Shown: one piece after another, positions 1-45,127 of the stretch | Position numbering within the stretch: position 1 is the stretch's first letter | Layout of the letters: each line of letters begins with the position of its first letter | NCBI GenBank assembly: GCA_947441115.1 | Contig: CANESS010000003.1 | Location: 1-45,127, forward strand | DNA: 45,127 nt | From: Saprospirales bacterium | Lineage (GTDB): Bacteria > Bacteroidota > Bacteroidia > Chitinophagales > JADJOU01 | Direction of reading: 5' to 3' | Notes under the pieces: generated by a model | What the model was told of the DNA's origin: nothing | The model's database searches: none | The model's input: only the letters and a program-made list of their open reading frames with translations | Position numbers and translations under genes: made by a program

Positions 1-351
1 ATGTCTCTCCACATCATAGGCTGCCCTACCCTGCGCGAGCCCAATGGACTAGCTATGAGCAGCCGAAACATGCGCCTATCAGAAGATGGCAAACAAAAAG
101 CGGGTGATATCTATCCAGTCTTAGATTTTATTCGAACACATCGTATGAAAGCTACGCCAGAGGACATACTAGCTCAGGCAAAAGATAAGATAGTCTCAAA
201 AGGCTACTGGGATTTGGAATATTTAGAACTACGAAATGCACATGACCTCTCAGAGATAGACCTACAGCAGTGGCAGGAAGGTGTGGATTATGTAGCCCTC
301 TATGCCGGATGGCTAGAAGGAGTGCGGCTGATAGATAATCTCAGTCTGTAA
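1..351 (+). CDS. panC: pantoate--beta-alanine ligase, C-terminal part (5' end lies outside the window)
   Basis: PTLREPNGLAMSSRN motif and terminal GVRLIDNL motif of PanC; only 116 aa are visible, so the ATG at position 1 is probably internal. Confidence 0.93.
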   Translation: MSLHIIGCPTLREPNGLAMSSRNMRLSEDGKQKAGDIYPVLDFIRTHRMKATPEDILAQAKDKIVSKGYWDLEYLELRNAHDLSEIDLQQWQEGVDYVALYAGWLEGVRLIDNLSL

Positions 352-357
352 AAGTCT

Positions 358-453
358 GTCATCATAGCTCATCTTTCCGACATGGCGGGTCATCTATCCG
401 TCATCATGCTTCATTTATTCGTCATGGTGGCTCATCTATTCGTCATGGTGGCT
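358..453. repeat. degenerate 21-bp tandem repeat, about 4.5 copies (consensus ~GTCATGGTGGCTCATCTATTC)
   Basis: units gtcatcatagctcatctttcc / gacatggcgggtcatctatcc / gtcatcatgcttcatttattc / gtcatggtggctcatctattc / gtcatggtggct at 358, 379, 400, 421, 442. Confidence 0.85.
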
Positions 454-636
454 ATAGCTATGGAGGTCCATGTCCGCCAGTAGGTCATGGTATTCATAAA
501 TATACGATGACTATTTATGCCCTAGATATAGAAAAGTTAGATTTAAACTAAGACACTAATGCGGCTATTGTAGGATTTAATATAAACGCTCATACGATAG
601 AAAAAGCAAGCTTAGTTTTTGTATTACAAAAGATAG
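450..636 (+). pseudogene. YbhB/YbcL (PEBP, Raf kinase inhibitor-like) family remnant, C-terminal half only
   Basis: hand translation GYSYGGPCPPVGHGIHKYTMTIYALDIEKLDLN*DTNAAIVGFNINAHTIEKASLV, then after a frameshift YYKR*; YGGPCPP-GHG-H-Y-TIYALD is the family signature; internal TAA at 549-551; N-terminal half absent. Confidence 0.85.
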
Positions 637-647
637 TCGATTATTCC

Positions 648-655
648 TATCTTTG
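648..655 (+). promoter_or_regulatory. Bacteroidota -7 promoter element (TATCTTTG)
   Basis: matches TAnnTTTG, about 40 bp upstream of the ATG at 695. Confidence 0.55.
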
Positions 656-694
656 TGATAATCAATTTACTTAAAAAAATTCACTAAAATCTTA

Positions 695-3600
695 ATGAAG
701 CTCATTTTTACTTTATTTGTTTTATTCCTATGCTGCGAATTGGTGGCATCGCATCTGAATGCAGATAAAACTCACTTAGGTCAGCAATCCAACTTGGGCT
801 TTGAAAAGAATCTAGGACAGGTGCGAGGGGAAGACAAAGACCTCGTCCAGTATTTCTATAAATCTGGGAATCTCACTGTGTTTTTAAATAAAAAAGGACT
901 GACGTATCAGTTTGATCAATGGGAACCTATAAGCCAGACAACAGATAAAAAAACAAACTCCAAACATGAGTCCTATCGAATGGATATGGAGCTCAGCGGA
1001 GCGAATTATTCTGCTACAATTATAGAAGAAGAGCCTCTAACGAGCTATACTAACTATTATAATTTCAATATTCTCAACGTAAATTCATATAAAAAAATTA
1101 CCTATAAAAATATCTACCCGAATATTGACTGGGTCATTTATTTCAATTCATCAGACTCCAAAAAAGAGCAATTCCTGAAATATGATTTCTTGGTACACCC
1201 TGGTGGAAAGCCTGAGCAGATAAAACTAAAAATAAAGTGGGCTGAACAGGCGAATATAGATGGTCAAGGAAATTTACACTTGATGAATTCTCTAGGGAAA
1301 ATTATAGAGGCTAAGCCTATAAGTTATCAAGATCAGACGATTCCGATAGCATCTTCATTTGAATTAAACCAAGACATTCTAAGTTTTCGACTTGGGAGCT
1401 ACGACCCAACAAAAACCTTGACAATAGACCCACTGCTGCAGTGGGCGACCTACTATGGTGGTGGTGCACTGGAGAGGGGCGGATTCACGACTATAGATGG
1501 TTCTGGATTTGTATACTTATGTGGCCACACAGCTTCTACTACTACGATAGCTTCTGGAGGTCATCAGACTGCCTATGGGGGTGGTTTAAATGATGCCTTT
1601 TTAGTCAAGTTTAATTCCTCTGGAGTACGTCAATGGGCGACCTATTATGGAGGTACGGATGATGATAGAGGCGCCTTCTGCCATGTAGATAAAAACAATA
1701 ATGTATATCTCTGTGGGACAACACTCTCGACAGCGAGTATGGCCTCTGGGGGTCATCAAAATACACATGGTGGTGATCGAGATGGTTTTCTAGTCAAGTT
1801 TAATGCAGCAGGCACCCGCCAATGGGCGACCTACTATGGTGGTAGCAATCACGAAGATCATACTACCTGCGCTACGGATACTGGGCTCAATGTGTATATG
1901 GCTGGAACAACAGAATCGAACAATAATATCTTTGCGACTGGAGGATTTCAAAATACATTTGGTAATCTGACTGATGCTTATTTGGTCAAATTTAATGCGA
2001 GTGGAACCCGCCAATGGGGAACCTACTATGGCGGTACAAACTTCGATGAGGGCGCGCAATGCGCAGTAGATAAGCAAGGCAGCGTCTTTCTTTGCGGCAC
2101 TACTCAATCTACTACGAATATCTCTGGCTCTGGATTTCAAAATACAAAAAATAGTGGGCGGGATGGTTTCCTAGCGAAGTTCAATCCGAATGGCACTAGA
2201 CAATGGGGGACCTATTATGGAGGTCCGTCTGCTGACTTTGGCAATTCAGTCTGTGTAGATACTTTACTCAATGTTTATTTATCTGGCTTCACTTATTCTA
2301 CCAGTTCGATAGCTAGTGGAGGATTTCAAAATTCCTTTGGAGGTGCGAATGATGCCTATTTAGTAAAATTTAATACGAATGGCTCGAGACTATGGGGAAC
2401 CTACTATGGCGGATCCAACGGTGATTATGGACCACACTGCATTACCGATAAATTTAACAATGTTTATCTCACAGGCTATACGCTCTCGACCAATGCCATT
2501 GCATTTGCAGGCATTAAAAATGTATTTGGTGGTAACATTGAGGGGTTTGTTGCTAAATTTAACCCTAGTGGCACCAGATTCTGGGGAACCTACTATGGCG
2601 GCGCCAATGATGATTATCTCTACTCGAGTGTGCCTGATGGATTTGGAAATATATATTATTCAGGGGTTACCCTTTCCAGTGCGCTCATCTCATCTGGAGG
2701 GCATCAAAATACCTATGGTGGTGCAGAAGATGCCTTTCTAGTCAAAATGTCAGAAGACCCTATTCCATATGTAGAAATATTTAGTAATAAAGGAGATACG
2801 ATCTGCCAAGGAGATAGTATCATATTTTCCAGAACAGACATCAATGGAGGTACGAACCCTAAATATAGATGGTTTAGAAATAACGTACTAGTGGATACTA
2901 CACTAAATTTTAAAAGCGGTGGTTTCTCAACAGGAGATAGTGTCAAGTGTCTAATGATCAGTAATGCTGTAGGATTACTTTACGACTCAGCCTGGAGTTT
3001 GACTATCCGATTTTTCGTGCATCCCAAGAAGTTCACTACACTCAATATTCAGCTCTGTCGACCGCAGACCTATTTTTTCAAAAGTCAAGCGAGAAGTGCG
3101 ACGGGTACAATAATAGATACGCTAGCAAGCAGTAAAGGCTGTGATAGTATAATTACACTCAATCTGACGATGAAAGATACGAGTAGTTTCAATCGATATG
3201 ATACCATCTGCTCCAATCAATCCTTATTTTTTAATGGACTGCCTAGAAGCACAGCGGGCATTTATAAGGATACCTTAGTAGCAGCCAATAGTTGTGATAG
3301 CTTTATTTATTTACATTTATCGATAAAATCGACTACTACCAGAACAATTGACTCCTCTATCTGTCCTAAAAACCCTTACTTCTTTAACGGAGACTGGCGG
3401 ACTGCCTCAGGGACTTATTTAGACACATTAATAAATTATAGGGGCTGTGATAGTTTTATCACGTTAAAACTTACTGTAAAAGCGAATAGCACTAAAACGA
3501 TTGATACCGCTATATGCAGTGGACGCTCCTATTGGTTCAAAGGGCAGAATCGAACAACCACCGGCACATATAGAGATACATTGACCAATAGTGTAGGTTG

Positions 3601-5494
3601 CGATAGTTTTGTTATTTTAAATCTAACTATCAAGGCCTTATCATTGAGAAATCTCCCTGTTACATTGTGTGACAATCAATCTTATGTATTTAAAGGAATA
3701 CCAAGGACTGCAGCAGGAATATATCGAGACACGCTTGTTAACAGTTTAGGCTGTGATTCAATAGTAACTCTCAATCTGACAGTAAATTCTAGAACCTATA
3801 GAACTATTTCTGACACCATCTGCTCTAACCAAGTTTATTCTTTCGATGGAAAAAATTTGAATGTAAGCGGCATTTATTACGATACATTACTAAACAGTAA
3901 AAACTGTGATAGTATTATAACGCTAAACCTATTTGTAAAGTCTATTTCGGCATTCAGCTTCAATCAATCCATTTGCTCAAACTCGAGTTATTTTTTCAAT
4001 GGATTGAATCGCACCACTGCTGGAATATATTTAGACACTCTAGTAAATAGTAGAGGCTGTGATAGCCTTTTCACGATGAACCTCACAATAAAAACTGCGA
4101 GCTCGTTTAGCTATAATCAAGAAATCTGCGTAGGTGATTCTATCCTATTCAATGGGGGTTATAGAAAGGTAAGTGGTACATTTCTAGATACCTTGGTCAA
4201 TAGCCAAGTTTGTGATAGCTTTATTACTTTAAATCTTGTCGTTCGGAATCCATCATTTTATAGTTTCAGCCTATCTCAGTGTAAAAATAATCCATACTTT
4301 TTCAATGGTTCTTTTCGCAATATCAGTGGTATATATAGAGATACATTGACTAATCAATACGGCTGTGATAGCTTTATTACATTAAATTATACTTCAAGAG
4401 ATACATCGAGTTATAGCTTTTCTGCAGAGGTTTGTCAAGGGGGTAGTTACTTATTCGGCAGCATACTCCGCACCGTTTCTGGCACCTACAAATTTACAAC
4501 CTTAAATACTAATGGATGCGATAGTGTTGTCACTTTAAATTTAACTGTTTACCCTACCTATTCTAGAACTATAGATACTAGTGTCTGCATAGGGAATTCC
4601 GTATTTTTCAAAGGCGGATTTATTTCCCTACCAGGAACATACACTGACAGTCTAAAATCCATATATAATTGCGATAGTTTGATTATTCTTAAACTCAACT
4701 ACAGTAACCCATCGTCTAAGAGGCTATACAGAAAATTCTGCCACAATTCAGGCGTTTGGTTTAACGGAATCTTTCAAACTAAAAGTGGTACTTATACTGA
4801 TACACTAGTCAATGCTAAAGGATGTGATAGTTTTTTAACTATGGTCTTATTTAAAGATACGGTGTATGTAAAAAATATTTCAGACTCCATCTGCGCGTAT
4901 GATAGTTTTAACTTCAATGGAAAGTTTTTAAAACTAGCTGGAGTTTATACTGATACGCTGAAAAATGCAGGAGGATGTGATAGTATTATCACGCTCAATT
5001 TAGTTAAATTTAGTCCAAGCACAATTACTCTATCCAAATATATCGCTAATGTCCTAATAACGCAAATTGGATTTCTCTCCTACCAATGGTTTTGGAATAA
5101 TACCTTTCTACCTAATGAAAAACGATACTATGCAGAGGTGAATAAATCTGGCAATTACAAGGTAATAGCATTAGATACCAATAAATGCTTCGCGAGTACT
5201 AATGACTATAATTTTATAACAAGCCGTATTTCTAATCTTAATAATGAGCATTTAGTCTTATTTCCTATCCCGGTCAAGGATAAATTGACTATTGAATTTA
5301 TCAATAGAAGTAAACCAATATCTGGAAGAATTGTTATTTATAATTTAGAGGGCAGAGCCATTCTGGAAAAAATATTTACACAAAATATGAATCCATTAGA
5401 AATAATGGTAGACCAACTTCCTAATGGAAACTATATCTTAGAATGTGGGATTGACACCGAAACAATTCACGAAAAAATATCTATAGAAAGGTAA
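695..5494 (+). CDS. large secreted protein: signal peptide, N-terminal domain, 7 SBBP beta-propeller repeats, 13 Cys-containing 'CDS' repeats of ~51 aa, T9SS type A C-terminal sorting domain
   Basis: seven (Q/L/F)W(A/G)TYYGG repeats; thirteen xxCDSxxxLxLxx repeats; C-terminus LFPIPVKDKLTI...IYNLEGR...LPNGNYIL...KISIER typical of a T9SS CTD. Confidence 0.88.
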   Translation: MKLIFTLFVLFLCCELVASHLNADKTHLGQQSNLGFEKNLGQVRGEDKDLVQYFYKSGNLTVFLNKKGLTYQFDQWEPISQTTDKKTNSKHESYRMDMELSGANYSATIIEEEPLTSYTNYYNFNILNVNSYKKITYKNIYPNIDWVIYFNSSDSKKEQFLKYDFLVHPGGKPEQIKLKIKWAEQANIDGQGNLHLMNSLGKIIEAKPISYQDQTIPIASSFELNQDILSFRLGSYDPTKTLTIDPLLQWATYYGGGALERGGFTTIDGSGFVYLCGHTASTTTIASGGHQTAYGGGLNDAFLVKFNSSGVRQWATYYGGTDDDRGAFCHVDKNNNVYLCGTTLSTASMASGGHQNTHGGDRDGFLVKFNAAGTRQWATYYGGSNHEDHTTCATDTGLNVYMAGTTESNNNIFATGGFQNTFGNLTDAYLVKFNASGTRQWGTYYGGTNFDEGAQCAVDKQGSVFLCGTTQSTTNISGSGFQNTKNSGRDGFLAKFNPNGTRQWGTYYGGPSADFGNSVCVDTLLNVYLSGFTYSTSSIASGGFQNSFGGANDAYLVKFNTNGSRLWGTYYGGSNGDYGPHCITDKFNNVYLTGYTLSTNAIAFAGIKNVFGGNIEGFVAKFNPSGTRFWGTYYGGANDDYLYSSVPDGFGNIYYSGVTLSSALISSGGHQNTYGGAEDAFLVKMSEDPIPYVEIFSNKGDTICQGDSIIFSRTDINGGTNPKYRWFRNNVLVDTTLNFKSGGFSTGDSVKCLMISNAVGLLYDSAWSLTIRFFVHPKKFTTLNIQLCRPQTYFFKSQARSATGTIIDTLASSKGCDSIITLNLTMKDTSSFNRYDTICSNQSLFFNGLPRSTAGIYKDTLVAANSCDSFIYLHLSIKSTTTRTIDSSICPKNPYFFNGDWRTASGTYLDTLINYRGCDSFITLKLTVKANSTKTIDTAICSGRSYWFKGQNRTTTGTYRDTLTNSVGCDSFVILNLTIKALSLRNLPVTLCDNQSYVFKGIPRTAAGIYRDTLVNSLGCDSIVTLNLTVNSRTYRTISDTICSNQVYSFDGKNLNVSGIYYDTLLNSKNCDSIITLNLFVKSISAFSFNQSICSNSSYFFNGLNRTTAGIYLDTLVNSRGCDSLFTMNLTIKTASSFSYNQEICVGDSILFNGGYRKVSGTFLDTLVNSQVCDSFITLNLVVRNPSFYSFSLSQCKNNPYFFNGSFRNISGIYRDTLTNQYGCDSFITLNYTSRDTSSYSFSAEVCQGGSYLFGSILRTVSGTYKFTTLNTNGCDSVVTLNLTVYPTYSRTIDTSVCIGNSVFFKGGFISLPGTYTDSLKSIYNCDSLIILKLNYSNPSSKRLYRKFCHNSGVWFNGIFQTKSGTYTDTLVNAKGCDSFLTMVLFKDTVYVKNISDSICAYDSFNFNGKFLKLAGVYTDTLKNAGGCDSIITLNLVKFSPSTITLSKYIANVLITQIGFLSYQWFWNNTFLPNEKRYYAEVNKSGNYKVIALDTNKCFASTNDYNFITSRISNLNNEHLVLFPIPVKDKLTIEFINRSKPISGRIVIYNLEGRAILEKIFTQNMNPLEIMVDQLPNGNYILECGIDTETIHEKISIER

Positions 5495-5627
5495 GGAATG
5501 AGTAAGTGTTTTTATATATTATTGTATGGTTTTTTAATTTTAAAATTGATATAAATTATTGTAGTTTTATACACTTAAGGAGTTATAGCTGATTTTTAAA
5601 TTATCTCCTAGTTTAAAACCAAAGTAT

Positions 5628-6203
5628 ATGAAAAAATTAAGTTCGTCAATTCTAATCTTCATTTTCGCAATTTATCTTTCTGCTCAAGATAGAGAGGTTA
5701 ATTCAATAAATGCCTTTAGAAACGAGTTAAATAGTTTAATAAGAGTAAACGAAGAACAACGAGAAACAGTCAGCAGGTTGAAATATGTCATTATAAAAAA
5801 AGAAGAGTCTTTAAAAGTAATATCCAAAGCTGAAAATAAGGGTGAAGAATTTCGAATTCTACTTGGTGTTCAAAGTAAGTCAATTCAAGCCATAGCTAGT
5901 CATAAAATGCTTATTGGTAGCATGGTTAATGAGAAAATAGTGCATAATATTGCCGGATTTCAAAATGCGAATGATGCATTTTTCTTATCACAAGAGTTGC
6001 GAAAACATAATTTAGCTATTTTTTTTGTTACGAGGTATATAAATGGTGTCAGAGATTATAGCTATATATTTGCCCCATATCAGACGCATACTAATTATAC
6101 TCCGCCACATCATAGCTACTATCCGTATGCAACAAAAACAAGACCTTCCAACGTATCTGATCGTGAGCCTGAATTAGTTGAACATAAAAAAATCCCACTG
6201 TAA
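5628..6203 (+). CDS. secreted hypothetical protein, coiled-coil plus possible degenerate SPOR-like domain
   Basis: signal peptide; FRILLG...AGFQNANDAFFLSQELRKHNLAIFFVTRYINGVR follows the SPOR-like pattern, recognised by eye only. Confidence 0.5.
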   Translation: MKKLSSSILIFIFAIYLSAQDREVNSINAFRNELNSLIRVNEEQRETVSRLKYVIIKKEESLKVISKAENKGEEFRILLGVQSKSIQAIASHKMLIGSMVNEKIVHNIAGFQNANDAFFLSQELRKHNLAIFFVTRYINGVRDYSYIFAPYQTHTNYTPPHHSYYPYATKTRPSNVSDREPELVEHKKIPL

Positions 6204-6245
6204 CAAATAGAAAAGTAATGATTATCAAAAATTAATTGAAAAGCT

Positions 6246-6884
6246 ATGTATACTATAAAATTTGGAGAGAATACACTGCGAATATTAAATGATATAGGTG
6301 CTTTTTCCTTTAAGAAAATAGGTAAAAACAAAGCTGTGGTTTATAATTATACTAAAGCTAAAAAACTAATAGATCTGATTAGAGAAGTCAAGTATTCCAC
6401 CGTAAAAAATCATATCATATTTCATAGTGATACTCAATTAGTTTTTAAAGAATTGGCTAAGAACTTTACCTGTATCAATGCAGGCGGAGGACTCGTCATT
6501 AATGAACAAAATCAAATACTTTTTATTTTTCGAAATGGCAAATGGGATTTACCTAAAGGCAAGATAGAAGCTAATGAAACCAATGAACTAGGAGCCGTGC
6601 GTGAAGTAGAGGAGGAGTGTGGAGTTAAGATTTCAAAACTAGAAGGAAAAATAGATGTTACTTATCACACTTATTTATTAGATAATAAACATATTCTAAA
6701 GTCTAATCATTGGTTTCTGATGCATGCAGATTCTAATCAGAAGCTTATACCTCAGGCCGAAGAGAATATAGAAAAAGTGGAGTGGAAGAAGAAAGAAGAA
6801 ATCGATAGTCTTTTAGAAAATAGCTATGATTCCATAAAAGAACTTATGGAACTTTATAAGAAAGATTTCAAGAAGGACTTATAG
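6246..6884 (+). CDS. NUDIX hydrolase
   Basis: Nudix box GKIEANETNELGAVREVEEECG preceded by WDLPKG. Confidence 0.92.
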   Translation: MYTIKFGENTLRILNDIGAFSFKKIGKNKAVVYNYTKAKKLIDLIREVKYSTVKNHIIFHSDTQLVFKELAKNFTCINAGGGLVINEQNQILFIFRNGKWDLPKGKIEANETNELGAVREVEEECGVKISKLEGKIDVTYHTYLLDNKHILKSNHWFLMHADSNQKLIPQAEENIEKVEWKKKEEIDSLLENSYDSIKELMELYKKDFKKDL

Positions 6885-7601
6885 GAATTCTGACCTATTC
6901 TGTCTTTTTCGCAGCCAAAAAATTAGGCTAAAGAAAAGTAGAAACCCTAATCCAAGAATGAAAAGCCATTTAGTATCCCAGTTTGTATGATCTGCAAGAT
7001 ACTTCTTTGCCATAGCATTGCCAGGTTCGATAGATAGCGCTTGTTTTAAATCATCTTGAGCATCCTCTTTATTTCCCAGCTTAGCACGAATTTCTGCTCT
7101 ATTTACATAGTATTGTGCCTGCTTTTCATCTAGAAGAATGGCTGTGCCATAGAGCTGGTCGGCATGCTCATAGTTGCCACGTAGAAACTGACTATTTCCC
7201 CAATTGGCGTAAAACTCCGATCGTCTAGAGTTAAGTCTTACCGCGTTTTTGAAACAAAACTCTGCAGAATCATAATGCTTCAAATTAGTAAAGCACAAAC
7301 CTAGCATATGCCAACTGCTCTCATCATTTTCTTGAAGTGCTAGCACATTTTTAAACATAATAGAGGCCTTTTGGTATGACTTCATATCATACTCTATCTT
7401 CGCTCTATAGTATTTACATTCATCATTTTTAGGATTTAATAAAATACAACTATCTAGTTTTTCTTTAGCTAGTAGGAGATCTTTGGCCTGATACAACTGA
7501 GAACCATAATACATAAGCGTATCAGAGTATGCAAGTGTCTGTGACTTTAGAATGAAAGTGCTAAATAATACTTGGAAAACAATTGATAATGTATATTTCA
7601 T
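6879..7601 (-). CDS. tetratricopeptide repeat protein with C-terminal transmembrane anchor
   Basis: several TPR-like helical repeats (WHMLGLCF, YANWGNSQF, YYVNRAEIR); signal peptide; hydrophobic C-terminal helix followed by RKR. Confidence 0.85.
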   Translation of the reverse strand: MKYTLSIVFQVLFSTFILKSQTLAYSDTLMYYGSQLYQAKDLLLAKEKLDSCILLNPKNDECKYYRAKIEYDMKSYQKASIMFKNVLALQENDESSWHMLGLCFTNLKHYDSAEFCFKNAVRLNSRRSEFYANWGNSQFLRGNYEHADQLYGTAILLDEKQAQYYVNRAEIRAKLGNKEDAQDDLKQALSIEPGNAMAKKYLADHTNWDTKWLFILGLGFLLFFSLIFWLRKRQNRSEFL

Positions 7602-7615
7602 AAAATAGTTTTTAT

Positions 7616-9001
7616 TTATATATCTACATCTGACTCAGAATCCTCTATATCTGCTCTTCGCAAAATACTCTCTGGCAGTGCCTTCTTAGCTTTTGCTCCC
7701 ATTTTCTTTAATTTTTCTATGCTATGAATGATGTTTCCACGACCATCCACGAGTTTATTCATAGCCTCTGTATATTCCTTTTTAGAATCATCTATTCTCT
7801 TTCCTATTTGTATGAGATCAGTAACGAATCCTTCAAACTTGTCATAAAGTGCGCCTGCTTGTCGTGCAATTTCCAAAGCATTTTCTTGCTGCTTTTGATT
7901 GACCCACATGGAATCTATGGTACGCAAAGTAGCTAATAGAGTCGAAGGAGTCACAATGACAATATTCTTTTCAAAAGCTTTGTTATAAAGCGATGTATCT
8001 GAATTAATGGCGAGTGAAAATGCAGTCTCTATTGGAATAAACATGAGCACGAAATCAGGAGACTCCATTTGGTAGAGATCTTGATAATTTTTTTCACTCA
8101 GCTGATCTATATGTCTTTTGATAGACTGGAGATGCATAGAAAGCATTTCTTCTTTGGTGACATCTTCTTCCTCATTGATATAGCGCTCATAGCTCACCAA
8201 GGATACTTTAGAATCTACGATCATCTTTTTCCCATCCGGGAGATTGATCACTATATCTGGAAATACTTTGGCTCCATCTACTGTATCAAAACTCTTTTGC
8301 ACGAAATATTCACGATCCTTTTCGAGTCCAGATTTTTCAAGCACTTTTTCTAAAATCATTTCCCCCCAGTTTCCCTGCATTTTAGCATCCCCCTTGAGTG
8401 CCTTCGTAAGATTTAGTGTCTCTCGACTCATCTGCTCGTGCACTTCACGTAGACCTCTTATCTGTTGGTGCAGTGCTGCATTAAATCCTATATTTTCCTT
8501 ATGGGTATCCTCCACTTTCTTCTCAAAAAGAAGTATTTTCTCTTGTAATGGTGATAATATAGTTTTTAGATTTTCTTTATTCTGCTCGGTAAATTTGTTC
8601 GATTTCTCCTCTAAAATTTTATTTGCTAGAAGCTCAAAATCTTTTGTAAACCGCTCTTGTAACTTCTCTACTTCTTGTTTTTGTTCGGTTAATTTGACTA
8701 ATAATCCCTCCCCTTCTGTCTGCTTGTGTGCTAGCGTAATTGAAATCTGATCCTTTTCACCTCTTAATCCATCTATTAGCTGCTTGGATTGAATTAATTC
8801 TGATTTTACATGTTCTAGTTCTGAACTTAAAACGAGAATCTTAGACTCTGTCTGATGTGCGCTCTTGCTCACTTTCAATTGGCTAAATAAATAACCTAGA
8901 AACAAGCCTATGATAAGAGAAAACAGTGGGAAAATAAATTGGATAACAACGTCTGACATCAACATATATTTAGATACAAGAATACGAATAAGAAGCGTCA
9001 A
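7616..9001 (-). CDS. rmuC: DNA recombination protein RmuC (true start probably a few codons downstream of the TTG)
   Basis: N-terminal TM plus coiled coil; QGNWGEMILE, PDIVINLP, IVDSKVSL, DFVLMFIP, TPSTLLATL motifs. Confidence 0.95.
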   Translation of the reverse strand: MTLLIRILVSKYMLMSDVVIQFIFPLFSLIIGLFLGYLFSQLKVSKSAHQTESKILVLSSELEHVKSELIQSKQLIDGLRGEKDQISITLAHKQTEGEGLLVKLTEQKQEVEKLQERFTKDFELLANKILEEKSNKFTEQNKENLKTILSPLQEKILLFEKKVEDTHKENIGFNAALHQQIRGLREVHEQMSRETLNLTKALKGDAKMQGNWGEMILEKVLEKSGLEKDREYFVQKSFDTVDGAKVFPDIVINLPDGKKMIVDSKVSLVSYERYINEEEDVTKEEMLSMHLQSIKRHIDQLSEKNYQDLYQMESPDFVLMFIPIETAFSLAINSDTSLYNKAFEKNIVIVTPSTLLATLRTIDSMWVNQKQQENALEIARQAGALYDKFEGFVTDLIQIGKRIDDSKKEYTEAMNKLVDGRGNIIHSIEKLKKMGAKAKKALPESILRRADIEDSESDVDI

Positions 9002-9024
9002 ATCTTGTCATAATATAGAATAAA

Positions 9025-9381
9025 TTATACTCCTAATAATTTATAGCGCATAGTCATTGCTATAGTATTGGCTCTAGAAATAGCTTCATCGGTTTTATCA
9101 CCTTCAAAATTTTCTCGTAGGGTAGATTCAAAATGCCTCAACCATATAGGAAAATCTTCTTTTTTTAAAGACAAATGCTGATGGGTCTCCATCATATTTC
9201 TCTTATAACTCAGCGTCCCCAATAAAATAGTAGACCAGAAGCTATATATTCTAGGCATATGCTCCTCCAGATTTAAATTTAAGAAGAGATGATTGATTCT
9301 TTCGTCTGCTAGCAATTTCTGGTAAAATATATCTGAAAACAACTTGACATCGTTTTCAGTTTCTATATCGCTTAACATCAT
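9025..9381 (-). CDS. group III truncated hemoglobin
   Basis: 118 aa; FYQKLLADERINHLF, HMPRIYSFWSTILLG, F..WL..F pattern of trHbP. Confidence 0.85.
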   Translation of the reverse strand: MMLSDIETENDVKLFSDIFYQKLLADERINHLFLNLNLEEHMPRIYSFWSTILLGTLSYKRNMMETHQHLSLKKEDFPIWLRHFESTLRENFEGDKTDEAISRANTIAMTMRYKLLGV

Positions 9382-9382
9382 C

Positions 9383-11173
9383 TTAAGAAACTTGGCTCAT
9401 TTTTCTTCTTATATCTTCTAGCTCTCCTTTAGGTATAGCACTGATGAGACCTTTCGTATATTCTTTTGTAGGATTATTGTAAATATCATCTGCATACCCT
9501 ATTTCCTCTATTTCGCCTTTATTCATTACGACAATTCTATCACTGATGAACTTGACTACAGATAGGTCATGCGAAATAAATATATAAGAAAATTTAAACT
9601 CTTCTCTTAGTTTGATCAATAGATTTAATACCTGCGCCTGCACAGACACATCTAAGGCCGATACTGATTCATCACAGATGATGAAACTAGGATTTAAGGC
9701 TAAAGCTCTGGCTATGCATATACGCTGACGTTGACCACCTGAAAATTCATGCGGATAGCGGTTAAACTGTTCCGGATTTAGATTGACCTTATCTAACAAT
9801 TCATAGACCTTATCTTTTCTCTCTTTAGGATTATTATATATACCATGTACGGACATTGGCTCCATAATAGCATCCCCTACTGTCATTCTTGGATTGAGAG
9901 AGGAGTATGGATCTTGGAAAATTATTTGCATTTCTTTTCGCAATTCCTTCAAATCTGATTTTGATAAATCTAGAATATTTCTACCCTTATAAATGATTTC
10001 TCCATCATAGGCAGGATTGAGACGCAGAATAGTTTTGCCTAAGGTAGTTTTACCACAACCGCTCTCTCCTACTAGTCCCAGAGTTTCTCCTTCTTTCATT
10101 TTGAAGCTCACATTATCCACCGCTTTCACATAGCCTTTTGGATTGCCAAAAAAGTCTAATTTATTAGGAAACCATACTTTTAAATCTTTAACTTCTAAAA
10201 GCTTAGGAGCTGCTTCCAGCTCTTTTCTTCTCAGTTTGGTTTCTTCTTCGGTTACTACCACTCGTTCTATAGCCTTAGTCAAATCAGATTCGATTTCAAT
10301 TAGCTTTCCATTCTCATCCTTACGCATGAAGTCTTTGATAGTAGGAAGAACTTTAAGACGCTTGGTCAATGGTGGTCTACAAGCTAATAAACCCTTAGTA
10401 TATGGATGCTGTGGATTTTCAAAAATAGATAGAATGGTGCCTTCTTCTACTATTTTACCTTTATACATCACTATAACACGGTCTGCTATTTCCGCTATGA
10501 CACCTAAATCATGCGTAATAAAAATAATAGAAGCTTCAATCTCTCTCTTCAAATCATTCATCAGATTGAGTATAGTCTTCTGAACAGTCACGTCGAGTGC
10601 TGTAGTAGGCTCATCAGCTATCAAAATACCTGGTTTACAACTCATAGCCATAGCTATCATGACACGCTGCTTCTGTCCCCCTGATAACTGATGCGGGTAT
10701 GATGATAAAATGCGACTAGGGTCAGGAAGTTTAACCTGCTCAAATAATTTTAACGTGAGATCTTCTGCTTCTTTCTTGGTTTTATTCTGATGCAGAATAA
10801 TGGCCTCTGCTACTTGATCACCACATGTATAGACAGGATTCAGAGAAGTCATAGGCTCTTGGAAAATCATCGATATTTCATTGCCCCTAATTCTTCTTAA
10901 ATCTTTATCTTCCAATTTAGTAATATCAATGACATCGCCGTCATCCGTATAATATAAAATTTCACCAGACTCTATTCTTCCCGGAGGATTAGGAATAAGG
11001 CGCATAATCGAAAGAGAGGTTACAGACTTTCCGCTACCTGATTCCCCGACAATACCAATCGTTTCTCCACGATATAAAGTAAAGCTTATATCATTCACCG
11101 CGCGAACTTCACCATCATCTGTTTTAAAAGTTGTGACTAGATTTTTAACTTCTAATAATTTTTTCTTCTCCAT
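9383..11173 (-). CDS. dipeptide/oligopeptide-type ABC transporter ATP-binding protein (fused double ATPase)
   Basis: two Walker A motifs (GESGSGKS, GESGCGKT), LSGGQ/FSGGQ signatures, HPYT motif. Confidence 0.95.
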   Translation of the reverse strand: MEKKKLLEVKNLVTTFKTDDGEVRAVNDISFTLYRGETIGIVGESGSGKSVTSLSIMRLIPNPPGRIESGEILYYTDDGDVIDITKLEDKDLRRIRGNEISMIFQEPMTSLNPVYTCGDQVAEAIILHQNKTKKEAEDLTLKLFEQVKLPDPSRILSSYPHQLSGGQKQRVMIAMAMSCKPGILIADEPTTALDVTVQKTILNLMNDLKREIEASIIFITHDLGVIAEIADRVIVMYKGKIVEEGTILSIFENPQHPYTKGLLACRPPLTKRLKVLPTIKDFMRKDENGKLIEIESDLTKAIERVVVTEEETKLRRKELEAAPKLLEVKDLKVWFPNKLDFFGNPKGYVKAVDNVSFKMKEGETLGLVGESGCGKTTLGKTILRLNPAYDGEIIYKGRNILDLSKSDLKELRKEMQIIFQDPYSSLNPRMTVGDAIMEPMSVHGIYNNPKERKDKVYELLDKVNLNPEQFNRYPHEFSGGQRQRICIARALALNPSFIICDESVSALDVSVQAQVLNLLIKLREEFKFSYIFISHDLSVVKFISDRIVVMNKGEIEEIGYADDIYNNPTKEYTKGLISAIPKGELEDIRRKMSQVS

Positions 11174-11247
11174 TGTTCTATCTATATTAAAACTGCGAAT
11201 GTATACAATTAGGTAAAAATAAATAATTGAACTTAATTCAATGTAAT

Positions 11248-12609
11248 TTACTTTATGATATAGGTTCCTGCATCTCTAAACTTAAAATATCTGGGATTTA
11301 GACTATCATAACAAATTGTTTCCCATATTGTTATCCATTTATCAGTTTCACTCATGTCTTTATTATATTTCCCAACATTATCGACTACAATGATTGAACT
11401 AGATTTACCATTTATTATAGTAGAAATAAGCCATGTTTCAAAAGAAGAACTCCAAAATAATCTAAGATTTTGAAAGTCGTTTTGATTAGCTATTTTAATA
11501 ACCTTTTGCCCGTGATATTCCTTGATTAATTCTTTTAGGTAGTTTACTCTGCCGGTATACTGATGCGAGAGATCTGTAACTCTATGGTTAAAAGCCAAAA
11601 ACATGAGGAGCAGCCAACCAATATGATAATTTTTATTCAAATTAATTGAAAGACAGAAAACGAATATGCAACCCATGAAAAAAATAATTAAGTTATACTG
11701 GACTTCCGAATAGAATAAATCCATATTCATACCATAGCCAATGTATATTAGTAGAATCAAGCTAACAGAATAAACCACTAATATAGCTGATAGAATAAAC
11801 TTTTTAGAGTAGATTAAATATCCTATTGTCAGGATAAAGGCGCATACTAGAAATTTAAAATTTAGGATAAACTTATTATAAATAACTGAGATTTTTAAAC
11901 CCTTTCTCTCTTGAGAAAAGTCATTGAAAAAATGAATTAACTTATCGTTAAACATATTATCATATCCATTTTCAAAAAATATTTTTTTTAACAGTGAGAT
12001 GACTATGAAGATACCAATCTGAAAAATATATTGTCTTCTATATTCAGGTTTTTCAAAAAATAAAATGAAAAAATAAAATGAAAAAATAAATAAGATTAAT
12101 GGATGCATAAAAACTAAGGAAACAACAAATCCCAGATTAAGCAAGTGTAAATAATAGAATTTCTTTGAATTGACAAGCTGCCATTCCAAAAATGAAACAT
12201 AAACTATGAACCATGAAATGCCCTGAACTAATTCACACTGTGGCCAATAAAAAGAGTGCCCAACGATTAGGAAGTGATATATTAAAAATAAAATAGCATT
12301 TTTTCTATCCTTAAATACGAATGCAATGAATACATAACAAATCCCATATACTATAGGAAACGAAGCAGAATAAATCCGAGCAATTGTTTCAAGAGAAAAA
12401 TTTAATTTGACTCCAATTAATGGGAAAATCTGGGTAAAAAAAGCAAGGTAACGATTTACTTGAATCGTTAAATCTTCTGATCGAACTATACTAAATAATT
12501 GAAAAGCAGAATCTATCATAGAAACTCTTTCCATGTAATAGACTAGCGCTAAAAGAATATAGAACAAAAAGTAAATTACTCCGAAAATTTGTATAAATCG
12601 GATACTCAT
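11248..12609 (-). CDS. polytopic membrane protein of unknown function
   Basis: 453-aa ORF with about 10 hydrophobic segments and a soluble C-terminal tail; very AT-rich. Confidence 0.7.
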   Translation of the reverse strand: MSIRFIQIFGVIYFLFYILLALVYYMERVSMIDSAFQLFSIVRSEDLTIQVNRYLAFFTQIFPLIGVKLNFSLETIARIYSASFPIVYGICYVFIAFVFKDRKNAILFLIYHFLIVGHSFYWPQCELVQGISWFIVYVSFLEWQLVNSKKFYYLHLLNLGFVVSLVFMHPLILFIFSFYFFILFFEKPEYRRQYIFQIGIFIVISLLKKIFFENGYDNMFNDKLIHFFNDFSQERKGLKISVIYNKFILNFKFLVCAFILTIGYLIYSKKFILSAILVVYSVSLILLIYIGYGMNMDLFYSEVQYNLIIFFMGCIFVFCLSINLNKNYHIGWLLLMFLAFNHRVTDLSHQYTGRVNYLKELIKEYHGQKVIKIANQNDFQNLRLFWSSSFETWLISTIINGKSSSIIVVDNVGKYNKDMSETDKWITIWETICYDSLNPRYFKFRDAGTYIIK

Positions 12610-12616
12610 AACTATC

Positions 12617-13885
12617 CTAAAGCATTAATAATGCCTCCACAGGATCAGAACCTATGAGCATTTTTTCGGGATTTTCTAGAAAGTCTTTGACTGTCACTAA
12701 AAAGCCTACACTTTCTTTCCCGTCAATAATTCTGTGGTCATAACTCAGAGCTACGTACATCATGGGTCTTACGACTATTTGTCCGCTCTCTACCATAGGT
12801 CTATCTTGTATTTTATGCATACCTAGTATAGCCGATTGGGGTGGGTTTATAATCGGCGTGCTCATAAGTGATCCGAATACACCCCCGTTGGTGATGGTAA
12901 ATGTACCACCCTCCATGTCTTCCATAGATAGATTGCCATCTCTACCTTTAGCTGCCAAATGAGCTACGGTTTTTTCTATACCATCCATAGTCAGGCTCTC
13001 TGCATTGCGTATTACTGGCACTACAAGACCCTTAGGAGTAGATACGGCTATAGATATATCTGCATAATTATGATAAATGAGTTCCCCTTTTTCGACATCT
13101 ATATACGCATTAACCTCAGGATACTTCATGAGAGCTAGGCTGCATGCCTTGGTGAAGAAGCTCATAAATCCTAGGTTGATACCATGTACTTCTTTAAATT
13201 TATCCTTATACTTAGCTCTAATATCCATAATAGGCTGCATATTCACCTCGTTAAAGGTGGTGAGCATAGCAGTGCTGTTTTTCGCATAGACCAGCCTCTC
13301 AGAGATCACTTTTCTTATTCTAGGCATCTTCTTTACCTCCTCCGCTCTGCTATAAATAGCTTGCGATTTTGAGAGTACTTTAAAGCCATCTTTAATACTA
13401 CTCGTGCCATTTTTTATGGCTAGAATCACATCTTCTTTGGTAATTCGACCATCTTTTCCTGTGCCTAGTATTTGAAAAACATCTAAATTATTCTCCACTA
13501 TCATCTTCTGCGCAGAAGTCGAAGGAGTGGAGCTAGCATAGTGCTTAACCTGAGGAATAGGCTCTGTTGTTTTCTCGGCTTTCACCTCTTTTTGCGGCTG
13601 TGAAGCCTCCTTTTTCGTTTCATCCACTGGTTTCTTAGCTGGAGCGGCGGCACTGGTATCTATTTTAGCTATTAACCCACCTACTTTGACATCATCACCT
13701 TCAGATACTATGAGTTTTATTTGACCAGCCTTTTCAGCGATAAGCTCTTGAGAGGCTTTGTCAGTCTCTACCTCACATAGAGGTTGATCTATAGTTACAT
13801 AATCACCATCCTTGACCAGCCAGGTACCAAGGGTGACTTCAGTGATAGATTCTGCTACATTAGGGATGACAACATCTAGTATCAT
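12617..13885 (-). CDS. sucB: 2-oxoglutarate dehydrogenase E2, dihydrolipoyllysine succinyltransferase
   Basis: lipoyl motif VETDKA, E3-binding [13 protein letters not shown], catalytic [21 protein letters not shown]. Confidence 0.96.
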
Positions 13886-13904
13886 GGATATAATTACTTT
13901 TAGG

Positions 13905-13912
13905 CAAATATA
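13905..13912 (-). promoter_or_regulatory. -7 promoter element (TATATTTG) for sucB
   Basis: TAnnTTTG on the minus strand about 20 bp upstream of the sucB start. Confidence 0.6.
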
Positions 13913-14037
13913 GAGAGTATCTCGCTGAATTCACGCTAAGATTTGCTAAATTGAGCCAACTCAATAGGTATACAAATTAAGCCACAACATTTCGACAATA
14001 TGTGGATGACTGTTCCCATGATTTTAAACTATACAAG

Positions 14038-14045
14038 TATTTTTG
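14038..14045 (+). promoter_or_regulatory. -7 promoter element (TATTTTTG) for thyA
   Basis: TAnnTTTG about 20 bp upstream of the ATG at 14066. Confidence 0.55.
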
Positions 14046-14065
14046 TATTCAAAGACACTGAAAAA

Positions 14066-14947
14066 ATGCGAACATACTTAGATTTACTAGATAAAATCCT
14101 TCAGGATGGTACGGATAAAAGTGACAGAACTGGAGTAGGGACGCGAAGTCTATTTGGCTATCAAATGCGATTTAATCTCAATGAAGGTTTCCCTCTCGTG
14201 ACAACGAAGGAATTACATTTGAAATCAATTATATATGAATTACTCTGGTTTCTTAAGGGAGAAACCAACATAAAATATTTGATAGACAATGGTGTAGGGA
14301 TATGGAATGATTGGCCTTTTGAGAACTATAAGAAAAATGAGACTTATCAAAGCGAGACTATCCAGGAATTTGCTAAAAAAATAAAAGAAGATAGCGTTTT
14401 TGCAGATAAATGGGGAGAGCTAGGTCCTGTATACGGTCGTCAATGGAGGCATTGGGAAGGACTCAATGGTGTCAAGGTGGATCAGATAGTAGACCTAATG
14501 ACACAGCTAAAGAACAATCCCGATTCTAGGCGACATATAGTCAGTGCTTGGAACCCAACCGAGATAGGCAATATGGCCTTGCCTCCTTGCCATTGTTTAT
14601 TTCAATTCTATATAGCCGATGAAAAACTCAGCTGCCATCTTTATCAGCGCAGTGCTGATGTATTTCTCGGAGTACCCTTCAATATAGCCTCTTATTCACT
14701 TTTTACGTATATGATTGCACATGTCTTAGATTTAAAACTAGGTGATTTTGTGCATACTTTCGGAGATGTCCATTTATATCACAACCATATAGATCAAGCG
14801 AAGCTTCAGCTGTCGCGAGAGCCATTCCCTCTTCCGAGTCTTCATTTTAGGAGAAAAATAGACTCTATTTTTGATTTTGGATATGAAGATATCGAAATTA
14901 GAGACTATCAATTTCACCCAAAAATCAAAGCCGAAGTAGCTGTATAA
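14066..14947 (+). CDS. thyA: thymidylate synthase
   Basis: DRTGVGT, FPLVTTK, MALPPCH (catalytic Cys), [14 protein letters not shown]; start set at MRTYLDLL because of the conserved N-terminus and the promoter motif. Confidence 0.97.
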
Positions 14948-14958
14948 AAAACTACTCT

Positions 14959-16329
14959 ATGAAATATAGTTTCCTAATTTTAATTACCCTTATTCACCCC
15001 AGCCTGCATGCCCAGAAAAAGGTAAAGATTGATACTAGTCTGAAACCCTTGCAGTATCTACTCCATATACTAGATACCACCAATGTCAAAATAAACAATC
15101 TAAAATTTCAAGGACTCAAATCATCTTTAGGCAGGTTTAATATCCAAGTAGATTCATTTGAAATTAAAGAAGGAATCGTTTTTACCACAGGAAATTTGAA
15201 CACCTTAGGCGGGGGAAATAAAACACCTGGAACCAGTGGTCTAGCCTGGGACAATAAATATAGATTTAAAGGCGATAGAGATTTAGGAAAATTATCAAGA
15301 GGTAAAGTCTGCGATCAAGTATATATAGAATTTGACTTTATTCCACTTGAAAATGAAATAAAATTCAATTATATTTTTGCTTCTGAGGAATATAAAGAGT
15401 ATGTCGGAAGTCGATTTAATGATGTGTTTGGATTTATCATTACAGGAGATGGAAATTTTTATAAAAACTTAGCACTCATACCTGAAACTAGGACACCGGT
15501 AACTATTAATAATGTAAATCACTTAAGAAACAACCAATATTTTATAAATAATGCATGCTTTGTTAACTCCAATATTAAGAAAGACGTTGTAGACGACCTA
15601 GAGCCAAGAGAGCCTTTTATTAAGGATATTATCGGTAGACTTTTCGGAGCTAAGTCGAAAGATTTTTCGGTAGACGATGTCGAACGAAAGACACTCAATG
15701 CTGAACTTTTTAATAATATTGAGTTTGACGGACTGACTCGAAAATTAACTGCTAGTTGCTTTTTGACGCCATATAAGGTATATCATATGAAAATAGCCAT
15801 TGGAGATATTGGAGATCCCATGTTTGATAGCGGCGTGTTTCTCGAATACCAATCTTTTACTGCACAAAAAAACCCGAAAGCTCCTTATTTCAAAAACTAT
15901 GAAAATTTAAGAGAGGAAATCAATTTTGATAGTCTATTTCAGTTAAAGCTAATCACGCCAATCACCATTGATTCCCCTAAGCAAATTGAAGAAAAATTTG
16001 AAATAACCAATATTAATTTTGAATATAACAAATTTGATATTCCTGATTCAAGTCAAATAGATGTGAGAGAGCTCGCTATTTATCTTAATAAGAATAAAGA
16101 TTATCGAGTCCACCTCCTAGGCTATACTGATAATATAGGGACAATAGACTATAATCAAAAATTATCTGAACAACGCGCCAAAACAGTAAAAAAATTGTTG
16201 CTCGAAAACGGCGTGGAAGAAGACCGAATCAATTATATAGGCAACAACCATGACAATCCACTAGCTAGCAATGAAAGTGAGCATGGCAGAGCTAAAAATA
16301 GACGAGTAGAGATAGTAGTATTGGAATAA
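14959..16329 (+). CDS. choice-of-anchor L domain fused to a C-terminal OmpA-like peptidoglycan-binding domain
   Basis: YIFASEEY..YVGSRFNDVFGF and IAIGDIGD..FDSGVF (choice-of-anchor L); GYTDNIG..YNQKLSEQRA...NRRVE (OmpA_C). Confidence 0.85.
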   Translation: MKYSFLILITLIHPSLHAQKKVKIDTSLKPLQYLLHILDTTNVKINNLKFQGLKSSLGRFNIQVDSFEIKEGIVFTTGNLNTLGGGNKTPGTSGLAWDNKYRFKGDRDLGKLSRGKVCDQVYIEFDFIPLENEIKFNYIFASEEYKEYVGSRFNDVFGFIITGDGNFYKNLALIPETRTPVTINNVNHLRNNQYFINNACFVNSNIKKDVVDDLEPREPFIKDIIGRLFGAKSKDFSVDDVERKTLNAELFNNIEFDGLTRKLTASCFLTPYKVYHMKIAIGDIGDPMFDSGVFLEYQSFTAQKNPKAPYFKNYENLREEINFDSLFQLKLITPITIDSPKQIEEKFEITNINFEYNKFDIPDSSQIDVRELAIYLNKNKDYRVHLLGYTDNIGTIDYNQKLSEQRAKTVKKLLLENGVEEDRINYIGNNHDNPLASNESEHGRAKNRRVEIVVLE

Positions 16330-16349
16330 AAACCGCCAGCAAAGCAAAC

Positions 16350-17122
16350 ACTTAGAAAATGAGCTAGGCTATATCTAACATAGAAATTTCATTCGAATTT
16401 ACAATATTAACAGACTCATTAATAAATAAATTTTTATAAAAACAATTGACTGTAGCCTGAATATTGTCAACTATATAACAAAAAGTGCGCGACTAGGAGG
16501 TATCTCCATATATAGTTAATAATTCTTCTAAAAAGGCAGCATGCATAATTTTTTCATCACGAAATCCTTGTTCTGCATAGGTCCATAGGTACTGAAAAAT
16601 CTGAACAGAGTATATTCCATCCAAACTCTTTATTATAACTTCACAGATAAGCCTCAGCAACATTTTTCAATATAGCATATGACAGTCTGGAGTTCAACGA
16701 TGTGGTTTTCTCATGCTGAGGCTGCTCAAATGGCTCTGCATATACTTTGCTGCTGGAAGAGAATTAAATTCTTTTTACCCAAGTAGACACAGATAACATC
16801 AAACTAGAATCTATTCCTTTAATATAATTAAATACCAAAATGAGACTATCTATTGTTCTTTTTACACCTACAACTGCAGCATAGTGAAATGAAAAATCAA
16901 ACTAAAAATAAGTCATGAAAGTAGATATCTACTTTTTATCATTGACAACGCACACAATGAATCTATAATTTATTGGGGGGATTTTTAGGTAAATTCGGCC
17001 TCGTTCCTGCCAGTAAATTGTCTGCGGCTGCAATAAAGTTATCTCTATCTTCAAATAGCTTATCTACCAAACAACTCCCTACCTAACCAGCAGCTCCAAT
17101 AACAAATATTCTACTTTTTTAA
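16350..17122 (-). pseudogene. NAD-dependent epimerase/dehydratase (extended SDR) pseudogene
   Basis: hand translation across frames gives IFVIGAAG*VGSCLVDKL, DNLLAG, FHYAAVVGVKRT, FSSSSKVYAEP, LNSRLSYAILKNVAEAYL (YxxxK), FRFFSTYGP; multiple stops and frameshifts; ends are approximate. Confidence 0.88.
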
Positions 17123-17155
17123 TGCTTACTTTGACTTTCAGAGGTTGGCCTGAAC

Positions 17156-18025
17156 TTAAAATTTCTCGTTTGCTACGTCCAATAAATACTGTCCATACCC
17201 ACTTTTTGTAAGGGGCTCTGCGATTTTCAAAAGCTGAGTTCTATCGATAAAGCCTTTTCTATAGGCGATCTCCTCTATACATCCGATTTTAAATCCTTGA
17301 CGATTTTCTATAACCTGCACAAATTGGGAAGCCTGCATCAAAGATTCATGCGTACCGGTATCTAGCCAAGCAGTGCCTCTCTCCAATATACTGACATTTA
17401 GCTTACCATTTTCTAGATAGATTCTATTCAAATCAGTAATTTCATACTCTCCTCTAGTTCCTGGCTTTAAATTCTTAGCGAACTCTACCACTGAATTATC
17501 ATAAAAATAAAGTCCTGGCACAGCATAATTAGACTTGGGAGTGGAAGGCTTTTCTTCCAGACTAATCGCTTTTTTATTCTCATCAAATTCTACGACACCA
17601 TATCGCTCTGGATCTGAAACTCTATAGGCATATATGATACCACCTTCTGGATCATTATTCTTTTCAAGTAATTTTCCAAGACCTGCACCATAGAAAATGT
17701 TATCCCCAAGAATTAAGGCAGATTTATCATTGCCTATAAATTTCTCCCCAATAACAAAAGCTTGAGCCAGTCCATTCGGAATTTCCTGAACAGCATAGGA
17801 AAATTTACAACCAATCTGACTTCCGTCTCCCAATAATCTTTCAAACTGAGGTAAATCATTAGGGGTAGAAATAATTAATATCTCACGTATACCACTGAGC
17901 AATAGTGTGGATAGAGGATAATAAATCATGGGCTTATCGTAGATAGGCATGATCTGCTTGCTAATAGCATAAGTAATTGGATACAATCTTGTACCACTGC
18001 CACCTGCCAGTATTATTCCTTTCAT
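17156..18025 (-). CDS. rfbA: glucose-1-phosphate thymidylyltransferase
   Basis: [48 protein letters not shown]. Confidence 0.97.
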
Positions 18026-18037
18026 GTAAATTAAATT

Positions 18038-19204
18038 TTACTTTATCAATTTTTGTATTTCAGCATCCAGTGCAGGACCACGAAGGTCTTTTGCTGCTAT
18101 TTTACCTGATTTATCTAGAAGGTATGTCTTAGGAATATAACTGACATCAAAGGTAGAGGAAGCTACGCCGCCTGCCATATTATCTGAAAAATGTGTTTTC
18201 CAAATCAATCCATCCTGGCCTATTGCAGCTTTCCATTTTGCCAAATCTTGGTCTTGTGAAATACTCAATATGACTAAACCTCTATCTTTATATTTATTAT
18301 AGGCCGCCACCACATTTGGGTTTTCCATTCTGCATGGTCTGCACCAGCTTGCCCAGAAATCCATTAATACAATTTTTCCTTTGAATGAAGATAACTTCAC
18401 CTTTGAACCATCATCTTTTACTAGGTCAATATCAGGAGCTAAAGAACCAACATCCAGTTTAATTTTGGATTCAGCCATTTTCTTTTGCATATCTAGATTA
18501 TTAACGATCGCTTGAAAATCTTTTGTATACTGTGAGTTTGGCAATTCTTTGGTCATCTTATCAGCATATAGTCTGATATCCTGTGTCAATTGCTCAGGGA
18601 CTGCTTGATTCTGAAACTGCTGCAGCATGACTGAATATAAGTAATATTTCGTCATCAGGTTCTTTGATGTTTGAATCACCCCAGTGACATATTTATTGAA
18701 ATTATCATTCTTACTATTAATCTGCACCCCTATTTCCTCAGACTCTTTTGAGTTTGGATCTTTTTGAGAGAGGGCATTATACTGCTGATACAGCTGCCCG
18801 ATATCAGCCTGATGCGCGCCGAAATTTTTCAATAAGTCTTGGAATTCCTTCTGAGCTTCATTGCTTGTGACACTGTAACTCACAGGATTCTTTTCATCCA
18901 ATGTTGCTTGAATTAGTTCTCTCTTATTGAGACTAAGAAACCAAAATAATTCGCCTTGTGGATTATTCGCTCGTATTCTCAAACGATAAAAACCAAGACC
19001 TTCAATTGACCCTTTCAATGTGAATAGTCCATTCTTTAGGATAGAACTATCTATCATCTTAATCTCTGTATGAGAGATACGCTCTAAATATATAGATTGA
19101 GCGGCAGTATTATTAAGTTTGCCATTGATTACATAATCGTCTCCACCAATTGCATTGCAATTTGTTAAAATAATGGTCAAAAAAGCAAATAGTATTCTCT
19201 TCAT
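18038..19204 (-). CDS. TlpA-family disulfide reductase lipoprotein (DUF4369 + AhpC/TSA domain)
   Basis: DFWASWCRPCR thioredoxin motif; lipobox-like Cys after the N-terminal hydrophobic stretch. Confidence 0.88.
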   Translation of the reverse strand: MKRILFAFLTIILTNCNAIGGDDYVINGKLNNTAAQSIYLERISHTEIKMIDSSILKNGLFTLKGSIEGLGFYRLRIRANNPQGELFWFLSLNKRELIQATLDEKNPVSYSVTSNEAQKEFQDLLKNFGAHQADIGQLYQQYNALSQKDPNSKESEEIGVQINSKNDNFNKYVTGVIQTSKNLMTKYYLYSVMLQQFQNQAVPEQLTQDIRLYADKMTKELPNSQYTKDFQAIVNNLDMQKKMAESKIKLDVGSLAPDIDLVKDDGSKVKLSSFKGKIVLMDFWASWCRPCRMENPNVVAAYNKYKDRGLVILSISQDQDLAKWKAAIGQDGLIWKTHFSDNMAGGVASSTFDVSYIPKTYLLDKSGKIAAKDLRGPALDAEIQKLIK

Positions 19205-19270
19205 TTTTTTATGTTTTATTTTATTAAAAATATAATTTAATAGTGTAATACAAAAATATTGAATATTAGA

Positions 19271-20068
19271 TTAAAGCTTCACTTCTTTTAGGCTAATCTT
19301 AGTACCAAAAAATTTTTCGGCTGATTTTTCAAAATTTTTAGTTAAATCAGAAACAATATAGTCATTTTCTTTTTCCCTGTTTTGGCTCAGAAGTTCTTCC
19401 TTAGCTAAAATGACTTTTAACTTTTCTGCCACTACAGGACCGGATAATAGAAGCTTGACTTTATGCTGATAATACTCAGATATATCATCCGCTATCAGCG
19501 GATAATGAGTGCATGCTAAAACGAGAGCATCAATATCTGCCAGCTTTGAGTCGCTCAGATATTTGCCTATTATGGTATAAGAGATTTCATCATGGATAAA
19601 GTTCTCTTCAATCATAGAAGCTAATAGTGGTGTAGCCATAACTGTATAATCTTGACTGGGTGCCCTGCGCTGAAGTTTATCTTGATATACATTTGAGTCC
19701 ACTGTTCCCCGAGTAGCTATAATACCTATTTTTTTATATGAGGAGCCTACAATGATCTCTATCATTGGGTCTATAACATTAATAATCGGAACTTGGCCTT
19801 CATAAAGAAGTTTCAAATGATTATAAGCGACTGCCGATGCTGTATTGCATGCTATGACCACCGCTTTACATTTTTTCTCTTCAATAAGGTATTGAGTAAT
19901 TTTAGTCGAAAATTCTTGAATCAACTCTGGAGATTTCTCACCATAAGGCATGTGCTCTGAGTCTCCAAAATAAACTAGATGCTCATTTGGTAAGAGACTA
20001 GAAATAGCATTGGCGACCGTAAGGCCGCCAATACCACTATCAAAAATCCCTATACTCTGAGAGCTCAA
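19271..20068 (-). CDS. murI: glutamate racemase
   Basis: IGIFDSGIGGLTV, PYGEKS, VIACNTAS, LACTHYP. Confidence 0.97.
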   Translation of the reverse strand: MSSQSIGIFDSGIGGLTVANAISSLLPNEHLVYFGDSEHMPYGEKSPELIQEFSTKITQYLIEEKKCKAVVIACNTASAVAYNHLKLLYEGQVPIINVIDPMIEIIVGSSYKKIGIIATRGTVDSNVYQDKLQRRAPSQDYTVMATPLLASMIEENFIHDEISYTIIGKYLSDSKLADIDALVLACTHYPLIADDISEYYQHKVKLLLSGPVVAEKLKVILAKEELLSQNREKENDYIVSDLTKNFEKSAEKFFGTKISLKEVKL

Positions 20069-20083
20069 AAGGAAATATTATAA

Positions 20084-20632
20084 TTATTTTTTACCCCCTA
20101 TTGCAGGTGTTGCAGTATTCGTGGCTGGAGTCAAAGGAATGCCCATCTTAGTCTTTGTAGCATCAGTGATATCGTCTCCTTTAGGAAACACGATCATACC
20201 ACCAGCAGATACATCAAATACGTGACTGTAGCCTCTTTCTGTTGCTACAACCTCAATCATTTTCTTAGCCTTCTCTAAGATTGGAACTGAAAGTGTTTGT
20301 TCCATTTGCTGAACTTCTTTCTGAGCAGACTGCTCGAACTTTTCAATTCTCTTTTGTAAATCCTGTAATTCCGCCACCTTAGCTTCTTCTATTGCAGTCA
20401 TTTTTTGAGGATTAATACCTTTTAGCTCTGCCATTTTGGTTTCATATTGCTTGTACATAGTTTCTAATTGCTTACTTAATTCGGCACTTTTCTCTTGTAT
20501 TTTCGCTTGCAATGCTTTAGTCTCAGGCATACTCATTACTAATTCATTCGAATTGACAGTAGCTGTTTTCACCTGTGCACTCGCTGTAATTGCCATAAAA
20601 CCAGCCAATAAAATTAAAATTTGTTTTTTCAT
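20084..20632 (-). CDS. skp: OmpH/Skp family periplasmic chaperone
   Basis: signal peptide, long helical coiled-coil body, GYSHVFD...DITD ending; tandem with a second copy upstream of murI. Confidence 0.85.
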   Translation of the reverse strand: MKKQILILLAGFMAITASAQVKTATVNSNELVMSMPETKALQAKIQEKSAELSKQLETMYKQYETKMAELKGINPQKMTAIEEAKVAELQDLQKRIEKFEQSAQKEVQQMEQTLSVPILEKAKKMIEVVATERGYSHVFDVSAGGMIVFPKGDDITDATKTKMGIPLTPATNTATPAIGGKK

Positions 20633-20688
20633 TTGTTTGTTTATAAAATTGATTATTAATATTTTTATTGCAATAATAAGTAATTAAT

Positions 20689-21195
20689 CTAATTACCCAT
20701 AGCTTTTATAACTTCTTCACTTATATTTAATCTAGGATTACTAAAAAGCACCGTATTACCACTACTTTTGTCTAACACCATATCATAAGATTTAGCTTGA
20801 GCTATCTTTTGTATTTCTTCAATCATTTTATTCATTATCGGTTGAAGAAGTTCTTGTCTTTTCTTAAATAATTCACCATTAGGTCCAAATCTTTTCTGTT
20901 GGAGTGAAGCCACTTCCTTTTCTTTTATTTCTATTTCTAGAATTTTCTCTTGCTTCATCTGAGTAGTGTATAATGATTGCTCAGCTTGAAATTTTTTATA
21001 AATAGACTCTAATTCACTCATTCTATCTTCAATATCTTTCTGCCAATCTTGAGATTGTTTTTCTAGTTTCTCATTAGCTGCAGTATATGACTTCAACTTT
21101 GAAAAAATATACTCTGATTCTACTAGTGCTACCTTTTGGGCTTGACTGGACAAAGAAGCCAGTACTAAAATAGAAAATAAAATAACTTTGTTCAT
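20689..21195 (-). CDS. skp: OmpH/Skp family periplasmic chaperone
   Basis: QQKRFGPNGELFKKRQELLQPI...YDMVLDK motif typical of Bacteroidota Skp. Confidence 0.9.
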   Translation of the reverse strand: MNKVILFSILVLASLSSQAQKVALVESEYIFSKLKSYTAANEKLEKQSQDWQKDIEDRMSELESIYKKFQAEQSLYTTQMKQEKILEIEIKEKEVASLQQKRFGPNGELFKKRQELLQPIMNKMIEEIQKIAQAKSYDMVLDKSSGNTVLFSNPRLNISEEVIKAMGN

Positions 21196-21269
21196 ATTGT
21201 TAATTTTAATATTTAGAGTTACTAAAATAGATAAGATTTAGTCTTTAGATACTTAAAAATTTATAAAAC

Positions 21270-22055
21270 CTATGGGACAATAAACTTTTTAGTCTTACGC
21301 GAGTGAGCACTAAAATAACCTAAGACCTCGCCACCAGTTATATTCGTTGGAGGATTTGTGGGAGAGGCGCTTTCATTTCCGCCGCTTACGGCTGCTTGAT
21401 TTTGAATTAAAATATTCCAATAGTTGAAATTAGCTTTATCCATGCCTAAAAATATAAAATCACCAGAGTCTCCCTTCTTAAACACTTCTCTAAAGGCCGA
21501 AAACCGCCACTTAGAACCGTTGATTAATTTATCGTCTGATACATAATTAAACTCAGGAACGCGTCCATTTTTACGCACAAAATAGCGGTAATAATTTTCC
21601 TCATTAATTGGTTCATTTATTACAATGGTAGGATTTATGTTTTCCTGGGTTAAAAAGAAAAAGAAATAAAAACTATCTATTAGTGGACTGGAATTGAGCT
21701 TAGACTCCGCGGAATAGACACCTGAGTTATCATTGACTGTTAGGAAGTATGTATTCCCCACCTTGCCTTGAATAGAAGTCGTTTTATATATTCCATCCAT
21801 GTGCTTTACTAGAGAATCTCTATTTCCTTCATTATCAGCAATAATAACTAAATTAGGCGTATGAGGTAAAAAAGTAGTGGAACTGCCAAATTTAGTAGAT
21901 CGAGATAGCTTTACATAGTAGGGACCTGCGCCATCATGAACTTCTCCTTCAATAATTAGTTTATTGACATCTTCCGCCAATGCTATATCAATTCGCTCCT
22001 TGCAGGAGAAGAGTGATACAATAAATATAAATGAGATACAATATTTTATAGACAT
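21270..22055 (-). CDS. DUF4249 family lipoprotein (partner of the upstream TonB-dependent receptor)
   Basis: lipobox LFSC, KLIIEG, NYYRY, NPPTNITGGEVLGYFSA C-terminus. Confidence 0.85.
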   Translation of the reverse strand: MSIKYCISFIFIVSLFSCKERIDIALAEDVNKLIIEGEVHDGAGPYYVKLSRSTKFGSSTTFLPHTPNLVIIADNEGNRDSLVKHMDGIYKTTSIQGKVGNTYFLTVNDNSGVYSAESKLNSSPLIDSFYFFFFLTQENINPTIVINEPINEENYYRYFVRKNGRVPEFNYVSDDKLINGSKWRFSAFREVFKKGDSGDFIFLGMDKANFNYWNILIQNQAAVSGGNESASPTNPPTNITGGEVLGYFSAHSRKTKKFIVP

Positions 22056-22061
22056 ATCGAA

Positions 22062-24440
22062 TTATTTAATTTCTAATGAACTAGCTTTTCTAGGTTTAAA
22101 TTTGAAATTGTAGGTAATGGACGGTACCTGAGCGAATAGGTAAGTCTTTTCAGCATAGGTTTCGCTGAGCTGAGCATCATATAAAAAGTCTATCTGGAAA
22201 GCATTTCTAGCTCCTAACACATTGTAGATAGAGAAACTCAATTCATGCTCCCAATTTCTAGTCTTCTTTAAAGACCAATTTAGTGCTAAATCTACCCTGG
22301 TATAGTTTGGAAACCGATCCTTATTTCTTTTATCATAGGAGGTATATACAATGCCTGGATCCCCAGGATTACCTGATATATCTCCAGATACACTATATTT
22401 ACCTGTAGGATAATTAGTAGCATTTCCTGTATAATAAACTAAGACTCCAGAAATATTGACCTTTTCAGATAAATCATACATGGCCACCACACTCACGTCA
22501 TGAGTTCTGTCAAATCTAAATGGAAACCATTCTCCCTCGTCAATACCCTCAAAGCTTCGCTCCGTTCTAGCGAGTGTATAACTTATCCAGCCGGTTAACT
22601 TACCCACTCTCTTTTTCAAGTAAAACTCAGCTCCATATGCTCTACCAATACCATAGATTAAGTCTTTTTCTACAGTTTCGTTTGCTCTTAGTATTGTACC
22701 CGGTTTATAATCTACCTGATTTTGTAAATGCTTATAGTATCCTTCGAAGGATGCTTCAAACATATCATTAGCAAAGTTGAAAAAATAACCAGCAGATACT
22801 TGATCTGAAATTCCTGGCCTAATATTTCTAGAGGTCAGCACCCATCTATCTGTAGGAGATCCCGCACTCGTATTACTTAGCTGCTGAATATACTGCACAT
22901 TTCTAGAATATGCAAATTTGATAGATCTATCTTCGCCTAGGCTATAATTTAATGAAACCCGGGGTTCAGGGTTAAAATAAGACCGATCTAACTGTCTATC
23001 CTTTAGTTTAGTGGTATCTAAAACTCTGCCAGCAGCATCGAAGGAATACAGGTTATTGGCTCCTGCTAAGGTAAATAATGTAAATCGCATACCGTAATTG
23101 ATTTTCAATTTCGAACTGATGGTATGTTCATTTTGAATGTACAATACATTCTCCCATCCATTACTTCTATTCAAACCGCGCTTAGCGATGAGCGTATCCG
23201 TACTCTCGATATCACCCGGAACTACATTATGCCAAGTAGAGATACCTCCCATTTTTATTCGATTCTTACTATTTAAGAAATAATCGTAATCCTGCTTCAA
23301 ACTATAATTATTTAAAATAGAATTCACTTTTAAGTCAAAATTATTAACACCAATTTTGACTTGGTAATTAAAATTATTATAAATGAAAGAAGTATTGGAA
23401 AATACCCTATCACTTATAATTCGATTCCAACGAGTGGTAGCTGTCACATTGCCATATTGAATGCCGAATGCATCTGCCAAACCGAAATGATCATTCCCGA
23501 AATAACCAGAAAAATAAATTCGATCCTTCTTGGAAACTTGAAAATTCGTCTTTAAATTTAAATCATAAAAAAACAAGGTACTTTTCTTAGCTACAGAATC
23601 ACTCGCTAGAAAGAGGAACGCATCCGCATAGGTTCGCCTTCCTGATACAAAAAAGGAACTTTTATCTTTTTGTATCGGTCCTTCTGCATAGAACCGTGAA
23701 GCTATAAGCCCAATACCTCCGCCAAATTCATAATTTTTATTATTACCCTCTTTCATTTTCACATCAATAACAGATGACAGTCTACCCCCATATTCCGCAG
23801 GCATATTTCCTTTGTAGAGGGTAAGGTCTTTCAGTGCATCAGAATTAAAAGTAGAAAAGAAACCTAATAAATGAGACGCATTATAAACAGGAGCTTCATC
23901 TAGTAAAATAAGATTCTGATCAGCACCCCCACCTCGAACGATGATTCCTGATGCACCTTCTTGCTGCGGCATAACTCCTGGCAACAATTGGATAGATTTC
24001 AATACATCGCGTTCTCCCAAAATTATTGGAATTTTATCTAACTCCTTGAGATCTACTTGGATTTTTCCCATCTGTACCTCATCTGTTAGTTTTTGTTTCT
24101 TTTTGCCAGAAACTGTAACTTGCTTAATCGTTTTGGCCTTCTTCTTTAAACCAAAATTTCTCTTGAGGTTATCTACCAAATTAATATCCTCTAATCTTTC
24201 CTCGTAGCCAATAAATTTGATTTTAATTTTTTGATTTCCTTTAGGCACAGATAGAGAAAAATAACCGTAAGTGTTCGTTGCTATTCCGATACCTGGAAAT
24301 TCTGGCGCAGATACGATAGCTCCTGTAATGGTTTCGCCGCTCTCTGCATCTGTAATTGTTCCGCTGAGGTTTATATTCTGTGCTTGTATACTTAAAGACA
24401 ACATCAATAAACTAAAAGAGAATAATAATTTCGTAATCAT
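22062..24440 (-). CDS. TonB-dependent receptor with N-terminal carboxypeptidase-regulatory-like domain
   Basis: LGERDVLKSIQLLPGV, VRGGGADQNLILLDEAPVYN, YGGRLSSV plug motifs; PSITYNFKF terminal strand. Confidence 0.93.
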   Translation of the reverse strand: MITKLLFSFSLLMLSLSIQAQNINLSGTITDAESGETITGAIVSAPEFPGIGIATNTYGYFSLSVPKGNQKIKIKFIGYEERLEDINLVDNLKRNFGLKKKAKTIKQVTVSGKKKQKLTDEVQMGKIQVDLKELDKIPIILGERDVLKSIQLLPGVMPQQEGASGIIVRGGGADQNLILLDEAPVYNASHLLGFFSTFNSDALKDLTLYKGNMPAEYGGRLSSVIDVKMKEGNNKNYEFGGGIGLIASRFYAEGPIQKDKSSFFVSGRRTYADAFLFLASDSVAKKSTLFFYDLNLKTNFQVSKKDRIYFSGYFGNDHFGLADAFGIQYGNVTATTRWNRIISDRVFSNTSFIYNNFNYQVKIGVNNFDLKVNSILNNYSLKQDYDYFLNSKNRIKMGGISTWHNVVPGDIESTDTLIAKRGLNRSNGWENVLYIQNEHTISSKLKINYGMRFTLFTLAGANNLYSFDAAGRVLDTTKLKDRQLDRSYFNPEPRVSLNYSLGEDRSIKFAYSRNVQYIQQLSNTSAGSPTDRWVLTSRNIRPGISDQVSAGYFFNFANDMFEASFEGYYKHLQNQVDYKPGTILRANETVEKDLIYGIGRAYGAEFYLKKRVGKLTGWISYTLARTERSFEGIDEGEWFPFRFDRTHDVSVVAMYDLSEKVNISGVLVYYTGNATNYPTGKYSVSGDISGNPGDPGIVYTSYDKRNKDRFPNYTRVDLALNWSLKKTRNWEHELSFSIYNVLGARNAFQIDFLYDAQLSETYAEKTYLFAQVPSITYNFKFKPRKASSLEIK

Positions 24441-24455
24441 AAAATAATTAAGTTA

Positions 24456-24463
24456 CAAATTTA
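24456..24463 (-). promoter_or_regulatory. -7 promoter element (TAAATTTG) for the TBDT-DUF4249 pair
   Basis: TAnnTTTG 15 bp upstream of the start. Confidence 0.5.
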
Positions 24464-24505
24464 AGATGGAGGAAACGGAGTGTATGAGTAAAAATCTTTA
24501 AGATT

Positions 24506-25168
24506 TTAACAATTTGATTTTAAGTAATCTAATATCTCCCAATGTGAATTAAATGACTTAGAAACCATAGAATTATACAACTCATTGGTCTTATTGCACT
24601 CCTCGGGTAAACCTAGAACTTTTAATCCGGCAGCATGTGCAGCTTTGACTCCATTCATACTATCTTCTATCACGATTATATTCTCCTTTGGCAGCTCTAT
24701 ATAGTTTAATGCTGAATGATAGACTGCTGGATTGGGTTTACCCCATTCCTCATCATAGGCAGTAAATTTTCGCTCAAAAAACTCATCTATGCCTACAAAG
24801 CGAACAATATTTTCATAAACATACTCCGATGAAGAGGTCACTAAGCAGCGTCTCCACCCTTTTTCTTTTATCCAGTCTATCAATTCTTTTAACCCATCCA
24901 TAGGTTCTCCTCGCTCATAGACTAGACGTACGACCTCTTTCTCTATTTCATGTCCTATCTCCGCTAGGTCGCAGGTAAAACCATGCTTAGACATATGCAT
25001 ATTAACCACTTCGGTAGTCTTCAATCCTGTACTTTGGTTCACATCATCTTCTGTGAGTTCTATATTAAATCTCTCCTTAAATATCTTATGTTCGGCTTCT
25101 CTCCAGAAAGGCTCTGAGAAGACAAGAACCCCATCCATATCGAAGAAAATAGCTCGAATTTCTTGCAT
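24506..25168 (-). CDS. HAD-family phosphatase (HxpB/YniC, beta-PGM-like)
   Basis: motif I FDMDGVL, motif II TSS, GKPNP and IEDS..G motifs. Confidence 0.9.
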   Translation of the reverse strand: MQEIRAIFFDMDGVLVFSEPFWREAEHKIFKERFNIELTEDDVNQSTGLKTTEVVNMHMSKHGFTCDLAEIGHEIEKEVVRLVYERGEPMDGLKELIDWIKEKGWRRCLVTSSSEYVYENIVRFVGIDEFFERKFTAYDEEWGKPNPAVYHSALNYIELPKENIIVIEDSMNGVKAAHAAGLKVLGLPEECNKTNELYNSMVSKSFNSHWEILDYLKSNC

Positions 25169-25445
25169 TTTTTTTGATTAATATATAATTTTTACTTTAA
25201 ATGATTGATTGATGGCTTTGTACAAATTGGCAACAATTGATAGGATACTACTCCATTCAAGATCTTACGACCTTGAATCTTTGCTGCGTTCGATTCTATT
25301 ACTAAGTTTGCATTTGTATCAATGTGGTAACACCTTAATAGGCGGAGAATCCTTGCCCTCTACAATATACTCTATATCTCTTTAGCTTTTTTTTACAAAA
25401 CTAGTCAATTCTCTTGTCATTCGCAAACTTTTTCACTTCGAAAAA

Positions 25446-26195
25446 TTAGTCATTTGAAATACACTTCAAAAATCGCCAATTTCCGCTCAAGTCTTTTCTT
25501 TTTTCTATTTGAAATGCGCTGAATTCCTCCAACTGAATGGTTTGACTGGTTTCGAAATAGACAAGACCGTTTGGATGGAGGTATGAAGTAGCTAATTTTA
25601 AGATTTGTTTATAAAAAATGAATGGGTCATTTTCTACGAATAAGGCTAAATGCGGCTCATAATCTATCACTGAAGAAGTCATGTTCTTATTTTCTTCCTG
25701 TGGAATATAAGGTGGATTGGAAACTATAATATCAAAGTTCGCTAACTGAGACCATAGATGTGCATTCATAATATCTTGCTGAATAAAATTTATGTTTAAA
25801 TCAAGATGAACAGAATTTTTTTTAGCTATTTCTAATGCCGCACCCGAAACATCTATAGCTGTTACTTCGGTATCAACTAATTTAGATTTTAAGGCTAAAG
25901 CAATACAACCACTGCCTGTACCTACATCCAGTATTTTTAATCCAGACCTAGTTTGATTCTCATTCAAAATAAGTTCGACTAGCTCTTCGGTCTCTGGACG
26001 GGGAATTAAGGTATCCTTGCTGACTTCAATTTTCAGTCCATAAAAATAGGTATAGCCAAGTATATAATCTATGGGCTCACCTTGATTAAGACGTAAAATA
26101 ATTTCATCTAATGGAATGGCTGGATTTTCCTTTTCAATATATTGTAAAAGAAAGCGTTTTTCGGACTCGGAAAAAATATCGGATATTAGTGCCAC
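25446..26195 (-). CDS. prmC: release factor glutamine N5-methyltransferase (short N-terminal domain)
   Basis: EPIDYILG, LIPRPETEELV, LDVGTGSGCI, SNPPY. Confidence 0.94.
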   Translation of the reverse strand: MALISDIFSESEKRFLLQYIEKENPAIPLDEIILRLNQGEPIDYILGYTYFYGLKIEVSKDTLIPRPETEELVELILNENQTRSGLKILDVGTGSGCIALALKSKLVDTEVTAIDVSGAALEIAKKNSVHLDLNINFIQQDIMNAHLWSQLANFDIIVSNPPYIPQEENKNMTSSVIDYEPHLALFVENDPFIFYKQILKLATSYLHPNGLVYFETSQTIQLEEFSAFQIEKRKDLSGNWRFLKCISND

Positions 26196-26349
26196 TCATT
26201 CATGAATTAAATCAACTATACAGTGTTTTGCTATTCCTTAGAATTGTCATTAAGATTCGATAAAGTATGATTCAATTTGACAGCTTTCAAGGTCATAATA
26301 CATTGAAAGGCAAGGAATCTTCTCATCGCCTTATCATCACAACAACCAA

Positions 26350-28164
26350 TCAACCACCTGCCTTCTGAGCAGCCTTCTTTCTTTCATTCTCATCGAGATG
26401 AATTTTACGCAGACGCATAGATTTTGGAGTTAACTCCAAATATTCGTCTTTCTCTACATACTCCATGGACTCTTCGAGTGAAAAATCTATTTTAGGTGGA
26501 AGTCCTACGTTATCGTCCTTACCTGCAGCGCGGAAATTGGTCAATTGCTTTGCAGTACATACATTCACTATCAAATCACCGGGGCGAATCTGCTCTCCTA
26601 TCACCTGGCCAGCATAGATTTGATCTCCTGCATCAATGAAAAAGCGGCCTCTATCTTTCAATTTATCCATAGAATAGCCTGTAGCCATTCCGGTATCTTT
26701 TGAAATCATAACACCGTTGATTCTAGCTGGTATCTCCCCTTTCATCGGTTCGTAATCCTTAAATCTATGCGCAATGATAGCTTGACCACCAGACTGAGTC
26801 AGAGCAGTACTTCTAAATCCGTTCAGACCTCTCGTAGGTATTTCAAACTCCAAACGCTGCATATCACCTTTGGTAAACATAGCTTTCATCTCCCCTTTTC
26901 TCTGAGAGACTAATTCTATGATTTTCCCAGCAAACTCCTCAGGTACATCTACCGTCAATGATTCAATCGGTTCACATTTCTTACCATTAATTTCTCTGAT
27001 GATAACCTGTGGCTGACCTACTTGTAACTCATAGCCCTCTCTTCGCATAGTTTCTAGCAATACAGACAAATGGAGAATGCCACGTCCGTAGACCAAAAAA
27101 GAGTCGGGAGAAGCTGTATCATGCACCTTGAGTGCAAGGTTTTTTTCTAGTTCTTTATGCAATCTTTCTCTAATGTGTCGAGAAGTAACGAATTTACCTT
27201 CTTTACCGAAAAATGGTGAATTATTGATCGTGAAGATCATACTCATCGTAGGCTCGTCTATTTTGATTCTCTCCAAGGCTTCTGGATTTTCAAAATCTGC
27301 TATGGTATCTCCAATTTCAAAATCTTCAATCCCAGTCACAGCTACTATTTCACCCGCTTCGGCTTTAGCTACCTTTACTTTTCCCATACCTTCAAAGACA
27401 TAGACCTCTTTAGTCCTCATTTTCTTAATAGAACCATCTGCCTTCATCAATGAAATAGGTTGATTTTCTTCTATAGTTCCTCTTTCAATGCGTCCTACAG
27501 CTATTCGACCAGTATAATTAGAGAAATCAAGTGATGTAATTTGCAATTGTAAATTTCCTTGACTTATATTAGGACATGGTATTTCGCTGATAATGGTATC
27601 AAAAATGATATTCACATTATCTGTAGGTTTTTTGAAGTCCTCGCTCATCCAACCTTGTTTGGCAGATCCATAAATGGTTTTAAAGTCTAGCTGCTCTTGT
27701 GTAGCTTCTAGATTGAAAAATAAGTCAAATACGTCTTCATAAGCCTGTTCTGGATTGCAATTTGGCTTGTCCACTTTATTTACGATAACAATCGCTTTCT
27801 TACCGAGTGCTAGCGCCTTCTGAGTAACAAAACGTGTCTGCGGCATTGGACCTTCAAATGCATCGCATAAAAGCAATACCCCATCCGCCATATTTAATAC
27901 TCTCTCTACCTCCCCACCAAAGTCCGAGTGACCTGGTGTATCAATAATATTAATTTTGTGTCCTTTCCAATTAACTGCTACATTTTTAGCTAGGATCGTT
28001 ATTCCTCTCTCTCGCTCTTGGTCATTATTGTCCAGAATAAGTTCATTCATCTGTTGGTTATCTCTAAATAGCATGGCTGCATGCAGCATTTTATCTACCA
28101 AAGTCGTTTTACCGTGGTCAACGTGGGCTATAATAGCAATGTTTCTAATTTTTTCTACACTCAC
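26350..28164 (-). CDS. typA: translational GTPase TypA/BipA
   Basis: [53 protein letters not shown]. Confidence 0.97.
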
Positions 28165-28260
28165 TTTAATGAATTAATCTTGATAAATTAGCAATTAAAA
28201 ATTCTCCAAACCATTCTATTAAGTGATTGAGAATTAAGAATTACCTTTTTTAATGGGGTG

Positions 28261-28268
28261 CAAAAGTA
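28261..28268 (-). promoter_or_regulatory. -7 promoter element (TACTTTTG) for typA
   Basis: TAnnTTTGC on the minus strand about 97 bp upstream of the start. Confidence 0.6.
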
Positions 28269-28342
28269 GTGTAAAATAAATAGAACAGAGGCTAAAAGTT
28301 GGAAATTTACGATTCCTTAATGACTAGAAACTTGTAAAACGC

Positions 28343-29056
28343 TTAAACATACTTCCTCAAAATCTCCAACGCCTTCTGAAAGTCTTTCGGAAAGGGCGAC
28401 TGAATATCTATCACCTCCTCGGTGAAAGGATGATAAAATCGCATAGTGCGTGCATGAAGTGATAAGCGCTGAATAATAGAGCGCTCGTCTTCTTTTCCCT
28501 TGTAGTTTTTGATAAATCGTGATATGAATATGCCATTTTGCAAATTGTACAGGGGATCAAAAGCCAATGGACAGCCTAAAAACTGAGCATGAACTCTGAT
28601 CTGGTGGGTACGACCTGTTTCGATTTGAAATGAGACTAAACTGTGTCTTTTATACTTTTCTTCTACTCTATAGTGAGATACCGCACGCTTTCCTTTACCT
28701 TGAAAAGCGACTCGATAAGTCCCCTTCACATTAGGGTGTTCGTCTAGAAAGTTTTCTATCGTATCTTCGTCTAATTTAGGTGTACCGAATAGAATAGCCA
28801 TGTATTCTTTAAATATCTCATGGGATTCGAATAGCATAGACATGGCTCGTTGTGCTTCCTCCCCTTTCGCAAATAGGAGAATACCCGATGTATCTTTATC
28901 AATCCTATGTACCAGCCTCAAATCCTGATATTTTGCTTTAAAATAAGAATAGATGTCCTCTTCCTCACCATTTCGAGGTGGGATAGATAAAACTCCGCTG
29001 GGTTTATCTACTGCTAGAAAATAATCATCTTCAAAAAGAGTGGAAATGAGTTTCAA
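28343..29056 (-). CDS. RluA-family pseudouridine synthase
   Basis: VDKPSG, HRIDKDTSG (catalytic Asp), TGRTHQIRVH, LHA motifs. Confidence 0.94.
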   Translation of the reverse strand: MKLISTLFEDDYFLAVDKPSGVLSIPPRNGEEEDIYSYFKAKYQDLRLVHRIDKDTSGILLFAKGEEAQRAMSMLFESHEIFKEYMAILFGTPKLDEDTIENFLDEHPNVKGTYRVAFQGKGKRAVSHYRVEEKYKRHSLVSFQIETGRTHQIRVHAQFLGCPLAFDPLYNLQNGIFISRFIKNYKGKEDERSIIQRLSLHARTMRFYHPFTEEVIDIQSPFPKDFQKALEILRKYV

Positions 29057-29175
29057 TGCTCAGCTTTATTTTGCTTAATTTAATTAAACGTACAAAAATA
29101 GTCTAATTTAATTTCTAAATGAGGGGAGATATTGCACTTGTTTTGGTTTGCTAAAGACAAGACAAGATTGGACGG

Positions 29176-29219
29176 AATATAAAACAGGGCAGCAATAACA
29201 TGCTACCCTGTTTTATATT
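29176..29219 (-). terminator. intrinsic terminator downstream of ahcY
   Basis: inverted repeat AATATAAAACAGGG-cagca...tgcta-CCCTGTTTTATATT about 24 bp after the ahcY stop. Confidence 0.75.
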
Positions 29220-29242
29220 TATTAGAAGCTATTCAATGAATA

Positions 29243-30568
29243 TTAGTATCTATAAGCATCTTGTTTGTATGGACCCTCAACTGGCACACCAATATATGCG
29301 GCTTGATCACTTCTTAAAGTTTCTAATTCTACTCCGATTTTTTCTAAATGAAGTCTTGCTACTTTCTCATCCAGATGTTTTGGCAATACGTATACATCGT
29401 TTTTATACGCTGCTGAATTTTGCCATAGTTCTAACTGAGCCAATGTTTGATTCGTAAACGAATTAGACATCACGAATGAAGGATGGCCTGTAGCACAACC
29501 TAAATTCACTAATCTACCTTCTGCCAATACTAATAAATCTCTACCATCAATCGTATACATATCTACTTGAGGTTTGATCTCTACTTTTGAAGCACCATGG
29601 GTTTTGTTTAACCATGCCATATCAATTTCATTGTCGAAATGACCAATATTACAAACTATAGCTTTATCTTTCAATTTTGAGAAATGCTCTCCTCTGACGA
29701 TATCTTTATTTCCTGTAGCAGTTACTACGATATCGACATCACCTATTACATTCTCAAGTTTTTTTACTGCAAATCCTTCCATAGCTGCTTGTAATGCACA
29801 TATAGGGTCAATTTCTGTAACAGTCACTCGGACACCAGCATTTTTTAATGAAACTGCAGATCCTTTGCCTACATCGCCATATCCACAAACTACTGCTGTT
29901 TTGCCCATTAACATAATATCTGTAGCTCTACGAATAGCGTCTACAAGTGATTCTGTACAGCCATATTTATTATCAAACTTAGATTTTGTTACAGAATCAT
30001 TGATATTAATAGCAGGAATTGGAAGTGTACCATTTTTTACTCTTTCATGAAGTCTATGCACACCCGTCGTCGTCTCTTCTGAGATACCTCTGATATCTTT
30101 TGCCAAATCTGGATACTTATCTAAAACTAAATTAGTCAAATCCCCACCGTCATCCAATATCATGTTCAACGGCTTACCGTCTTTAAATGCATGCAATGTC
30201 TGCTCTATACACCAGTCAAATTCTTGTTCATTCATTCCTTTCCATGCAAATACTGGTATACCTGCAGCAGCTATGGCCGCAGCAGCATGATCCTGTGTTG
30301 AAAAAATATTACATGATGACCACGTAACATCTGCACCTAATTCTATTAATGTTTCTATAAGAACTGCTGTTTGAATAGTCATATGAAGACAACCTGCAAT
30401 GTTTGCACCAGTCAATGGTTTAGAAGCTCCGAATTCTTTTCTGAGAGACATAAGGCCCGGCATTTCTGCTTCAGCCAGTCTGATTTCTTTTCTTCCCCAC
30501 TCAGCTAGGGAAATGTCCTTTACTTTGTAATTCATTGTACTAGAAGTTGATTGAGATTGACTTGTCAT
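29243..30568 (-). CDS. ahcY: adenosylhomocysteinase
   Basis: [45 protein letters not shown]. Confidence 0.98.
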
Positions 30569-30596
30569 TATTATCGTAATTTAAAATTTACGGCTA

Positions 30597-30604
30597 CAAA
30601 AATA
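30597..30604 (-). promoter_or_regulatory. -7 promoter element (TATTTTTG) for ahcY
   Basis: TAnnTTTG about 28 bp upstream of the start. Confidence 0.5.
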
Positions 30605-30709
30605 TAACAAAAAAAATTAATTTGAACTATATACAAATAAACGGAGGCTAATTGACAGAGTTTAGATAAATTTACATACTTTTTAACTAAATGGCTTATT
30701 TCCGAAATT

Positions 30710-31072
30710 ATGAAATCTCCAAAATTTTCTTTTCTTTTATTTATCGTATTTTTTCTATCATGCAACGATGCCGAACAAAAAAAACTAATTCAGGGGAAAT
30801 GGATCTGCACTGATTGGAAAGTGAGAGGTGAATCCAAATCAAAGGATCAGGTCAACGTAGAATTTAATTTTCAAGATGGTGGACAGTATGAATACAATAA
30901 TGCAAGTCTCCATGAAAAAGGTAGCTATAAAATACAAGGCGGCAAGCTATATACCACCCCAGAAAATGAACTGGAAATGTTAGTGGACATTGAAAAACTG
31001 ACTACCGATACCTTGATTTTTAATATGAGTCGAGGAGGCACACCTGAATCGATGCTTTTAGTCAGAAATTAG
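30710..31072 (+). CDS. lipocalin-like domain lipoprotein
   Basis: lipobox FLSC, LIQGKW motif, GSYKI, IEKLTTDTL pattern. Confidence 0.7.
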   Translation: MKSPKFSFLLFIVFFLSCNDAEQKKLIQGKWICTDWKVRGESKSKDQVNVEFNFQDGGQYEYNNASLHEKGSYKIQGGKLYTTPENELEMLVDIEKLTTDTLIFNMSRGGTPESMLLVRN

Positions 31073-32958
31073 ATTCTTCCTTCACTTATTTTTTCTACGA
31101 CACTAGGGTCAATAAGGGTGGTGACGTCTCCTAAGTTGGAGATATCCCCTTCGGCTATTTTTCTTAGAATTCTGCGCATTATTTTTCCACTTCGCGTTTT
31201 TGGTAGCCCAGGCACAAATTGTATTTTATCAGGCTTAGCTATAGGTCCAATTTCCCTAACTAAAGTTTCTATAATTGATTTTTTAGTATCATCATTTGGC
31301 ATGGCATGACTCTCTAAAATGACAAAAGCATATATCCCTTGCCCTTTGATATCATGCGAAAAACCAACTACCGCAGTTTCTATGACTGCAGGATTTTCAT
31401 CGATCGCATTTTCAATCTCGGCCGTACCGAATCTATGACCAGAAACATTGATGACATCATCCACTCGACCTATGATTCGATAGCGACCAGCTTTATCACG
31501 ATGCACACCATCGCCTGTAAAATATTTATTTTCATAGGTTGCGAAATAATTAATTCGGCATCGCTCATGGTCACCATAGGTAGTTCTAAAAATAGAAGGC
31601 CATGGATAATCAATGCAAAGATATCCCTCCACATCATTTCCAACAATAGGTAGACCATCTGGGGTCACAATGCTCGGTTGAATACCAGGCATAGGATAAC
31701 CTGCAAAGCTAGCTGGAGACTCCGTCACACCCGCCATAGTAGTAATCATTATCCCACCAGTCTCAGTTTGCCACCAAGTATCGACTACGGGACATCTGTC
31801 TTTACCTACGTGACGCTCAAACCAGTGATATGCTTCTTCATTTATCGGCTCTCCTACACTACCTAGTTTTCGAAGAGAATTTAAATTATGCTTATCTACT
31901 GGGGCAGAACCATAAGCCATGAGAGAGCGAATTGCGGTAGGTGCAGTATAGAAAATATTGACTTTATGTTTGTCACAGACAGACCAGAATCTATCCACTT
32001 CTGGATAGGTCGGAATTCCTTCAAACATAAGAGTTGTAGCGCCATTGGCAAGTGGCCCGTAGATGATATAACTATGTCCTGTGATCCAGCCTATATCGGC
32101 AGTACACCAATGAATTTCATCAGGCTCATATTGGAATACATTAGCAAAGGTATAGGCAGAATAAACCATATATCCACCGCAGGTATGAACAACTCCTTTT
32201 GGCTTCCCCGTTGATCCAGAGGTATAGAGTATAAACAACATGTCTTCGCTATCCATTTCTTCTGCTGCACATTCGCTAGAAATACCTTGATTCGCCTCAT
32301 GATACCAAAAATCTCTCTCTGATACCATATTCACGTTGGTATTCATCCGATTGATGACAAGAATTTTTTTAATGAAATCTACTTTATCTAATGCGCCATC
32401 TACAATTTCTTTTATATTCATCGCCTTAGATCCACGATTCATGCCATCAGAGGTTATGATAAACTCAACTTTTGCATCGATCAATCGATCCGCTATAGCA
32501 CTCGATGAAAACCCAGCAAAAACGACACTATGTGCAGCACCTATTCTGGCGCAAGCCAAAACTGCGAAAGCTAATTCTGGTATCATAGGAAGATAAATAC
32601 AAACTCTATCTCCTTTCTTCACCCCCAAATTTTTCAATACATTGGCCATCAAACAAACTTCGTGATAAAGTTGTCTGTAGGTAAAAGTTTTATAGATCTC
32701 ATTCACCTCGTTAGGTTCCCAAATGATAGCCACCTTATCTGGCTGACTAGCTAAATGCCTATCAATGCAGTTTTCCGTAATATTCAATTTCCCATTGACA
32801 AACCATTTTACGTTCGGCTCGCTAAAGTTCCAATCTAGTGTCTTATCCCATTTTTTCTTCCATTGAAAATTAGACGCAATTTCATCCCAAAACAAGTCAG
32901 GGGTCTCTATGCTTTTCTTATAAGCGGTTTCATATTCTGCTATGGTTCTTATTCGCAT
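31069..32958 (-). CDS. acs: acetate--CoA ligase
   Basis: YTSGSTGKPKG, DTWWQTETG, GRVDDVINVSGHR, LPKTRSGKIMRR; start placed at MRIRTIAEY. Confidence 0.96.
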   Translation of the reverse strand: MRIRTIAEYETAYKKSIETPDLFWDEIASNFQWKKKWDKTLDWNFSEPNVKWFVNGKLNITENCIDRHLASQPDKVAIIWEPNEVNEIYKTFTYRQLYHEVCLMANVLKNLGVKKGDRVCIYLPMIPELAFAVLACARIGAAHSVVFAGFSSSAIADRLIDAKVEFIITSDGMNRGSKAMNIKEIVDGALDKVDFIKKILVINRMNTNVNMVSERDFWYHEANQGISSECAAEEMDSEDMLFILYTSGSTGKPKGVVHTCGGYMVYSAYTFANVFQYEPDEIHWCTADIGWITGHSYIIYGPLANGATTLMFEGIPTYPEVDRFWSVCDKHKVNIFYTAPTAIRSLMAYGSAPVDKHNLNSLRKLGSVGEPINEEAYHWFERHVGKDRCPVVDTWWQTETGGIMITTMAGVTESPASFAGYPMPGIQPSIVTPDGLPIVGNDVEGYLCIDYPWPSIFRTTYGDHERCRINYFATYENKYFTGDGVHRDKAGRYRIIGRVDDVINVSGHRFGTAEIENAIDENPAVIETAVVGFSHDIKGQGIYAFVILESHAMPNDDTKKSIIETLVREIGPIAKPDKIQFVPGLPKTRSGKIMRRILRKIAEGDISNLGDVTTLIDPSVVEKISEGRI

Positions 32959-33578
32959 AAAAATACATTTATTTTTTTTCTCCATTGTTTCCAACCGATT
33001 ATAGCTAATGCAAAGAAAACGCTATATTGAATCGAGGTAATAGCATATCCTTTAATATAAAACAAGCATATGGCTAAGGCATTCCCTAAAATCCAGAAAA
33101 CCCAATTTTCTATTCTCTTCTTGGCCATTAAAAACATAGCGACCAAAAACAAGGAGGTGCATATGGCATCTATCCAATTGATAGCTGGAATATTTTTAAC
33201 AGAATCGTACTTGAAATAATATATTCCTAGCACTAGTATGAAACCGCCAATAAACAAAAATGCCATTTGGATTAGAATAAAATCTTGTTTTGGGTTTTCC
33301 TCATTAGCTTTTTCATCGTATTGCAGCCATGCCCACCAACCATATAAACTCATAATGGTATAATATGCATTAATTAGCATATCACCATAAAGTCCCCATT
33401 GAAATAAAAGAAAAGTGTATAAAACTGTGCTTACAATGCCCACAGGATAAACCCAAATCCGTTTATTAATCGCAAAAATCACAGATACAATACCTGCGCA
33501 GGTAGCCAATAACTCTAGCACAATCTGCAATGAAGAATACGTTTGATAAGGTATAAAAAGTTTTTGAATGAATTCCAT
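32949..33578 (-). CDS. pnuC: PnuC-family vitamin / nicotinamide riboside transporter
   Basis: IWVYPVGI, YGWWAW, LMAKKRIENWVFW motifs; about 7 TM segments; substrate not determinable. Confidence 0.9.
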   Translation of the reverse strand: MEFIQKLFIPYQTYSSLQIVLELLATCAGIVSVIFAINKRIWVYPVGIVSTVLYTFLLFQWGLYGDMLINAYYTIMSLYGWWAWLQYDEKANEENPKQDFILIQMAFLFIGGFILVLGIYYFKYDSVKNIPAINWIDAICTSLFLVAMFLMAKKRIENWVFWILGNALAICLFYIKGYAITSIQYSVFFALAIIGWKQWRKKINVFLCE

Positions 33579-33594
33579 AATTTAACGTAGTAGA

Positions 33595-33602
33595 CAAATA
33601 TA
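33595..33602 (-). promoter_or_regulatory. -7 promoter element (TATATTTG) for pnuC-acs
   Basis: TAnnTTTG 16 bp upstream of the pnuC ATG. Confidence 0.55.
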
Positions 33603-33647
33603 GTATTTATCTAGTTAACAAGCTACTGACATAAGAAATCTATAAAT

Positions 33648-33752
33648 AATGACCTAAATACTTGTAAATTTGTCTAATTAACAATTTAAATGAATGAAAT
33701 AGTAACTAATTAGAACATCTTCTCGTCAAAATTAAAGTCAATTTAGGTCATT
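33648..33752. mobile_element. MITE-like non-autonomous element (~105 bp)
   Basis: perfect 12-bp terminal inverted repeats AATGACCTAAAT (33648-33659) / ATTTAGGTCATT (33741-33752), extending imperfectly to about 25 bp; flanked by direct repeat TATAAAT (33641-33647, 33753-33759). Confidence 0.6.
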
Positions 33753-33762
33753 TATAAATATA

Positions 33763-33979
33763 ATGTATGACCATTTCAAGAAAAGTTGTTCTAGAATGCC
33801 CAAGTATAACATTTTATTGTTACTATTTACACTAGTCTGCTTGGTCTTGCCTTCTCATTTTGATTGGTTGCTGCCTATCGGACATATAGATGATGCGGTT
33901 AGTAATATATTTTCTCACTAAACATGTTAAAAAATAAATTGGTAAACATCAAAACTGGAAATTGAGTGACAATCTATGA
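33763..33979 (+). pseudogene. YkvA/DUF1232 family membrane protein remnant
   Basis: MYDHFKKSCSRMPKYNILLLLFTLVCLVLPSHFDWLLPIGHIDDA, then after a frameshift VIYFLTKHVKK*IGKHQNWK; P..D..P.IG..DD motif; the final TGA overlaps the next ATG (ATGA). Confidence 0.6.
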
Positions 33980-34512
33980 AAAAACTACTTAGCTTCTTAA
34001 TTCTCTGTATACTAATATTGCCATTCATAGGCATACTAGGGCTGCGTATGGAGATTAAAGAAATGAAGCGTATTGTAAAAAAAGAAATACTCTCTAAGTT
34101 AAGTCATGAAGAGACTCAAGATGTATGGATCAAGATTTCCGAATTTGAAACTAATTCTAAAATTATATACCATAAAATAGATAATGAACTAGAAATTGGG
34201 GGTGAAATGTATGATATTATTTCTGTAGTGAAAGATGGTGAATTTCTAAAATACACTTGCTACCTTGACCATAAAGAGAGCAGTCTAAGGAAAAAAATCA
34301 AACAATCTTTAGCTGACTTATTCGCTCAAAATCCATTAAAATCAGATAAAACTAAAAGTATACTCGTTTTCTTAAAGAATCTCATTTGTCAGTATCCCTG
34401 TTCATTTCTACACAATAGATGGTCAACGAAGGGGATAACTTTGTCCTATCATGTAATTCATTTGATAGGTAACAATTTCTCCGCATTAAAGCCTCCACCT
34501 CCAGAATTCTGA
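33976..34512 (+). CDS. hypothetical protein ending in a Pro-rich motif, upstream of a TonB-dependent receptor
   Basis: N-terminal TM; ELEIGGEMYDII..YTCYLDHKE core; C-terminus LKPPPPEF*. Confidence 0.7.
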   Translation: MKKLLSFLILCILILPFIGILGLRMEIKEMKRIVKKEILSKLSHEETQDVWIKISEFETNSKIIYHKIDNELEIGGEMYDIISVVKDGEFLKYTCYLDHKESSLRKKIKQSLADLFAQNPLKSDKTKSILVFLKNLICQYPCSFLHNRWSTKGITLSYHVIHLIGNNFSALKPPPPEF

Positions 34513-34612
34513 ATTTAATTTTTCCTCTTAGTATTATAAATTGACTAAGAGTTATATAATTGTGTCAGATGACATGATAAAATTTATTATTCAGAACATT
34601 TAATTGATTATA

Positions 34613-36817
34613 ATGAAACTATTAATATTTAGCATACTTATAGGGTCTGCGTCCCTAGTAATTGCGCAGGAAAATAAACTTATCAAAGAAGTCGTGATCT
34701 CAGGAGCTAAAAAAGAGACCGAAAAGCAGGAGATATCTCAGACTATTGATATTATTTCACAAAAGGAACTTCAATTTAACTCCGCAGGCAATACAGGCGA
34801 TGCCCTTCAAAATACAGGGATGATCACCGTTCAGCAAAGTCAGAATGGAGGAGGAAGTCCTATAATTAGAGGATTTGAGGCCAATAGAATAGGCATAGTG
34901 GTAGATGGGGTGCGCATGAATACCGCTATATTCAGAGGTGGTCATTTACAAAATGTGCTGCGTGTAGATAATGGACAACTAGATCGAGCTGAAGTATTTT
35001 ATGGAGCTGGATCTACGCTCTATGGTAGTGATGCTTTAGGTGGTGTTTTGAACTTTATGACGATAAAACCTAAACTAAGCAAAGGCCTCAAAGGAGAAGT
35101 TTTCGCAAGATATGCTTCGGCACAAAATGAAAAAACAGGTGGATTTACATTAAATTATGGTAAAGAAAAATGGGCGAGTGTGACAGCATTTACCTATACC
35201 GATTTTGGAAACTTGATGGCAGGCAATATGAGAGATCCTCAATTTGGAAATTGGGGCAAAAGGCTCTATACTCAGGCTCGAATAAACAACCGCGACACCA
35301 TGTTGCCCAATGCAAATCCTAACGAACAAAATCCTACTGGCTATATTCAATATAATGTTTTACAGAAATTTTTATTTCAGCCGAATGAGAGTTCCTCACA
35401 TTTATTGAATTTTCAATACTCAAACTCAAGCGATGTAGCTCGCTATGACCGTCTAACGGAGAAAACAAATAATAATATAATAGATGCAAACCCGCAGACA
35501 AATAGATTTAGTAGTGCTGAATGGTATTATGGACCCGAAGCAAGACTCATGGCAGCATATACTCTGCAGAAAAATGAGAACTTTATTTTTTCAGATAATT
35601 ATAGACTGACACTAGCCTATCAAAACTATAAAGAGAGCAGGAATACTAGAAACTTTGGGAATAACAATTTCCGTTCACAACTTGAAAACGTAGATGTAGC
35701 ATCTGTTAATTTCGATTTATATAAAACCTATAAAAGTCATCAACTAACCTATGGATTGGAGTTGAATAATAACTGGGTAGCTAGTTCTGTGAAGCGGTTC
35801 AATATATTGACAGGTGCTCCGAGCTATGCATCCACGCGCTATCCAGATGGGGGATCTCGCACAGGCACATACTCTGCTTATGTTCAGGATATATGGCAAT
35901 TATCTAAAGATCTAGCCTATTTAAATATGGGGGCAAGATACTCTTACAATACAATCTCATCCACTATCAATGATACCAATAGAAAATATAGGTCATTTGA
36001 TTTGAACAACCATGCTTACTCACTAAATGCTGGTCTAAGTTTAATTCCCACCAAGAGCAATAAGATAACTATTAATTTTAGCACTGGATATCGCACGCCA
36101 AACCTAGATGATGTAACTAAAGTATTTGACAATACTAATTGGATACAAGTGAATGACCCTAACTTAAAACCAGAGTTGGCAATGAATTATGAAATAAATT
36201 CCTGGAATAAATTGGCAGAGAATTGTACAATAGAGTTCGGTGGCTATTATACTAAAGTTTTAGATTATATTATCAATGAGCCGACTAGAATCAACGGTGT
36301 TAGTTTTGAGACCATTGATGGTATTAACTATAACTATCAGCGACTAGGCAATGCTGCCTCAGCTCATCTGCTCGGTTTTTATGGTGGATATCGTTTCGCT
36401 CCGCATAAAAACTGGGAGCTCATAGGTAATCTAAACTATACTTATGGTCGATATCGAGAGAATAATACAGCGGCTGAGGTGCCCTTAGATCATATTCCTC
36501 CGCTATCAGGCAGATTTGCAATTAAATATCTTTTTAAAAAAAATCAAATAGAATTATCCATGCTCATGAATGGAGCTAAATTAAGTGATGACTATAGCAA
36601 TACTGGCGAGGATAACCAAAACAAGTCTGCTAATCCGGTCAATGGATATAACCCATCCTGGCATATTCTCAACTTAAGGACTCAGTATGAAATCAACAAA
36701 AACTTATTAGTTCAGGCTGCACTTGAAAATATTTTTGATACACATTACAGAGTTTTTACATCAGGGTTATCTTCCCCAGGCCGCTCACTAAGATTAACGC
36801 TTAGAGCTAGCTTTTAA
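34613..36817 (+). CDS. TonB-dependent receptor, heme/hemoglobin/transferrin/lactoferrin-receptor-like
   Basis: VQQSQNGGGSPIIRGFEANR, GSTLYGSDALGG plug; YRTPN (FRAP-like) and NLKPE (NPNL-like) motifs; terminal Phe. Confidence 0.88.
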   Translation: MKLLIFSILIGSASLVIAQENKLIKEVVISGAKKETEKQEISQTIDIISQKELQFNSAGNTGDALQNTGMITVQQSQNGGGSPIIRGFEANRIGIVVDGVRMNTAIFRGGHLQNVLRVDNGQLDRAEVFYGAGSTLYGSDALGGVLNFMTIKPKLSKGLKGEVFARYASAQNEKTGGFTLNYGKEKWASVTAFTYTDFGNLMAGNMRDPQFGNWGKRLYTQARINNRDTMLPNANPNEQNPTGYIQYNVLQKFLFQPNESSSHLLNFQYSNSSDVARYDRLTEKTNNNIIDANPQTNRFSSAEWYYGPEARLMAAYTLQKNENFIFSDNYRLTLAYQNYKESRNTRNFGNNNFRSQLENVDVASVNFDLYKTYKSHQLTYGLELNNNWVASSVKRFNILTGAPSYASTRYPDGGSRTGTYSAYVQDIWQLSKDLAYLNMGARYSYNTISSTINDTNRKYRSFDLNNHAYSLNAGLSLIPTKSNKITINFSTGYRTPNLDDVTKVFDNTNWIQVNDPNLKPELAMNYEINSWNKLAENCTIEFGGYYTKVLDYIINEPTRINGVSFETIDGINYNYQRLGNAASAHLLGFYGGYRFAPHKNWELIGNLNYTYGRYRENNTAAEVPLDHIPPLSGRFAIKYLFKKNQIELSMLMNGAKLSDDYSNTGEDNQNKSANPVNGYNPSWHILNLRTQYEINKNLLVQAALENIFDTHYRVFTSGLSSPGRSLRLTLRASF

Positions 36818-36991
36818 GCCCTGATTGTTAAATTTATGCAGGCCTCTTAACTTAAAATTTCCATAATTTTGAGAGGCTTATTTTATAATAATATCCCAGG
36901 AAATGACATAGTTAGAAAATGAAAACTTCTATTATTTAAATTTAATGCCTTATAAGGCAACAATATATTATAAATCCGACAGGAGACAGTT

Positions 36992-37681
36992 TTGCCATAT
37001 TTATATATACTATACAGAAAATTTTGTGTACTTTTTTACTCACTAGACCCCGAGAACAAATCTTTTTTAGAAATGGGGGTTAAATTAAATGGAAGAGTAT
37101 ATCAGGATATCGCTGATGAGAATCTTGAAATTCACCTTTTGGCAGAAGGTTGTGATGATTTTAGTGCAAGAGCTACTGATAAATATTTATCTGAAAATTC
37201 GGTTTATTGAGATTATTCAAAAAGACTTTAGTCATTAATCTCTAGAAAAAAGAACTAGATAATATCATAGATAAAATTAATAATGAAATAGGTGAGTTTG
37301 AAATACCCGCAACTGCTCTAAATCAGATGAACAAATTAGCTATTCTCTTAAAAGAAGAATAGAGATATTAAAATCGAATAGAGTTCACTCAAAGACTACC
37401 GAGGAGAAAATGGCACTAATCAAACTTTATCGCAAAAGCGCTCTGAACAGATTCTAAATTTCTTGAAGAATACAGGCGTTTATGCCAATCAAATGGTAGT
37501 CAAGGGTTAGGGTGAAACTAAACTACTAAATGAATATTTAGACGGAGTCACATCTACAGAAGAACAGCATGAGGAGAATAAACCTACTGAATTCAGGATT
37601 TTGGAAATTATGAGTAAAGCAGCTAACCCCAATGAACCTCCAGCTGACTTCAAGACTCAAGAACCTGAAAAAAGGCCATAA
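36992..37681 (+). pseudogene. OmpA-family (PorE-like C-terminus) protein remnant
   Basis: DIKIE*SSLKDYRGENGTNQTLSQKRSEQILNFLKNTGVYANQMVVKG*GETKLLNEYLDGVTSTEEQHEENKPTEFRILE matches the OmpA_C pattern IELSSHTD.RG...N..LSQKRA...KGYGE...NRRTEF; stops and frameshifts; 5' boundary uncertain. Confidence 0.82.
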
Positions 37682-37787
37682 CCAAAATAAATGAAGGAAG
37701 AGCCTGCAAGGACTAATCAACAATTTGTGAATAGTTTACATGCTGATTAGGACCTAAAATCTATAACTTTACGGCTTAATATCAATT

Positions 37788-39050
37788 ATGAGTGTAGATG
37801 TATTGCTAGGTCTTCAATGGGGAGACGAAGGTAAAGGAAAAATAGTCGATTTTTTAGCAGGTCATTATGACTTTATAGCTAGGTATCAAGGTGGTCCGAA
37901 TGCGGGACACACAATTTATCTCAATGGAGAAAAATTTGTATTACACACTATCCCTTCTGGGATTTTTCACCATAAGATAGGAAATATTATTGGAAATGGT
38001 GTAGTCATAAATCCAATAACCCTCTTAAGTGAAATAAGAAATTTAGAAGCGGCGGGTATTAACGTCAAAAGCAAGCTTTATATAGCTAAGAAAGCTAGTC
38101 TAATTTTGCCCACACATATAGAGCTAGACAAAGCCTCTGAGCAAAAGCGCGGAGATGCCAAAATAGGTAGCACACTGCGCGGTATTTCCCCTGCCTACAT
38201 GGATAGAACAGGCAGAAATGCTTTGAAAATAGGTGAAATCTTTAGCTCTAATTTTATTGAAAAATACAACTCTCTTAGAGACAAACACCTTGAAATGATC
38301 AGTTCAATGGGATATACTGCTGACTTATCTGCCGAAAAGGCGTGGATAGAGAGCTTGGAGCTACTTAAGAACTATAGTTTTATCGATTGTGAACAATATG
38401 TCAATCAACAATTACAGCAAGGAAAAAAGATCTTAGCAGAAGGCGCTCAAGGAGCCATGCTAGATATAGATTATGGTACGTATCCGTTTGTCACTTCCTC
38501 CAATACCATAACTGGAGGGGTATGTGCTGGCCTAGGCGTGGCACCCCAGAAAATCAAGGAGGTCTATGGTATCACGAAAGCATATTGTACTAGAGTAGGT
38601 TCTGGACCCTTCCCTACCGAACTACACGATGAGATAGGAGAAAAACTAAGAAAAGAAGGCGGTGAGTTTGGCGCTACTACTGGACGACCTAGACGCTGCG
38701 GATGGATTGATTTTGTAGCGCTTCGCTATGCATGCATGCTCAATGGCGTAACGAAGTTGTGCATAACTAAAATAGATGTATTGAACAATTTTGAAGAAAT
38801 AGGTTACTGCAATGAATATAAGATAGGTTCAGAAATTAGCCATAATATGCCATCTTACCTCACAGATGATATTTCTACACCGATACAATTTGCCAAAGGA
38901 TGGAATACAGACATAACAGTAGGCAGTGGATATGACCACCTAAACGAGAATGTAAAAAACTATGTACAACTCATAGAAGAAAAATTAGGAGTTAAAGCTA
39001 ATCTAGTATCTGTAGGACCAGGCAGAGATGAGTTATTCGAAATAAATTAG
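37788..39050 (+). CDS. purA: adenylosuccinate synthase
   Basis: QWGDEGKGK, QGGPNAGHT, EGAQG, GATTGRPRRCGW. Confidence 0.98.
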   Translation: MSVDVLLGLQWGDEGKGKIVDFLAGHYDFIARYQGGPNAGHTIYLNGEKFVLHTIPSGIFHHKIGNIIGNGVVINPITLLSEIRNLEAAGINVKSKLYIAKKASLILPTHIELDKASEQKRGDAKIGSTLRGISPAYMDRTGRNALKIGEIFSSNFIEKYNSLRDKHLEMISSMGYTADLSAEKAWIESLELLKNYSFIDCEQYVNQQLQQGKKILAEGAQGAMLDIDYGTYPFVTSSNTITGGVCAGLGVAPQKIKEVYGITKAYCTRVGSGPFPTELHDEIGEKLRKEGGEFGATTGRPRRCGWIDFVALRYACMLNGVTKLCITKIDVLNNFEEIGYCNEYKIGSEISHNMPSYLTDDISTPIQFAKGWNTDITVGSGYDHLNENVKNYVQLIEEKLGVKANLVSVGPGRDELFEIN

Positions 39051-39075
39051 CGAACTAAAAAGTTATCCTAAAGAC

Positions 39076-39963
39076 ATGCAAATATTAAATGGTCAGGAAC
39101 TATCTAAGCAAATCCAAGCGGAAATAAAATTGGAAGTAGACGCTATGATAGCTAATGAACAGAGGCCTCCGCACCTTGCAGCAATACTTGTAGGAGAAGA
39201 TGGTGCTAGTCAGACCTATGTCGATAACAAAATAAAAAGCTGTAAAGAATGCGGTTTTCAATCTACAATGATTAGAAAAGAGGCTAGCCTTTCTGAAAAT
39301 GAATTAATGGATATTATAGAAACCCTCAATAATGATGCCAGTGTGGATGGATTTATAATTCAATTGCCTCTTCCTAAGCATATTAATGAGAATAAAATTT
39401 TACTTCACATAAGTCCAGACAAAGATGTGGATGGATTCACTCCACACAGCATAGGACTTATGACTTTAGGCTTAGATGGATTCAAACCTGCCACTCCATT
39501 CGGTATATTAAAAATGCTAGAGCGCTATAAAATAGAAACTAAGGGAAAACGCTGTATCGTAGTAGGTAGAAGTAATATAGTAGGTAAGCCGATTGGTATC
39601 ATGCTAGGACAGAATAATCCAGTTGGAAATTGCACGGTGACTATACTCAATTCACACACACCAGATATAGAAAAATACACTAGAGAAGCAGACATACTAA
39701 TAGTAGCCATAGGTAAACCTAAAATGGTAACCGCTGATATGGTGAAAGAAGGTGCTGTGGTTATCGATGTCGGTATCACTAGAGTCAAAGATGATTCAAA
39801 AAAAGGCTTTCACCTAGAAGGAGATGTGGACTATGCTCATGTGGCAGAAAAATGCTCGTACATAACTCCTGTGCCAGGGGGTGTAGGCCCCATGACCGTG
39901 ACCATGCTTCTATTCAATACGCTACAATCTAGAAAAAATAAATTGAAGGCTCTAACCGCCTAA
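39076..39963 (+). CDS. folD: bifunctional methylene-THF dehydrogenase / methenyl-THF cyclohydrolase
   Basis: IQLPLP, KDVDGF, GRSNIVGKP, VIDVG, TPVPGGVGPMT. Confidence 0.97.
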   Translation: MQILNGQELSKQIQAEIKLEVDAMIANEQRPPHLAAILVGEDGASQTYVDNKIKSCKECGFQSTMIRKEASLSENELMDIIETLNNDASVDGFIIQLPLPKHINENKILLHISPDKDVDGFTPHSIGLMTLGLDGFKPATPFGILKMLERYKIETKGKRCIVVGRSNIVGKPIGIMLGQNNPVGNCTVTILNSHTPDIEKYTREADILIVAIGKPKMVTADMVKEGAVVIDVGITRVKDDSKKGFHLEGDVDYAHVAEKCSYITPVPGGVGPMTVTMLLFNTLQSRKNKLKALTA

Positions 39964-40565
39964 TCAATCCCTAAATACTTGTGAGTCTGTAGCGACAGTC
40001 TCCACCTAGGATTTTCTTTTACAAATTCTATACAAAGAGGCTCTAATTCCTTACGAACGTCCCATTCTGGCTGAATATAAAGCAAAGCACCCTGTCTCAT
40101 ATTATTCTCCAAGTCTTTTGCCCATCGCAGATCATTTTTATGCGCTATGATCATTTTCAGTTCACTGGTATGAGAATAAAATTCTTCTAAATGCTTTTTG
40201 AACCGTTTAGGAGAAAAGGTAACCCAATCCCACAAACCTGTCAAGGTATTTGTTCCTGAGGTTTCTATATGCGCACGCTTGCCTAGCTTTTTGATTTCAG
40301 CAGTCAAGGGTCCTAAATCATACAAACTAGGCTCTCCACCTGTGATAACAACTATCTCTGCAGGTGAATTCGCTAACCATTTGTTTATAACTTCTAATGA
40401 ATACGATGGATGCAAAGCCTCGTCCCAACTCTCCTTTACATCACACCATGTGCAACCCACATCGCAACCTGCTAGGCGTATGAAATAAGCCGCACTGCCA
40501 GACCAATAACCCTCCCCTTGGATTGTATAGAAATGTTCCATGACTGGATAGCTCATCTGAGACAA
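39960..40565 (-). CDS. queE: 7-carboxy-7-deazaguanine synthase (radical SAM)
   Basis: FYTIQGEG, FIRLAGCDVGCTWCD (CxxxCxxC), ITGGEP, SLQTHK. Confidence 0.95.
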   Translation of the reverse strand: MSQMSYPVMEHFYTIQGEGYWSGSAAYFIRLAGCDVGCTWCDVKESWDEALHPSYSLEVINKWLANSPAEIVVITGGEPSLYDLGPLTAEIKKLGKRAHIETSGTNTLTGLWDWVTFSPKRFKKHLEEFYSHTSELKMIIAHKNDLRWAKDLENNMRQGALLYIQPEWDVRKELEPLCIEFVKENPRWRLSLQTHKYLGID

Positions 40566-40578
40566 TGTATTGAGTTTT

Positions 40579-43032
40579 TTATTTCTTAAATTTTCTTCGA
40601 TAAACCATACTCATCAATGAACCGATGGTCATTAATATACAACCAAACCATAAAATTTGAATATACGGGAACTCTAAAACTTTTAATATAATCCAGTCAT
40701 TAGAGCTACCATTATCCTCTACAGAGAAATGAAATTCATGAGCCTCAGGAACTATATTGACTAGATTTATACGGAGTGATTTATCCTTAGATACGGATAC
40801 CGGATTATCAAAACTTTTACTTGTAAGACTTAGTTTGTAGTAAATCTCTATTGGTTCTTCTTTGCCGTCTAGGTCGCATACTCTCAGATAGGCCTTGAGT
40901 TCTATATCTTTATTAGATTTATTTTCTGACGAAAACACCTTATCAAAAACCACGAACTTGGAACCTGTATAGAATGTATCTTTCAATTTAATTTTCTTAA
41001 TAATTGCTTTCCCTTTTTTATCGGTATCATCCGGCACAGAGCTCACATGAGAAAATACATCCTTATTCCAGAAACTCTTAATCCCTGGCTCAGGATTCAA
41101 TCTATTATTTTCACCTTCCTTAATGATTTTAGCTTCAGGATATATGACAAATGAATCGGCTAGATTATTCCTATCTTGAAATAACACTCTATATTTTTCT
41201 CCTTTAAATACATCTGATTTACCTTGATACGTCACCCAATAATCTCCCATTGCCTCCCTCTTATCGAGCAGAAGTAAGGTATTGCTGGACTGCTCTTCTA
41301 TACTAAATTCTTTTCCTAAATCGATCCCAGCCATATTTTGAGATATAGCCTTTTTCTGATACTGGGAAATAAGCGCACCCAATACCAATAAACCAAAACC
41401 TATGTGAGCAATACTTCCACCCCAATACAGTTTTTGTCCATTTCTCAATTGAGAAAACAAATACCATATGGAGAGCACTATCATAGTCAGCGAACTGACA
41501 AACAACATGAGATAGGTAGATAAAAACTTCACAGTTAGTTTATAGGTTTTTACCTCCAATATATACTCCTGAAAAGGCTCTATTTTAGTACGATATAAAT
41601 GAATGGAGGTCACTACTAATGCGATGATCAATGCAATGCCCAGTTGTTTAAAAACTTTGATTGCCTTTGTATTCTTATAGCTTAGCCAGAGGGAAATAGC
41701 CATAAGCGAAGTAACTAGAATGGCAAACCAGATCTGAATACTATTGTAATGATCATTTGCGTTGATAGGCGGTGCAAGTTTTTCTTTGAACTCGAATAGT
41801 TTATTCCAAACAGGAATAGAGGTGGTAAAGCTAATCTGAAGCGCAGATACAACTATGAAAAGTACGCCCATAAACATCCAAAATTCTCGACTTCTAGTAT
41901 GCTCTTCTTGCTTTATATCCGGAATTTTAGACCAATAAAATGCCATCAGTAAAAAAGCCGGAATCAAAAGTATCCCAAGAAAAACAAGCAGCTGACCTGT
42001 CATTCCAAGATCGGTAAATGAATGCACTGAGCTATCTCCTAAAATACCACTGCGTGTGAGAAACGTAGAATATAGCACGAAACCGAATCCAAGTATTAGC
42101 AATGTATATGTTGCTTTTAGACTGTGACCGGTAGATTTAAAAATAAGAAGTGTATGTAAACCCGCCACTAAAAATAGCCACGGCACTAAGCTCGCATTCT
42201 CTACGGGATCCCATGCCCAGAAACCACCGAAACTCAATGCTTCATAAGCCCATTTACCACCCATCAATATACCTGTACCCAAGGCAGCTACGGAGAATAA
42301 AGACCAGCTGTTGACCTCACGTGTCCAGCTAGTAAAATCTCTTTTTACTAGCGACGATAAAGCAAAGCTAAACGGAATAGATGCACTAGCAAAGCCTAGG
42401 AAAAGCACTGGCGGATGAATGACCATCCAATAATTTTGTAGTAGAATATTAAGGCCATTCCCATCTTTAATTAACGCTAAATAATTCGGATTACTCAATA
42501 TAGGAATACTCATTTCATCGCGCAGGAGAATAAAAGGATTCATCCCGATCAATTTTCCAAAAACATCAACGCCCAGTATCATAGTAAGCAATAATGCTTG
42601 GATAAGCATAAGCACTGCCAAGGCTCCTAGCTTAGTATCATTGGATTTTCTAACTAGAAAATAACCCAAAATGGCCTGCCAAACTATCCATAGAATAAAA
42701 CTACCTTCCTGACCCTCCCACATAGCAGATAGAATATAGTACCATGGTAGTTCCCTAGAGGAATGTCGCCAGATATAATGATATTCGAAATACTGACCTT
42801 TGAAAAGAAATATAAGTAGTAAAAAAATACCAAAAACTGAAGCCAAGTGAACCCAAAAGAAAGCCTTTATCTGCTTGAGCTGGCTTTCATTTTTTTCTAT
42901 TGATAAAAAATGCTTTAGTCCGAGTATAAATAGGAATAAAGATGTAACAAACGCTGTAATGATGAATAGATGGCCTAAATGACCATAAAACAAATGCTCA
43001 TTTAGATAAAAATTGTCTGTAAATTGCCTCAC
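40579..43032 (-). CDS. ccmF: cytochrome c biogenesis heme lyase CcmF/NrfE family
   Basis: WEGQEGS, IHPP, WAYEALSFGGFWAWDPVENAS (WWD domain), FLTRSG, SVHSF. Confidence 0.92.
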   Translation of the reverse strand: MRQFTDNFYLNEHLFYGHLGHLFIITAFVTSLFLFILGLKHFLSIEKNESQLKQIKAFFWVHLASVFGIFLLLIFLFKGQYFEYHYIWRHSSRELPWYYILSAMWEGQEGSFILWIVWQAILGYFLVRKSNDTKLGALAVLMLIQALLLTMILGVDVFGKLIGMNPFILLRDEMSIPILSNPNYLALIKDGNGLNILLQNYWMVIHPPVLFLGFASASIPFSFALSSLVKRDFTSWTREVNSWSLFSVAALGTGILMGGKWAYEALSFGGFWAWDPVENASLVPWLFLVAGLHTLLIFKSTGHSLKATYTLLILGFGFVLYSTFLTRSGILGDSSVHSFTDLGMTGQLLVFLGILLIPAFLLMAFYWSKIPDIKQEEHTRSREFWMFMGVLFIVVSALQISFTTSIPVWNKLFEFKEKLAPPINANDHYNSIQIWFAILVTSLMAISLWLSYKNTKAIKVFKQLGIALIIALVVTSIHLYRTKIEPFQEYILEVKTYKLTVKFLSTYLMLFVSSLTMIVLSIWYLFSQLRNGQKLYWGGSIAHIGFGLLVLGALISQYQKKAISQNMAGIDLGKEFSIEEQSSNTLLLLDKREAMGDYWVTYQGKSDVFKGEKYRVLFQDRNNLADSFVIYPEAKIIKEGENNRLNPEPGIKSFWNKDVFSHVSSVPDDTDKKGKAIIKKIKLKDTFYTGSKFVVFDKVFSSENKSNKDIELKAYLRVCDLDGKEEPIEIYYKLSLTSKSFDNPVSVSKDKSLRINLVNIVPEAHEFHFSVEDNGSSNDWIILKVLEFPYIQILWFGCILMTIGSLMSMVYRRKFKK

Positions 43033-43207
43033 GTTATACTATTTATAAAAAAATACTCGATACTTAACTCCTAAATCTTCTGCAGTTAAAGAACTTTATC
43101 CTTAACCGCGCTGCGAATTATCGACAAATCTAATACCTTTCTAATAAGTGAATAATCAAAAAAGATTAACGGAATAAGGCTACAGCATTATAGATAATCT
43201 CAATTAT

Positions 43208-44374
43208 CTAATGCATTCGTTTCGCAACTAGATTGAATACCCAGCGGGACATTTCACCATGTGCACTAGCATCATAATCCGATTTACTGCAAGGATAGAA
43301 TCTATCTACAACACTCTCATCTAGGGGTAATTCTACCCACCAGTGGTTGGAGAGCTTACTATTCCAAAAGTGAAAAGGTTTAGAGTTAAACTCGCTATGC
43401 TCTACCATATAAACTTGAAAATTATCATACTGGTCAGCTATTTCAGGGGACTCATCTGTTCTATAAGTGTATCCTTCTAGAAAATACCATAGGCTATGCG
43501 CTACCACCTGTGTAGTCAAATGTCTAATATCAAATTGGGGATTGACTTCGTAGATTCCTATAGACTTTACCTTAGAACTCATACCACAGAGTCGGGTTAT
43601 TTGACAGAGTTCATCTGATTGAAACCCATTTGGTGATTGCTGACTGCGCCCTGGAGCATCGCTTTGTTTTATGCAGGATACGTCAATACTCACCATATCG
43701 GCCATTTGAAATATATGAGCCCACTGCGGCACACTATATCTCACCTGACCTAATCTAATAGTCTCAAAAGACATAGAGTCTATGACATCCAATACATTGT
43801 AATTGGTAAAATAAGACTGGTATCCAAACATGGACAAATGAAATAACTGTGGCTGTTCACTAGCCAACAGATGTTGTAAAAAACCATCTGAAGTGATAGT
43901 TTCTTGAGATTTCAATAAATCTATTCGCTCATCTACCACTGTCACCGAAATATTATCCTCGAGACCCTCAAAGCCATTATACTGAGATACCGTTAAATCT
44001 TGACTACCTCCTAATACGATCACAGGTATATTATTTTTATAAATATAACTTAAAACCGCTTCTAACTTCTCATAGGTATCCAATACTTCCTCAGCATCAA
44101 GGATATTTCCTAGATCCAATATTTTTGGCATAGGATTGGGAATATTAAGTCGATAAAAATCTTTTCTAATTTCATCGGGAGCCATATCACAGCTCAGATT
44201 TTTAAAACCCGCCGCTCTGGCCTCTTTGACCCCAATGATAGCTATATCATAATTGGAAAAATCATAGATATCATCTTCTAGAAACTTCACATGATAGCCT
44301 ATTTCATACTGGTGATAATTCTTTTCATCACTGATATACGCCAAGTCTGGCATCTCTAAATATTGCGAAAGCAT
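43208..44374 (-). CDS. arginase/ureohydrolase-fold protein (Bacteroidota type, commonly annotated formimidoylglutamase)
   Basis: APDEIRKDFYRL, DLGNI, LGGSQDLT, SPNGF, YEVNP; the metal-ligand motifs are degenerate. Confidence 0.82.
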   Translation of the reverse strand: MLSQYLEMPDLAYISDEKNYHQYEIGYHVKFLEDDIYDFSNYDIAIIGVKEARAAGFKNLSCDMAPDEIRKDFYRLNIPNPMPKILDLGNILDAEEVLDTYEKLEAVLSYIYKNNIPVIVLGGSQDLTVSQYNGFEGLEDNISVTVVDERIDLLKSQETITSDGFLQHLLASEQPQLFHLSMFGYQSYFTNYNVLDVIDSMSFETIRLGQVRYSVPQWAHIFQMADMVSIDVSCIKQSDAPGRSQQSPNGFQSDELCQITRLCGMSSKVKSIGIYEVNPQFDIRHLTTQVVAHSLWYFLEGYTYRTDESPEIADQYDNFQVYMVEHSEFNSKPFHFWNSKLSNHWWVELPLDESVVDRFYPCSKSDYDASAHGEMSRWVFNLVAKRMH

Positions 44375-44465
44375 TCACAAAATTAAGGTATTATGGCCTA
44401 GAACCTAACGATTGATTCATAACATATTGGTAGAAATTGGATAGAAAATCAAACACTAGTAAAAA

Positions 44466-44497
44466 TAAATAAAGCTCCAAAGTTGGAGCTTTATTTA
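44466..44497 (-). terminator. intrinsic terminator downstream of tRNA-Leu
   Basis: perfect inverted repeat TAAATAAAGCTCCAA-ag-TTGGAGCTTTATTTA directly 3' of the tRNA. Confidence 0.85.
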
Positions 44498-44503
44498 AAA
44501 AAG

Positions 44504-44587
44504 TACCCGCGACTGGAATCGAACCAGCACTTCCTTGCGAAAACCAGATTTTGAGTCTAGCGCGTCTACCAATTCCGCCACACGGGC
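44504..44587 (-). tRNA. tRNA-Leu (anticodon CAA)
   Basis: GCCCGTG-TGGCGGAATTGGTAGACGCG-CTAGA CTCAAAA TCTGG-long variable arm-GCTGG TTCGATT CCAGT-CGCGGGT-A; 84 nt; CCA not encoded. Confidence 0.96.
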
Positions 44588-44616
44588 AGGTACATTTAAT
44601 TTGGAGTGTAAATATA

Positions 44617-44870
44617 TTATAATTCTTTATTTAAAACTCCAATTTCTTTCAATCAGTCTTTTCCTCTGGTCGATTTTAAATATTTCTCACGAATTCTAGC
44701 TTCTGACTAAGTATCGAAAGACTCTGTATGTATGATAGACCATGGCATATGTCTTTTTTATATCTATTGCCTCCTCAATTTTGTTCTTTTAATCTTATTT
44801 CAAGATCCTTAGACATTCCTACGTAGGTTCAACAACCTATAATGCTCAGTAAAACATAAACTATTATCAT
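44617..44870 (-). pseudogene. small GIY-YIG nuclease (SLX1-like/UPF0213-like, ~84 aa) pseudogene
   Basis: MIIVYVLLSIIGC*TYVGMSKDLEIRLKEQN*GGNRYKK, then after a frameshift HMPWSIIHTESFDT*SEARIREKYLKSTRGKD*LKEIGVLNKEL*; VYVL..YVG..L..RL..N...PW...A..RE..LKS pattern; 254 bp with one frameshift and four premature stops. Confidence 0.88.
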
Positions 44871-44940
44871 CCTTGAAAACCAGATTTTGAGTCTAGTGCG
44901 TCTGCCCATATCTGACGACAGGCAGGAATTCCGCCACACG
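44870..44940 (-). repeat. partial (5') copy of tRNA-Leu(CAA) with a 20-bp insertion in the D-loop
   Basis: matches 44532-44584 except for 2 substitutions, a 2-nt deletion in the variable arm and the insert at 44907-44926; lacks the first 3 nt, the T-arm and the 3' acceptor strand. Confidence 0.9.
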
Positions 44941-45043
44941 CTTGCAGATACTAAATTTAGATTTTAAATACAATAGATTTATTTATTAAGAAATCCTTTT
45001 TATTTCTTCCAAACCCTCCAATAAACTATTGACTAATGGTTAT

Positions 45044-45076
45044 AAAAAAGTGGCTGTCAAAATTGACAGCCACTTT
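45044..45076 (-). terminator. intrinsic terminator for the gene entering from the right edge
   Basis: AAAGTGGCTGTCAA-aa-TTGACAGCCACTTT hairpin with a U-tract on the minus strand. Confidence 0.8.
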
Positions 45077-45097
45077 GTGAATAAAATTATTTAATTA

Positions 45098-45127
45098 TTA
45101 CTTTATCACCTGCAGCTTACGCACAAT
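45098..45127 (-). CDS. 3' end of a gene beginning outside the window, possibly T9SS cargo
   Basis: ...IVRKLQVIK* resembles the terminal K(L/I)xxxK strand of T9SS CTDs and is followed by a terminator; only 9 codons are visible. Confidence 0.45.
   Translation of the reverse strand: MVRKLQVIK

Follow-up and report, generated by a model that had tools for sequence, protein, structure and literature searches.

A tRNA-nested, decayed GIY-YIG nuclease gene in a Saprospirales genome: a candidate integrase-free mobile cassette

How could a small nuclease gene come to lie between an intact tRNA gene and a broken copy of the same tRNA, with no integrase nearby? The question was raised by one end of a 45,127-nucleotide stretch of DNA from a Saprospirales bacterium (GenBank assembly GCA_947441115.1, contig CANESS010000003.1, positions 1 to 45,127 of the forward strand; hereafter, the window). 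The initial annotation had read this locus as a selfish tRNA-associated unit inserting at tRNA genes by cleavage and homologous repair. The comparative analysis presented here supports the selfish-unit reading at the level of sequence, and cleavage with homologous repair is what we infer as its mode of movement. For comparison, the genome containing the window (G000) was set beside five genomes of the same genus (G002, G003, G004, G006, and G009).

Structure of the tRNA-Leu(CAA) Locus

An intact tRNA-Leu(CAA) gene was identified at 44503–44587 on the minus strand (ARAGORN; 53.6 bits against Rfam RF00005). It is the putative functional copy, either rebuilt or retained next to the cassette, and has a terminator-type inverted repeat on its 3' side (44466–44497, self inverted match 30/32). 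A 29-nt spacer upstream of the tRNA (44588–44616, minus strand), with the promoter-like motif TATATTTAC of the tRNA at 44608–44616, separates it from the stop codon of a GIY-YIG frame. This frame runs over approximately 84 codons from the ATG at 44870–44868 to the TAA at 44619–44617, and translations, pieces of PF01541 matches, and alignment with an intact unit of G003 mark 44617–44870 (minus strand) as a pseudogene of UPF0213/SLX1 type, subfamily A. Both the coordinates and the strand bear out the initial description of a partial tRNA-Leu(CAA) copy abutting the ATG of a decayed gene of about 84 codons, which stops 29 nt before the intact tRNA with a -7-like motif at the junction.

Besides three in-frame TGA codons and a TAG, the pseudogene has lost 1 nt near 44760 and has Gln where His30 is otherwise invariant, so that the view of this copy as a dead relic also stands. 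PF01541 matched its halves at 19.0 and 19.4 bits in a six-frame search and at 20.8 and 17.8 bits with stops read as X, against a cut-off of 22.6; a sub-threshold match in two pieces fits a pseudogene. An alternative genetic code was considered for the three TGA codons and rejected, since the adjacent genes of 388 and 817 aa are open under translation table 11; the TAG and the 1-nt deletion in the same copy also counter recoding.

The sequence upstream of the ATG had been described as a copy of the 5' two-thirds of the tRNA. It is indeed derived from the tRNA, but consists of two pieces split by the relic of a palindrome. The distal piece (44871–44906, minus strand) corresponds to tRNA-Leu positions 21–49, reaching from the end of the D arm through the anticodon arm into the beginning of the variable arm; in a local search, 44875–44903 was identical to 44539–44567 at 28 of 29 positions (E 1.6e-10). 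This copy ends in ...TCTGGTTTTCAAGG, followed without a gap by the ATG. Next to it, 44907–44926 (minus strand) is the decayed right arm of a 20-nt palindromic element (CCTGCCTGTCGGCAGACAGG in G003), recognisable with three mismatches and without a match in 100 shuffles; the left arm is deleted. The proximal piece (44927–44945, minus strand) contains tRNA positions 4–17, identical in 14/14 positions at 44927–44940, and a remnant of the first bases. It is preceded by a decayed copy of the tRNA promoter region (44946–44990, minus strand), defined by alignment with the G003 unit and lacking the TTTG of the -7 motif. The terminator of the upstream gene, at 45047–45076, forms the outer boundary of the locus before the contig ends at 45127, and this gene end and terminator were also found in G006 and G004. 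The locus is neighboured by an arginase-family gene and a CcmF-like gene.

The alternative proposal that the tRNA-like leader is a regulatory or substrate RNA for the nuclease found no support, as the disrupted copies are unable to form an acceptor stem and all stay short of E 0.1 with the Rfam tRNA model. The absence of an integrase from the locus was confirmed: both PF00589 matches in the genome lie on other contigs (C1 and C6), and none on the window contig (C3) or C46, in a recombinase search that covered PF00589 alone. Public contigs from four runs of four studies contain the same dead cassette with 0–3 differences over 44551–45127, and no deletion joints skipping the cassette were found in them, contigs being blind to rare variants, to expression, and to absence. 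Nothing in the four runs, with the same dead copy throughout and no joints, points to the locus being active at present.

Intact Counterpart and Variation within the Genus

Intact homologs do exist. In G003, at least two tandem intact units are followed by an intact tRNA-Leu(CAA), and each unit comprises the tRNA promoter, a hairpin-interrupted 5' piece of the tRNA, and an 81-aa GIY-YIG ORF. The order within a unit is promoter, GCCC, 20-nt palindrome, 14 nt of tRNA, the 20-nt palindrome inverted, the tRNA up to the variable arm, ATG, and the ORF. The window cassette can be aligned with this unit along its whole length; the spacer of the G003 unit has TATATTTGC in place of TATATTTAC. The G003 leader folds as a 25-bp hairpin (−59.5 kcal/mol, z −8.67) that has been lost in the window (z +0.57). 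The 20-bp palindrome pointed out in the initial annotation proved to belong to the unit, and in Chryseobacterium it is again found together with this protein family.

The state of the cassette at tRNA-Leu(CAA) differs between genomes: G003 has an intact copy, G000 a decayed one, G004 and G009 truncated ones, and G006 none. Of the empty-site alleles that had been sought in relatives, the variation in presence was found, but not a clean empty site, since G006, the sole cassette-free relative, has the tRNA inverted. Nor was a clean filled/empty pair with alignable flanks found at the other loci compared: tRNA-Leu(TAA) of the window's genome against G002, and its tRNA-Glu against G009 and G003, could be aligned only upstream of and through the tRNA.

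Linkage of Small GIY-YIG Genes to tRNA Genes

Among 27 small GIY-YIG loci of the five same-genus genomes, 17 have an intact same-strand tRNA beside the ORF, upstream in 16 and downstream in one. The upstream tRNA lies approximately 35–60 nt ahead of the ATG (about 33–89 nt from the matched domain), and at one locus the ATG is placed 3 nt past the tRNA end. Loci of subfamily A, collected from species-representative genomes with a three-sequence subfamily A alignment, had a same-strand tRNA within 110 bp in 23 of 34 cases, and a sample of the phylum had one within 200 bp in 10 of 29 best hits, with none on the opposite strand. Pooled, 48 of 99 domain rows are located within 200 bp of a tRNA, all 48 on the same strand, and about 0.65% of the window's own genome lies within this distance (26 tRNAs; an arithmetic estimate); because kin are not independent, these linkage counts look statistically weightier than they are.

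A tree of 88 small GIY-YIG domains split into two clades at an SH-aLRT of 95. In the tRNA-bound clade of 65 rows, 43 are tRNA-adjacent, all on the same strand, 10 are later array members, 8 are at contig ends, and 4 lack an intact tRNA; three of these four rows (two of three loci) have tRNA fragments. Of ten tested loci classified as having no tRNA or as lying at a contig end, nine still contained such fragments. The sister clade of 23 rows has no tRNA linkage in 22 evaluable rows, and one is at a contig end. Host tRNAs of 17 species are occupied, and the tree implies at least 20 switches between hosts; arrays reach five units, and same-genus genomes have 1 to 11 small GIY-YIG genes. Pseudogenes, truncations, arrays, and contig-breaking repeats are frequent among cassettes. 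Two expectations of the initial annotation were thus borne out: the flanks of homologs are strongly enriched for full and partial copies of one tRNA, and tandem arrays occur.

With partial sampling, the tRNA-nested clade was found across Bacteroidota and also in Omnitrophota, Melioribacteraceae, and Balneolaceae. On viral contigs, none of 41 pattern hits was confirmed as a close relative. In phage records there were 13 matches, all below 60% identity and those listed below 40%, with no sign of a phage vector.

The Disrupted tRNA Copy and Its Palindromes

On the far side of the gene lies a partial copy of the same tRNA, interrupted by GC-rich palindromes and extending into the promoter or terminator. 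Interruptions fall within the D, anticodon, variable, or T loop, and cluster in the variable arm and at about positions 21–25, 34–36, 55/56, and 60/61. The duplicated segment often matches the neighbouring intact tRNA with 100% identity; the escape of such a host copy from repeated cutting counts against the cassette reading.

The interior of the TCCCG...CGGGA palindromes at the breaks covaries. CCTGTCTGCCGACAGGCAGG is common to G003 and Chryseobacterium, the proteins of which are just 57% identical. Perfect TCC..GGA hairpins were present at 19 of 43 linked loci versus 3 of 22 unlinked ones, while generic perfect stems of at least 7 separated the classes poorly (28/38 linked versus 20/44 unlinked regions). 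Hairpins are also found apart from GIY-YIG genes and tRNAs, and G003 has ten B16 palindromes and no subfamily B gene; the link between hairpin and nuclease is therefore loose. An Rfam scan of six loci (16.5 kb, E up to 0.1) revealed no intron or other RNA family, only tRNAs and one chance hit, and the intact tRNA was contiguous, at odds with a group I intron.

The Nuclease Family

Intact relatives matched PF01541 at 58.2 bits (the C46 ORF of the window's genome), 45.7 bits (C117), and 42–64 bits in the genus. Y5, Y16, G18, R26, H30, N31, and E62 are invariant in both the 12 and the 27 aligned intact members, and the ORFs span 73–106 aa from ATG to stop, covering the catalytic domain only. A profile search against PDB sequences returned seven hits: UPF0213 proteins 1zg2 (BH0048, E 3.8e-14) and 1ywl (EF2693, E 3.9e-13), SLX1 chains (E 1e-8 to 1e-6), and no further family. 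By these sequence matches, the cassette proteins belong to the UPF0213/SLX1 cluster. The intron-endonuclease model TIGR01453 gave weak N-terminal matches in 5 of 12 members (residues 4–35), the best at E 3.9e-5, far under the cut-off of the model.

Sporadic distribution and frequent degeneration, typical of Seg-type endonucleases, were observed here (1–11 copies; the varied states at tRNA-Leu(CAA)), and the additional sequence-specific DNA-binding domain of that type was not. Patchy presence, decay, arrays, and a terminator of foreign type in G004 are indirect signs that alleles without the gene may be cut and then receive it by repair. The lack of a DNA-binding domain makes sequence-specific homing as in Seg enzymes or I-TevI unlikely. 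Recognition of structure by the nuclease is assumed here solely from its kinship with SLX1. Homodimer prediction for subfamily A (27-row alignment, two copies) yielded scores of 0.03 and 0.07, where the mark is 0.42, favouring neither outcome.

We know of no established role for bacterial UPF0213 proteins, and a literature search found no report tying them to tRNA genes. COG4123 is a tRNA m6A methyltransferase. In bacteria, fusions of SLX1-like domains with a TrmH-like SPOUT domain or with a COG4123 methyltransferase have been described (PMC1564403), and such joining to tRNA-modifying methyltransferases hints at a role at the RNA level instead.

Comparison with Known Systems

The closest known analogue of the cassette is SegB from phages, which carries a DNA-binding region in addition to its nuclease domain. 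[quoted passage not shown] In our own reading, the other strand of this motif resembles the T-loop-coding GTTCGAA. SegB and the cassettes share the placement of a GIY-YIG gene among tRNA genes. However, SegB is phage-borne and not of the 73–106-aa, catalytic-domain-only UPF0213/SLX1 type, and it lacks the hairpin-disrupted tRNA copy and the duplicated promoter or terminator, both present in the chromosomal cassettes. Among solved structures, the UPF0213 proteins (1zg2 and 1ywl; E. coli YhbQ type) and SLX1 are the best matches and have the catalytic motif set in common, but SLX1 has a RING domain and requires SLX4.

Integrase islands resemble the cassettes in that foreign DNA is bounded by a direct partial repeat of a tRNA which itself remains intact, and in the position of the junctions, which fall in anticodon and T loops, as in the sublocation rule for integrases. 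The cassettes differ in having no integrase (PF00589), in their size of 0.3–0.5 kb, in a repeat that often takes in the promoter or terminator, in a displaced copy interrupted by palindromes, and in a mirror form that duplicates the 5' part of the tRNA. In fungal mitochondria, endonuclease ORFs bring a replacement end for the host gene, as in Allomyces atp6 with its GIY-YIG ORF, and the native end is left as a fragment; short GC-rich hairpin elements (GC clusters or double hairpins) insert nearby. These cases involve an organelle, protein-coding host genes, and other nuclease subfamilies. In REP/RAYT systems, dispersed short palindromes likewise flank a single-copy nuclease-type gene, but RAYTs are HUH Y1 transposases and the cassette gene encodes a GIY-YIG nuclease; to our knowledge, nesting in tRNAs is not a REP feature.

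Proposed Mechanism and Alternative Explanations

On balance we lean, by a little, towards reading the window locus as a dead copy of a small (about 0.3–0.5 kb), integrase-free selfish cassette inside a duplicated tRNA gene, which would have spread by nuclease-stimulated homologous recombination via tRNA homology. A live unit would have three components: a catalytic-domain-only GIY-YIG gene of about 73–106 aa from the UPF0213/SLX1 cluster, at least one GC-rich palindromic hairpin, and a partial copy of the host tRNA with its promoter (mirror form, as in the window) or terminator (standard form). Such a composition would always place the gene between the intact tRNA and the hairpin-disrupted copy, on one strand. 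The tRNA-derived flanks could serve as portable homology arms. The nuclease, as a relative of SLX1, may nick or break tRNA-gene DNA at loop positions or the hairpins of the element itself, after which host homologous recombination would copy or integrate the unit, by gene conversion or a Campbell-type single crossover in the shared tRNA segment. The outcome would be an intact tRNA and a displaced, disrupted copy, and tandem arrays could arise from repeated rounds or unequal crossing-over. In the mirror form, the ORF would be expressed from its own copy of the tRNA promoter, and in the standard form probably by read-through or co-transcription from the tRNA promoter. Once fixed, the nuclease gene would decay, as the window copy has done. 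Both cleavage by the nuclease and movement of the cassette are what the arrangement of sequences suggests.

Several observations could also be explained if the hairpins were the true mobile units, REP-like or MITE-like, and the GIY-YIG protein a structure-specific nuclease acting in trans, as RAYTs do with REPs; tRNA stem-loop DNA would then be the preferred target, and the tRNA duplications would be repair by-products and not homology arms. The 16-nt palindrome TCCCGCACGTGCGGGA is dispersed in the genus at 3–16 copies per genome, with none for the reversed control, and 8 of 20 fetched sites adjoin tRNAs without a GIY-YIG gene. Six tandem 81-bp pseudo-tRNA-His units in G004 each have a hairpin and none a nuclease gene; tRNA-Val of the window's genome has a hairpin and a 3' fragment, also without GIY-YIG, and even the tRNA-unlinked subfamily F gene on C117 contains a TCCCG hairpin inside its 5' end. 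A single disrupted tRNA copy may hold two or three hairpins, the loop is inverted between loci, and neither subfamily A nor its palindrome is present in G002. Nevertheless, we consider this explanation unlikely, given the B16 palindromes of G003 without a subfamily B gene and the perfect hairpins at just 19 of the 43 linked loci. Taken alone, it also leaves unaccounted for both the duplication of promoter or terminator together with the tRNA piece and the foreign-type first terminator at tRNA-Asn of G004, which is of cassette type as in G000, G006, and G009, the second resembling that of G002; moreover, GIY-YIG enzymes are not known to us to join DNA. A host gene with an RNA-level task in tRNA processing, surveillance, or defence, kept near tRNAs for co-expression, with fragments and arrays as local duplications, would fit the invariably shared strand (48/48), the tight spacing of tRNA and ATG (down to 3 nt once), the conserved catalytic residues, and the fusions to COG4123 and TrmH-like SPOUT domains described in PMC1564403. 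We give it little credence in view of the 17 host tRNAs with at least 20 switches, the 1 to 11 genes per same-genus genome, the frequent pseudogenes, truncations, and contig-breaking repeats, the one foreign-type terminator, and the disrupted tRNA copies, which are unable to form acceptor stems and escape detection as tRNAs.

It is very improbable that the fragment is the att-type scar of a larger integrase island or a decayed second tRNA-Leu, with the GIY-YIG gene as an unrelated passenger. Integrases do leave direct repeats of tRNA parts around foreign DNA, the breaks in the anticodon and T loops appear to resemble integrase sublocations, and a repeat of the integrated-element type lies downstream of tRNA-Glu in the window's genome and of tRNA-Leu in G003 and G009. 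This explanation is already contradicted at the sequence level by the location of both PF00589 matches on other contigs, the tandem repetition of a whole unit of 0.3–0.5 kb, the fragment belonging to the repeated G003 unit and bearing its palindromes, and the recurrence of one layout at 17 tRNA species, in each case together with a single protein clade.

Returning to the cassette reading, the tRNA-nested GIY-YIG mini-element is apparently a widespread and undescribed kind. In agreement with the initial annotation, which knew of no characterised system of this layout, no description of it was found in a literature search, most subscription journals being outside its reach. A broader proposal, which we make tentatively and hold at somewhat less than even confidence, is that these units represent an unrecognised class of minimal bacterial mobile elements, in which a catalytic-domain-only SLX1/UPF0213-type nuclease, its own proliferating hairpins, and homology arms drawn from the near-universal tRNA gene sequence would reach one and the same tRNA gene across unrelated genomes with no recombinase, always rebuilding a working tRNA. 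If true, this would give the large family of 'GIY-YIG nuclease family proteins' its first biological role and explain hairpin-interrupted pseudo-tRNA arrays. Small stand-alone GIY-YIG proteins of UPF0213 type are annotated in many bacteria without a known role, and the tRNA nesting of this clade offers a testable function. Such elements would also open to selfish DNA a path to tRNA genes that needs no integrase, and would carry over to bacterial chromosomes the recent phage finding of tRNA loci being cut and amplified by a GIY-YIG enzyme. They may drive changes in tRNA copy number. In practical terms, cassettes break short-read assemblies at tRNA loci, and the pseudo-tRNAs derived from them can mislead annotation.

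The GIY-YIG locus at the end of contig C3

All features of the locus are located on the minus strand within the final 650 bases of the window, which represents the entire contig C3 of a draft genome of 1.93 Mb with 36.6% G+C. An intact tRNA-Leu(CAA) gene, the only tRNA found by ARAGORN, occupies positions 44503–44587 (minus strand). Two partial copies of it lie upstream on the same strand, at 44875–44903 (tRNA positions 21–49, 28 of 29 bases identical) and 44927–44940 (positions 4–17, 14 of 14 identical). The copied segment ends in ...TCTGGTTTTCAAGG and is directly followed by the ATG, at 44870, of a GIY-YIG frame running on the minus strand to a TAA at 44619–44617, 29 nt ahead of the intact tRNA. 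The frame is damaged by three TGA codons, one TAG codon and a frameshift that takes it from frame 1 into frame 3, and the PF01541 matches to its two halves are slightly below the cut-off. Recoding was ruled out as the cause of the in-frame stops, since the neighbouring arginase-family and CcmF-like genes read normally with translation table 11; the stops are thus due to decay. The initial annotation had described a tRNA-Leu fragment, a decayed GIY-YIG gene and an intact tRNA 29 nt further on, without an integrase. The layout is confirmed, and the absence of an integrase was borne out by a PF00589 search of the genome, which detected no tyrosine recombinase on contig C3.

An intact counterpart in a related genome

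A DNA search of 30 relatives revealed an apparently functional form of this cassette in G003, a genome of the same genus, where at least two tandem units lead up to the same promoter and an intact tRNA-Leu(CAA). The units were read from the ends of contigs C82 and C23, both of which break within the repeat. Each unit consists of a promoter (GAAATTTATATATTTGCACTCCAATATAAAAGTACCT), GCCC, CTGTCTGCCGACAGGCAGG, CGTGTGGCGGAATT, CCTGCCTGTCGGCAGACAGG, GGTAGTCGCGCTAGACTCAAAATCTGGTTTTCAAA and an 81-aa ORF from ATG to TAA, and contains two 20-mers that are reverse complements of each other. Its leader is predicted to fold into a 25-bp hairpin (−59.5 kcal/mol, z = −8.67), which is lost from the window copy (z = +0.57). 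The alignment of the window cassette with the G003 unit spans promoter to promoter. In the window, the palindrome has lost its left arm and retains its right arm at 44907–44926 with three mismatches, and the ORF is one base short. Judged from this alignment, the window fragment is the leader of a repeated unit, derived from the tRNA and carrying the palindrome, and not a worn-out second tRNA-Leu gene. The fragment being part of the G003 repeat unit and contig C3 being free of tyrosine recombinases, both an integrase scar and an ordinary decayed tRNA are contradicted.

Association of small GIY-YIG genes with tRNA genes

The five genomes of the same genus contained 38 PF01541 matches: five UvrC, one weak match in a long frame, and 32 small proteins, 31 of which were covered by 27 fetched loci. 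An intact tRNA gene on the same strand adjoins the ORF in 17 of the 27 loci, upstream in 16 and downstream in one; the upstream tRNAs end about 35–60 nt before the ATG, or about 33–89 nt from the matched domain. For subfamily A, comprising the window and G003 type, a same-strand tRNA was found within 110 bp in 23 of 34 loci from species-representative genomes, four of these loci being repeats of G003 or G009 places. According to record titles, these genomes belong to Chitinophagaceae (Hanamia, Ginsengibacter, Ferruginibacter), Chryseobacterium, Saprospiraceae, Bacteroidales, Omnitrophota, Melioribacteraceae and Balneolaceae; three alphaproteobacterial and two weak hits among the 34 had no tRNA within this distance. 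In a sample of 61 Bacteroidota genomes, tRNAs were sought around the top-scoring locus of 29; one was present within 200 bp on the same strand in 10 of 29 and on the opposite strand in none. Altogether, a tRNA lies no more than 200 bp away from 48 of 99 domain rows (two ORFs are counted as two rows each), without exception on the same strand, and only about 0.65% of the window's own genome lies this close to any of its 26 detected tRNAs, by our arithmetic. Because the relatives are non-independent, these counts describe a pattern and give no P value.

In a quick maximum-likelihood analysis, 88 domains fall into two clades (SH-aLRT 95), the inner topology of the tree being weak owing to few alignment columns. 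The first, with 65 rows, includes 43 tRNA-linked members, 10 later members of arrays, eight at contig ends and four without an intact tRNA; the link to tRNA genes is clade-wide and always on one strand. The second, with 23 rows of the ~100-aa MERGGYIYI type, includes 22 unlinked rows and one at a contig end, among them a gene on contig C117 of the same genome as the window. A BLAST search with a tRNA library detected tRNA fragments in nine of 10 tested loci classified as lacking a tRNA or truncated by contig ends, L034 being the only one without.

Architecture of the cassettes

When each adjacent tRNA and 45 nt on either side of it were mapped to the locus they came from, the far side of the ORF proved to hold a partial duplicate of that tRNA in nearly all linked cases. 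In the standard plan, an intact tRNA and terminator are followed by the ORF, a copy of the 3′ part of the tRNA and a copy of the terminator. One to three GC-rich hairpins interrupt the tRNA copy, either in its T loop or in its anticodon arm. In the mirror plan, found in the window, a promoter and the 5′ part of the tRNA with hairpins precede the ORF, after which come a promoter and the intact tRNA. The duplicated stretch reaches into the terminator in the standard form and into the promoter in the mirror form, often with 100% identity, and sequence comparison establishes this architecture at tRNA-Glu, Val, Lys, Leu(TAA), Met and Phe in other subfamilies for the standard plan, and for the mirror plan at tRNA-Glu in Chryseobacterium (with the same 20-nt palindrome as in G003, in the anticodon loop), tRNA-Ser in a Bacteroidales MAG and tRNA-Gln in Omnitrophota MAGs.

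Contig C46 of the same genome as the window carries an intact 106-aa GIY-YIG ORF immediately downstream of tRNA-Asn(GTT). The order is promoter, 5′ pseudo-tRNA-Asn with the palindrome TCCCGCACGTGCGGGA, intact tRNA-Asn, terminator and ORF, then a D-arm-like piece, TCCCGCACGTGCGGGA again, the final 15 nt of tRNA-Asn and a terminator copy with 91% identity. In the related genomes G006 and G004, the downstream tRNA-Asn copy is almost whole, with the palindrome replacing the 5′ strand of the anticodon stem; the D arm and palindrome encode the C-terminal residues of the ORF (...LAQLVRVPHVRD), and its stop codon is the TAA of the copy's anticodon loop.

The copies break recurrently at about positions 21–25, 34–36, 55/56 and 60/61 and in the variable arm, i.e., at loops or arm ends, and the palindromes are located at these breaks. 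Acceptor stem pairing is impossible, and none of the copies at the scanned loci matched the Rfam tRNA model at E 0.1; therefore, they look like DNA-level homology or relics rather than tRNA mimics. No intron or other Rfam family was found at these loci.

In palindromes of the TCCCG...CGGGA class (TCCCGCACGTGCGGGA, TCCCGAATTAAATTCGGGA, TCCCGATAGCTATCGGGA, TCCCGTTCCGTAAGGAACGGGA, TCCGGCAGTTGCCGGA), the interior varies yet stays complementary. Of the 43 linked loci, 19 have a perfect hairpin of this class no more than 250 bp away, versus three of 22 loci of the unlinked clade. Subfamily A is accompanied by the CCTGCCTG...CAGGCAGG class; G002, a same-genus genome without a subfamily A gene, has no copies of it. 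In Chitinophagaceae this palindrome occupies the T loop of the tRNA-Glu copy downstream of the ORF, with the same stem in five loci (L053, L055, L056, L058, L060) and the central 11 nt reverse-complemented between loci (ACTGCGTCAAG versus CTTGACGCAGT), which could reflect either a loop flip or insertion of an element in both orientations.

Turnover and possible foreign origin

At tRNA-Leu(CAA), the cassette of G003 is intact and present in duplicate, that of the window is a pseudogene of full length, and only 3′ remnants of the ORF are left in G004 and G009. The closest relative, G006 (flanking gene 93% identical), has no cassette there, and the tRNA is inverted: at 1600–1800 of L022 (contig C29), the whole module of promoter, tRNA and terminator is reversed relative to the same two flanking genes, beside ~250 nt of unrelated sequence. 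This patchiness is accompanied by common arrays, with five identical 382-bp units in genome G070 and pairs in seven other places; many GIY-YIG hits are located at contig ends, as expected for repeats. The 43 linked rows use 17 host tRNA species, and parsimony on the weak tree requires at least 20 host changes and eight changes of side.

Self-fragments occur at four of the 26 tRNA loci of the window's genome (Leu-CAA, Asn, Ala-GGC and Val-TAC). Downstream of its tRNA-Val(TAC) (contig C69, ~5045–5180) come, in order, a terminator, the hairpin TTCCCTGCTTGACTGCGTCAAGCAGGGAA, a 17-nt piece of the 3′ part of the tRNA and a further terminator, and a nuclease gene is lacking; in three same-genus genomes (L035, L036, L038), tRNA-Val is accompanied by a GIY-YIG ORF and the two terminator types are in reverse order. 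In G004, the first tRNA-Asn terminator is the type accompanying the cassette in G000 (the window's genome), G006 and G009, and the second resembles that of G002, the order expected of an imported unit that brought its own terminator along.

The same dead window cassette, with 0–3 differences, is present on contigs of four public metagenome runs from four studies, and this relic is established in natural populations. No joints skipping the cassette were seen in the contigs of these runs (freshwater, lake, marine and unlabelled), from which rare variants could escape.

Relationship to known systems and possible mechanism

In alignments, intact members retain Y5, Y16, G18, R26, H30, N31 and E62; the His30 position is Gln in the window copy. 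Among proteins of known structure, two UPF0213 entries from structural genomics and SLX1 are the closest, and the cassette proteins have no DNA-binding domain. A 2006 superfamily survey assigns bacterial proteins of this sort to the SLX1 cluster and notes fusions to a COG4123 methyltransferase and a TrmH-like SPOUT domain (PMC1564403); a term search of its text returned no mention of tRNA-gene adjacency. The nearest published case is the phage nuclease SegB, described as often tRNA-associated, cutting within tRNA genes and producing tandem tRNA-segB repeats (PMC13096335). The cassettes differ from it in enzyme subfamily, minimal size and chromosomal setting, and the disrupted tRNA copy and palindromes set them apart. 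Full-text searches that covered few subscription journals, and so give no proof, yielded no description of small bacterial GIY-YIG genes nested in duplicated tRNA genes.

The proposed mechanism is that the duplicated tRNA segments act as homology arms, and that the nuclease, by analogy with SLX1 and SegB, breaks stem-loop-prone tRNA-gene DNA or the element's own hairpins, whereupon host recombination would copy or integrate the unit, rebuilding an intact tRNA every time. A single crossover in the shared segment between a circular unit and a tRNA gene would yield exactly the observed order, as would double-strand-break repair from a filled donor, and arrays could arise by repeated events or unequal exchange. 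The hairpins may be a site for the nuclease, protect the disrupted copy or be mobile units in their own right. If this mechanism of hairpins and homology arms is true, a fair case can be made that the cassettes are more than a variation on an established type of element.

A REP/RAYT-like system, in which the hairpins themselves would be mobile, also fits and overlaps with the homology-arm reading. The palindromes are indeed dispersed outside the cassettes: a 16-mer occurs 3–16 times per genome in the genus, and eight of 20 fetched sites adjoin tRNAs without a nuclease gene. Nuclease-free pseudo-tRNA arrays agree as well; in G004 (L111, contig C15, 451–1007), six tandem 81-bp pseudo-tRNA-His units, lacking any GIY-YIG gene, precede the intact tRNA-His, each composed of tRNA positions 1–25, the palindrome TCCCGCAGGTGCGGGA, a 12-nt stretch of anticodon arm and a spacer rich in A (fold z −4.15). 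However, the duplicated promoters and terminators are less well explained by mobile hairpins. A housekeeping role of the nuclease at the RNA level fits in part, being in agreement with the strict co-orientation with tRNA and the methyltransferase fusions, but is at odds with the 17 tRNA hosts, variable copy number, decay and foreign terminator.

Other repeats and hairpins

The 16-nt palindrome is also central in two other repeats of ~100 nt each (L118, L124 and L125 of G009; L117, L127 and position 11593 of C51 in the window's genome), which have no similarity to tRNA and may be MITE-like families. Degenerate copies lie in the window's genome ~40 nt downstream of tRNA-Pro(TGG) (C2:13991) and ~110 nt upstream of tRNA-Ala(GGC) (C18:5186), the latter tRNA having a 32-nt self-fragment upstream. 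A TCCCGATAGAAATCGGGA hairpin lies within the 5′ extension of the tRNA-unlinked subfamily F ORF on C117 (1494–1511; L003); thus, the hairpin association may reach beyond the tRNA-linked clade. A ~130-nt sequence (...AAACCCTCGAAACTCAATGTTTTCGGGGGTTTTTGC...GTCCCC...) following tRNA-Glu on C89 of the window's genome (5561–5700) also follows tRNA-Leu(CAA) in G003 and G009 (L019, 354–480; L021) and resembles one end of another, larger element that inserts at tRNAs. Such cassettes can also produce false tRNA calls: in L091 (G053, contig C33), a locus with a run of N, two ARAGORN calls of tRNA-Pro(AGG) are actually disrupted tRNA-Ala copies with a 9-bp hairpin and GTAA loop in place of the anticodon arm.
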